From Candidatus Poribacteria bacterium (GTDB lineage: Bacteria > Poribacteria > WGA-4E > WGA-3G), in assembly GCA_009845545.1 (NCBI GenBank), contig VXZK01000018.1:1-46986 (forward strand): 46,986 bases of DNA. Direction: 5' to 3'. Below the pieces are notes generated by a model. The model was given only the letters and a program-made list of their open reading frames with translations, was not told the DNA's origin and searched no databases. Both the position numbers and the translations under genes were made by a program. Shown one piece after another: positions 1-46,986 of this stretch (positions within the stretch are counted from its first letter, which is position 1; every line of letters starts with the position of its first letter).

Positions 1-7
1 ATGCTTT

Positions 8-859
8 TCATAATCGAAGAGTATAACACTTTTTAAGAAATTGCGTAAGTCCTAATCTATAATTGGGTATGAGATTATCTTCAATCCATTTTGCGTATTT
101 TCCTGTTAGTGGTACTGACCAAACACGCCCTTTTGCTCTAACATCATATCCTGACCAAGGTTGTGAACTTTCACCACCGCTATATCCGTGAGATGGTCCC
201 GTCAAATCGCCTGATCTGTATTTGCCACGTCCATCTGTAAGAGGATATGCTTTATCAATCTCTTCCGGTGATTTTGGAGCTATAATAGCATCTCCATTCC
301 AAACTCTTTTTGTGCACCTTTTGGAATAATATAACAACCTATCTGTATTATTTCCGTATTTTTGAGGATCGTTATGTGCTGTAGCTCTACGCCATACAAT
401 CTCATTTTGAAAGTTTTGTTTCCCAAAGATAGCGTCCATGCACGCTTTGATATAGTGACTGGCTGTCGGGTCACAATGCAAATAGATAGAACCCGTAGAT
501 TTTAGGATACGGTGCATTTCAAGGAGTCTAACGCTAAGAAAACAGAGAAAAGCAGCGGTATTTTTATCTTGGACGACTTCTGCTGCTTTGATTACTGAAT
601 GAAGTGCCTTATGATTATCTTCAATTTCTTCCAGCCATTTTGGATGCACTTCGTTCCATTTCCACTGGTCGGGTAGTATGTTCGTATCGCCATATTTCCA
701 ATTATCGACATAAAATCCAGCAGTACCACTCCGGCTACGTTTGGTATTGAATGGCGGATCAGTCGCGATAAGGTCAACTGTTTCGCTGTTCATGCCACGT
801 AGGACAATTAGGTTGTCCATTTCATAAAGCGTATTGTCTGGGAAATTCTGGGTTTCCAT
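8..859 (-). pseudogene. Site-specific DNA methyltransferase (N4/N6, beta class), 3'-truncated
   Basis: Catalytic motif IV (IATDPPFN) and the typical RILKSTGSIYLHCD...QNEIVW segment are present. No SAM-binding FxGxG motif occurs before the stop. The frame ends shortly after TTAGGACTTACGCAA (55-41), an IS-end-like motif. Likely start is ATG at 859 (METQNF), not 916. Confidence 0.75.
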
Positions 860-970
860 ACAAAAATAACCTTTCAGAATGGCATAGATTAATTCACAAA
901 CTTCGTGAAGATACACTCAAAGTTTCGGGCGTTATAGACTAACACCGTTCTCCTACGTACAAACGGTATC

Positions 971-2074
971 TTAACTGATAACTGATAGTTGACAACTGAC
1001 AATTTTTAATGCCTTGATAAATCTTTCGTTTTCCTGTTGTGTGCCGATTGTTACGCGGACTGTATTCAGGTACCCGTACCCTGCCATCGAACGCACGATG
1101 ACTCCCTGCTTCAGAAGTGCATCGGTGATCTCTGCTCCCGACTGTTCCACGTGCAACATAATAAAATTGCCTTCCGTTTCGATATAACGCAGCCCCATGT
1201 CGTCAAATGCTTTGTAGAGGAACGTTTTTCCTGCTGCGTTGCTCTTCCGGGTTTTCGTAATGTGATCTGCATCCTTAAGTGCTGCGCGTGCGGCTGCTTG
1301 CCCGACCAAACTACAATTGAACGGCTGCCGTACCCGATTCAACATCCCAATCAAAAGAGGCGGCGCGATGCCATAACCGATACGCAGTCCTGCAAGCCCA
1401 TAAATTTTAGAAAAAGTACGGGTAATGATGAAATTCCGTCCCTCCAGCACATAAGGCAACGTCTGAGGATAATCTGAACGTGCAACATATTCATAATAGG
1501 CTTCGTCAAAAACGACCAGCACATCCGCTGGCACCTGTTCCATAAATGCCGCTGTCTCATCCGCTGTGACCATCGTCCCCGTCGGGTTATTCGGGTTCGC
1601 GATGAAAATAACCTTCGTTTTATCAGTAATAGCTGCTGCCATAGCGGAAAGGTCGTGTGTATCGTTCACCATCGGTACGACGACAGCTGTTGCATTGCAT
1701 AACTTCGTTACAAGGCTATAGACGACAAAGGCACCCGCCGCGTAGATCACTTCATCGTCCGGAGCGACATAAGTCTCAGCGATTAACTGTAGTACATCGT
1801 TTGAACCGTTCCCTAAAATCAGGTGACCATCCGAAACGCCGATATGCGCTGCAAGTTCCCTCTTAAGATAGTAGGCGTTCCCGTCGGGATAGAGATGCAC
1901 TTGTGCAGCACTCTTAGCAATCGCCTGCACCGCCAATGGCGAGGGACCCAACGGGTTTTCGTTGGATGCGAGTTTGATAATATCGGTGATGCCCAACTCG
2001 CGCTGGACCTCTTCAATCGGTTTGCCACCCTGATACGGTTGAATCGTTTCAATACCGGGTTTCGGTTTTAGCAT
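971..2074 (-). CDS. hisC: Histidinol-phosphate aminotransferase
   Basis: IIKLASNENPLGPSP, LILGNGSND, NPNNPTG, DEAYYEY and the PLP-lysine motif RTFSKIYGLAGLRIGY; full length 367 aa. Confidence 0.93.
   Translation of the reverse strand: MLKPKPGIETIQPYQGGKPIEEVQRELGITDIIKLASNENPLGPSPLAVQAIAKSAAQVHLYPDGNAYYLKRELAAHIGVSDGHLILGNGSNDVLQLIAETYVAPDDEVIYAAGAFVVYSLVTKLCNATAVVVPMVNDTHDLSAMAAAITDKTKVIFIANPNNPTGTMVTADETAAFMEQVPADVLVVFDEAYYEYVARSDYPQTLPYVLEGRNFIITRTFSKIYGLAGLRIGYGIAPPLLIGMLNRVRQPFNCSLVGQAAARAALKDADHITKTRKSNAAGKTFLYKAFDDMGLRYIETEGNFIMLHVEQSGAEITDALLKQGVIVRSMAGYGYLNTVRVTIGTQQENERFIKALKIVSCQLSVIS
973..1002. repeat. Degenerate heptamer tandem repeat (ACTGA[T/C]A) in the hisC 3' end
   Basis: aactgata actgata gttgaca actgacaa; about 4 units encoding the tail SCQLSVIS. 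Confidence 0.6.
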
Positions 2075-2274
2075 AGTGTCTTTTGTATCTCAATCCTTCT
2101 ATATCTTTCTTTCAAGCGCGTTCACAGACACGCCTAAATACAATTTTATTATACCATATCTCTCCTTTTTTCAAAAAGGGAATTTTATGCCTACACAGAT
2201 TTTCGGCTATCGGTTGTTAATCGTTGGAACTTTTCTGAAAAAAGTGGTGTTATCCGACAAATTGTTATATACTA

Positions 2275-2726
2275 AAGGAGGAGCCGATGATTCGAGAGGC
2301 TTTAGACAATTTTCAGATCACGCCGCATCTCACAGAGAATATTATGCGTGAGATTGCGCGTATCAAACCGATTGCACCCTCTGGTGGTAAACCGTTCATA
2401 CCGTGGGCGATCGCCGTTTCCACGATAGCAGTAAGGTACAGCTCTCTGATGCGCCGCCCGCTGCTGCAGCGTTGCGGTTCTCTGAAGATGGTCGGACTCT
2501 CATTAGTCTGGGTAAATCAAGAGTCCTAATTAGCAGGTTAGATGTTAAAACAGGAAGACGGACTGAGAATAAATTGGGAGAACGCCAAGGTCGCATTCAT
2601 CTCGAAACCTACGCGCTCGTACCAGATAAAGTCGCTATTGGAATGGACAACGGAAACATTGAGTTATGGGATACAACAACTGGAAAGAAGTTATCCACGA
2701 TCAGGGAAAATGTGCCTGCATCGTAA
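2275..2726 (+). pseudogene. Remnant of a sigma-factor-linked TM/WD40 protein (two out-of-frame fragments)
   Basis: KEEPMIREALDNFQITPHLTENIMREIARIKPIAPSGGKPFIPWAIAVSTIAV (linker plus start of a TM helix) switches frame into ALRFSEDGRTLISLG...VAIGMDNGNIELWDTTTGKKLSTI (WD40 blades). The sigma-extension assignment is from recall of the family and was not verified by search. Confidence 0.55.
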
Positions 2727-2750
2727 TCTGTTCGTGTGCTTTTGTAGCAC

Positions 2751-2935
2751 CATAGGTCAATTTAGGATTCTACACAGATACCATCCCTACGGGATTCAAG
2801 AGGGGTTTGAAGTTTTCAAGGTTTCCGAGGAGTATCCGGTTCGGTTGGGAAACCGAACCTACCGGACCTGGGTCTGAGACAGTTATTTTTCTAAAATTGA
2901 CGCTTATGAAGCGGTTGGGAAACCGCACCTACCGG
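2751..2935. repeat. REP cluster / degenerate MITE with GTAG-type palindromes
   Basis: Hairpins GGTTCGGTT-GGGA-AACCGAACC+TAC (2838-2862) and GCGGTT-GGGA-AACCGC+ACCTAC (2911-2932), plus ATCCCTACGGGAT at ~2783. Imperfect inverted ends cataggtcaatttag (2751) and ctaaaattgacgcttatg (ending 2908). Confidence 0.6.
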
Positions 2936-3138
2936 GTCTGGGGTCCAAAATTGGACTAAAAAATCGAGAATTGAATGGCTATGTGCATCATGCTACAAAG
3001 GTGGCAATTTGCGTTATACAATGGTATTATAAAGACAGCATTCTCGTCAAAGTGTGCAATGAAACATCGAGCTGGGGATTCTACCTGCGGATTACTGACA
3101 CCGATGGAAAACCGTTTGATGATTTGAAAATTATAGGC

Positions 3139-3238
3139 CTAGTGCTTCGTCAAGTCATAAATGATTGATACATCGGGCGGGGAAACCCCGCCCCTACGAA
3201 AAATTCTATCCATCATTTGAATGTGGACAGAACACTAG
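3139..3238. mobile_element. MITE flanked by CTAG, carrying a GTAG-REP hairpin
   Basis: CTAG at 3139-3142 and 3235-3238. Imperfect TIRs CTAGTGCTTCGTCAAGTCATAAATGAT and (rc) CTAGTGTTCTGTCCACATTCAAATGAT. Central GGGCGGGG-AAA-CCCCGCCC-CTAC at 3175-3197. Confidence 0.7.
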
Positions 3239-3383
3239 CAAAATAATGCACCCTTTTCAGCCTTAAAGTGCGTCACCATAAGTAACACCATAAAGTTTTA
3301 TTAGAGAGTTTCCCACACAGGATGATTTAGTTTTCGGTTGTGATTTTGGTTTTCGTTTACAGATGGTAAGGTTTTTTCCACAA

Positions 3384-3410
3384 GATCGCGAGCACAGCTC
3401 GCTCCTACAG
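3384..3410 (-). repeat. GTAG-family REP (GTAGGAGCGAGCTGTGCTCGCGATC)
   Basis: Identical copy at 26785-26811; GCGAGC/GCTCGC palindrome next to a GTAG tetranucleotide. Confidence 0.8.
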
Positions 3411-3478
3411 AGGAAAGTATACCCATATATGAAGTCAATTTTTAAAACTGAATCGCTCTGGTTTCCCACAAAAATGTC

Positions 3479-3507
3479 TTGACATTGCGCAAAGCCTTTG
3501 TTATAAT
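3479..3507 (+). promoter_or_regulatory. Sigma70 promoter of the MoxR/VWA cluster
   Basis: TTGACA (3479-3484), 17-bp spacer, TG-n-TATAAT (3502-3507); 66 bp upstream of the ATG at 3574, which has an AAGGAG RBS. Confidence 0.75.
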
Positions 3508-3573
3508 TGGTGGCAAGCACACAGTAACTACTGAAATGGTCATTCGGATACTTTTACAAAAGGAGCAGATTTC

Positions 3574-5046
3574 ATGGAAGAAAAATTGATTCTTGAAAAG
3601 ATCCAGCGCGTCCGACAGCGACTGAACATCCAACGCTACTTCCAAACGTTAGCGATATTCCTCTTCTACGGATTCTTGATGTGTGTCCCGTTCGTCATCG
3701 CTGACAGCGTCACATCCTTTAATATCCCACCTCTGGTTTTTCTCTGGGTGGCACTCGGCATCGCCGCTGCTGCCTTAGTATTCCGTCTCTTGCGCCCTGT
3801 GAGTCTCGAAGAAGCAGCACGGACTATTGACACAGACGCGTCCCTCAAAGACCGCGTTATAAGTGGTTTAGAACAGATTCAACACCAGACCAGCGAAACC
3901 TTGACGGCTCTTCAACTTCAAGATACAACCAAAAGACTACAAGCGGTTCCAGTGAATCAGGTCGCGCGGTATGCTGTCCCACGCGAGACCAAATTTATTG
4001 TGCTCGTCGCCATATTTCTCGTCGGTTTTTCGTTCGTCGAATTTTTCGCACCGTCCGCCACCTCAACAGAGATTGATTTCTCACCGCAGATCGCTGCGGA
4101 GGCTGATACACTCTTGAAAGAGATTGAAAAGGCAAAAAAGGAAGCCGATCAGAACGAAGACCCAGAGCTTGAAGAACTCTTGAAAGAGATTGAGAAACGA
4201 GCACTTGCCTTGAAAAAACCTCAGATTGCGCCGAAGGAAGCACTCGCCCGCATGACGGAATTGAGCGCACTGTTGAAGACGAAAGTTAACCCCCAGAAAA
4301 TGGCGCAGCAGGAATCGCTCATGAGCGGGTTAGGGCAACAGTTCATTGGCAACCCATATTTAGGCGAATTTGGACAGCAGCTGAAACGCGGTGATTATCA
4401 ACAGGCAGCGGCAAAACTGGAGCAAGTGACGAAAAAGCTGCCGGAATTCGAGAAGGAGAAACGCCAAAATATTTCCGATGAGTTGAAACGTGGTGGCAAG
4501 AGCCTACAAGGCACCGATCTTGATGGACTCGGTACAGAGTTGTCCGGCGCGGGTGAAGGCTTAGCCAACGACGATGTCGAAGGCGCGCAAACACGGCTCC
4601 GCGCATCAAGCAAAAAGATGCGGAATCTTGCACTGCTCAAGAAACGCAATCTACAGTTGGCAAAATTGCTCTCGGAATGCGAAGCGTGCAAGGCAGGTAT
4701 TGCTGGTGTGTGCCAAAACAACAATACAGGGTTAACCAATGCCCTGAGCCAAAATCCGAGTAAGCGTATAGGAAAAGGGACTTCTAAGGGGCAACTCGGT
4801 CAATTCACATCACTTGACTCTACGCTCAACCTTGAACAGATTACGGGTGTCCAGGGCGAAGGCAGTTCTACCGTTCAAACCTCTAAGACATCAGCCGAGG
4901 GGCAGCAATCCGCTGTCAGTTACAAAGATGCGTACACGAAGTATCAGAAACTTTCAGAGGATGCTCTGACCGAAGAGCAAATTCCTTTGGGTTACAAGTT
5001 CTACGTGAAACGCTATTTCGAGTCGATCAAACCGAGTGATGAGTAG
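3574..5046 (+). CDS. Membrane-anchored coiled-coil protein of MoxR/VWA clusters
   Basis: Three N-terminal TM segments, EEAARTID...LKDRVISGLE motif, long helical region, CxxC, G/S/T-rich linker and C-terminal IPLGYKFYVKRYF motif typical of MoxR-associated proteins. Confidence 0.75.
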   Translation: MEEKLILEKIQRVRQRLNIQRYFQTLAIFLFYGFLMCVPFVIADSVTSFNIPPLVFLWVALGIAAAALVFRLLRPVSLEEAARTIDTDASLKDRVISGLEQIQHQTSETLTALQLQDTTKRLQAVPVNQVARYAVPRETKFIVLVAIFLVGFSFVEFFAPSATSTEIDFSPQIAAEADTLLKEIEKAKKEADQNEDPELEELLKEIEKRALALKKPQIAPKEALARMTELSALLKTKVNPQKMAQQESLMSGLGQQFIGNPYLGEFGQQLKRGDYQQAAAKLEQVTKKLPEFEKEKRQNISDELKRGGKSLQGTDLDGLGTELSGAGEGLANDDVEGAQTRLRASSKKMRNLALLKKRNLQLAKLLSECEACKAGIAGVCQNNNTGLTNALSQNPSKRIGKGTSKGQLGQFTSLDSTLNLEQITGVQGEGSSTVQTSKTSAEGQQSAVSYKDAYTKYQKLSEDALTEEQIPLGYKFYVKRYFESIKPSDE

Positions 5047-5059
5047 AACGAAGTGATAG

Positions 5060-5090
5060 AGAAGCCGAGTTGCCATAACTCGGCTTCTTT
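5060..5090 (+). terminator. Perfect 12-bp intergenic stem-loop (weak terminator or mRNA stabiliser)
   Basis: AGAAGCCGAGTT-GCCAT-AACTCGGCTTCT followed by only TT, between two co-oriented genes. Confidence 0.5.
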
Positions 5091-5110
5091 GCCAAACGGT
5101 AGGGAGCAAT

Positions 5111-6094
5111 ATGTCCGAACACGCTGAAGAAAAATATGAAGAATTTCGCGAGACTTTCCTAAAAATACAACAAGAAATATCCAAACAAATCGTCGGGCAA
5201 AAAGAAATTATCGAAGGGGTTCTCATCTGTCTCATGACGGGTGGACACGCGCTGTTAGAAGGTGTCCCCGGCTTGGGTAAAACCCTGCTTATCCGGACAT
5301 TGCATGAGGTGTTAGACCTCAAATTTGCCCGAATCCAATTCACACCAGACCTGATGCCGGCAGACATCATCGGCACCACTGTTGTCGCTGAGGATGAGGC
5401 CGGACGGAAGTTCTTTGAATTTCAACAGGGTCCCGTATTTGCCAATCTTATTCTCGCCGATGAAATCAACCGTGCGACCCCCAAAACACAGTCTGCCTTG
5501 TTAGAAGCGATGCAGGAAAAATCCGTGACTGTTGCCGGCCAGCAGCGGGACCTCAAATTGCCTTTCTTTGTGATGGCGACGCAAAATCCGTTGGAAATGG
5601 AAGGCACCTATCCGTTGCCTGAAGCGCAACTCGACCGCTTCTTCTTTAAACTCAAGGTCGAATACCCAAGCCTCGACGAACTCGATCTCGTTATGGAACG
5701 GACAACGCGGCGCGAAATGCCGTCCGTGGATAAAGTTTGTGACGGCGCACAGATTAACGCATTGGAACAGATTGTCCGTGATATCCTCATTGCTGAAGAT
5801 GTAGGCAGGTACGCTTTGCGAATTGTGCTGGGTACACACCCCGAAGCAGAAGATGCGCCGGAACTGACGAAAAAATATGTTCGCTACGGTTCGAGTCCGC
5901 GTGGTGCGCAAGCGTTGATTCTCGGCGGAAAGGTTCGGGCAATTCTTGATGGCAGATACAACGTCGCTCGTGAGGATATTCAAGCCATCGCCCTACCGAG
6001 TTTGCGGCATCGTCTCATCCTTAGCTTTGAAGGCGAGGCAGAAGGGATTGACCCAGACGACATCATCCAGCATCTGTTGGAAGAGATTGAATGA
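5111..6094 (+). CDS. moxR: MoxR family AAA+ ATPase
   Basis: HALLEGVPGLGKT (Walker A), RIQFTPDLMPADIIG, LADEINRATPKTQSALLEAMQE, ATQNPLEMEGTYPLPEAQLDRF. Confidence 0.95.
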   Translation: MSEHAEEKYEEFRETFLKIQQEISKQIVGQKEIIEGVLICLMTGGHALLEGVPGLGKTLLIRTLHEVLDLKFARIQFTPDLMPADIIGTTVVAEDEAGRKFFEFQQGPVFANLILADEINRATPKTQSALLEAMQEKSVTVAGQQRDLKLPFFVMATQNPLEMEGTYPLPEAQLDRFFFKLKVEYPSLDELDLVMERTTRREMPSVDKVCDGAQINALEQIVRDILIAEDVGRYALRIVLGTHPEAEDAPELTKKYVRYGSSPRGAQALILGGKVRAILDGRYNVAREDIQAIALPSLRHRLILSFEGEAEGIDPDDIIQHLLEEIE

Positions 6095-6981
6095 TGAACG
6101 ATACACAGTCCGCTTTCGACAGCGAATTCCTCAAAAAACTTGAATATCTCTATATCGTCTCGAAAAAGATTTTTGCCGGACGTATCAAGGCGGAACGCCG
6201 TAGTCCACGCCGCGGTGTCAGTGTCGAATTCGCCGATTACCGTAACTATACCGCAGGCGACGATTTCCGTTACATTGATTGGAACGCTTTCGCACGCTTG
6301 GATGAACTTTTGCTAAAGCTTTATGAAGAACGCGAAGATCTGCACATCTACTTCCTCGTCGATGCCAGCCAGTCCATGACCTATGGCGAACTGCCAAAAC
6401 TGATTTATGCGAAGCGTGTCGCCGCTGCGCTCGCCTATATCGGTCTATCCAACCTTGACCGGATCAGCATTACGACCTTCAATAACACAGGAGCGGAGCG
6501 ACTTCCAACAGAACGCGGCAAAGGTAAAATCTTTACCGTGCTTGAGTTTCTTGATCAAATCAATGGTACCGGGGAAACAGATTTGGAAACCGCGTTCCAC
6601 AACTTCGTTCATACGACCAAACGTCGTGGTCTCGTCGTCCTAATTTCTGATCTCTTTGATCCGAGCGGATTTACCAACGGACTGAACGTGTTGAAATTTC
6701 AAAAGCATGAGCTCTTCGTGATCCATATCATTGATCAGAAAGAAGTCGCCCCTGATCTACTTGGTGACTACCATCTCGTCGATGTTGAAACAAATCAGCT
6801 GCGTCAAGTCACTATCAACGAAAATCATCTCAAGCGGTATCAAGCACTGTTCCAAAAATATTGCGACGACATGGATTTATACTGCACGCAACGTGAAATC
6901 AGCCTTGTACGGACGACGACAGAATCGCCTTTCGAGGAACTTATTTTACGCATCTTTAGGATGGGTGGTTTCGTCTCTTAA
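6091..6981 (+). CDS. DUF58 domain protein
   Basis: GVSVEFADYRNYTAGDDFRYIDWNAFAR, LVDASQSM and VVLISDLF motifs; ATGA overlap with moxR. Confidence 0.9.
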   Translation: MMNDTQSAFDSEFLKKLEYLYIVSKKIFAGRIKAERRSPRRGVSVEFADYRNYTAGDDFRYIDWNAFARLDELLLKLYEEREDLHIYFLVDASQSMTYGELPKLIYAKRVAAALAYIGLSNLDRISITTFNNTGAERLPTERGKGKIFTVLEFLDQINGTGETDLETAFHNFVHTTKRRGLVVLISDLFDPSGFTNGLNVLKFQKHELFVIHIIDQKEVAPDLLGDYHLVDVETNQLRQVTINENHLKRYQALFQKYCDDMDLYCTQREISLVRTTTESPFEELILRIFRMGGFVS

Positions 6982-6984
6982 ACT

Positions 6985-9051
6985 ATGAATTTTTTATCTC
7001 CGACCTCGCTCTTGCTATTTGGGTTGGCTATTCCGATTGTCGCGCTATATATCCTTAGATTGCGTCGGCGTCGCGAACCGATTTCTACACTGATGTTCTG
7101 GGAGGAACTTTTCAGAGAACGGCAGACGACCTCGCTGTTCCAGAGACTGAAGCACCTCCTATCGCTGTTGCTGCAACTTCTATTTTTGACACTCTTAGTG
7201 CTTTCGATCGCGCGTCCGCAGTTCGCTTTCATAACGAAATCTGCTCGGCAACTGGTTTTGATTATTGACCAGTCAGCGAGCATGAACGCGATTGAAGCAG
7301 AAACTGACGAACGCACGCGGTTAGAGGTTGCGAAAGAGAGTGCCCTGCGAAGCGTAGATGGTCTCCGTTTCATGGACGAAATGACGATAATCAGTTCCCA
7401 TACACGCCCTATCATTCACATCCCGTTTACGAATCACCAGAAATCACTGCGAGAAGCGATCCATGCGATCCAACCGACCGACATCAGCACCAACCTTGAA
7501 CCCGCTTATGATTTAGCTTATGCTATTGCCCAAACAAAGCCTAATCCTGAAGTTGTTATCTTCAGCGATTTTCAGTCTGTTTCAGAAACATTGCTCGCGA
7601 AGCTTAAAAGCAAACCGGAACAGGACACAGATACCGAAGCACCTGCCCCGGAAGTCAAACAGCATTTGATACAGATAGGAAAAGCGAACGACAATGTTGG
7701 TATTACAAAGTTTCGTGTCCGAAAGAGTCTCGTTAACGCTTTCGATTACCAAACACTGCTGCGCGTCGTCAATGCCTCAGAGGAAGAGAAAAAATTCAAC
7801 GTTGAACTCTATTTCGATGAGAACCTCTTTGATGTCCGTCCTTATACGCTCGCCCCTGGTGAAAGTAAGTCCGAGATTTTCAGCAATTTTGCGTTTGAAG
7901 GTGGCAAACTCAAAGCTGTGCTTGATATTCAAGACCCACTGGTCTCAGACAACATTGCTTACGCCACACTTCCGAAACGTGATCTTATCCCTGTTTTGCT
8001 GGTGACAGCAGACAACCCGTTCCTCCAAAAAGCACTCGCTGTTGATGAACAGCTCCAGTTGACTGTCCTCACACCAACGGAATATGAAACCGATGTCCTT
8101 CCTGAAAGTGCTAATTCGCAAGGGAAAAAGAATTATCAAGTTGTTATCTTTGACCGGTACAGTCCACCTACCCTCGGTGATGGGAATTATATGTTTATCT
8201 ATCCACCTGCTGTTGATTCGTCAGAAACGCCTAACCCTGAATTGAAATGGAATATCGGTGCAGCGTTGGAGACACCGATTATTACGGATTGGGAACGGAC
8301 ACATCCTATTCTACAGCACGTTCATCTGGAGAATGTCCAAATCGGTACAGCGTATGAGGTCACGCCACCGTCCACGGCGCAGGTGCTTGCCCGTTCATTT
8401 GAATCGCCTGTATTATTCATTGACGTTAAGCCGAACCGAAAAATTGTCTTTGCTGCTATCAATATCTTGGAATCCGATCTGCCGTTACGCATCGCCTTTC
8501 CGGTAATTATAGCGAATACCATCCAGTGGTTCCAACAGCGTTCTGAAATTCTGGAATATCACCTCCATACGGGAGAAGTCTTAAAACAGCAGATTGAATC
8601 GATAGATGCAATCTCGCAACCGGAATTAAAGACAGAAACTGATTCACCCGAAAGCCCCCCAAAACTTGTAAAAATCACGGGACCTGGAGACCAAACGTGG
8701 GAACTCCCCGTTGAAGGGGATGAGCTGCTTTTTGAGCAGACGCAGCGTGCAGGTTTCTACGAACTGAAAATATCGGAAGCAGTGGATTCTACATCAGAAG
8801 AAGAACAACCACCATCAGAGGTATCCGATCCTACAAAAGATAATAGCGGAACGGTATGGGCGGTTAACCTCGCCGATGCAACAGAATCACACATCGGTGC
8901 CGACCCGGCAGTTGAAGACCTGACAAAGGCATCTGTAGCCCAGAGCAGTGCCGCGCTTTTACGCTATCCACCTTGGGTTTACTTGGTATTCCTCGCTGTT
9001 GGATTGAGTGTTTTTGAATGGTTCTTATATCAACGTAGAAGGATTGACTAA
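6985..9051 (+). CDS. BatA N-terminal and VWA domain membrane protein
   Basis: BatA-type double-TM N-terminus (LLLFGLAIPIVALYILR...SIARPQF), MIDAS motif IIDQSASM, IFSDFQ, C-terminal TM ending EWFLYQRR. Confidence 0.85.
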   Translation: MNFLSPTSLLLFGLAIPIVALYILRLRRRREPISTLMFWEELFRERQTTSLFQRLKHLLSLLLQLLFLTLLVLSIARPQFAFITKSARQLVLIIDQSASMNAIEAETDERTRLEVAKESALRSVDGLRFMDEMTIISSHTRPIIHIPFTNHQKSLREAIHAIQPTDISTNLEPAYDLAYAIAQTKPNPEVVIFSDFQSVSETLLAKLKSKPEQDTDTEAPAPEVKQHLIQIGKANDNVGITKFRVRKSLVNAFDYQTLLRVVNASEEEKKFNVELYFDENLFDVRPYTLAPGESKSEIFSNFAFEGGKLKAVLDIQDPLVSDNIAYATLPKRDLIPVLLVTADNPFLQKALAVDEQLQLTVLTPTEYETDVLPESANSQGKKNYQVVIFDRYSPPTLGDGNYMFIYPPAVDSSETPNPELKWNIGAALETPIITDWERTHPILQHVHLENVQIGTAYEVTPPSTAQVLARSFESPVLFIDVKPNRKIVFAAINILESDLPLRIAFPVIIANTIQWFQQRSEILEYHLHTGEVLKQQIESIDAISQPELKTETDSPESPPKLVKITGPGDQTWELPVEGDELLFEQTQRAGFYELKISEAVDSTSEEEQPPSEVSDPTKDNSGTVWAVNLADATESHIGADPAVEDLTKASVAQSSAALLRYPPWVYLVFLAVGLSVFEWFLYQRRRID

Positions 9052-9088
9052 AGTCGTATAATATAATCCGCTGCCCAGACGCTACCTG

Positions 9089-9421
9089 ATGAGGAGAGAT
9101 GGTGATGAACAGCAGGAATCTAAAAGTGGTAGGTGCTGTGGTTCTCTCCTGCTTGGTATTGACGCGAACATTAAAGCCAACGCTAAACTGATTGTCGTTC
9201 TCACAAGGGTACGCCAAGAGATGCAGGGACTTACCGAAAAGATTCAACGCCTTAATGAAGAAAAAGCACCTTTACACCTATCAGAGGCAACCGTTCACAC
9301 GCTACTTACCACTATAACCGAGTTGTTAGAGAATAATAGTCAGGCATGGCATGCGCTTAGCGAAGCATGCATAGCATACCACGAATGCCAACGCGCCCGA
9401 ATTGGCGCAGGACGATGGTAA
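9089..9421 (+). CDS. Hypothetical small helical/coiled-coil protein
   Basis: 110-aa ORF with coiled-coil-like composition; start codon uncertain. Confidence 0.45.
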   Translation: MRRDGDEQQESKSGRCCGSLLLGIDANIKANAKLIVVLTRVRQEMQGLTEKIQRLNEEKAPLHLSEATVHTLLTTITELLENNSQAWHALSEACIAYHECQRARIGAGRW

Positions 9422-10551
9422 CTGTAAAGGAAGAAAATATAGGCAATCAAAGTAAGAAGAAAAATATGCTAAGTCTAACCGATACAGTACAAGCCAACAA
9501 CAGTAATACTTCTATACTTCAACCGATGGGGTTCAGCGAGATTCTGGATACAACCTTCAGTCTTTATCGGAAGCATTTTCGGCTGTTTTTAGGGATTATC
9601 AGCCTCCATTTTTGCGGACATTTAGTGGTATATTTATTATGGCTTTTTCTCCCAAATGTTCCTGTAAGAAACTTGGTAACAGAGTTCGTTGACATACCTT
9701 TTGGTTTAATCAGCATGGGCGGAATAATCGCCGCGACATCTACAATCTATTTAGGCAAGCATATCACAAGCCGCGATGCCTTGCAGCAAACCGGACACCG
9801 GTTCTGGCAGATGTTAGGGTCTCTCCTTCCATGGAGCTTAGTTTTTGTGATACCCCGCGCTGTTTCCATATTTCCTATATTTTATTATGCGGGGTATGCG
9901 GATGTTTGGGAGCCTGGGGCGGATATTAGGGAGTCTACGGAGTCTTCTATATTAATGTTAGAGTGGACTATTTTCATTAGGTTGGTTTCTGCGCCTTTCG
10001 CAATTGATCTCCCGATGAATTGGGAGAGCATCACTCAAAGTTTAATACCTTGGGTGACGAGACATGGATATATATGGATCGGCCTCATTCCTTTAGTGTT
10101 CGCGCCTTTCTCAATTTACTTTGCCGTGCGTTGGCTGTTCGCCCCCGCTGCGGTTCTAATTGAGAAACCTTTCATTCGCCCCGCTTTTGAAAGGAGCAGT
10201 GCACTCACTCGTGGTAGCTGGTGGCGGGTCTGGGGTCTATTAACTTCTTTCGGCGTGTTAAGTAGCACAATTCAGTATATCATCGCTGTTATGACTGGCT
10301 TCATCCTTACCTTAACAACAGGGACAGATGAAACAACGCTTATAGACATTCTTAAAAGGATAGTGATCCTTCGCTTTGATAGCATTAATCCGCTCTTTTC
10401 CCTGATTATGTGGTGGTTCAATGTCATCGTTGCCACTTTCATCTATCCAATTTGGGTCATCGGCATTACGCTGCTATACTTTGACCTGCGGATCCGAAAA
10501 GAAGGATTTGATATTGAAATACAGGCGAACACTACTGCTATGCCAACCTAA
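9415..10551 (+). CDS. Multi-pass membrane protein (GDPD membrane-domain-like)
   Basis: PMGFSEILDTTFSLYRKHF N-terminal motif, RSSALTRGSWWRVWG, and C-terminal TLLYFDLRIRKEGFDIE; 6-7 hydrophobic segments. Start is 9415 or 9466. Confidence 0.75.
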   Translation: MVTVKEENIGNQSKKKNMLSLTDTVQANNSNTSILQPMGFSEILDTTFSLYRKHFRLFLGIISLHFCGHLVVYLLWLFLPNVPVRNLVTEFVDIPFGLISMGGIIAATSTIYLGKHITSRDALQQTGHRFWQMLGSLLPWSLVFVIPRAVSIFPIFYYAGYADVWEPGADIRESTESSILMLEWTIFIRLVSAPFAIDLPMNWESITQSLIPWVTRHGYIWIGLIPLVFAPFSIYFAVRWLFAPAAVLIEKPFIRPAFERSSALTRGSWWRVWGLLTSFGVLSSTIQYIIAVMTGFILTLTTGTDETTLIDILKRIVILRFDSINPLFSLIMWWFNVIVATFIYPIWVIGITLLYFDLRIRKEGFDIEIQANTTAMPT

Positions 10552-10577
10552 ATATAGTAGCAGTCTCTGCAAACCGC

Positions 10578-10607
10578 TTGACACACAGCCGGACGGCATG
10601 ATACTAT
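10578..10607 (+). promoter_or_regulatory. Putative sigma70 promoter for the VWA gene at 10641
   Basis: TTGACA (10578-10583), 18-bp spacer, TG-n-TACTAT (10602-10607). Confidence 0.5.
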
Positions 10608-10640
10608 AAATGGTGATAACAGTATTAGCGAGATAAAATT

Positions 10641-13223
10641 ATGGAAATTACACGACCTCTCTTACTTCTACTTCTACTACTCCTCCCGCTGCTTTATTAC
10701 GGTTTTCGGCGCAGTCTGGTAGATCTGTCGAGAACGCAGCGCGTGATTAGCCTAATTACTCGCATTATCATTGTCCTGCTGCTGATTCTGAGTGTTGCGG
10801 ATGTCCAGTACCTGAAAACCGATGACAAATTAGCGGTTATGTTTCTGGCAGACATCTCAGATAGCATCTCAGATGATGGATTGACAAAGGCGACAGATTA
10901 TCTCAACGAGGCACTGAAATTACAAGGCGGGAACCAAGAAGCCGGTCTTATCGCATTTACGGACAAGGCAGAAATAATTCAAGCATTATCGGAGAGTGAA
11001 GCTGAATCTGACGCGGAATTGGAACTTGCTGAAATCAAGAAATCGTGGCTGGATACAGATGAAGATGCGGGTGATACAACAAATATAGCGCAGGCGATTG
11101 AAACGGCTTGGGGCATGTTTCCAGCAAATGCGAACAAACGTATTGTTCTCATCACAGATGGGGTTGAAACACAAGGCGAGGCAATTCATACGGCACTTCG
11201 CGGAAAAGATTTTGGGATACAGATCGATACGGTCCCAATACATCCGAGCGATGAACCGGAAGTTATGGTTCAGCGGCTTGATATGCCAGCACAAGTCAAA
11301 CAGGGTGCCCCGTTCAATGTAGAAGTTATCATCCACAGCAACCATGAAGACGTAGCAGAGGTCCGCCTCTTCAAGAACAAATTTGAGGTAGCGAAACAGG
11401 AGGCTCGGCTTGAAGCGGGTGAAAACCGCGTGATCTTTACCGAGACTGCTGAGGAGAGCGGCACCCTCACCTACGATGCGATCTGCCGGACGACGAAAGA
11501 CACACGCTATGATAATAATCGTGCGCTTGGTATAGTGTCCGTTACTGGCAAACCGAAAGTCCTCCTCATTGACGAAAACGAGTCGCAAGCGCGTTATCTG
11601 ACAAGAGTCCTCGAAGATGCTAAGATCCGTGTGGATGTTCGCAACGGATTGGGTGTTCCGAATGAACTTGCTGACTTACAAAATTATGAACTCATTATTT
11701 TTAGTGATGTTTCTGCGAATCGTCTCACCGAAAAGCAGATGGATCTCATCCGCACTTATGTTCAGGACCTCGGCGGCGGTTTCATGATGCTCGGCGGCGA
11801 AAACAGTTTCGGACTTGGTGGCTACTACAAAACGCCAATCGAAGCGATTTTACCTGTTCGTACCGATACGGAAAAGAAAAAGGAGACACCGTCTCTGGCA
11901 ATTGTGCTGGTCATTGATAAATCAGGCAGTATGGGGGGTATCAAGATTGAGTTGGCAAAAGAGGCGGCGCGAGCATCGGTAGAGCTGCTCGGACAACTTG
12001 ATAAGATTGGGGTTATTGCTTTTGATGGGTCCCCGTTCTGGATTGCGGAGATGCACGATGCTTCTGATAAGCAGTACCTCTCAGACCAGATCGGTTCGAT
12101 TGTTGCGGGTGGTGGCACGAACCTCTATCCTGCGCTCGAACAAGCGTACTTTGCGCTGACAGAGACGACCGCTAAACTCAAGCATGTCATTGTTCTTAGT
12201 GACGGACACTCTACGCCGGGGGACTGGTACGGTATTGCAAATTCCATGCACAGTGAGAGTATCACAATCTCAACAGTTGGTATCGGCAGCGGTGCTGATA
12301 TGAACATGCTTGGTAATCTCGCGAATTGGGGTGGTGGTCGTGAATACTTTACCCAAGACCCGTATAACGTCCCTCAGATCTTCGCGAAAGAGACCGTCAC
12401 GGCATCTAAATCGGCAATCATTGATGAACCTTTTATACCACAACAGATCAAGCCGACCCAAGTCTTGAGCGGAATTGATTTGGAACTCGCGCCCTTCCTA
12501 CTCGGTTATGTTGCTACACAACCGCGTCCCACTGCCGAAACCTTCCTTGTCTCAGACCGGGGAGATCCGCTGCTTGCGAGTTGGCAATATGGGTTGGGCA
12601 AGTCTACCGCTTTCACCTCCGATGCGAAAGCACGCTGGGCTGCCGATTGGCTGGAATGGCCCGGATACGGTAAGTTCTGGGCGCAACTCGTTCGCGACAC
12701 GATGCGAAAAACGACGCTCAGCAATTTTCAAGCGGAAATTACGAAAGAAAAAGGCACTGCTTATCTTGGCATTGATGCGCTTGGGGAAACTGGGGAATTC
12801 CTGAACGAATTGGACAGCGACATCTCTCTCATCGGCCCCAATCTCAAAAAGCAGCAACTCGCTGTTACACAGAGCGCCCCAGGGCATTACGAACTCGATT
12901 TCCCGACAAAAGATGTGGGACCCTATTTCGTTAACATCATGCAAAAACAGGCAGGTGAAATCGTCAACACGCAAGTGACGGGAACCGTAGTCTCCTATCC
13001 TGAAGAATATGTTGTTCATAACGCAGATGAATCACTGTTGAGCCAACTCTCGACAACATCTGGCGGGAAATTCAACGCTTCCGTGGAGGACGCATTTCGC
13101 TCACCTGAAGACCCAGTGATGCTTCGGATTCATCTCTGGAGACCGTTTCTCATCACGGCACTCTGTCTGTTGCTCATAGATATTGCGTTGCGCCGAATCG
13201 ATCTCATACGTCCCCGAAATTGA
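10641..13223 (+). CDS. Membrane protein with two VWA domains and a glutamine amidotransferase-like (DUF1355-type) domain
   Basis: MIDAS motifs LADISDS and VIDKSGSM, GGGFMMLGGENSFGLGGY, LLASWQYGLGKSTAFTSD; N- and C-terminal TM helices. Confidence 0.85.
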   Translation: MEITRPLLLLLLLLLPLLYYGFRRSLVDLSRTQRVISLITRIIIVLLLILSVADVQYLKTDDKLAVMFLADISDSISDDGLTKATDYLNEALKLQGGNQEAGLIAFTDKAEIIQALSESEAESDAELELAEIKKSWLDTDEDAGDTTNIAQAIETAWGMFPANANKRIVLITDGVETQGEAIHTALRGKDFGIQIDTVPIHPSDEPEVMVQRLDMPAQVKQGAPFNVEVIIHSNHEDVAEVRLFKNKFEVAKQEARLEAGENRVIFTETAEESGTLTYDAICRTTKDTRYDNNRALGIVSVTGKPKVLLIDENESQARYLTRVLEDAKIRVDVRNGLGVPNELADLQNYELIIFSDVSANRLTEKQMDLIRTYVQDLGGGFMMLGGENSFGLGGYYKTPIEAILPVRTDTEKKKETPSLAIVLVIDKSGSMGGIKIELAKEAARASVELLGQLDKIGVIAFDGSPFWIAEMHDASDKQYLSDQIGSIVAGGGTNLYPALEQAYFALTETTAKLKHVIVLSDGHSTPGDWYGIANSMHSESITISTVGIGSGADMNMLGNLANWGGGREYFTQDPYNVPQIFAKETVTASKSAIIDEPFIPQQIKPTQVLSGIDLELAPFLLGYVATQPRPTAETFLVSDRGDPLLASWQYGLGKSTAFTSDAKARWAADWLEWPGYGKFWAQLVRDTMRKTTLSNFQAEITKEKGTAYLGIDALGETGEFLNELDSDISLIGPNLKKQQLAVTQSAPGHYELDFPTKDVGPYFVNIMQKQAGEIVNTQVTGTVVSYPEEYVVHNADESLLSQLSTTSGGKFNASVEDAFRSPEDPVMLRIHLWRPFLITALCLLLIDIALRRIDLIRPRN

Positions 13224-13315
13224 GGTTAAACTAAACTATAGCAAAGTTTAGAATTATATTAAAATTAAGAAGACACTCTCAAATACTTCCTAATGCCTTC
13301 ATGGTCCTTGAGAGT

Positions 13316-13341
13316 GCTACAAACTAAAAGTTTGTGCTACA
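13316..13341 (-). repeat. GTAG-family REP (GTAGCACAAAC...GTTTGT)
   Basis: gctacaaactaaaagtttgtgctaca; near-identical to gcacaaactggaaagtttgtgctac at 22908-22932. Confidence 0.65.
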
Positions 13342-13376
13342 ATGAGGATTTGTTTAGACAGCAAATAGCATACACA

Positions 13377-14207
13377 ATGGCATTTCAATTTCAGGATTCA
13401 ATGGTAAACGAATACCTTTCGCAAGGTTATCTGATTCTTCGCGGGATTGTGCCACCGTTGTTGCTCACCGATTTACGCCGTGAGGCAGAGAAGGCGCGCG
13501 ATCTTGCACATAAACTCAACGGACCTCAGACACAACGCATCCAACCGTTATCGAATTACGGTGATGAATTAGACCTGAAACCTTTCTATGACTACACAGA
13601 ATTGCCGGAACTCCGCGACGCTATCGAAAAATTGCTCGGTGCTGACTACACGCATGGTCACGTTGACATCATGGGACTCCTCGTTGAGCCGCTTGAGTAT
13701 CCATGGCATATCGGTTGGCATCGAGACGGTGTTGTTGAGGTACCGCTTGAAGCACGCGATGAAACTGTCAATGCCAAGTTAGCGGAAGTCTGGTACGACC
13801 TGCGGCACTTCAATCAGGTCAACTGTGCGATTTACGCGGATTCTTGTACATGGTTCGTCCCCGGCAGTCATCTACGGCAGTGGGACATGCCGGGTGAAGA
13901 GCAATCCACAAAGGATCCAAAACTGCGAAAACCTGCTGAAGGGCAGTCTAATGCTGAAGCAGAACGGTACTGCTTAGAACATTGTAGGCAGTTCCCCGGA
14001 GCAGTGCAGGTGCATCTGGGACCGGGAGATTTTATGGTTTATCGGAATCTCGCATGGCACACCGGGAACTACATTACCTATCAACCGCGCGCAACCATCC
14101 ACGATGTTGTCCGGTATGAAGGCGGGAAAGACTGGACTGATTGGCAACAGACGAAACTGGATGCTGTTAAACGGATGAAGGAAAAACATCCGGAAGCACA
14201 GCGTTAA
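13377..14207 (+). CDS. Phytanoyl-CoA dioxygenase (PhyH) family Fe(II)/2OG oxygenase
   Basis: YLSQGYLILRG start, HxD motif (WHRD), FVPGSH, distal His in AWHTG. Likely start is ATG 13377. Confidence 0.8.
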   Translation: MAFQFQDSMVNEYLSQGYLILRGIVPPLLLTDLRREAEKARDLAHKLNGPQTQRIQPLSNYGDELDLKPFYDYTELPELRDAIEKLLGADYTHGHVDIMGLLVEPLEYPWHIGWHRDGVVEVPLEARDETVNAKLAEVWYDLRHFNQVNCAIYADSCTWFVPGSHLRQWDMPGEEQSTKDPKLRKPAEGQSNAEAERYCLEHCRQFPGAVQVHLGPGDFMVYRNLAWHTGNYITYQPRATIHDVVRYEGGKDWTDWQQTKLDAVKRMKEKHPEAQR

Positions 14208-14351
14208 TTCAATTGTGTATGAGCTGCCATTCATCTGAAACCGCTGGTGTCCGAAACCCACCTAAAGCCGCGATTCGATATTTTCTGAATTTAATTCCAC
14301 AACACGGATTGAATCTTCTCAGAATATCCGAACTACAGGAGGATTCATGAC

Positions 14352-15224
14352 ATGGATACAAAACAGACCCAAACAAATGAAATTCTAAAACACCCGTTCC
14401 CACAACAGCGACCGGACGTGAAGATTGTCGAAAGCGATGATCGTATCACCGAAGTTGACTGTCCGGAACTGCAATGGTGGTTCACTATCCCTCAAATGGG
14501 CGAGCACCATTTTTCGGCATCGTACGATGCCCTGACGTTGGAACTCGCCGAAGTGAAAGAAATTATCGCTACAGCACCTGCTACAGTGCAAGATATTGAT
14601 TGTGTTGAACTTCGGGTAAAAGAGTGGGCAGTTCGAGAGGATTGGCCAACCGGACCTGAATTGATGTACGCCGCCTTAGAGAAACACTGCGCAAGGTGGG
14701 TTGCTATCTCCATGACATTAGAAGATGGCAGAAAGATTTTCGATGCAGTAGGCACAGATTTCTTTGAAGACCAATGGGGTGGCGCGATGACCCGCAGACA
14801 CATCGTTGACAATGGACGTTATCAACGCCAATCCGATGGCTCCTATAGACTTACCGATGCCCAAGGACTGGGAGCAGGCACCTATGACGTAACGATCGGC
14901 GAAAACACCTTCCACTGTCTTCGCGTCTTGGATCCCGACATTGATGAGCCGAACGGCGGCGAACTCAACGAGGTCTATATCGAAAGCGAGGGACGGACCG
15001 TTTTACACAGAAGTTACGATGGTAGGTCCTTCAGGGGCAGCGATTTAGTCAGCAAGTTCCCGGACAACCGGCGTATCATCATCAATGATGTCGTCTATGT
15101 GCACCACGATTGCAGCGGCAGGGCAAACGATGATATTATGTTGACTGGGCTCGGTATGAACGGAAAGGAGAGGGAGGATGTCGGGCAAGACGGGAGCCTC
15201 CCTCATAAGTTCGGCAATACTTAA
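14352..15224 (+). CDS. Hypothetical protein (acidic, beta-rich, cytoplasmic)
   Basis: 290-aa ORF with a strong RBS (AGGAGGA) and no recognisable catalytic motif. Confidence 0.75.
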   Translation: MDTKQTQTNEILKHPFPQQRPDVKIVESDDRITEVDCPELQWWFTIPQMGEHHFSASYDALTLELAEVKEIIATAPATVQDIDCVELRVKEWAVREDWPTGPELMYAALEKHCARWVAISMTLEDGRKIFDAVGTDFFEDQWGGAMTRRHIVDNGRYQRQSDGSYRLTDAQGLGAGTYDVTIGENTFHCLRVLDPDIDEPNGGELNEVYIESEGRTVLHRSYDGRSFRGSDLVSKFPDNRRIIINDVVYVHHDCSGRANDDIMLTGLGMNGKEREDVGQDGSLPHKFGNT

Positions 15225-15239
15225 CAGCGAAATTGTGTC

Positions 15240-15466
15240 ACTCAAGTGGCAGTACCTAAAACGCAAGTTGCCACTTGTTTAGAGACATAGCACCCCTACG
15301 GGGTGCGGTCGCTTGAATATACCGTTTTCTATAGACATAGCACCCCTACGGGGTGAAGAAAGTGTCCGAAAAACTGTGCTACAATACGCAGAAATACCCA
15401 AGCAAAAACCCCAAAATCCGTTGGTAGCAACTTGGGTTAATATTGGAAGATAGTGTCTAAAACGCA
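15240..15466. repeat. Composite REP/MITE region between convergent genes
   Basis: 23-bp direct repeat AGACATAGCACCCCTACGGGGTG at 15283 and 15333 (CACCCC-TAC-GGGGTG palindrome). Inverted ends ACTCAAGTGGC (15240) or ACGCAAGTTGC (15261) versus GCAACTTGGGT (ending 15437). 10-bp direct repeat CTAAAACGCA at 15256 and 15457. Confidence 0.65.
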
Positions 15467-16260
15467 TCAGTTATTCTCCTCAAGCGAGATGTGGAACATG
15501 CCTTGATCGCGGGTTCCAACGTAAAGTCGATCGTTGCTGGTAACGAAGGAGTGAATTTCGCTGGGGACCTCTGAGGAAAGCGGTTTCCATTTGTTGTGAG
15601 CATCTAAGCGGTAGGCACCGCTATCGCCGACACGGTAGATTGTAGTGCTGTCTGCAGTGAATCTGTTTATGACGGTGGGTATTGCGGTTTCATTGCTGAT
15701 GATCCGCCAGTGTTCTCCAGTTTGTGAGATCAAAACCCCTTTGTCGGTTGCGATACAAATCGTTGAACCTGCGAAGGTAATCTCCTTGAAATACACAATG
15801 GAGATCGGCAGCGTTGACGTGATGTCTTTCCAACTGTCTCCGCCATCAACGGATTGAAACAATTGAGCATTCGGCTTATTGGCGTAGCAGGTTTTAGCAT
15901 CACGGGGTTTAAACACTTTTCCATTTGGCTTACTGGCGTATAAAGCCTTACCCTTAAAGAAGTGAAGCAATTTTCCATTCGACTTACCGGCGTAAACGGT
16001 TTTACCTGAAACAGCCAAAGCAGATCCCGAATCAATACCGACTAATCCTGTGTCTATCCATTCGGGATTGCCGAGTTTCCATTTGAAAAGCCGCCCCCCG
16101 TATTTAGCGTAAAATGTCCCGTCACCGACAGCAAAGTCTCCAATTTCCGTGCGTTTTTTTCTATATAGACGCAACGCATGTGATGCGGAAGGGTCATCAT
16201 TTTTAAAAGCGGGAACACCGTGTATTGGGATAAGTTCATTACCTGCAGTGGATGTGTGAA

Positions 16261-16290
16261 TTGACAAACACGGTAAAAATGCGGTATAAT
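16261..16290 (+). promoter_or_regulatory. Consensus sigma70 promoter at the left end of the insertion
   Basis: TTGACA (16261-16266), 18-bp spacer, TATAAT (16285-16290), pointing into the element. Confidence 0.7.
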
Positions 16291-16292
16291 TA

Positions 16293-16706
16293 GAGTATCC
16301 ATTAGTGGGAGCCAATGCTATCTTTACGAACCTTCGTGGAGTGGCTCCCCGTCCAAATAGCATAGAGGATTTTAGTGGTTTAGTGGAAACTCCGATTTAG
16401 ATACAGATATACCTAAAATGGTGTATATCACCTAAACACAGATTAAAGCACTTTACGCTTTCGCGACACATGTCAATTGGGCAGTCGCGTATCAGGGAAT
16501 TCCACAACTAAAAACTTTCCCTGTAGTTGGGTCTGTGGTGCGCCCCGCGGTTGCTTGCATCAACCGCGTCCCTTCGGTTAACAGGTCACCCTCAGGGGAC
16601 TTATGCCGTTGGAGTTCCTATAAGGAACAAAACGCTGCCAGTATGCCTTGTGGGAGGCTGGTCTTCCAAAAGAAGCCCACGCATTTATGCGTCGGGAGTG
16701 CATCAC
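16293..16706 (+). ncRNA. Candidate large structured RNA; 3' ~170 nt resembles a TnpB omega/reRNA scaffold
   Basis: More than 10 helices read by eye, many with G-U pairs on the + strand, and two pseudoknots. The terminal 9 nt (16698-16706) pair with 16535-16543. Confidence 0.6.
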
Positions 16707-17147
16707 AAATACTCGGTTTGCCCTCCTGAACCGAAATGACATAGAGGAGATTATCGGCAATTGTTAACCTTATGTTATTATAAAAATCGGTATCTAATTC
16801 GGGTGTGTGCTTCTGAGCATTGAAGCGAACACTTTCCCAAGTTTCACCGCCATCACTTGACTGGACAAGGTCTCCCCCAATCTGCTGAGTGGAAAACCTT
16901 TTTTTTTGTGTTTCAGGGGTCGATTTTGGGAACAATCCAGTGGATTCCGAGACGATGATATCAGGTCCCGTTCCAACATAGAGGTGGTTTCTGTCGACGG
17001 TCAAAGCGTAAACAGCACCGGATGCGTCGGTGAGCAATCGTTGCCAGTTCCTTGAACTGAAGCGATAGAGCCCTTGGTTTGTGCCAGCGAATAGGGTGTC
17101 TCCTATTGCAGTGCCTGTATAAATCCGTTTCCCTGCTAATCCGTTTA

Positions 17148-17260
17148 TAGTAAAGCACGAAAATAAGTTGACACTCCACGATAACGTTACCCACTCGTAG
17201 GGGCTGGGTTACCCAGCCCCTACGGTCAACCGCGCGTCTAAATAATTATGGGCTTTACTA
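17148..17260. mobile_element. 113-bp MITE with TA target duplication and central REP palindrome
   Basis: TA at 17146-47 and 17261-62. TIR TAGTAAAGC/GCTTTACTA, imperfect out to ~27 bp. Central CGTAGGGGCTGGGT-T-ACCCAGCCCCTACG (17196-17224). Excising 115 bp restores the host frame. Confidence 0.85.
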
Positions 17261-17573
17261 TAAAGGTGTCCAGTGCTGACCGACATCAGTCGATCGAAAA
17301 ATCCCCTTCTCTTGAAGGGCAAGATACAGCGTTACAGGTGCTTTCGGATCGTGTTTTTGGATTGCCGTTGTGACGATGAGTCCATTTGCGGTCCCTTTCG
17401 GACGCGTTCCAAGGGTGTTCCACGTTTCACCACCATCTTCTGAGGCGAGTGCCTCATCAACGGAGACAGTATAGAGAGTGCCTTGGTGCTCTGCCATAGG
17501 TACTCGGTACTGTCCAGTGGGGATGTCAGCATTAATAAGCGCCCATGTTGCATCGGGGGTCAATTTATCTACT

Positions 17574-18776
17574 CTACAACCGATCAACTGTGTATGCTTC
17601 TAACAACGCTTCGTCCAAGTCTACACCGAACCCCGATGCATCGTTGAGAGTGAAAAACCCATCGTGAGGCACAGGTCGTAAACGGCGATAGAGTTCGTTT
17701 TCAACGCCATCGCGGGAGGGACCGAAGGTCTCTGCCATACACGGCATCGGGAGACATGCTGTGAGATGTAAGCCCCACGGTGTTCCCGCTTGATGCAACC
17801 ATGTTGGGATATTGAGTTCAGCGGCTTCGTTGGCAATCCGCAGACATTCCGTGAAACCACCCGCCCAACTAATGTCGGGTTGAATCATATCCGCTGCTTT
17901 CCAACGTAACAACTCACGAAACCCGTATCGCGTGAATTCATGTTCACCAGAAACGATCCAAGTCGATTGGACATTTTGGACGAGTTGTGCCATGCCTGCA
18001 TAGTCGTCAAGTGGGATAGGTTCCTCAATCCATTTGAGACGGACATTAGAGGCTTCCTCGGCAAAACGGAGCGTGTAGTCTACATTCCAACGGAGATAGA
18101 TGTCTGCCATCAGTTCCACCTCTGTCCCGATAGCATCCCGCGCAGCGTGTATCATCTCAACGTTTTCTGTGAATCCATCTTCACCTTCGGCGAGTCCATT
18201 GCGGAGCGGTAGCTTGCAAGCGGCGAATCCGTTCTCTGCGTAATAACCGACATCTGCACCTGTTGCATAAGCCGGAATTTTAAGGCACGGCGTCTCTGTT
18301 ACGAGACCGTAAACAGGCGCGTCTACAATTTTTCCACACAAATCAACGAGTGCGAGTTCTATACCGCTCAATGCGTAAATCACCAAACCGCGCCGTCCGT
18401 AAATTGAGGTGATATGATACAGATGTTCCCATATCTCCTCAACATCAAGGGGATCGCGTCCGATAACGAAGTGCTGAAGGTGTTTTTCAATAACCAACGC
18501 GCCAGCAAGTCCGCCACCGCCGAGGCCGTACCCTTTCAAGCCCTTATCGGTCGTTATTTCTACGATTAACGCCCCTGCTTGCGTTGCGAAGGGACCACGC
18601 CAGTCAACGTGCGCTGTCTGGGTCGCAGGTTTCTGCCACTGTCCTTTGGTAAATCCTAAACCGGGCATTGCGCGAGGGTTCAGATTAACGTGCCATGTCC
18701 GGATTCCAGTAACAGTATGTTGGGTTTTTGCCCGTTCTTTCCACATAGCCGTGAGATTATTTTCATTGGCGTGCAT
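17574..18776 (-). CDS. Mandelate racemase/enolase superfamily acid-sugar dehydratase (L-rhamnonate dehydratase-like)
   Basis: ALSGIELALVDLCGK, KIPAYATG, metal ligands in LMADIY, WIEEP and SGEHEFTRYGF, and QPDISWAGG. Confidence 0.85.
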   Translation of the reverse strand: MHANENNLTAMWKERAKTQHTVTGIRTWHVNLNPRAMPGLGFTKGQWQKPATQTAHVDWRGPFATQAGALIVEITTDKGLKGYGLGGGGLAGALVIEKHLQHFVIGRDPLDVEEIWEHLYHITSIYGRRGLVIYALSGIELALVDLCGKIVDAPVYGLVTETPCLKIPAYATGADVGYYAENGFAACKLPLRNGLAEGEDGFTENVEMIHAARDAIGTEVELMADIYLRWNVDYTLRFAEEASNVRLKWIEEPIPLDDYAGMAQLVQNVQSTWIVSGEHEFTRYGFRELLRWKAADMIQPDISWAGGFTECLRIANEAAELNIPTWLHQAGTPWGLHLTACLPMPCMAETFGPSRDGVENELYRRLRPVPHDGFFTLNDASGFGVDLDEALLEAYTVDRL

Positions 18777-18827
18777 GATGTAATTCCTTCAAAAGATTGG
18801 GTAGGTGTCGTTGCGATAGCTTATAGG

Positions 18828-20837
18828 TCACGATGGTAGTGCGAAATAACCGATGCCTGTGAACATCCCGACTATCATCCATAGTGCAACCATCACATAT
18901 TCACCGAAAATTAAGCCGAACGCGATTGGTCGAATCTTTCGATATGTCGAGGCACCACCAAATTTCAGTGCCATGTATTTAATGAACCACCCAATTAGAA
19001 TTGACGACCAGAGGTGGAACGGCGGATACGTTGCTCCCAAAAGATAGCCGATCGGATGTAAGGACCACCAGACGAAGTTCTGTCGCATCCAGAGCATAAA
19101 GCCAGTAAACCCCGCGCCAGCAATCATACTGTAGACCTCGCCCCACTTCGTCTCGATAGGGAATTGGATGAGATTGTTCATCCGTTGAAAATAGTTACGC
19201 GGCGCGACGACGAAGGACCAACTCTGTAAAAACAGCGCACCTTTGTCGTAAATCAGCGTCAATGAGGCATAAACAGAGATAAGAATTGCGGCGACAATTG
19301 CGATGCCCAAAATCGGCACAACGCGTCGGCGTGCGAGTTTCACCTCATCCGCTGCCTTGAAACTGTGCAGGAAATTCGGCATCATAAACTCGCCCCAATC
19401 ACGTAGAAACGTGCGTTGGAAACTTAGAATTGCGAGACTCTTATGCCCCAACGCATTGGAACCCAAGGTAATATCAATGTATTCTGAAGGAAAAAAAGGA
19501 GCCTGGACGAGCAACAATCCGCCGTTAACGACCATCCAAGACAGGACAATAGAGGTGATAAAGATAGAGAGCAGCGTCACGACCGCAACCCATGTTGTTA
19601 TACCTGCGATAGCTAAAAATATCACTAAGGTGATGAACCCGAAAAGAAATCCGAGCAGTGCGATACGATACGATACAGGTTCGTTGGAGTCGTCTATCGG
19701 TTGCCGCGCCAAAGCAGTGGAGGTTGTCCTTGCATGCCCGAGACCAAAGGTTTTCCTAAAGATTGTTGCAATATGTTCACGCCCGATCCAGAAAACAGCA
19801 GGGACAAAGATGAGATACCCGCCCATCACTTGACGGCTACAGCTAATCCACGGACCGATGTTCAGTCCCATCGCATTCATGATGATATATTGGAGTTTGA
19901 AAAAGAGGTAGAAGAACCAGAGGCTGAATGAGACTTCAAGTGTCAGTAAAGAAGCGATCCCGATAACTGAAAAATAGATGACGAACCGCATCGCGGGCCA
20001 CCATCCGAGTGTATGCCACGGTTTTTCAGTAAAGACGGTGTAGATATTATAAATCAGTGGAATTTCTGGCACCTTTGGAAAATGCGCGTGCAATCCGTTG
20101 ATTAGGTGCAGCACCACAGGCAGTGCCATCCCCGCCCAAAGGAGTCTGCTTTTGAAAAAGGTGTTGAGAAGTGTACCGCGTGCGGGTTCCGCAGCGAGTT
20201 GTATCGGAATTTGAATTAGGGGAAACGAAAAACGCTCACGTTCTACCCACTGCTTTCGGAGGATTGTTGAGAGGCAGAGCATTGTAAAATAGAAGACGAG
20301 GACGAAAAGTCCCCAAACGAGCAACGGTTTGATCCAGAACACCCAGGGCACACTTTCACCTGCAGAGATTCCTTCATAGAAATCTGTTACAGCCCGAGCA
20401 TCAGTGACAACGAGCCACTCTGGAATGTGCGGGTGGAGCGTTTCGGACCAATCGTTTTCGGTCGTTGCGAAGTATCGAAGAGCGACAAGGGAGGGCAGCA
20501 GAAATTGCAGCAACCCCATTGATGGAATGCCGACCGCCACGATTAACATCATCCAAATAACCGTCAATTCGAGTGCGGAGAAGGCAAAACGCTTGCTCCG
20601 CATGAACTTCCGCAACGGTACATTGACGAGAAAGACCAGAATGAGGAGTCCGAAGATTGAACCGACAGGGAGATGATTGCCTGCAATTTTGGTATTTTGT
20701 AGGAAATAGTTGTTGTAGGGTGTAATTGCGCACATTGCGCCTACTAAGAGCAGCCCCACGAGAATAGCAGGGAATCTAATTTTGGGGTGTACCCTGCTAG
20801 TTCCTCCAAAATTGTTCTTAAAAGTGTTAGCAGCCAA
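18828..20837 (-). CDS. DUF6785/DUF6784-type polytopic membrane protein (putative transporter)
   Basis: About 14-16 TM segments; motifs FATTENDW, ILRKQWVERERFSFPL, WWSLHPIGY and GLIFGEY. Paralogue of 35139-37031. TTG start is uncertain. Confidence 0.75.
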   Translation of the reverse strand: MAANTFKNNFGGTSRVHPKIRFPAILVGLLLVGAMCAITPYNNYFLQNTKIAGNHLPVGSIFGLLILVFLVNVPLRKFMRSKRFAFSALELTVIWMMLIVAVGIPSMGLLQFLLPSLVALRYFATTENDWSETLHPHIPEWLVVTDARAVTDFYEGISAGESVPWVFWIKPLLVWGLFVLVFYFTMLCLSTILRKQWVERERFSFPLIQIPIQLAAEPARGTLLNTFFKSRLLWAGMALPVVLHLINGLHAHFPKVPEIPLIYNIYTVFTEKPWHTLGWWPAMRFVIYFSVIGIASLLTLEVSFSLWFFYLFFKLQYIIMNAMGLNIGPWISCSRQVMGGYLIFVPAVFWIGREHIATIFRKTFGLGHARTTSTALARQPIDDSNEPVSYRIALLGFLFGFITLVIFLAIAGITTWVAVVTLLSIFITSIVLSWMVVNGGLLLVQAPFFPSEYIDITLGSNALGHKSLAILSFQRTFLRDWGEFMMPNFLHSFKAADEVKLARRRVVPILGIAIVAAILISVYASLTLIYDKGALFLQSWSFVVAPRNYFQRMNNLIQFPIETKWGEVYSMIAGAGFTGFMLWMRQNFVWWSLHPIGYLLGATYPPFHLWSSILIGWFIKYMALKFGGASTYRKIRPIAFGLIFGEYVMVALWMIVGMFTGIGYFALPS

Positions 20838-20882
20838 GCGTGTAGGTGTCTCCCATTCTTGTTATAGGTTCAAACGTTCTTC

Positions 20883-22343
20883 TCAATCCTCGTCTCTTAG
20901 CGAAGGCTGATAGAGACAGGTTTCCGCATCAACGATCCGTCCATCAGGTAGTGTGTACTGATTGGGGGTGCCTCTGCCCCACGGCTCCTTGAAATCTTGG
21001 CTTCGGACTTTATCTGCTGCCATCTGTTCAGCGACAGATTCCCATGAGAAGCCATCCATGAGCTGCGCGTGAAGGGCCGCTTCTAATTCCTTATATTCTT
21101 CTTGTCCTGATAGGTTCTCAAACTCATCTGGGTCTGTCTCCAGATCGAAGAGGATGGATTCATCTTCAGGGAAGGCGACATACTTATAGCGCGGGGTTCG
21201 GAGCATACGCATTGGACCTGTCGTCTGATTTGCCCAGTATTCGGTGATTGCGGTGTCGCGCCAACTTTCGGTGTCCCCCGACATAAGATTCGTTAGATCA
21301 TCGCCATCCAAACCTGCAGGGATAGGGATGCCTGCTCTGGCGCATAACGTCGGGAAGAGATCGTTTAGCTCGACAGGTGCTGTTATGCGTGCGCCGTGTG
21401 ATTGCTGGAGCTGCCTGTCCGATATGATTAGCGGGACTCGCGCTGCGGCTTCGTAGTAGCTGGATTTCCACCACTGCCCGTGTTCGCCTGCCATCTCACC
21501 GTGGTCTGTAGTATAGACGATGATGGTGTTATCTAAAAAGCCGTCCCGTTCCAGAAGTGTGAGCAGATCTCCAAGGGTCTCGTCCAAGAATTCGCAACAG
21601 GCGTAATAAGCGGCTCTTGCTTTTCGGGCTTCTTCGGGTGGGATTTCCTCTGTGTTGAAGTTGTCCCGTAAGCCTTTCGCGAAGGGGTGTGTCTGTTCTA
21701 AGTGCCCGGGTGGAATGTTGGGCATATCGACATTATCGGGCCAATACTTATCCAGGAGTCGTTTGGGGGCTGTAAGAGGGAAGTGTGGACGACTGTAACT
21801 TGCGAGCAGGAACCACGGTTGTTCTGACGGTTGGGACCTTAAGTATTCCAGTGTCTCTTCGTTAATAACCCGCTCTTGCAGGAGACTCGTCGGGATTTCT
21901 GTGATGCCTGCGAGTCGTGTTCGTTGTCGTATGCGAGACGGCGGATTCAGTGGGTCTGTTTGGTGTCCAGCATAGCCGCGTAGATCGCCGTAGGGTCGAG
22001 ATTGGAAGCCGTTTTTCTGTTCTTTCCCACCGAAGTGCATTTTCCCGACGAGTGCGGTTGCGTAACCGTGCTGTGCGAAATGTGCGGGCATTGTGAGATG
22101 CTCAGGAAATAGGATGGATCCGTTATTCCACGCGGAGCAGCGATGTGCGTATTGCCCAGTTAGCATACACATCCGGGAGGGTGTGCAGAGCGGGACTTGG
22201 CAGTACGCGCCCTCAAAGTAGGTGCCAGATGCTGCAAGTTGATCGAGATTTGGGGTCTGAACAATAGAATTCCCTTCATACCCTATAGCGTGTGGACTGT
22301 GCTCATCACTCATTAAAAATAGAATATTCGGTTTTTGAGCCAT
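20883..22343 (-). CDS. Sulfatase (formylglycine-dependent, choline-sulfatase-like)
   Basis: KPNILFLMSDEH, CTPSR (CxPxR), GKMHF, RPHFP, TTDHGEMAGEHG; no signal peptide. Confidence 0.92.
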   Translation of the reverse strand: MAQKPNILFLMSDEHSPHAIGYEGNSIVQTPNLDQLAASGTYFEGAYCQVPLCTPSRMCMLTGQYAHRCSAWNNGSILFPEHLTMPAHFAQHGYATALVGKMHFGGKEQKNGFQSRPYGDLRGYAGHQTDPLNPPSRIRQRTRLAGITEIPTSLLQERVINEETLEYLRSQPSEQPWFLLASYSRPHFPLTAPKRLLDKYWPDNVDMPNIPPGHLEQTHPFAKGLRDNFNTEEIPPEEARKARAAYYACCEFLDETLGDLLTLLERDGFLDNTIIVYTTDHGEMAGEHGQWWKSSYYEAAARVPLIISDRQLQQSHGARITAPVELNDLFPTLCARAGIPIPAGLDGDDLTNLMSGDTESWRDTAITEYWANQTTGPMRMLRTPRYKYVAFPEDESILFDLETDPDEFENLSGQEEYKELEAALHAQLMDGFSWESVAEQMAADKVRSQDFKEPWGRGTPNQYTLPDGRIVDAETCLYQPSLRDED

Positions 22344-22410
22344 TAATTAAAAAATCTCCTTTAATTCCTTGTAGGACAAGGGGTTCCTACAACCTGCATT
22401 TAGAACATCT

Positions 22411-22771
22411 TTAGGTGCGCGGTACAGCATAAGCGTGAAAATCTACATCAAAAGGCAGCATTATGTCTGAATCTTTTTGAGCGAAGTGTTGAGAAAAATC
22501 AATAAACGTGAAACCCACTAACTCTTTCGTCTCTGGATGGAAACGCAGGATGACATCTTCGGTGTATTCAACGTAGTAGTCTGTCACATCTAAAATGAAG
22601 GGGATATGTTTCGGTATCGGGCGAGGGAACCTCGCCCCTACGAGGAATATAACCTATCAAGATAACGTTGACAGAACAGTAGTCAGTATGCTTGGGTGTC
22701 CCTTTTGTCACATAGAGTACATCTGCTTCCTGGTCATAGACCATCTTAAGCCTGTTTTTATTGGAATTCAT
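22411..22771 (-). pseudogene. DUF2283 family small protein (putative antitoxin) disrupted by a MITE
   Basis: Removing 22577-22682 gives an intact 84-aa ORF: MNSNKNRLKMVYDQEADVLYVTKGTPKHTDY|VEYTEDVILRFHPETKELVGFTFIDFSQHF...VPRT*, with DUF2283 hallmarks YDxEADxLY and xLVGFTF. Confidence 0.8.
22577..22678. mobile_element. 102-bp MITE with GTAG 4-bp target duplication and central REP
   Basis: GTAG at 22573-76 and 22679-82. TIRs TAGTCTGTCAC and (rc) TGTTCTGTCAA. REP GGGCGAGG-GAA-CCTCGCCC-CTAC at 22619-22641. Same end type as 3139-3238. Confidence 0.85.
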
Positions 22772-22847
22772 GGAATCTGCTTTTTCTTATAGGGAATACG
22801 GTAATCAGGATATGCCGCTATCTCTCATCGGAACATTCTTAAGCTCA

Positions 22848-22999
22848 ACGTGAGTTTGATAAATGTTGGACTTATGTAGCGTCCAGTGTTAATTTACGTC
22901 ATATACTGCACAAACTGGAAAGTTTGTGCTACAATTCACGCCTCTGTGATGCGAAAATAGAACTCACAACACATCCGAAATGATTAATCAAACTGGCGT
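22848..22999. mobile_element. 152-bp MITE with 8-bp target duplication (IS982-like ends) and central REP
   Basis: TAAGCTCA at 22840-47 and 23000-07. TIRs ACGTGAGTTTGATAAAT and (rc) ACGCCAGTTTGATTAAT (14/17 match). REP GCACAAACT-GGAA-AGTTTGTGC-TAC at 22908-22932. Confidence 0.82.
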
Positions 23000-23071
23000 T
23001 AAGCTCAATTTAGTTTACACGATTCATTGAGAATATGCAAGCAGAATCTCGGAGAAATCTGGACATGTTTA

Positions 23072-25075
23072 TCAATGGGGAGGTTTTGCTTTGCGCTTAG
23101 TAACTCCCATTGTGAATGCTGGTAGTACAGTCTCAGAAATGTCAAGGGAATAATCGAAAATTGTCCATCCAGAAGCACCTAAGTTACGCGACAAGTAAAT
23201 CTGCTCAATGACCGTATCTGGTGTCAGTAGCGAATTAGAGGCGGTTGCGCCGATCCCTGGATAGATGGCAACGTCTTTAGGCATTCGCGCGAGTTGGTTG
23301 GTTAACAGCTCCGTGAAATAGTCTGTATCTTCCGTATAGTTCATCGGACATACGAAATCGACATAACCTGCCTTCGCCCATGCGATCCAATCCTGTCCGA
23401 TGGTTGTGATACATCCTGGATACCAACCAAAGACGGCAGCAGAAATTTTGATTTTAGAGTCCGCTTTACGTAGCCGTTTATGGAGCAAGCGTACCAAGCG
23501 CGTAATCTGTTGCGCTCTCCATTCAATATACTTTTCGCTATGTGCCCCCGTTTTTGGCAAGACAGCGGCGGGCCATTCGTCAATCTGCAGTCGCGTTGCA
23601 AGCACAAATCTTTGACGACATCCGTCACAGTAGCAGGCGTGGCTTCCCGGATAGCGGATGTAATCGAGATGGATACCGTCCACATCATAATTCGTCACGA
23701 TTTCAAGACTACTGTCCAATTCCAGCAGCACATTTTTCGGATGCGAAGGGCAGAGCCAATTGAGTGCTTGACCGGTTGCGGAGACTTGGGTACGTTTCTC
23801 TGCTCGTATTTTTTCCACGAATTCTTTCGGCGCGCCTTCTAAATTCCACGTAATTTTCCAAACATGTACCTCTAAGCCGTGCGTGTGTGCGGCTTCAACG
23901 CATTGTGCAATCTGATCGCCGTATTGCGTAAAAGTTTTGCTCTGTGGCAAGATTTTACTCGGATAATGTGCGACACCTGCCCATGCCATGTTTGGCAGAA
24001 CTATGTTGACTCCTGCAGATGCTAATTCCTTAGCAGAGCGTTCCCAATCTCCGGGGTAGGCACCAAGTCCTGAGTGATTCCATACGGCGCGCCCTTCGGT
24101 TTCAACGCTTACGTGCGATAGGAAATAGGCTTTTGAGAGTTCCGCACGACTCGCCCGTGCTACTGTTATTGCCGTATTGTAAGCCTCAGCACTATACTCG
24201 GCACGCGCCCGTTTCATCAAATCTGTTCCTGTCTTTAACGCTTCATTCGCTTCGGGGACATCGCTGTGTTGGACAAATTGCTTTAGTTCAGTGAAATTCT
24301 TGGTGTGCCCAATGGTCGTCATCGCCGCTATCGCTTGTTCAGCAAAGGGACGCCGAAACTCAGGGACGAGATGCCCTAAGAGTGCAGCGAGCATCTGCAT
24401 CTTGCGCTGGATGTCGTCTGGCAGGAAAATATGACTAAAGAACACCCCTGACTTCCCTACAGATAGCGCCGGTAAACCCGTAGATTCTCCCTTTGCATTG
24501 TGCCAGTACCCGATAATTTTTGTATCGGGTGTTGTCGGTTTTGCTACTGTAACGTTCCATGATGCTTGCCTGATAGATACCGGCATATCAAGTATATCCG
24601 GTGCGTTCAGTTGAATTGAAGCAAAATGCCCAGGTGCTTCTTGTTTTAGCCAATCCGTTTGACGCAAGCCGAGGAGTGGTGCCACCGTATCGGATAAAGT
24701 ATAGGTTACGAAAAGTTTACCACCGTTTGCTATGAAATTCTTCAATAAACTCTCAGTTTGTGGTGCAATCACGGGGTTTAGTGGAAGAATAACCAAACGG
24801 CGAGATTTGAGTTGTGGTTCAGAGAGCGAAGCCTCTTCGAGTGTGTCAGCGGTTAACCCGATGCCGTTGAGCATCCGATTGAATCGTTTCGCGACAGAAC
24901 GTGCGTATTGAACATCACCTTCTGATACCTGAGGCGTTTTTTTCGGTAAGACAATCGCAATCTCCTGCTGATGCGCGAAAGCGAGGCTGAGCCCACTAAT
25001 ACACGAGAGTCGTAAGCAGAGAAAGATAACTATTGCGGCTACATAGGGTAGACGTTGACTGGCAAAAAGCATCAC
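23072..25075 (-). CDS. Glycoside hydrolase-like family 10 (GHL10/DUF187) secreted protein
   Basis: N-terminal signal/TM segment; C-terminal barrel with EGRAVW, GLEVHVW, WLCPSHP, YDVDGIHLDYIRYP, GQDW and DFVCPMNY. Confidence 0.85.
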   Translation of the reverse strand: MMLFASQRLPYVAAIVIFLCLRLSCISGLSLAFAHQQEIAIVLPKKTPQVSEGDVQYARSVAKRFNRMLNGIGLTADTLEEASLSEPQLKSRRLVILPLNPVIAPQTESLLKNFIANGGKLFVTYTLSDTVAPLLGLRQTDWLKQEAPGHFASIQLNAPDILDMPVSIRQASWNVTVAKPTTPDTKIIGYWHNAKGESTGLPALSVGKSGVFFSHIFLPDDIQRKMQMLAALLGHLVPEFRRPFAEQAIAAMTTIGHTKNFTELKQFVQHSDVPEANEALKTGTDLMKRARAEYSAEAYNTAITVARASRAELSKAYFLSHVSVETEGRAVWNHSGLGAYPGDWERSAKELASAGVNIVLPNMAWAGVAHYPSKILPQSKTFTQYGDQIAQCVEAAHTHGLEVHVWKITWNLEGAPKEFVEKIRAEKRTQVSATGQALNWLCPSHPKNVLLELDSSLEIVTNYDVDGIHLDYIRYPGSHACYCDGCRQRFVLATRLQIDEWPAAVLPKTGAHSEKYIEWRAQQITRLVRLLHKRLRKADSKIKISAAVFGWYPGCITTIGQDWIAWAKAGYVDFVCPMNYTEDTDYFTELLTNQLARMPKDVAIYPGIGATASNSLLTPDTVIEQIYLSRNLGASGWTIFDYSLDISETVLPAFTMGVTKRKAKPPH

Positions 25076-26553
25076 TTGTTCCTCTCAACACCCTTAGCGA
25101 CAAATCTTAGGCTTTGTACTTTAGCAAAAGGCGTTTCCCCGGTCTTCCCTAAAAACTTATCAACGCCTTGTGCGATAGCGGCGGCAATTTTATGCTGATA
25201 CGCTGATGTTGTGAGTTTCCGTCCTTCCACTGGATTTGACACAAATCCGGTCTCAATGAGAATAGCAGGCACCTTTGTTCCGATCAAAACCACAAAACGA
25301 GCGTGCTTGACCCCACGGTCAACCGCTCCTGTGTTCTGTACCAATGTATCCTGTACATGCCTTGCCAAGCGTTTGCTATCCTCACTTTTGCTTTCCCGTA
25401 TCAATCCGTCCAACAATGTCTCCAATTCTTGGATACTATAGCCGGAGTTTATATTCTCTCGTGCTGCGATTTTTTCTGAGGCTTTGTCCGTACTGTTGAC
25501 ATCCAGATAGTAGGTTTCGATTCCGTTGGCTCTCGAACTGTCAGCTGCATTGGCATGGATGCTTAGGAAAAGGTCTGCTTTATGTTGCGTCGCGAATTCG
25601 GTACGTTTTTTGAGTGGAATAAAATGATCGGTCTCGCGTGTCATCAGAACTGTGTAGCCCTTTGCTGTTAAGACCTCGCGAAGTTTGTGTGAGATACTGA
25701 GAACAATACCTTTCTCTCCAAGATTACTACTTCCGAGTCCTCCTGGGTCTTTCCCGCCGTGTCCGGGGTCGATAACAATCGTCTTCGCGGTTAACCCAAA
25801 TTCTCGCGTTAACGATTTTGGGACTAAAGGCTCAGGATCCGTAATCGGTGCTGCGGATTTTGGTTGCTTTGCTTGCTGTGGTTGAGTCCGCTGTTGTGGT
25901 TGTATTTGAATATTTTCTTTAGCGGGTGGAGCAGCAGGTTTGGGTTGTGTCTTGAGTATTTGTAGTTCTTTAGCGGCAACATCGCCAATTTCCTGATTTA
26001 TTGAAGAATCAACAAGGCTTTTATAGGACGTTTCAGCGCGTGTGCCATATCCTTGCCTTGCATACGCACGTGCCAATTCCAACTTGGCAGGCTCAGATAC
26101 TTGGGAATCCGGATAACGGTTCCCGACGAGTTGGTATTGCATGATAGCCTGAGAATCGTCGTTGATATAATCGTAGCAACGTCCTAACCAGTAGTGAGCC
26201 AGTGGTCTGTATGTTGAGTTAGGATAGGTGTGAATTAGTTTTCGGAGTGCTTTAATCGCCTGTTGCGGGGCTTCGGTGTCCCCAACCTTGATGCTCCACA
26301 TCCAACTTGAGGCGATTGCGTATTGGGCATCATCTGCTGACGGTCCCTGGATATCTACATCAATAACCTTTTGGAACTCTGAAACAAGGGCACGCCACTC
26401 GGCAGCAGTGGCACGCGTTGTCCCGGTTGCATACGCATGATGGCGCAGTGAAGCCTCTTCATATAACGAAACCTCTTTATAACCTGACATGCTCACACAA
26501 CCAGGCAATATTGCCAGAAAAAGTCCCAGCAGACAAAAACGACACATTTTCAT
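25072..26553 (-). CDS. N-acetylmuramoyl-L-alanine amidase (Amidase_3) lipoprotein with N-terminal TPR (BamD-like) domain
   Basis: Lipobox-like LAILPG-C, TPR repeats (ADDAQYAIA, AHYWLGRCY, AKLELARAY), P/Q-rich linker, and Zn/catalytic motifs VIDPGHGG, EKGIVL, SIHANA and LIETGF. Confidence 0.9.
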   Translation of the reverse strand: MKMCRFCLLGLFLAILPGCVSMSGYKEVSLYEEASLRHHAYATGTTRATAAEWRALVSEFQKVIDVDIQGPSADDAQYAIASSWMWSIKVGDTEAPQQAIKALRKLIHTYPNSTYRPLAHYWLGRCYDYINDDSQAIMQYQLVGNRYPDSQVSEPAKLELARAYARQGYGTRAETSYKSLVDSSINQEIGDVAAKELQILKTQPKPAAPPAKENIQIQPQQRTQPQQAKQPKSAAPITDPEPLVPKSLTREFGLTAKTIVIDPGHGGKDPGGLGSSNLGEKGIVLSISHKLREVLTAKGYTVLMTRETDHFIPLKKRTEFATQHKADLFLSIHANAADSSRANGIETYYLDVNSTDKASEKIAARENINSGYSIQELETLLDGLIRESKSEDSKRLARHVQDTLVQNTGAVDRGVKHARFVVLIGTKVPAILIETGFVSNPVEGRKLTTSAYQHKIAAAIAQGVDKFLGKTGETPFAKVQSLRFVAKGVERNK

Positions 26554-26678
26554 AATGTTTCTCCTCTTACCCGATATTTTGTTGTTTATTTATTTTGTAT
26601 ACCATAAAATAAAACGAAATATTTCCTTTTTTCGTTACTAAATTGTGCTATTACGATAGCGATCAGCAGTCAGTGAAG

Positions 26679-26840
26679 ATCGCGAGCGTGAAGAGACACC
26701 CAAGCAAACACTTGCTCCTACAGTGAAGGCAATCGCACCGGATCGTGAGCACAGCTTGCTCCTACAGTGAAGGCAATCGCACCGGATCGCGAGCACAGCT
26801 CGCTCCTACAGCGGAAGGGTCGGGATACTGAATGGCTCTG
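26679..26840. repeat. Tandem REP array with 44-bp period
   Basis: GCTCCTACAG at 26714, 26758 and 26802, with identical linkers TGAAGGCAATCGCACCG. The first unit has an enlarged loop. Followed by ACTGAATGGCTCTG, also seen (one mismatch) after the 3384 copy. Confidence 0.8.
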
Positions 26841-26927
26841 ATCAACTGCATTTCCGTGTTGACTCACATTATTATCTATGCTAAACTGACATTTCACAAC
26901 TGATTCTGAATATGATGGAAGGCACCG

Positions 26928-27635
26928 ATGGAACTGACTCCGCAAGAAATCCAACTGTTTCGCCACAATGGCTTCATCAAATTTCCGACCCAACTCTCTA
27001 CCGATCACGTAGCGGCATTAAAAACGGCGGCGTTGAAGGACATAGCGGAAGGCGTAGAACCTGTTGCACGTCAAGATGACAGAATTATCCGCATCTCCGC
27101 AATTTGGGAGCGCGGCGGTATCTTCCAAGAGACGATCACATGTGATGAAATTCTCAACCCATTGGAATCGCTATTGGGTTCGGATATAGAATTCGTGTTA
27201 AATCGCCACAATCATGTCTATCTCCGAGATGCGGGTTCAAGTCATTCGCTGGCGTTACATCGCGATGTCCGTCACTGGTCACGGACAATAGCGACTGTCT
27301 TGGTCTATTTGGAGGACACAAATTTAGAAAATGGTTGTACACGGGTTGTGCCTGGATCACACCACTTACCCGCTTTCGCTAATCTTCAAGATGAAACACT
27401 ACAAGAGATCGCTGCGAGTCAAGCGATTCCGTTACCGATGCCAGCAGGCGGTTTGCTCGCCATTGATAGCATGATAATCCATTCGGCAGGCATCAATCGG
27501 ACAGATAGCACGCGGATGAGTATGACGCTCGGTTATCATAGTGCGGATGAACTCACGTGGGAAGAAAATCCGCGGAGAGTGCTTGTCCGTGGCACGCGAC
27601 CGTATCGCGGTAACGACAAGCCAGGGGAATATTAG
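26928..27635 (+). CDS. Phytanoyl-CoA dioxygenase (PhyH) family protein
   Basis: LTPQEIQLFRHNGFI, LHRD, YLEDTNLENGCTRVVPGSH, IHSAGINRTDSTR. Confidence 0.88.
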   Translation: MELTPQEIQLFRHNGFIKFPTQLSTDHVAALKTAALKDIAEGVEPVARQDDRIIRISAIWERGGIFQETITCDEILNPLESLLGSDIEFVLNRHNHVYLRDAGSSHSLALHRDVRHWSRTIATVLVYLEDTNLENGCTRVVPGSHHLPAFANLQDETLQEIAASQAIPLPMPAGGLLAIDSMIIHSAGINRTDSTRMSMTLGYHSADELTWEENPRRVLVRGTRPYRGNDKPGEY

Positions 27636-27744
27636 TATCCGGGCGAAATTTGTTCTGCTATTGAGATCGACTTGCAAGCAATACCTGAAAACCATTTTGG
27701 TAAGGGTTATTTTTATTATTTTTTCGGAAAAAAGTAATTTTTTC

Positions 27745-27773
27745 TTGACAAACATTAGCCGATGTGGTATACT
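27745..27773 (+). promoter_or_regulatory. Sigma70 promoter of the tRNA operon with AT-rich UP element
   Basis: TTGACA (27745-50), 17-bp spacer, TG-n-TATACT (27768-73); A/T tracts immediately upstream. Confidence 0.8.
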
Positions 27774-27812
27774 TAATAACGTCCTTGAGGTGAGATGCTA
27801 TAATCTCATTTT

Positions 27813-27886
27813 GGGCGGGTAGCTCAGGTGGCTAGAGCGACAGCCTTACAAGCTGTAGGTCACAGGTTCAAGTCCTGTCCCGCCTA
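27813..27886 (+). tRNA. tRNA-Val (anticodon TAC)
   Basis: Acceptor GGGCGGG/CCCGCCT, D arm GCTC/GAGC, anticodon arm ACAGC-CTTACAA-GCTGT, T arm ACAGG-TTCAAGT-CCTGT; CCA not encoded. Confidence 0.96.
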
Positions 27887-27905
27887 CCTGTTAGGTGATC
27901 TTTAT

Positions 27906-27980
27906 GGGCTCGTGGCGCAGTTGGTTTAGCGCGCCTGCCTGTCACGCAGGAGGTCGCGGGTTCAAGTCCCGTCGGGCCCG
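27906..27980 (+). tRNA. tRNA-Asp (anticodon GTC)
   Basis: Acceptor GGGCTCG/CGGGCCC, anticodon arm CCTGC-CTGTCAC-GCAGG, T arm GCGGG-TTCAAGT-CCCGT, discriminator G; CCA not encoded. Confidence 0.96.
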
Positions 27981-27998
27981 TTTTTATTATACCGAATT

Positions 27999-28034
27999 AG
28001 CCACAGGTTGTGTCTTACAATGCTGTGGTTTTTT
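27999..28034 (+). terminator. Intrinsic terminator after the tRNA pair
   Basis: AGCCACAG...CTGTGGTT stem with inner TTGT/ACAA pairing, followed by a T run. Confidence 0.65.
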
Positions 28035-28185
28035 CGTTACTGAACAACCTACCATAGTATTTATTCTCAGTATGCTATCTGTACCAACGAACCCAGCATG
28101 GAGATGTGAAGATGCAAACTGCAAGACAATCAGACACGTCCGCGCTTGCTGAATATAAACCCAAAAACGGAGGAATGACACTCTC

Positions 28186-29475
28186 GTGATTGATCTTAAA
28201 TTTATTCGCGAAAATACCGAAGACGTCCGCCAGATGTTAGCAGATCGGCATACGGAAGCTGATTTGGACCGGTTGGTAGCATTGGATACACGCTGGCGTG
28301 AGAATCTGACGCATACACAATCCCTTAAAGCACACCAAAACCGAGTCTCACAACAGATTGCTGAGCGCAAAAAGGCGAAACTGGATGCGACGGAGACTAT
28401 TGCCGAGATGCGGGAACTCTCCCAAAAAATCAAGGAACTCACTGCCGAAAACAACGATTCAAAAGCCGAGATAGACGCTATTCTACTGACGATTCCAAAT
28501 ATGCCCGAAGCAAGTACACCGGTTGGCACCTCTGAAGACGATAACATCGAAATTAAGACGTGGGGTGAATTGCCGAGTTTCGATTTTGAACTGAAACCGC
28601 ATTGGGAAATTGCTGAACAGTTGGATATCGTCGATTTTCAACGCGGTGCTAAGGTCGCGGGTAGCAACTTTGTGCTGTTCAAAGGCTTAGGGGCACGGTT
28701 AGAGCGCGCGCTGATTCAGTTCATGCTTGATTTGCACACAACACAGCACGGTTATACTGAAGTCTCTCCGCCGTTTCTCGCGAACCGTCCTACGATGACA
28801 GGGACAGGACAACTCCCGAAATTTGAGGCGGATATGTACCGCTGCGACAGGGACGAGGAAAATCGCGACAGCGATTTGTTCCTCATTCCAACAGCTGAAG
28901 TTCCTGTAACGAATCTGTTTGCAGGCGAGATCCTCTCCAGTGAAGATTTGCCTATCTATTACACTGCTTATACACCGTGTTTCCGGCGTGAAGCGGGTGC
29001 TTATGGCAAGGATACACGCGGTTTACAACGTATCCATCAATTTGATAAGGTAGAGATGGTGAAGTTTACGACCCCCGAAACCTCTTATACCGAACATGAA
29101 TCACTCTTAGCAAATGCCGAAAGCGTTTTGCAGGCGCTCGGGTTGCCGTATCGCGTTGTGCAACATTGCACAGTGGAACTCGGTTTCGCTGCAGCGAAAT
29201 GCTACGATATTGAGGTGTGGGCACCTGCGCGACAACGGTTTTTAGAGGTTTCTTCCTGTAGCAATTTTGAGGCGTTCCAAGCGCGTCGTGCGAATATCCG
29301 TTATCGTCCAGAAGCGGGGGCGAAACCGGAGTTCATCCATACGCTCAACGCGTCCGGTACTGCATTGCCACGCGTCGTCATTGCGCTCCTTGAAACGTAT
29401 CAGAACTCAGATGGCACAGTCCGTATACCTGCGGTGCTACAACCCTATATGGGTGGTCTGACGCAGATTGGATAA
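28186..29475 (+). CDS. serS: Serine--tRNA ligase
   Basis: [10 protein letters not shown] start, coiled-coil arm, [59 protein letters not shown]. Confidence 0.97.
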
Positions 29476-29550
29476 AATCAGATCATTCAATTTTCCATAG
29501 ACAATTTCCGAACTTGGGTTTGTAATCTATGCTTAACAAGGACGTTAAAC

Positions 29551-30534
29551 ATGGCAAGAAGTACCACTGACAAAATCAATACTGTCTTAACTCAAAACAC
29601 TTTTTGGTTCCAGACCAGAGCGTTTGCGGAAAAAAGCGAAGCAGATATTACTGCTCTAAAAGAAACCTTACTTGTTGTGAGAAATAATGTCCAAAACGAA
29701 GGCCTCAGCAAAAAGTTGATTGAAGATTTGATTCTGGAAAAGAAATATGGTTTCAAGGCTTTGCTGGCACTGACAGGGTTTTCTAATGAAACTTTTAAGA
29801 GGTTAATCACTTTTATCCGAATCATTGATGACAAGGAACTTTCAACACTCTCTTACAGAGATCATTGGCAAGAAGGTGTAGAATCAGGAAAATCTGGCAT
29901 ACAGGAATGGTCTAACTCAAAAATTGAGAAAAAGATCCGAGAGTGTCCGAATTTTAGAAAAGGGATTGTTAATCTTTTTTTTGAAGGATGTACTGTCCCC
30001 GTGCTTTCTGAAACACTTCCACTTTTCGAGCTAAAAAAATTAGGCGTTTCTAAGCTCAGTTTTGAGGTTGAGGCGATGATAGATACATTGATTCGCTATA
30101 AAGAGAAGGGTTCTTACTCTGGAAAGTCTCAGAATAACGCCGAAGTCATTATTCAAGAACTATTAGATAAGATGGAAATCAGTTTTGAAAAAAGTGTAGA
30201 TCTGAATAAGTTAAAGGAACATGCTCCGAATCAAAAGCGCACGATGGATTTTGTTATTCCTGACCGAGAGAACCCTAAAATTGTTATTGAGGCATCGTAC
30301 TTAATAACTACCTCCTCGGGACAAGGTGATAAAGCAAAAACGGAGGTAGCGGTGAGCCAACTTATTGCCAAACATTATCCGAATGTGCATTTTTGGGGAT
30401 TTGTTGATGGTATTGGGTGGTATGTCCGCAAAAAAGATTTGGAAAGGATAGTTGGTGCATTTGAGGATGTCTTTACTTTGAAGGAAACAGAGCTCAAACG
30501 CTTCAGCGAATTATTAACTGCCATTTTGAAATAG
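29551..30534 (+). CDS. Putative type II restriction endonuclease (PD-(D/E)XK-like, DpnII-like C-terminal core)
   Basis: MDFVIP...KIVIEASY...SSGQGDK and FWGFVDGIGW motifs; AT-rich; directly upstream of a DNA methyltransferase. Confidence 0.7.
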   Translation: MARSTTDKINTVLTQNTFWFQTRAFAEKSEADITALKETLLVVRNNVQNEGLSKKLIEDLILEKKYGFKALLALTGFSNETFKRLITFIRIIDDKELSTLSYRDHWQEGVESGKSGIQEWSNSKIEKKIRECPNFRKGIVNLFFEGCTVPVLSETLPLFELKKLGVSKLSFEVEAMIDTLIRYKEKGSYSGKSQNNAEVIIQELLDKMEISFEKSVDLNKLKEHAPNQKRTMDFVIPDRENPKIVIEASYLITTSSGQGDKAKTEVAVSQLIAKHYPNVHFWGFVDGIGWYVRKKDLERIVGAFEDVFTLKETELKRFSELLTAILK

Positions 30535-30575
30535 CGTTGTGTTGACAAACACTCGTGGATTGTTTAAGGTGCGTT

Positions 30576-31547
30576 ATGAAAAAATATATCAATAAAATCA
30601 TTCACGGCGATTGCATAGAAGTCATGCGGGAGATACCTTCAAACAGCATTGACGTTACATTTGCGGATCCGCCCTTCAATTTGAAAAAGAAGTACGGAAC
30701 TTACAAGGACGAAAAAGAGACAGACGATTATTTGAGTTGGTGTAGACAATGGATTATGGAGATGGTCAGAATTACGAAGCCGAGTGGCTCCATCTTTGTT
30801 CACAACATCCCAAAATGGTTAACCTTTTATACGAGTTTCTTAAACGAAGCCGCAGATTTTCGGCATTGGATCGCGTGGGACGCGCCAACTGCTCCAATGG
30901 GTAAGACCTTACAACCGTCGCACTACGGCATCTTGTTCTACGCGAAAAATCAACAGGAAAACAAATTTTATGAAATCCGCTATCCGCATAAACGGTGTCG
31001 AAAATGCGGGTATCTGTTGAAAGACTACGGTGGGAAAAAGAAGATTTTGCACCCGTTTGGTCCCCTCGTTTCTGATGTTTGGTCAGATATTCATCGCATT
31101 CGCCATAACAAACATAGAGATCCGCACCCTTGCCAACTCCCAATTCATCTCTTAGAACGTCTCATTTTGATGAGCACGGATGAAGGGGATATAATTTTAG
31201 ATCCGTTTATGGGGACCGGCACAACAGCCGTTGCGGCCGCAAGATTGGGCAGAAAAGTTATCGGTATAGACCTTGATCCGCAATATGTAGAAATTACACA
31301 AAGAAAACTGGAGCAAGAATCCGCAAACTCTAAGATCGGCGATATATGGGTGAGTTTTCACCGCGGCGAAATCATCACGATTGCTGATAAAGATTGGGAG
31401 CCGCTGAAGTCACATTTTGTGATTCCAGAAGACATGCGGCGTATTGATTTTGAAAAGATTAAAACCGGTAGCGCAGTAATAGCAACAACCCCTCAAACAT
31501 TACAACTTCACTTGGAAATCGAAGAAGAGGCATGCGATTGCTATTAA
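30576..31547 (+). CDS. N4/N6 DNA methyltransferase (beta class)
   Basis: NKIIHGDC, FADPPFN (motif IV), HPCQLP, ILDPFMGTGTT (motif I). Likely start is ATG 30576. Confidence 0.92.
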   Translation: MKKYINKIIHGDCIEVMREIPSNSIDVTFADPPFNLKKKYGTYKDEKETDDYLSWCRQWIMEMVRITKPSGSIFVHNIPKWLTFYTSFLNEAADFRHWIAWDAPTAPMGKTLQPSHYGILFYAKNQQENKFYEIRYPHKRCRKCGYLLKDYGGKKKILHPFGPLVSDVWSDIHRIRHNKHRDPHPCQLPIHLLERLILMSTDEGDIILDPFMGTGTTAVAAARLGRKVIGIDLDPQYVEITQRKLEQESANSKIGDIWVSFHRGEIITIADKDWEPLKSHFVIPEDMRRIDFEKIKTGSAVIATTPQTLQLHLEIEEEACDCY

Positions 31548-31559
31548 TGCAAAGTTACA

Positions 31560-31582
31560 GCACAGCGGAGTGTGCCTACTAC
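31560..31582 (-). repeat. GTAG-type REP between convergent genes
   Basis: Reverse complement GTAGTAGGCACACTCCGCTGTGC with a GCACA/TGTGC palindrome, between the MTase and bioB stop codons. Confidence 0.55.
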
Positions 31583-31584
31583 TT

Positions 31585-32658
31585 TTAAGATTTCATGCGC
31601 GGTCGAAGCACTTTTAGTTCTTTGAGAAGTACATCTCTTTTCTCTATGTCGTCCTGATTGAGTTGTTCAACGTCTTCAGCGTTTGTTTTCACCGTAAATC
31701 CGGCATCCTTGATCATCTCCACTGTCCGCGATGCCGTCGAACCTTCCGCATTTAGGTAGCCATCAATAAACATTGAATTTGCTGGATAGAGTGCCATCAC
31801 CTCCATACTTCTTAGGTGGTGTTCTCTACCTGCGGCGACCCTTATCTCTGCTCGTGGATTCAAGAATCGGTACAGACACAGGACTCGGAGACAATAATCT
31901 GGTGTCAGCGTTGGGGTTTCTGACAACTGCGTACCGGAGATCGGTAAGAAAAAGTTGACCGGAAGTGAGGCGACCTCAAGCTGACGGAGCGATTTGGCAA
32001 CCTGAATTAAGTCGTCTGTTCCTTCACCCATTCCTACGATTACACCTGAACAACAGGCGATCCCAACCGTTTGTGCGGCTTGTAGCGTCTCCATCCGATC
32101 CTGATACGTGTGCGTGCTACAGATATTTGGATAGTGGGCTTCGGAAGTATTCAGATTATGGTTTAACCTATCCAATCCCGCCGCTTTCAGGGTATGAGCG
32201 GATTCTATGTCAATTAGCCCTGCGGAGAGACATACCTCAATCGGATAGCGTGTCTTTACAGTGTGAATGAGTTCTGCGAGATGCGATACGCGTTTCGGCG
32301 AGGGGCCGCGTCCACTCATGACAATGCAGTAACGATACGCGCCTGATTCATAAGCGCGTTTTGCTTCTTCCAGAATCTCAGCATCGGGTTTTAAGGGATA
32401 AGCCTCAATGTCTGTCGTTGCTGAACTTGCCTGCGCGCAATAGCCACAATCCTCTGGGCAGTAGCCGTTTTGTGCGTTGTTGAGGATATGGAGTTGCACC
32501 TCGTTCTGGAAGTAAGTTTTGCGAACTTGGTATGCAGCATCCAATAGCGGAAGTAATTCCACGTCCGACCCAGCGAGTATCTTTTCACAACAGGCATCGG
32601 AGAGCAATTTGTCTTGGAGGCTGGTGGTTGTTAATTCATGATAAAATGTAGTCTTCAT
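31585..32658 (-). CDS. bioB: Biotin synthase
   Basis: Radical SAM motif CPEDCGYCAQ, EVCLSAG, RLNHNLNTS, CSGVIVGMGE, SLPVNF, IRVAAGRE, ANSMF. Confidence 0.95.
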   Translation of the reverse strand: MKTTFYHELTTTSLQDKLLSDACCEKILAGSDVELLPLLDAAYQVRKTYFQNEVQLHILNNAQNGYCPEDCGYCAQASSATTDIEAYPLKPDAEILEEAKRAYESGAYRYCIVMSGRGPSPKRVSHLAELIHTVKTRYPIEVCLSAGLIDIESAHTLKAAGLDRLNHNLNTSEAHYPNICSTHTYQDRMETLQAAQTVGIACCSGVIVGMGEGTDDLIQVAKSLRQLEVASLPVNFFLPISGTQLSETPTLTPDYCLRVLCLYRFLNPRAEIRVAAGREHHLRSMEVMALYPANSMFIDGYLNAEGSTASRTVEMIKDAGFTVKTNAEDVEQLNQDDIEKRDVLLKELKVLRPRMKS

Positions 32659-32733
32659 ATTTTTAACAATTGGGTTTCTGCTCCGATTTTTCAGGGTTTT
32701 CGATCGATGTCAACCACATTGATTACAATTAAA

Positions 32734-33552
32734 CTATTTAATATTCCATGCAATGTCAGTTGCATTAAAGACAGGTCCCTCGGTACAAACGCGTTGGTAT
32801 TCAATAGTGTTCATGTCAATATGGACAGGGCACACACAACCGAGACACACTCCCATTGCACACCCCATCCGATTTTCCATAGCGATTTGCGTTGGGACTT
32901 CAAAATCAGCGGTTATCTCTGCGACAGCGGAAAGCATCCCGTGTGGCCCGCATGCATAAACCGTTGGACTCTGCCAAGCGGTATTCTCAAGCAGGTCTGC
33001 GAGGATGTCAGTGACATACCCGTGATGCCCGATGCTTCCATCGTCCGTAGTTACATGTACTTCAATGTCAATTGCTTCTAAATCCTTGACACTCAAGAGT
33101 CGGGCATGATGCTGAGCCCCTACCAATCCGAGTGTGTGTATACCGTTTTTACGCAGTGCTACAGCCAGCAACATAAGTGAAGCGATTCCTGCACCGCCGC
33201 CAACGAGAATTGCGGGTTCGGGTTTGGTGGTAAAATCAAATGTATTGCCGAGCGGGCCCAACACCTGTATCGGTTCACCTTCCAGCATTTGCGACAATCG
33301 CTGCGTTCCTTCGCCGATAATCTGATAAAGCATCGTAATCTCGGGTCCGTCAACTGTATAGATTGTGAACGGGCGGCGGAGGAGCATACCGGTATCTTGT
33401 GAAATCATAACGTGGACGAACTGCCCCGGCCGTGCATGTTGCGCGATTTCGGGGCATTCACAACGCAATAGGTAGTGTGCTTCCGCTACCGCCTCGTTTG
33501 AGAGAATAACGGTATGGAGATCATAAGTGCTCGATAAACGGTCATTTGGCAT
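32734..33552 (-). CDS. pyrK: Dihydroorotate dehydrogenase electron transfer subunit
   Basis: PGQFVHV, LRRPFTI, GPLGNTF, VGGGAGIA, TDDGS, YACGP, and [2Fe-2S] motif MGCAMGVCLGC...VCTEGPVF. Likely start is ATG 33552. Confidence 0.88.
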   Translation of the reverse strand: MPNDRLSSTYDLHTVILSNEAVAEAHYLLRCECPEIAQHARPGQFVHVMISQDTGMLLRRPFTIYTVDGPEITMLYQIIGEGTQRLSQMLEGEPIQVLGPLGNTFDFTTKPEPAILVGGGAGIASLMLLAVALRKNGIHTLGLVGAQHHARLLSVKDLEAIDIEVHVTTDDGSIGHHGYVTDILADLLENTAWQSPTVYACGPHGMLSAVAEITADFEVPTQIAMENRMGCAMGVCLGCVCPVHIDMNTIEYQRVCTEGPVFNATDIAWNIK

Positions 33553-33772
33553 AGCATATATGTTACCACGAAAAATTGGATGTGGCAAGGCTATTCTACG
33601 CCTGGGGGGCAAAATATGTTTTTTACTATCTTTTTAAGAATAGCGGTATCTATAAGAGTTGAAACAACATTCTGTTTCCGTCAGTTGACCCCCAACGGTT
33701 CTGACAGTAAAGAATTTATTTGCAATTTTTGGGAATTATGCTATGATTATGCCCCAAGGAGAATAAGATATA

Positions 33773-34717
33773 ATGAAAAATATATTGAAGTTCCGCAGTG
33801 ATCGACGTTTCAAAATTGTGCAATTTACCGATATTCATTGGCATAACGGTGAACCGCCCGACCAACAATCAGCAGCCCTGATGACACAAATCGCAGCAGT
33901 AGAATCCCCGGATTTAATTGTGTTGACGGGTGATATTTTGGCGGGTGGTGGATGCGATGATGCTGCCGATTCCCTCCGAGAGGTCGTTAAAATTGTAGAA
34001 GGATGCGGAATTCCGTGGGCAGCGGTTTTCGGCAACCATGATGACGAAGGCAGTGCCGATCGTCATGAGTTGATGGCAGTTATGCAAGATAGCAACCTGT
34101 CTCTCTCAGAACCAGGTCCCGAAGATATACCAGGCGTCGGTAATTACGTTTTACCCGTCCAAAATTCTGAAGAGGAAGTAGCTGCTGCAGTGCTTTATTT
34201 TCTGGATTCGGGTAGTTATGCGCCAACAGACATTGGCGGCTACGATTGGATTAGACGGGAGCAAATTGTATGGTATCTGCAAGAATCAGCAAAGTTCACC
34301 GCTGCAGCGGGGCATCCACTTCCTGCCCTTGCGTTTTTCCACATCCCAATTCCGGAATATGATGAGGTGTGGGATTTTCATACCTGCTACGGTGTGAAAT
34401 ATGAGAACGTTTGCGCGCCTCAGATTAATACCGGATTTTTTGCTGCGATGCACGAAGCGGGCGATGTGTTGGGAACCTTTGTTGGGCATGAACATATCAA
34501 CGATTTCTGGGGCGATCTACACGGTATCCGTCTCTGCTATGGTCGTGCGACTGGCTACAATACGTACGGCAGAGAAGGGTTTCCGCGCGGTGCACGTGTC
34601 ATTCAGTTACAGGAAGGGATGCGGCAATTTGAGACATGGCTCCATCTTGACGACGGTGTCATCATTCGTTCCCAACCCGAACATACACCGCTCCAACGAA
34701 CTTTTACTGAGGATTAA
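33773..34717 (+). CDS. Calcineurin-like metallophosphoesterase (DCR2/PAP-like subgroup)
   Basis: FKIVQFTDIH, VLTGD, FGNHDDE, FFHIPIPEY, FVGHEHIND, GYNTYG...RGARVI. Confidence 0.88.
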   Translation: MKNILKFRSDRRFKIVQFTDIHWHNGEPPDQQSAALMTQIAAVESPDLIVLTGDILAGGGCDDAADSLREVVKIVEGCGIPWAAVFGNHDDEGSADRHELMAVMQDSNLSLSEPGPEDIPGVGNYVLPVQNSEEEVAAAVLYFLDSGSYAPTDIGGYDWIRREQIVWYLQESAKFTAAAGHPLPALAFFHIPIPEYDEVWDFHTCYGVKYENVCAPQINTGFFAAMHEAGDVLGTFVGHEHINDFWGDLHGIRLCYGRATGYNTYGREGFPRGARVIQLQEGMRQFETWLHLDDGVIIRSQPEHTPLQRTFTED

Positions 34718-34768
34718 TAGGTTATATTGCGACTAATGATCAGATTCAACGAATTATAGGAGGGAATT

Positions 34769-35113
34769 GTGAGAGCAAATTCTCAAATCTCAGTTCGACA
34801 CGAAGGAAAAATCGCTATATTTGACATCACGGGGTACCTTACGGATGCGTCTGAAACTATTTTGAGTGACGCTTACGCTGACGTAGAGGTTCAAGCCGCC
34901 GAAAAAGTGCTACTTAACTTTGAACGACGCAGTTTCATTACAAGCAGTGGGTTCGGTGAGATTATCAGATTACTTTGGAAGATGCGGGAGAAGGGACAAG
35001 TTCTACGTGTCGCACACCCATCTACGCAGGTCCGTAATATTTTTAACACCATCGGTCTAACGCAAAGCATAGGTGTCTTTGAATCGGAAGCAGAGGCACT
35101 GGAAGACTTTTAA
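34769..35113 (+). CDS. STAS domain protein (anti-sigma factor antagonist)
   Basis: 114 aa; KVLLNF...FITSSGFG (DSSG-like), VRNIFNTIGL, FESEAEAL; GTG start with AGGAGG RBS. Confidence 0.85.
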   Translation: MRANSQISVRHEGKIAIFDITGYLTDASETILSDAYADVEVQAAEKVLLNFERRSFITSSGFGEIIRLLWKMREKGQVLRVAHPSTQVRNIFNTIGLTQSIGVFESEAEALEDF

Positions 35114-35138
35114 CGCATTTTCCTGTTGACTGAAATTT

Positions 35139-37031
35139 TTATGGAAAAAGGGTGTACATATTCATATTCAAGACCACTCCGAGTAAACTCCAGAAGCTTC
35201 CGGCGAGGAACTGACCGAATACGAACCCCAAGAAAAGCGGTAACGCCCGGCGATAGGCTCGCACCCCACCCCCGGCGAAAAGTAATTGTTTAAAGAGCCA
35301 TCCCAAAAAGATTGAGAACCACATCCAACCGATAGCCCAACCGTTGCCGACAGCATAACCGACAGGATAAAACGGCCACCACAAAAACTGACGTTTCAGA
35401 AACGTCAGTACACCGGTAAACAAAAAACCGAATGCGATATGTTGAATAGCCGGTAAATTCGGTGCTCGTGGTGCTATAATCCAGCTTTGCAAACGGTTAA
35501 ATTCGCCAACGCCCCACCGTGCGAACCGGTATTCATAATAGAGTGCGACATGTCCGACAATCGAAACGATTGTCCCAACGACTGATGCGACAATAAGTGC
35601 CACAACCAACCGGTTTTCAAGCAATCGGAATTGTCTGCCGATTTTAAATGCCTCTAACTGATGTGGCATCGGATGGCATCGGTATCCATACGCAAGCCAA
35701 GACAGTAGGGTTGTGTTGGTTAGATTTTGCGCGCCTAACGGACGACTGCCTCCGAATAGTAACATAATCCTGTCTGGGTGCATATTGTGTAATTCATGTG
35801 TTGGGGGCCCGAGTTCCGCTCGCATACGTGTCATTGCGATGCATAACACCAAATAGATCCCGAAATAACCGAGCGCGACCCACGGTGAAAGCCCGGCGAA
35901 ATACCAGAATACCAGGACGAATGCCATACCGATTATCAACCCGAAAACCGCGAGTCGGTATAAGCCATCTTTTGACCTAAAGGAGAATACACCGGTAAGT
36001 ATCTCCCAAATCTGCCGCCGACTCGTGACGAGCGCGAGTGCACCGATTCCGAGCCATGCCCCGCCCCGTTGTTCGGTTTGTAAACCGATAGCCGTTGTCC
36101 ACCCTGTCGCGCTGAAAAAGACGCGCTGTGCCCCCCAAAACAGATAGAAGAACCACAAGGATAACGACAAATCCAGCGGCATGAGGTAGCCAAATCCTAT
36201 TGCAAACGGATAGATATAGATCGGCAAACGTCCCATTGCGTTCCACGGTCGGTCAGCAAAATAGAGTTGATATTTGATTTTGAGGGAAGGTATCACAGGA
36301 AAGAGATAGTTCAAGCCTGCCAGCATCTCTAATCCGAACGCGATGCCGAAACCGAGCCAAATGAGTTTATTCCGAAAAAGCGCGGATGTGTTGCCGAGCA
36401 GCTCAACAGGCAGCGTCGTTAAGGGGTAACTCAATTTCTCGTGGTCAATCCACTGCTTCCTTATGATAATATTGACACATAGCATCATAAACAGGAGAAC
36501 AATGACCAATCCGCTCCACGCCACGATGGGCCACAGCCACGCTTCCATGTACTGTTTCTGCCAAAATGTATCATCGCCTTCAAAATAGCCTTGCAGAATA
36601 CCGCGGTCGGTAATCGTTAACCATGTTGGCATGAATCGGAAGAAGAGGTCTGCCCACTCATTTTCAGGTGTTGCGAACCATCCGGCATTAGCAATCATCG
36701 GTACTAATTGTCGAACGATGTCGTGTCCTGCGAGTGCGGTCGCCACGGATACCATTATATAGGTCAGTGCGAGTTCGCGCGATGTCGGTGCGAAACCTTT
36801 GAATACCTTTTTGAGGAGCGGGGTAATGAGCGCCAAAAGAAAGAACGTAAAAAGCACAGTGGGAAAAATCGAAAAATCGGTAAGTTCCCACACGACACGA
36901 TTTTCTGCGGAAATAATCCAATAACAGGTGAGAATAATAAGGATTGAACCGAAGACGAGTGTCCCGAAAAGAAAACGGAGTGTTGAGGATTTTTGGTTAC
37001 TCTCAGTCGTACTTTGTGCTTTGTGCTGCAT
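35139..37031 (-). CDS. DUF6785/DUF6784-type polytopic membrane protein (putative transporter)
   Basis: WFATPENEW, IIRKQWIDHEKLSYPL, TRMRAELGPPTH, HPMPHQLEAFK, WWPFYPVGY, GFVFGQF; many TM helices. Confidence 0.78.
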   Translation of the reverse strand: MQHKAQSTTESNQKSSTLRFLFGTLVFGSILIILTCYWIISAENRVVWELTDFSIFPTVLFTFFLLALITPLLKKVFKGFAPTSRELALTYIMVSVATALAGHDIVRQLVPMIANAGWFATPENEWADLFFRFMPTWLTITDRGILQGYFEGDDTFWQKQYMEAWLWPIVAWSGLVIVLLFMMLCVNIIIRKQWIDHEKLSYPLTTLPVELLGNTSALFRNKLIWLGFGIAFGLEMLAGLNYLFPVIPSLKIKYQLYFADRPWNAMGRLPIYIYPFAIGFGYLMPLDLSLSLWFFYLFWGAQRVFFSATGWTTAIGLQTEQRGGAWLGIGALALVTSRRQIWEILTGVFSFRSKDGLYRLAVFGLIIGMAFVLVFWYFAGLSPWVALGYFGIYLVLCIAMTRMRAELGPPTHELHNMHPDRIMLLFGGSRPLGAQNLTNTTLLSWLAYGYRCHPMPHQLEAFKIGRQFRLLENRLVVALIVASVVGTIVSIVGHVALYYEYRFARWGVGEFNRLQSWIIAPRAPNLPAIQHIAFGFLFTGVLTFLKRQFLWWPFYPVGYAVGNGWAIGWMWFSIFLGWLFKQLLFAGGGVRAYRRALPLFLGFVFGQFLAGSFWSLLGVVLNMNMYTLFP

Positions 37032-37102
37032 GGTTACAGTATACCATATCGGTTAGTGCTGAGGCAAGGATATGTACCTGCTTGCAGTGCGGAGCTTCGA
37101 GA

Positions 37103-37131
37103 TTGTCAACGCCACAGCTTTGTGGTATAAT
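37103..37131 (+). promoter_or_regulatory. Putative sigma70 promoter of the glycosyltransferase cluster
   Basis: TTGTCA (37103-08), 17-bp spacer, TG-n-TATAAT (37126-31). Confidence 0.6.
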
Positions 37132-37166
37132 AAAGAACACTTTAACAGTACAGGCAAGGAAAAGTT

Positions 37167-38231
37167 ATGCGATCCCGCGCCCTGAAAAACAGTGATCCGC
37201 TTCTTAATATCAATAAAATGCTGGTCATCCGTGTTGATGGTATCGGCGACCTTTTGAACTCAACACCGGCGATTGCATTGTTGCGGGAAAATTATCCATC
37301 CGCAGAAATAACAGTATTAGCGCGCCCGCTTAACGCCCCTGTGTTAATCGGTAACCCTGACGTGGATCGGATTCTAATCTTTGACCGAGATGGCAAGCAC
37401 AGCGGGCTCTTAGCACGATTCCAATTTTATCGTGAATTACGCCGGGAGCGGTTTCAACTCGCCGTTGCCATGCAGACAGCGATGTGGACCCATCTTGTGG
37501 CTTTTCTCTCAGGTGCGACTTACCGCTTAGGACGTTATCAGAAACGCTTCAGATCCACCCTTACCCACGCGTGGCTCGGTAGATACCGAAAAGGGGAAAC
37601 CCACGAAGTCGACAGGAATTTGGAACTGGTACGACTCATCTGTGCCGGAGAAGGCAAACGGGAACTCATCTTCGAGTTGTCGCCTGATGAGATTGCCGCT
37701 GCTGAGGCACAGTTTGCCTCGTTGGGTATCGGTAAGGATGCTTTTCTGATTGGTATCCACCCCGGCGGGAGTTCGTTTGATAAACGCTGGCCCGAAAAGC
37801 AATACGCTGAACTCGCTGACAGGTTCGCGCGACACTACAATGCAACGATCCTTCTTTTATGCGGTCCTGAAGAAGCAGAATTGGTGCAGAACATTCAAGC
37901 GGCGATGCAATCCGATGCTCTAACTTACGCGCCGGAGACGATTCGTGCGCTGGGTGCGCTGCTCTCCTGTTGCGACTTGGTCGTCTGTAATGATTCCGGT
38001 CCGATGCATCTCGCTGCGGCATTGGACGTCCCGACAGTCGCGATTTTCGGTCCCACTGACCACGTAGCCTGGCATCCGTTAAGCGAAAATGCCTCTATCG
38101 TGCGACGGGATATGCCGTGCTGGCCCTGCAGTGCGCATAAATGTAAAATCGGGTGGGAATGCACGAAAAAACTTCCCGTTGAACCGGTTTGGGATGCAAC
38201 CATACTAACCATAGAGGCAAGCGAAAAATGA
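37167..38231 (+). CDS. Glycosyltransferase family 9 (LPS heptosyltransferase-like)
   Basis: IRVDGIGDLL, IGIHPGG...KRWP, CNDSGPMHLAAALDVPTVAIFGPT, C-terminal CWPC...C...C. Confidence 0.9.
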   Translation: MRSRALKNSDPLLNINKMLVIRVDGIGDLLNSTPAIALLRENYPSAEITVLARPLNAPVLIGNPDVDRILIFDRDGKHSGLLARFQFYRELRRERFQLAVAMQTAMWTHLVAFLSGATYRLGRYQKRFRSTLTHAWLGRYRKGETHEVDRNLELVRLICAGEGKRELIFELSPDEIAAAEAQFASLGIGKDAFLIGIHPGGSSFDKRWPEKQYAELADRFARHYNATILLLCGPEEAELVQNIQAAMQSDALTYAPETIRALGALLSCCDLVVCNDSGPMHLAAALDVPTVAIFGPTDHVAWHPLSENASIVRRDMPCWPCSAHKCKIGWECTKKLPVEPVWDATILTIEASEK

Positions 38232-39460
38232 AAATTGTCGTCGTCTGCTGGGGATCAACGGGAGATGTCTATCCGGTTTTAGCACTGTCGGAGCGTTTAT
38301 TGGCACGTGGGCATCAGGTACGTGTCTGTTCACCCGCACTCTATAGAGATAAGATTCTTGAGGTTGGCGCGGAATACTATGAGATAGGCGTTGCTTTTGA
38401 TTTAGCGGAATTCCACGCGGCGATGGATGCTATTATTCCGAAGCGTGACCCGACCGCGATGCTACGATTGATCGTGAAAGAGGGGATTGTGCGTCGCGGT
38501 GAAAAGTGGTACCAAGATTGTTTAGCGGCAATGAAAGGGTTTGATATAGCGATCTGTCATTCAGTCGATATTCCGGGACAGGAGGCTGCGATTCGTAATG
38601 GAATTCCGTGGCTCACTGTAACGTATTGTCCAGGTTTCATCAAGTCTTTAGACTTCGCGCCTTATCCGTTCCCAAATTGGGGACGCATCTGCAACGCTAT
38701 TGTGTGGAAATTGGCGGAGCTCCGTCTTGCCTCAAGTATAGATACACTCTTTAACCAATTTATTGCGTCCGTCGGCGGAGAGCCGAGGTCTTCCGTGGCG
38801 TTAGATGGCATGTATTCGCCACATCTAAACCTCATTGCTGCATCTCCAGTGCTTTGTCCACCAGCTGATTTTCCCTCGAATCACAAATTCACGGGAGTCT
38901 GGCATCTTGCGTCGCCTTCTTATACACCACCGATGGAACTTGTCGATTTTTTAGCGGCGGGTCCGCCCCCTGTCATTATAACGTTTGGCTCCATGGGCGG
39001 ATCCAACGGACGTGAGACAACAGAAATCCTAATTGAGGCTGTCAAAAAGACGAACCAACGGGCAATTATTCAGGCGGGATGGGGACAACTCGGCACACCA
39101 GAGACATTGCCGGACATCTATTGCACAGAATATGTCCCGCACCAGTGGTTATTTCCACAAGGGTGTTGTGTTGTGCACCATGGTGGCGCGGGGACGACCG
39201 CTTCGGTGTGTCGTGCGAAAGTTCCGTCTATTGTCGTAGCACATCACGCGGATCAGCCGTATTGGGGAAAACGGCTATTCGATTTAGGGGTGGCACCGCG
39301 GCATCTGTACCGTCGAAGCCTTACCGCCAAGCGTTTGGCAGAACGGATCCAGCAAGTCTTGGAAACGCCCGCGATGACTACGCGTGTTCAGGTTTTAGGA
39401 GAACAGATGGAAACAGAAGATGGTTTGACTGCAGCTGTTGACTTGATTGAATCTTTTTAA
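38228..39460 (+). CDS. Glycosyltransferase GT1/GT28 (sterol or glycopeptide glycosyltransferase-like)
   Basis: WGSTGDVYP, ITFGSM, VPHQWLFP, VVHHGGAGTTA, ADQPYWG; ATGA overlap with the upstream gene. Confidence 0.88.
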   Translation: MKIVVVCWGSTGDVYPVLALSERLLARGHQVRVCSPALYRDKILEVGAEYYEIGVAFDLAEFHAAMDAIIPKRDPTAMLRLIVKEGIVRRGEKWYQDCLAAMKGFDIAICHSVDIPGQEAAIRNGIPWLTVTYCPGFIKSLDFAPYPFPNWGRICNAIVWKLAELRLASSIDTLFNQFIASVGGEPRSSVALDGMYSPHLNLIAASPVLCPPADFPSNHKFTGVWHLASPSYTPPMELVDFLAAGPPPVIITFGSMGGSNGRETTEILIEAVKKTNQRAIIQAGWGQLGTPETLPDIYCTEYVPHQWLFPQGCCVVHHGGAGTTASVCRAKVPSIVVAHHADQPYWGKRLFDLGVAPRHLYRRSLTAKRLAERIQQVLETPAMTTRVQVLGEQMETEDGLTAAVDLIESF

Positions 39461-39472
39461 GGAGTTAGGAAA

Positions 39473-39979
39473 ATGCTAAACTTGTTTGACATTCCAATGC
39501 ACGACAGAGAAGGCTTTATTGAAGCTTTAGAAAGACTTGAGGAAAAAACAACTGCTGTTGCGTGGGAGTTTTTGGAGCGTGAGATTCCCGGCGTTGTTGA
39601 CGATGAGGCGTTCGACGGACTGTGCTGGTACGATATCGCCGAAGTAGAACTTGACTTAACCCTGCAAGAAATGATGGCTCTAACAACTTTTGACCCTATA
39701 GGTATCAGTATAGATGCGATGGACATGCACGGACGAAATCCGCTCAGTGACGTGCAGTATCTTCACAGCCTTTATGAATGGTGGGAGGTATTACAAAAAG
39801 ATCGCGAAACACTTGAGAACCTTTTTCAAAACAAAGTCGTTTCTGAAATACTCGAGGAAATACACACCGTTCTAAAAGTCTATAGTATCCGTTTTGGTAG
39901 CATAGAGAACGTTCACAGGTTCTGTGAAAACGCAAGGCGGGAAGCAATGGATGCGTGGTTAAAAAACGAGAAGCGTTAA
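39473..39979 (+). CDS. Hypothetical acidic helical protein
   Basis: 168-aa ORF with an AGGA RBS and no recognisable motif. Confidence 0.65.
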   Translation: MLNLFDIPMHDREGFIEALERLEEKTTAVAWEFLEREIPGVVDDEAFDGLCWYDIAEVELDLTLQEMMALTTFDPIGISIDAMDMHGRNPLSDVQYLHSLYEWWEVLQKDRETLENLFQNKVVSEILEEIHTVLKVYSIRFGSIENVHRFCENARREAMDAWLKNEKR

Positions 39980-40055
39980 ACCCTTTCCACTTCAATATTA
40001 TTTTTTCTTTTTACTCAATTTGCGTAAGTCTTGATTAAAAAATCTTTGATAAAAA

Positions 40056-41075
40056 ATGTTGAAGAAAATTCTCGTCTTTAGTTTCTCTTTTATCGGTGAT
40101 GCGGTCCTGTCTACTTCAGTTATCCAACCCCTGCGAAGACACTTTTCGGATGCACATATTACCTTCCTTGTCGGACCGCGAGCCTTTGACCTCCTTGCGA
40201 CCGATCCCAATATCGATGCAGCATTGGTTTATGACAATCGAGGTGAACACGCCGGTTGGAAAGGACGGCTGCGTCTCATAAAAACCTTACGACGTGACAA
40301 ATTTGATCTCGTTGTGAACCTGCGAGATAGTCTTACGGCGCGGTGTATTGGTGCGGAACATTGGGGAATGGTTCGCGGTGAGAGCAATCGGCATGCTGTT
40401 ACCCGCTACCTGGAGGTGCTTCAGAGACATGACATTGAGACAACGGATGCACATCCACATTTACAATTCACTGAAGATGAACAGACTATAGCGCGCTGTT
40501 TTCTCACCGAAGCAGATATTCCCTCGGAACGGTTGTTAATCGGCATTCATCCGGGTGGCAATTGGGAATATAAGTTGTGGGACGCGAAGAACTACGCGCA
40601 ACTCGCGAACGCCCTATGCAAAGAACAGAACGCTTCGATTTTACTTTTCGCCGGTCCAAACGAACGCGAACTTCAAGCAGGTGTCGCGAAGATAATGGAC
40701 GTTCCGCCAATCCTTGTCAAAACCGAAAACCTACGCCACCTCGCGGCGTTAATCTCAGTGTGTGATGTGTATATCGGGAATGACACGGGACCGATGCATA
40801 TCGCTGCGGCTGTGGATACCCCGGTAGTTGCGCTTTTTGGGTCAACGAACCACATTCGGAGCGGTCCCTATGGCGAGAAACACGCGGTTTTGCAGAGTGG
40901 AATAGAGCTGGGCTGCAACCCGTGTCATCCGGGTCGGCATCCGGGGGGCTGCGGTGCTGGCAGTTGTGAGGTGATTGCGGGGATTACAGTGGAGCCGGTT
41001 CTGGCAGCAGTGAAGCGTTACACTTCCTCAATTTCAATTCCTAATGCCCGTAAATTCTCCTTAAACTCATCATAA
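40056..41075 (+). CDS. Glycosyltransferase family 9 (LPS heptosyltransferase-like)
   Basis: FIGDAVLST, IGIHPGG..YKLW, IGNDTGPMHIAAAVDTPVVALFGST, CNPC...C...C; 3' end overlaps the convergent ATPase gene. Confidence 0.9.
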   Translation: MLKKILVFSFSFIGDAVLSTSVIQPLRRHFSDAHITFLVGPRAFDLLATDPNIDAALVYDNRGEHAGWKGRLRLIKTLRRDKFDLVVNLRDSLTARCIGAEHWGMVRGESNRHAVTRYLEVLQRHDIETTDAHPHLQFTEDEQTIARCFLTEADIPSERLLIGIHPGGNWEYKLWDAKNYAQLANALCKEQNASILLFAGPNERELQAGVAKIMDVPPILVKTENLRHLAALISVCDVYIGNDTGPMHIAAAVDTPVVALFGSTNHIRSGPYGEKHAVLQSGIELGCNPCHPGRHPGGCGAGSCEVIAGITVEPVLAAVKRYTSSISIPNARKFSLNSS

Positions 41076-43804
41076 GCATCTTGTGAGATTTTGCCATCGG
41101 AGGCTTTTAACTCAATCTGCATATTTTGAAATTTGGCTTGCAATTGATTGAGATGCTGTGCCACATTGCTTACCTTTCCTTGTGGTAATGTAAATCGGAT
41201 GTCAATTGTTTTTTTAGGTTCAGGTGGATCCAGACGCGGAGGTTCAACAATCGGTGGATCCGGACGCGGAGGTTCAACAATCAAATCTATGCAAAGTGAC
41301 GCTTGGATTAGAATTTCATTATCACCTAAAGTAATCGTTGAAAGTTCTTGCCTGAAAACACGTGGAATGGTTTCATCGTCTATTTTTTCACCGAGTCCAA
41401 ATGTACCCTTCCGAACGCCTTCACGGATTGCTGTTTCCCAAACTTCGCGAAGGGGTCGCGGTTCGTTGGTAGACTTTGGATTGTATTGGAACGGCAGAGA
41501 TGTTGAAATTGTTTCGTTTTCCTTCAGATAGTCACGCAAGATTTCTTCTGGTGTCATACTTTCGCGAATGAGGTTCGGTTGGGTAATCACCTCAGCATCG
41601 GTGAGGGTGACCTCCGATAATGGCGTGTTAAAAGCGCGTGGCACGAGTCTATCAACTGCTTTCTCACCGATCCCAAATATCCCAGTTTCAACACCTTTAC
41701 GAATACCTCCTATCCACGTCTGGCGTTGGACGCGTTTTTCGCCTGGGGTACGGAGACAGGTGTTGAGCAACTGTACGGTTGATACAGTGTCGTTATTTTG
41801 CAGATAAGCAATAGCGATATTTCGGGGCCCGAGGTTTGTGGCAATTGCATTCTTAACACAGAGCAGATCGTAAACCACCTCGTCAAATGGAGGTGTCATA
41901 CCAACGACGGGAAGTCCGAGGTCTTCCTCAGTAAATCCATCTTTTTTTGGGACGAGCACCGTCCGATAGTCCCGCCTCAACGCACCTTCCAAACTACTAT
42001 TAGACTGCTTTAGTGCGTCATCTACCTCCCTTTTTTGCTCCCTTGATAAGTTGAGGGAGGTATCCTTCTTAATCTCTTCGTAAGCGATAATTTTTCTGGT
42101 TTCTGCTTTGAGTTCTGTTGCTTCGCCAGTGGCGGGGAGAATAAAAAAGAGGGTATTGCGATAGATACGTCGTGTCTCGCCTCGATTCTCTATAAGGTCT
42201 TGGCAAAATGGGTCATCACGTCTATCTAAAACTATCAATTTCAGAGTCTCATCATCGGGGACGGCCATACCATCTTTGGGCAGGGGATAGATTTTGAGGC
42301 GCGCCTCACGACCCGCTTTGAAACTTGTTCGGAGTTGCGCGGCGACGCGTGCTTTGACGACTTCAGGGTCTACGTTCTCCATTCGGGTTTGGACAATCCG
42401 GTTTAAGTTCGGTTGCGTGTCAAAATAGGCTTTGCCGTTCTCGGTGCGGAGGAAAAAGAGATATTCGGTGAGTCGGTGTTTTGCAGCATCAATGATAGCT
42501 GCAGGATGTTCCAGAACAGCAACACTCCGTTTGATCTCCTCCAATGTTGCTCCGCGCTCCATGCCGCCTGTAAAGGAATAGAGAAAGATAGCAGTCGCCG
42601 TGCGCGTGCCTAATGCCAAATGTTGATAGGTGCCTCCCGATGTTTTGTCAACGGCTTTAGCGCCCGCAGTGTGTCCCGTAATGTCGTTGTTGATGATCCC
42701 GCGGTAGGAGGCATCAATATGTTCTAAGAGTTCACCACGAATGTCACTGTCGGTGAGGTCGAAATCGGCGAGCGTGATGTAGGGACGGTTTTTACCACTT
42801 GCCCGACGTACAACGCGTGAGAGAAACCTAAGAACGCCACGGGTTCGCTGGAAATTCGGGAAGCTGCCCCATCTATTATAGAGGACATCAATGACTTCCG
42901 GCTGGAACGGGTAACTTTCCATGAATTGTTTGCGATATTCAGATTCTTGAATGCCGGGCGGAAGGATATTCTCCTGTCTGGCGTATTTTGCGAATTCTTG
43001 GGCGACTCGCTTGACTTCATTGGAATTGACCTCCCCAAAAAGCCGTTTCCGAATGATACTGGCGATTTCGGTGTCTTCAACTGGTGTAACCACGCGTTTC
43101 ATGCGTGTAAGCAGATCGGTGAAGAGGGGGTATTTCTCTTTGATAGGTGCGACTTCACTCTCTTGTAGAGTTGCGACGAAAGTGGTTCGTTTGTTAGCTG
43201 CGACTGCTTCTGTCAACGACAACATAAATGCCAAGGTCTGTTCTGCTAACGTGCTGTCCTGGACAGACACACCTGCGGCGCGTTCAAGGTAATTAAGCAC
43301 TTCGTCCATTAGGATGAGTACTGGTTTTTGTGTTTGCGTGAATAGGTCGGAGAGGCTATCGCTGCCGGGTGCGACTTGCGTTGTAAAATTTTGGAAGCTG
43401 CCTGTGAGTTGTTGTTCAATGGCTCCCCAGAAGGTGTCGCCATTTCCCGGGTCCATTACTGAACCGACAATCACTACGGGGATAGCGTTCCACTCTTTCG
43501 CTTTGTGATAGAGGGCGATAAGCGTGTGCGTTTTCCCACCGCCGAAGGGGGTCTGGAGTTGGATGATCGGATCCTGGTTTTGCCGGTTGCGTCCTTTCAA
43601 GCGACCTTCTATGCCAGAAAGGAGTGTCTTGAGTCCGTCTGTAATGTGGGTTCTCTCGAAAAACCGCTGGGCATTTCTGTATTCAAGGGGTCCTTCATTT
43701 TGAACGACTTGTCCGAGTCTCGCAGCATAAGTGTCTGCTGTAAACCTGCCTTTCAATATATCGCTGTGCGGTTTCGCAATGGTTTCAAAAGGGGATAGTC
43801 TCAT
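41018..43804 (-). CDS. DUF499 family AAA+ ATPase (BrxC/PglY-related)
   Basis: PHSDILKG, FFERTHITDGL, Walker A QTPFGGGKTH, Walker B LILMDE, SYPFQPE, PNFQRTRGVLRFL, FDTQPNLN, YRNTLFF. Likely start is ATG 43804 with an AAAGGA RBS. Confidence 0.88.
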   Translation of the reverse strand: MRLSPFETIAKPHSDILKGRFTADTYAARLGQVVQNEGPLEYRNAQRFFERTHITDGLKTLLSGIEGRLKGRNRQNQDPIIQLQTPFGGGKTHTLIALYHKAKEWNAIPVVIVGSVMDPGNGDTFWGAIEQQLTGSFQNFTTQVAPGSDSLSDLFTQTQKPVLILMDEVLNYLERAAGVSVQDSTLAEQTLAFMLSLTEAVAANKRTTFVATLQESEVAPIKEKYPLFTDLLTRMKRVVTPVEDTEIASIIRKRLFGEVNSNEVKRVAQEFAKYARQENILPPGIQESEYRKQFMESYPFQPEVIDVLYNRWGSFPNFQRTRGVLRFLSRVVRRASGKNRPYITLADFDLTDSDIRGELLEHIDASYRGIINNDITGHTAGAKAVDKTSGGTYQHLALGTRTATAIFLYSFTGGMERGATLEEIKRSVAVLEHPAAIIDAAKHRLTEYLFFLRTENGKAYFDTQPNLNRIVQTRMENVDPEVVKARVAAQLRTSFKAGREARLKIYPLPKDGMAVPDDETLKLIVLDRRDDPFCQDLIENRGETRRIYRNTLFFILPATGEATELKAETRKIIAYEEIKKDTSLNLSREQKREVDDALKQSNSSLEGALRRDYRTVLVPKKDGFTEEDLGLPVVGMTPPFDEVVYDLLCVKNAIATNLGPRNIAIAYLQNNDTVSTVQLLNTCLRTPGEKRVQRQTWIGGIRKGVETGIFGIGEKAVDRLVPRAFNTPLSEVTLTDAEVITQPNLIRESMTPEEILRDYLKENETISTSLPFQYNPKSTNEPRPLREVWETAIREGVRKGTFGLGEKIDDETIPRVFRQELSTITLGDNEILIQASLCIDLIVEPPRPDPPIVEPPRLDPPEPKKTIDIRFTLPQGKVSNVAQHLNQLQAKFQNMQIELKASDGKISQDAYDEFKENLRALGIEIEEV
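41223..41282. repeat. 30-bp tandem duplication encoding a Pro-rich linker
   Basis: GGTGGATCC[A/G]GACGCGGAGGTTCAACAATC x2, encoding IVEPPRPDPP-IVEPPRLDPP. Confidence 0.85.
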
Positions 43805-43837
43805 GTTTATCCTTTTTCTAAAATCGTATCCTGACAA

Positions 43838-46498
43838 TCAGAAAAGCTTTCCTTCTTCAGGTTGTTCCAATAGATTTTGTACTTCGCGTTGGATAGTGGT
43901 TCGGTCGGCAAGCCATCCGTCCAGCCATTGGCGTTCCTGGCTTTCCGTTGATAGTGTTTTGCTAATTTGCTGGGCGACGTTCCATATCAACTCACTTAAA
44001 CCGATGCTGTCTTTTGAGAGACATTTGATCATTTCGGGGCGATTTCCTGAACGCCACAAGAGCAAGACATGGTGCAGAATATCTATCAACTCCTCACTCT
44101 TGCAGAGGTCTTTCTGTTCTCTTTCTTGCGGTCCTAACACGCGCACGTTTGTTTTTTCCTGCTGGATGAAGCTGCCTTCCCCCCATTCATCTTTGAGTTC
44201 AATACCAACGGAGAGCGCGAGTTCGTGGGCATCGTTAAAGATTACTAATTTTTCCGCGTGTTCCCGCCGCCAACGGAGATAGAATCGCGTGAGTTTTGTG
44301 CCAGCTACGCCAGCTTGCTCTCCATCAAAACGTTCTAATATTTCTCGAATGTCCGCTATCATTCCATCCGCGCGAATGTCAGTGTCATTGTCGTCAATTA
44401 CTTGTTTGTATTTGCCGAACACCTCAATTCCGCTACCAATAGCGGCAATGAACAAGTCCGCTCCTGAGAACCCTGATTCCCACAACGTAAAGAGTTTCTG
44501 TTTAAGGTGATCCTCTAACTCTTTTTTTACATCTTGGTAAAGCCCGTACGCTTCCCGTTTCCTTTTGCGTGCCACCATATAAATAGAGGAGGCAAGGGCT
44601 GCGGAATCCATCGCTCTCAAACGAGATTTCATCTCAGTGTCAATCGGCCATGCTCCTGTAATTACTAGTCCTGAGTCCAGCAGAGCGTTAATCAATGTTT
44701 CCCAACCTTCGGTTGACTTGTGAGCATAAACGATGACAGCAATACCGTTCGGTTTCAATACCCGATGTATTTCCCTAAACGCTTTGGAGAGTCTGTCTTC
44801 AAAAAACTGCTTTCCAGCTGCTACTCCTCCACCCCGGTGACCATACATAACGATTTCGTCATCTTTCGGAGTCATTAATTCATCAAAGAACTCAGGATAG
44901 AGTTTGCCATTACTCCGTTTGAACCATACGTAAAAAAAATCGGAGAGGTAGGCATAAGGGACATTATCGTAGTAAGGCGGATCAGTTACCACTGCATCAA
45001 ATGTATCATCTGAATAAGGGAGCAATGTTGATGATGCTTGCTGCACGACAGATGGTTTTACGCTCATTTGAACCAAATGTTTGAGAGGTTTCAGAAGGGT
45101 TTTTAATCTATCTTCTGCCTTACGTAAAGCATTCGCTTCAGCATAATCCCAGACCATCGGTTGCGCTGCTCTACCAAAAACATGTCCTAATGTTTCACTA
45201 GTATTTGTCCATGTACAAAGATTTGATAAATTATCCACTATTTGATTCAGCCAAAGTCCAAGGTAAGTTGAAACTGTTCGAGCATAGTCGACTTTATAGT
45301 CCTGAGCGATCATCTCTGAATGTACATTTTTTATCTTTTCGGTTAAAGAGATGAGGGCAAGTTGCTGGCGAGCGTTGAAAAGCTCACCATATACGTTTAG
45401 ATTATAATTGTGAATTGCAATCGCTCGCTCTGCCCCTTGACCTTTTAGTTTGGGTATTGGCTCGTCCGGTACTGGATCAAATCCCCAATTCTCTATGAGA
45501 AATTCACGTTTTTCTGATAGCTTCCTTTGGGCGTGACTGAAAACCGTTTTATCTTTTTCTCTGGGAAGGCGATAGTGTTTTCCCGGGATGCCTCGACGTT
45601 GCAGAACTACACTGAGAAGCCGTTCTCCTGATTTTCTTTTTTGAAATAGCACCTGTTTTTCTTTGGATGGAATAGTAGTGTTGCAAAGAGGGCAGGTAAC
45701 TATTCCATTCGTGACAGTTCCTTCTCCTGGGTTAAAATCAATTGGCATTGCTTCATGGGTCGTCCCAACAATACGAAAGGCAATTTGTCCATCCTTTTCA
45801 TATGGAAAAAGTGCTATCTTTTTCTTTTCATTCTTTGCCAACCAAAACTTCTTGACGAGCGGAATAACAGCATCACAATGGAAATTCTGACATGGTAGGG
45901 TGCGTGCCCAGATGTAGGTAAAAATGTCAGAACCGTCAGGTTCCTGAGGGTAGAAAGGTGCTAACTCTTCCGTCAACCGTTCAAGAATTTGATATCCCCA
46001 CTTTTTAACGTCGTCATGGAGACGCTGCCCATATTTTTGTGGAAATTCAAGCGTACACTTCTGAATTATCACGGCAATAGGGTTTAGGTCACAGGAGTAG
46101 GTCTCACATCCAAGACGTTGCGCCTCTAATGGAATAGAACCACCACCACCGAAAGGATCAAGGACTTTAGGAGGTCTTCCACCGTGGGATTCTAGTACAT
46201 CTTCTCTTGCTTGTTGAATCCAAAGAGGCTTGAGGGCATTTTCCCATTTAGAAAGTTCAGCGATGAAATCGTGTTTAGGCGGACGTAGTGTATTATTATT
46301 CCTCGTTAAATTTATTTCATTGGACCTGGGATTGTCTACGAGGGCAGCATATGCAGTAGCACGTGATGGGCCGAGGGGCCGGCGTGCCCACCAAGTGTGA
46401 ATTCCAGTAATTTGATGTTTATATTTATCGCGGCGGCCTTGTTCACTCACCTCTTCAACAGGGAAGGCAACTTCAATGATGCGTTTGTTGTCACTCAT
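43838..46498 (-). CDS. DUF1156 domain adenine-specific DNA methyltransferase
   Basis: KRIIEVAFP, IHTWWARRPL, VLDPFGGGGSIPLEAQRLG (motif I), Zn-ribbon Cys pairs, MVWDYAEAN, VTDPPYYDNVPY (motif IV), YAHKSTEGWET. Confidence 0.92.
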   Translation of the reverse strand: MSDNKRIIEVAFPVEEVSEQGRRDKYKHQITGIHTWWARRPLGPSRATAYAALVDNPRSNEINLTRNNNTLRPPKHDFIAELSKWENALKPLWIQQAREDVLESHGGRPPKVLDPFGGGGSIPLEAQRLGCETYSCDLNPIAVIIQKCTLEFPQKYGQRLHDDVKKWGYQILERLTEELAPFYPQEPDGSDIFTYIWARTLPCQNFHCDAVIPLVKKFWLAKNEKKKIALFPYEKDGQIAFRIVGTTHEAMPIDFNPGEGTVTNGIVTCPLCNTTIPSKEKQVLFQKRKSGERLLSVVLQRRGIPGKHYRLPREKDKTVFSHAQRKLSEKREFLIENWGFDPVPDEPIPKLKGQGAERAIAIHNYNLNVYGELFNARQQLALISLTEKIKNVHSEMIAQDYKVDYARTVSTYLGLWLNQIVDNLSNLCTWTNTSETLGHVFGRAAQPMVWDYAEANALRKAEDRLKTLLKPLKHLVQMSVKPSVVQQASSTLLPYSDDTFDAVVTDPPYYDNVPYAYLSDFFYVWFKRSNGKLYPEFFDELMTPKDDEIVMYGHRGGGVAAGKQFFEDRLSKAFREIHRVLKPNGIAVIVYAHKSTEGWETLINALLDSGLVITGAWPIDTEMKSRLRAMDSAALASSIYMVARKRKREAYGLYQDVKKELEDHLKQKLFTLWESGFSGADLFIAAIGSGIEVFGKYKQVIDDNDTDIRADGMIADIREILERFDGEQAGVAGTKLTRFYLRWRREHAEKLVIFNDAHELALSVGIELKDEWGEGSFIQQEKTNVRVLGPQEREQKDLCKSEELIDILHHVLLLWRSGNRPEMIKCLSKDSIGLSELIWNVAQQISKTLSTESQERQWLDGWLADRTTIQREVQNLLEQPEEGKLF

Positions 46499-46530
46499 GT
46501 ATCAATCCATTCATCTAAAAAATTGCGGAT

Positions 46531-46559
46531 ATGATACCAGACAGTGACTTAATTGTCAA
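46531..46559 (-). promoter_or_regulatory. Sigma70 promoter of the DUF1156-DUF499 operon
   Basis: Minus strand TTGACA (46559-54), 17-bp spacer, TG-n-TATCAT (46536-31); 32 bp upstream of the ATG. Confidence 0.65.
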
Positions 46560-46601
46560 ATTTATTTTCAATAATGCCTTTATAGGAACAGTCTATAGGC
46601 T

Positions 46602-46913
46602 TTAGAATATTAGGGCAGAAGCAATTTTGAGCAGATCGTAGAGGAAATTTCCGAAAACGGCTATAACCAAACATCCTAAGATATACCTATGTTTTCGTAC
46701 AGTATCTGTTGAACTTTTGTACTCAACAATCGGAAAAATCCATCTGGCATAGTCAAACAGTATTTTGAATACGTTTAGCATCAAGAAGAACAAACAGACA
46801 TAGGCTCCGTTTTGAACAAATACAGAAAGTCCGCCAAACATTCTATTTATCAGCTCTGATGATTTATATGCCATCCAAAATGCGAAGGGAAAACCTACAA
46901 GGAGAAGCAGCAA
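46602..46913 (-). CDS. Hypothetical membrane protein (probably the C-terminal part of a longer or frameshifted gene)
   Basis: Three hydrophobic segments, weak TTG start, in-frame stop just upstream at 46940-38; close to the window edge. Confidence 0.4.
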   Translation of the reverse strand: MLLLLVGFPFAFWMAYKSSELINRMFGGLSVFVQNGAYVCLFFLMLNVFKILFDYARWIFPIVEYKSSTDTVRKHRYILGCLVIAVFGNFLYDLLKIASALIF

Positions 46914-46986
46914 ATCGTAAACACTATGTCTATGAACTCATAGCGAGTACGCGTTATGAATGGTTGAAAGTGATACGAAAGTTAAT

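What the first reader, a model, noticed from the sequence alone, without database searches (positions are those of the whole stretch)
16261..16706. Promoter-driven, ORF-less IS605-like cassette encoding a large pseudoknotted RNA (orphan omega-RNA candidate)
Seen: a 441-446-bp insert in a beta-propeller gene starts with a consensus promoter (TTGACA-N18-TATAAT) and ends in an IS200/IS605-type right end (CCCACGCA-TTTA-TGCGTCGGG...TCAC). Almost all of the sequence between is paired. The 3' domain (16535-16706) is closed by GTGGTGCGC/GTGCATCAC and contains CGCGGTTG/CAACCGCG, GTCCCTT/AGGGGAC, GTTCCT/AGGAAC, GCCAGT/GCTGGT and CTTC/GAAG. Established: TnpB guide RNAs derive from the IS right end and take their guide from the flanking DNA. 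Inference: this is a stand-alone mobile guide-RNA gene that uses TnpA and TnpB (or a derived effector) in trans. Its guide would be AAATACTCGGTTTGCCCTCC, which is antisense to the host gene.
Basis: partly seen in the sequence, partly recalled or inferred. Interest (0 to 1): 0.88.

Follow-up and report, generated by a model that had tools for sequence, protein, structure and literature searches.

The report
Protein-less IS605 transposon carrying guide RNA
This is a 446-base, protein-less relative of IS200/IS605 transposons that keeps its own promoter and a large, evolutionarily conserved folded RNA resembling the guide RNA of TnpB nucleases; elements of this general kind have already been described.

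Summary
Window 16261-16706 is an exact 446-bp insertion in a beta-propeller (BNR-like) gene. Empty sites in three related genomes and in three RNA-library assemblies join 16260 directly to 16707. The insert begins with a 12/12 sigma-70 promoter and ends in an IS200/IS605-type right end.

It belongs to a family of ORF-less 520-550-bp elements found in at least three genera. Their left and right ends match an autonomous tnpA+tnpB IS605-type element in relatives. The 3' domain (16483-16706) is supported by covariation: 24 of 60 pairs show compensatory changes. It is homologous to the RNA region that overlaps the 3' end of that tnpB. The 5' leader is a covarying pseudoknot shared with many tnpB 5'UTRs.

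My best reading is a non-autonomous PATE-like element that expresses an omega-RNA for a TnpB supplied in trans.

Three caveats apply:
- This copy lacks the left-end hairpin, so it is probably immobile.
- No cognate tnpA or tnpB was found in this draft genome.
- RNA binding and guiding are untested.

PATEs that encode omega-RNAs are already in print (Meers et al. 2023). I therefore rate this a new member of a known kind, of moderate interest.

The parts
16257..16260 (+). TGAA in the host flank, immediately 5' of the insert. It is the likely TnpA target and TnpB TAM motif.
   Evidence: TGAA precedes the left end in all 11 ORF-less copies inspected, in 4 of 4 copies, and in 3 of 3 autonomous tnpA+tnpB elements. 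Empty-site comparison shows these bases are host sequence; the three relatives read CGAA there. Its role as a TAM is inferred.
16261..16290 (+). Sigma-70-type promoter: -35 TTGACA at 16261-16266, 18-nt spacer, -10 TATAAT at 16285-16290.
   Evidence: 12/12 consensus match. Both hexamers are kept in 9 distinct copies while the spacers diverge. The same promoter followed by TAGAGTATC precedes tnpB genes in relatives.
16291..16395 (+). 5' leader with an H-type pseudoknot: P2 16307-16314/16342-16349, P3 hairpin 16322-16328/16335-16341, pseudoknot helix 16315-16321/16357-16363.
   Evidence: Alignment A2 has 20 sequences (8 ORF-less and 12 tnpB 5'UTRs). 95.2% of cells pair versus 66.9% in shuffles, and 20 of 22 pairs show compensatory changes, 0/500 shuffles as high. 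Model R2 scores this copy at 73 bits.
16406..16429 (+). Middle hairpin M1 (GATATAC / GTATATC).
   Evidence: RNAalifold on A3 (8 sequences) predicts it as an 8-pair helix (its outermost pair is A-A in the window copy); 13 pairs are predicted in all, 9 with both-side changes. The rest of the middle region aligns poorly between subfamilies.
16483..16706 (+). 3' domain, an omega-RNA-like scaffold. It contains hairpin 16493-16499/16517-16523, closing long-range helix 16535-16543/16698-16706, internal stems, and the right-end hairpin 16677-16684/16689-16697.
   Evidence: A1: 60 pairs, 97.7% paired versus 85.0% in shuffles, 24 pairs compensatory, slid controls 38-44%. A4 (27 distinct sequences): 96.7% versus 82.1%, 30 pairs compensatory. 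Model R1 hits the 3' ends of tnpB frames at 49-63 bits.
16707..16726 (+). Right flank that would serve as the guide segment if the transcript runs through the right end.
   Evidence: It lies directly 3' of the conserved ...GCATCAC end, after which all copies diverge. The 16-nt version has no other match with 1 mismatch or fewer in the draft genome. Guide use is inferred.
15467..17599 (-). Interrupted host gene, a BNR/Ycf48-like beta-propeller that is now a pseudogene.
   Evidence: The frames break at the insert and again near 17208/17258. Pfam matches are weak: PSII_BNR, BNR, Sortilin-Vps10. A second repeat lies at 17144-17264, and ~342 nt are missing relative to relatives near 16880.

Best explanation
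This is a non-autonomous, protein-less derivative of an IS200/IS605-family (IS605-type) transposon, a PATE/MITE-like element.

Layout of full-length family members (520-550 bp):
- host TGAA;
- left-end guide and hairpin;
- an A-rich tract and a consensus promoter;
- a pseudoknotted leader;
- one or two middle hairpins;
- a multi-stem scaffold of about 220 nt, closed by a helix whose 3' strand is the last 9 nt of the element;
- the flanking DNA.

Proposed mechanism. The promoter drives one transcript of about 410 nt that runs through the right end into the flank. The 3' domain acts as an omega-RNA scaffold for a TnpB made elsewhere, by the cognate tnpA+tnpB element. The first ~16-20 flank nucleotides act as the guide. 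The TnpB-RNA complex would cut the empty site (TGAA followed by the flank sequence) after TnpA excision, so that recombination restores the element. TnpA supplied in trans would move it.

The window copy sits 3' of TGAA like the others but has lost the left end. It can probably no longer be excised, yet it still carries an intact promoter and RNA.

Shown: the precise insertion, the family, the shared ends, RNA-structure covariation, homology to the tnpB 3'/RNA region, and the presence of related sequence in RNA libraries.

Inferred: the transcript ends, TnpB binding, guide use, TGAA as the TAM, and how the left end was lost.
For: Precise insertion. It is exactly 446 bp with no duplication.

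Shared ends.
- The right end ...GAAGCCCAC-loop-GGG..ATCAC is shared with IS copies downstream of tnpB in the same genome.
- The left end of the ORF-less copies matches that of the autonomous tnpA+tnpB elements. It is nearly identical within genome G029.

Distribution.
- BLAST finds full copies in 6 of 65 genus genomes: 4 in G014, 2 in G030, 1 in G029, plus more divergent copies.
- Model R1 finds the long form in a second genus and a second family.

No coding signal.
- tblastn with the TnpB finds nothing real in 7 elements.
- The TnpB-tail reading frame carries stops in 6 of 7 copies.

Covariation.

Link to tnpB.
- R1 hits at 49-63 bits lie at the 3' end of long open frames in at least 13 of 21 loci inspected. 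Four of these have an IS200-type tnpA upstream.
- Pfam confirms Y1_Tnp and OrfB_IS605 plus Cas12f1-like_TNB for L073.
- Nucleotide-level homology is visible.

Architecture. The guide-adjacent nucleotides pair with the 5' end of the scaffold. This mirrors the ISDra2 omega-RNA pseudoknot, and there too the TnpB C-terminal tail overlaps the RNA (passages of Nakagawa et al. 2023, PMC10097598).

Expression hint. RNA-library contigs 92-95% identical to the element exist. Their word depth against the host-gene contig of the same run is 622 versus 17, 66 versus 22, and 35 versus 47.

Literature. PATEs with omega-RNAs used in trans are described in passages of PMC10055086.
Against: - The window copy lacks the left-end hairpin.
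- It is single-copy in its own genome.
- R1 finds no tnpB-borne relative of the scaffold in this 94%-complete draft. The best hit is 10.9 bits at C290.
- The closest TnpBs in this genome are 42-48% identical to the cognate type and have different right-end termini.
- G014 is a complete genome with 4 copies. It has no cognate TnpA with this query, only 6 distant Y1_Tnp matches, and only 46-50% TnpB relatives with short open frames.
- The long form has two stems that the tnpB-borne form lacks. Cross-use by that TnpB is therefore not guaranteed.
- No Rfam family matches.
- RNA contigs cannot show strand, ends or true abundance, and DNA may be present in the libraries.
- E-values from R1 and R2 are rough. 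A4 was fitted to the model's structure.
Confidence: 0.65

Rival explanations
1. The conserved RNA serves a purpose other than guiding the cognate TnpB. It might be a decoy or regulator of TnpB or TnpA. It might be a partner of one of the abundant tnpB-only IS proteins whose leader it shares. It might be an RNA that acts on its own.
For: - The ORF-less lineage keeps a ~190-nt 5' part (leader pseudoknot and middle hairpins) that a minimal omega-RNA scaffold does not need.
- It has two extra stems relative to the tnpB-borne form.
- It persists in G014 without a cognate tnpA or tnpB.
- The leader is shared with tnpB-only IS copies, which reach the 32-per-genome scoring cap.
Against: - The scaffold ends exactly at the transposon boundary and carries the guide-adjacent closing helix typical of omega-RNAs.
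- Its ends are those of the autonomous element.
- No evidence points to any other partner.
- The leader may simply be an inherited mRNA leader.
Confidence: 0.15
2. The window copy is an inert fossil. The family's structure was selected elsewhere or in the past, and here the sequence is merely decaying inside a dead gene.
For: - It has no left end.
- It is single-copy.
- No cognate enzymes are found in this genome.
- The host gene has two further lesions.
Against: - The promoter is a perfect 12/12 match.
- The RNA still forms the consensus helices.
- It scores 236 bits against R1, although it was a training sequence.
- The insertion is younger than the split from close relatives that keep the empty site.
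- The draft genome has 401 contigs, in which IS copies are often unassembled.
Confidence: 0.15
3. The conserved pairing serves the single-stranded DNA transposition intermediate, as TnpA substrate structure, and not an RNA.
For: - IS200/IS605 elements move as single-stranded DNA, and TnpA recognises DNA hairpins (passages of PMC10055086).
- The structured strand is the same top strand.
Against: - Only the two subterminal hairpins are known to be needed (established knowledge of IS608).
- Here about 90 pairs across the whole body are kept, together with a conserved promoter reading the same strand.
- Several invariant G-U pairs occur in the closing helix.
- Related sequence is present in RNA libraries.
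Confidence: 0.05

Closest known systems
PATE-like (palindrome-associated transposable element) ORF-less IS200/IS605 derivatives, as noted in Geobacillus stearothermophilus by Meers et al. 2023 (PMC10055086; passages read)
   Same: It has no protein gene. Its left and right ends are shared with autonomous or tnpB-bearing IS copies. It inserts without duplication next to a short motif. It encodes an omega-RNA that would need TnpB in trans.
   Different: It comes from a different lineage, recovered from a sponge metagenome according to the run listing. The RNA is about 410 nt long. It carries a conserved internal consensus promoter, a pseudoknotted leader and two extra scaffold stems. The family spans several genera. 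This copy lacks the left end. I could not see that paper's Extended Data or supplements, so its PATEs may share more of these features than I can tell.
TnpB omega-RNA (reRNA) of IS605-family elements, for example ISDra2 (Nakagawa et al. 2023, PMC10097598; passages read)
   Same: It lies at the right end. In the tnpB-borne relatives it overlaps the dispensable C-terminal tail of tnpB. It is a multi-stem scaffold whose guide-adjacent 3' nucleotides pair with its 5' part. The guide would come from the flank.
   Different: No tnpB is present in cis. The scaffold is about 220 nt against 116 nt for ISDra2. The putative TAM is TGAA, not TTGAT. No protein binding or cleavage has been shown.
The autonomous tnpA+tnpB IS605-type element of related genomes (loci L073, L088, L089, L091)
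   Same: Both sit beside TGAA. The left-end hairpin region matches. Both end in ...ATCAC. The 3' RNA domain is homologous.
   Different: That element carries tnpA (Y1_Tnp) and a ~430-aa tnpB. It has a short leader without the pseudoknot. Its scaffold is about 181-185 nt and lacks stems 7-9.
IscB omega-RNA / HEARO RNA
   Same: It is also a large structured guide RNA of the IS200/IS605 superfamily.
   Different: No Rfam hit was obtained at E up to 10. In IscB systems the guide is at the 5' end of the RNA (recalled from memory). Here the promoter is internal and the RNA reads out through the right end.

Membership tests
IS200/IS605-family non-autonomous element (PATE/MITE-like) | Insertion without target duplication and without terminal inverted repeats, 3' of a short conserved motif | tested here: met
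   Empty sites join 16260 to 16707 exactly. TGAA precedes the window copy and every other copy inspected.
IS200/IS605-family non-autonomous element (PATE/MITE-like) | Subterminal hairpins at both the left and right ends | tested here: inconclusive
   The right-end hairpin is present at 16677-16697. The left-end hairpin is absent from the window copy but present in the 11 other copies and in 4 of 4.
IS200/IS605-family non-autonomous element (PATE/MITE-like) | Ends shared with an element that encodes a Y1 (IS200-type) TnpA | tested here: met
   The left end matches tnpA+tnpB elements in G008, G083 and G029. TnpA identity is confirmed by Pfam. No such cognate element was found in the window's own genome.
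IS200/IS605-family non-autonomous element (PATE/MITE-like) | No protein-coding gene | tested here: met
   tblastn with the TnpB finds no real match in 7 elements. The TnpB-tail frame has stops in 6 of 7 copies. Length differences between copies are not multiples of three.
IS200/IS605-family non-autonomous element (PATE/MITE-like) | Multiple copies with different flanks | tested here: met
   Relatives carry several copies: G014 has 4, G030 has 6, G105 has 5 and G111 has 3-4, with diverging flanks. The window's own genome has only 1 copy.
TnpB omega-RNA | Scaffold at the right end that stops at the transposon boundary and is homologous to the RNA overlapping the 3' end of a tnpB | tested here: met
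   R1 hits at 49-63 bits lie at the 3' ends of tnpB frames. Nucleotide-level homology is shown. The combined alignment keeps 96.7% of cells paired.
TnpB omega-RNA | Transcribed, with a 3' guide read from the flank | tested here: inconclusive
   Contigs of three RNA libraries cover relatives of the element up to 16706/16707. They show no strand and no ends, and they stop where the copies diverge.
TnpB omega-RNA | Bound by TnpB and directs TAM-dependent DNA cleavage | not testable with these tools
   This needs biochemistry or a plasmid-interference assay.
Described Rfam RNA families (including HEARO and IS605-orfB motifs; names recalled from memory) | Match to a curated covariance model | tested here: not met
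   The only gathering-score hits in the window are two tRNAs. At E up to 10 on 16100-16900 there are only two chance hits, SNORD100 and STnc310, both on the other strand.

The most novel reading that the evidence does not exclude
The ORF-less elements may form an independent 'guide-RNA-only' transposon lineage under selection of its own. It has diversified across genera with compensatory changes, gained extra stems and kept a pseudoknotted leader. It survives in a complete genome that lacks the cognate tnpA and tnpB. This would imply one of two things. Either the RNA hijacks non-cognate TnpB proteins from the abundant tnpB-only IS that share its leader, acting as a hyperparasite of IS605 elements. 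Or the long RNA has a TnpB-independent activity.
Probability: 0.2. Interest if true: 0.7.

Novelty: new member of a known kind. Interest (0 to 1): 0.42.

Why it matters
The finding provides a natural, well-sampled family of transposons that consist only of a promoter and a guide-RNA-like gene. The family has enough divergence to read the RNA structure from covariation. Autonomous partners are identifiable in some genomes and missing in others.

That makes three questions directly testable. How modular are TnpA, TnpB and omega-RNA in nature? Can guide RNAs parasitise nucleases made by other elements? What does the widespread pseudoknotted tnpB leader, which has no Rfam match, actually do?

For genome annotation, the finding explains a gene disruption in a sponge-metagenome genome and flags several abundant small repeats there.

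Tried and rejected
Rfam. Gathering thresholds on the whole window and E up to 10 on 16100-16900 gave no relevant family.

Own-genome searches. BLAST-type searches with words of 7 and nhmmer on the draft genome found only the window copy, plus short right-end hairpin matches. A 19-nt multi-copy match (insert positions 152-170) turned out to be a chance overlap with an unrelated 113-bp MITE.

Partial BLAST hits. I first suspected the partial hits in G030, G032 and G009 were tnpB-bearing parents. They have no tnpB, and all but the G009 hit (L057, only a 3' fragment) proved to be divergent full ORF-less copies.

Decayed coding sequence. Rejected.

Own-genome tnpB loci as carriers of the same scaffold. 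Rejected: only hairpin-sized hits, best full-length score 10.9 bits.

Off-target sites for the putative guide. A first script with 4 mismatches was uselessly permissive and its output was cut. The rerun with 2 mismatches or fewer found only the native flank, plus six 2-mismatch sites not preceded by TGAA.

Middle region (16395-16483). It aligns poorly between subfamilies, and only hairpin M1 is supported.

RNA-library contigs. They cannot give transcript ends. The contig starts at 16409 (X11) and about 16273 (X12) are not taken as processing or start sites. DNA run X4 added nothing on polymorphism.

Literature. Four searches found the PATE/omega-RNA concept but no description of this family or of the leader motif. 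I made no search under the organism's taxon name, which I do not know. PMC12558985 holds none of the terms PATE, orphan, MITE, standalone or 'without tnpB'. Supplements and extended data of Meers et al. 2023, which list their PATE-like elements, could not be seen.

No structure prediction, complex prediction or protein-database search was run, because none would change the reading.

Full report
**What is there.**
- It begins with TTGACA, an 18-nt spacer and TATAAT, a 12/12 consensus match.
- It ends with a hairpin (16677-16684 paired with 16689-16697) followed by AGTGCATCAC.
- It interrupts a minus-strand gene with weak BNR/Ycf48-like propeller matches.

The limits of the insert are exact. In G025, G011 and G020 the orthologous gene is uninterrupted, and 16260 abuts 16707. 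Contigs of about 1300 nt in three RNA libraries from a different study also skip precisely these 446 bases. No host bases are lost and none are duplicated. The last four host bases before the insert are TGAA.

**It belongs to a family.**
- The draft genome (401 contigs, 93.9% complete) holds one copy.
- BLAST finds full or near-full copies in 6 of 65 genomes of the genus (first seen). There is one at 91% identity in G029, two at 74% in G030 and four at about 70% in G014. All have different flanks.
- Hits that looked partial are mostly more divergent full copies: G030 x4 and one in G032.
- A covariance model of the 3' domain (R1) also finds the long form in a second genus (G111, G126, G102, G095, G105) and once in another family (G133).
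- Four of four such loci inspected have the same layout and no long open frame inside the element.

Full-length members are 520-550 bp. They extend about 90-95 nt further left than the window copy. Their order is host TGAA, then GGGAATT..AACAAT, a hairpin of the CCCAAG-loop-CTTGGG type, an A-rich tract, and then the promoter. All end in GGGAGTGCATCAC, after which the flanks diverge. The one exception is L041, whose right end is degenerate.

**Relation to autonomous elements.** Weaker full-length R1 hits (49-63 bits, 181-185 nt) occur in many genomes of the genus. In total, 31 of 65 genomes have some R1 hit at E up to 0.001.
- In at least 13 of 21 loci inspected, the hit lies at the 3' end of a long open frame with a common C-terminal tail. 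Four of these loci show an IS200-type tnpA just upstream.
- For L073, Pfam confirms Y1_Tnp and OrfB_IS605 plus Cas12f1-like_TNB.
- The DNA that encodes ...KYQG..PVVG.VV.P.. in that TnpB aligns at nucleotide level with window ~16488-16545.
- The left end of these tnpA+tnpB elements, including the preceding TGAA, matches that of the ORF-less copies. It is nearly identical within G029.

The ORF-less elements therefore share ends and the right-end RNA region with an autonomous IS605-type element. Their promoter and leader differ from it, however. They match the 5'UTRs of tnpB-only IS copies instead, so the family looks modular.

**The RNA structure is under selection.**
- The whole predicted transcript folds better than shuffled sequence: z = -3.69, 0 of 100 shuffles as good.
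- 3' domain, 9 copies (8 distinct). RNAalifold gives 60 pairs, and 24 show compensatory changes. 97.7% of cells pair, against 85.0% in column shuffles (0/500 as high) and 38-44% when partners are slid.
- 3' domain, 27 distinct sequences including the tnpB-borne forms. 96.7% of cells pair against 82.1% in shuffles, and 30 pairs are compensatory. The closing helix gains one G-C/A-U switch. This alignment was fitted to the model, which favours the structure.
GTCCCTT/AGGGGAC is not.
- The long form has stems 7-9 that the tnpB-borne form lacks.
- 5' leader. It forms an H-type pseudoknot (16307-16363). Across 8 ORF-less copies and 12 tnpB 5'UTRs, 95.2% of cells pair against 66.9% in shuffles. 20 of 22 pairs are compensatory, and all 7 pseudoknot pairs are.
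- Middle region. One hairpin (16406-16429) also covaries, but the rest aligns poorly.

**It is not coding.** tblastn with the TnpB finds nothing real in 7 elements. The TnpB-tail frame has stops in 6 of 7 copies.

**Comparison with known biology.** In ISDra2, the omega-RNA derives from the tnpB 3' end plus the right end. Its guide-adjacent nucleotides pair with the 5' part of a 116-nt scaffold. The overlapped TnpB C-terminal tail is dispensable (passages of PMC10097598). Here the last 9 nt of the element pair with 16535-16543, and the tnpB-borne relatives overlap a C-terminal tail in the same way. Meers et al. describe PATE-like ORF-less elements and state that PATEs often encode omega-RNAs that need TnpB in trans (passages of PMC10055086). 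No Rfam family matches.

**Evidence for expression.** Three RNA libraries contain contigs 92-95% identical to the element:
- X11: 16409-16706, word depth 622, against 17 for the host-gene contig of the same run.
- X12: 16276-16707, depth 66 against 22.
- X13: 16340-16707, depth 35 against 47.

Contigs show neither strand nor ends. They stop where the copies diverge, DNA may be present in the libraries, and repeats inflate depth. I count this as a hint only.

**What weakens the reading for this copy.**
- It lacks the left-end guide and hairpin, although one breakpoint coincides with the expected TnpA cleavage site after TGAA. I have no shown mechanism for this loss (note).
- No scaffold-matching tnpB is found in this genome. 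The best R1 hit is 10.9 bits.
- The nearest TnpBs (C290 and C158) are 42-48% identical to the cognate type and end differently.
- G014 is a complete genome with four copies. It lacks the cognate TnpA with this query. It has only distant Y1_Tnp matches and only short-framed TnpB relatives at 46-50% identity.
- The putative 16-nt guide matches nothing else in the genome at 1 mismatch or fewer. That fits the canonical model, in which the target is the empty site only.

**Verdict.** It is a new member of a known kind. The wide, structure-preserving spread of the ORF-less lineage and the abundant, uncatalogued leader pseudoknot give it moderate interest.

Noticed in passing
window 16291-16395; also own-genome C35, C378, C181, C259, C274, C245, C384, C376, C200, C231, C394: The pseudoknotted leader is a very abundant motif at the 5'UTR of tnpB-only IS copies. 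Model R2 finds 12 hits in this genome. It hits 44 of 44 sampled genomes of the genus and 64 of 121 of the phylum sample, reaching the 32-per-genome scoring cap. No Rfam family matched the window copy. The 3' strand of its outer helix is tandemly duplicated just before the tnpB start codon.
   Followed up: partly
window 17144-17264: A second small repeat of about 120 bp, with terminal inverted repeats of the TTATAGTAAAGC type, interrupts the same host gene. At least 7 copies at 99-100% identity lie elsewhere in this genome, and related copies occur in other genomes of the genus.
   Followed up: partly
window ~16880: The host propeller gene lacks about 342-361 nt that G025, G009, G011 and G002 carry between the two aligned blocks. 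This is probably a lost repeat unit. With the two insertions, the gene has three lesions.
   Followed up: no
own genome C371, C258, C195, C119, C78, C1, C177: An unrelated 113-bp MITE with GAGGGTTTTCG...CGAAAACCCTC termini is present in at least 7 near-identical copies. It shares a 19-nt stretch with the insert by chance.
   Followed up: partly
own genome C259:4454-5108 (locus L003/L108): A tnpB-only IS copy keeps the leader, the zinc-ribbon end of tnpB and the right end, but has only a 127-codon frame. It looks like an intermediate internal-deletion form.
   Followed up: no
G014:C1 (loci L021, L034, L041, L047): This complete genome has four ORF-less copies. Three are near-identical with different flanks, and one has a degenerate right end. 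No cognate TnpA was found with the L073 query.
   Followed up: partly
L054 and L055 (G030:C2): Two ORF-less copies have identical flanks on both sides (upstream and downstream), which suggests a segmental duplication on that contig and not two separate insertions.
   Followed up: no
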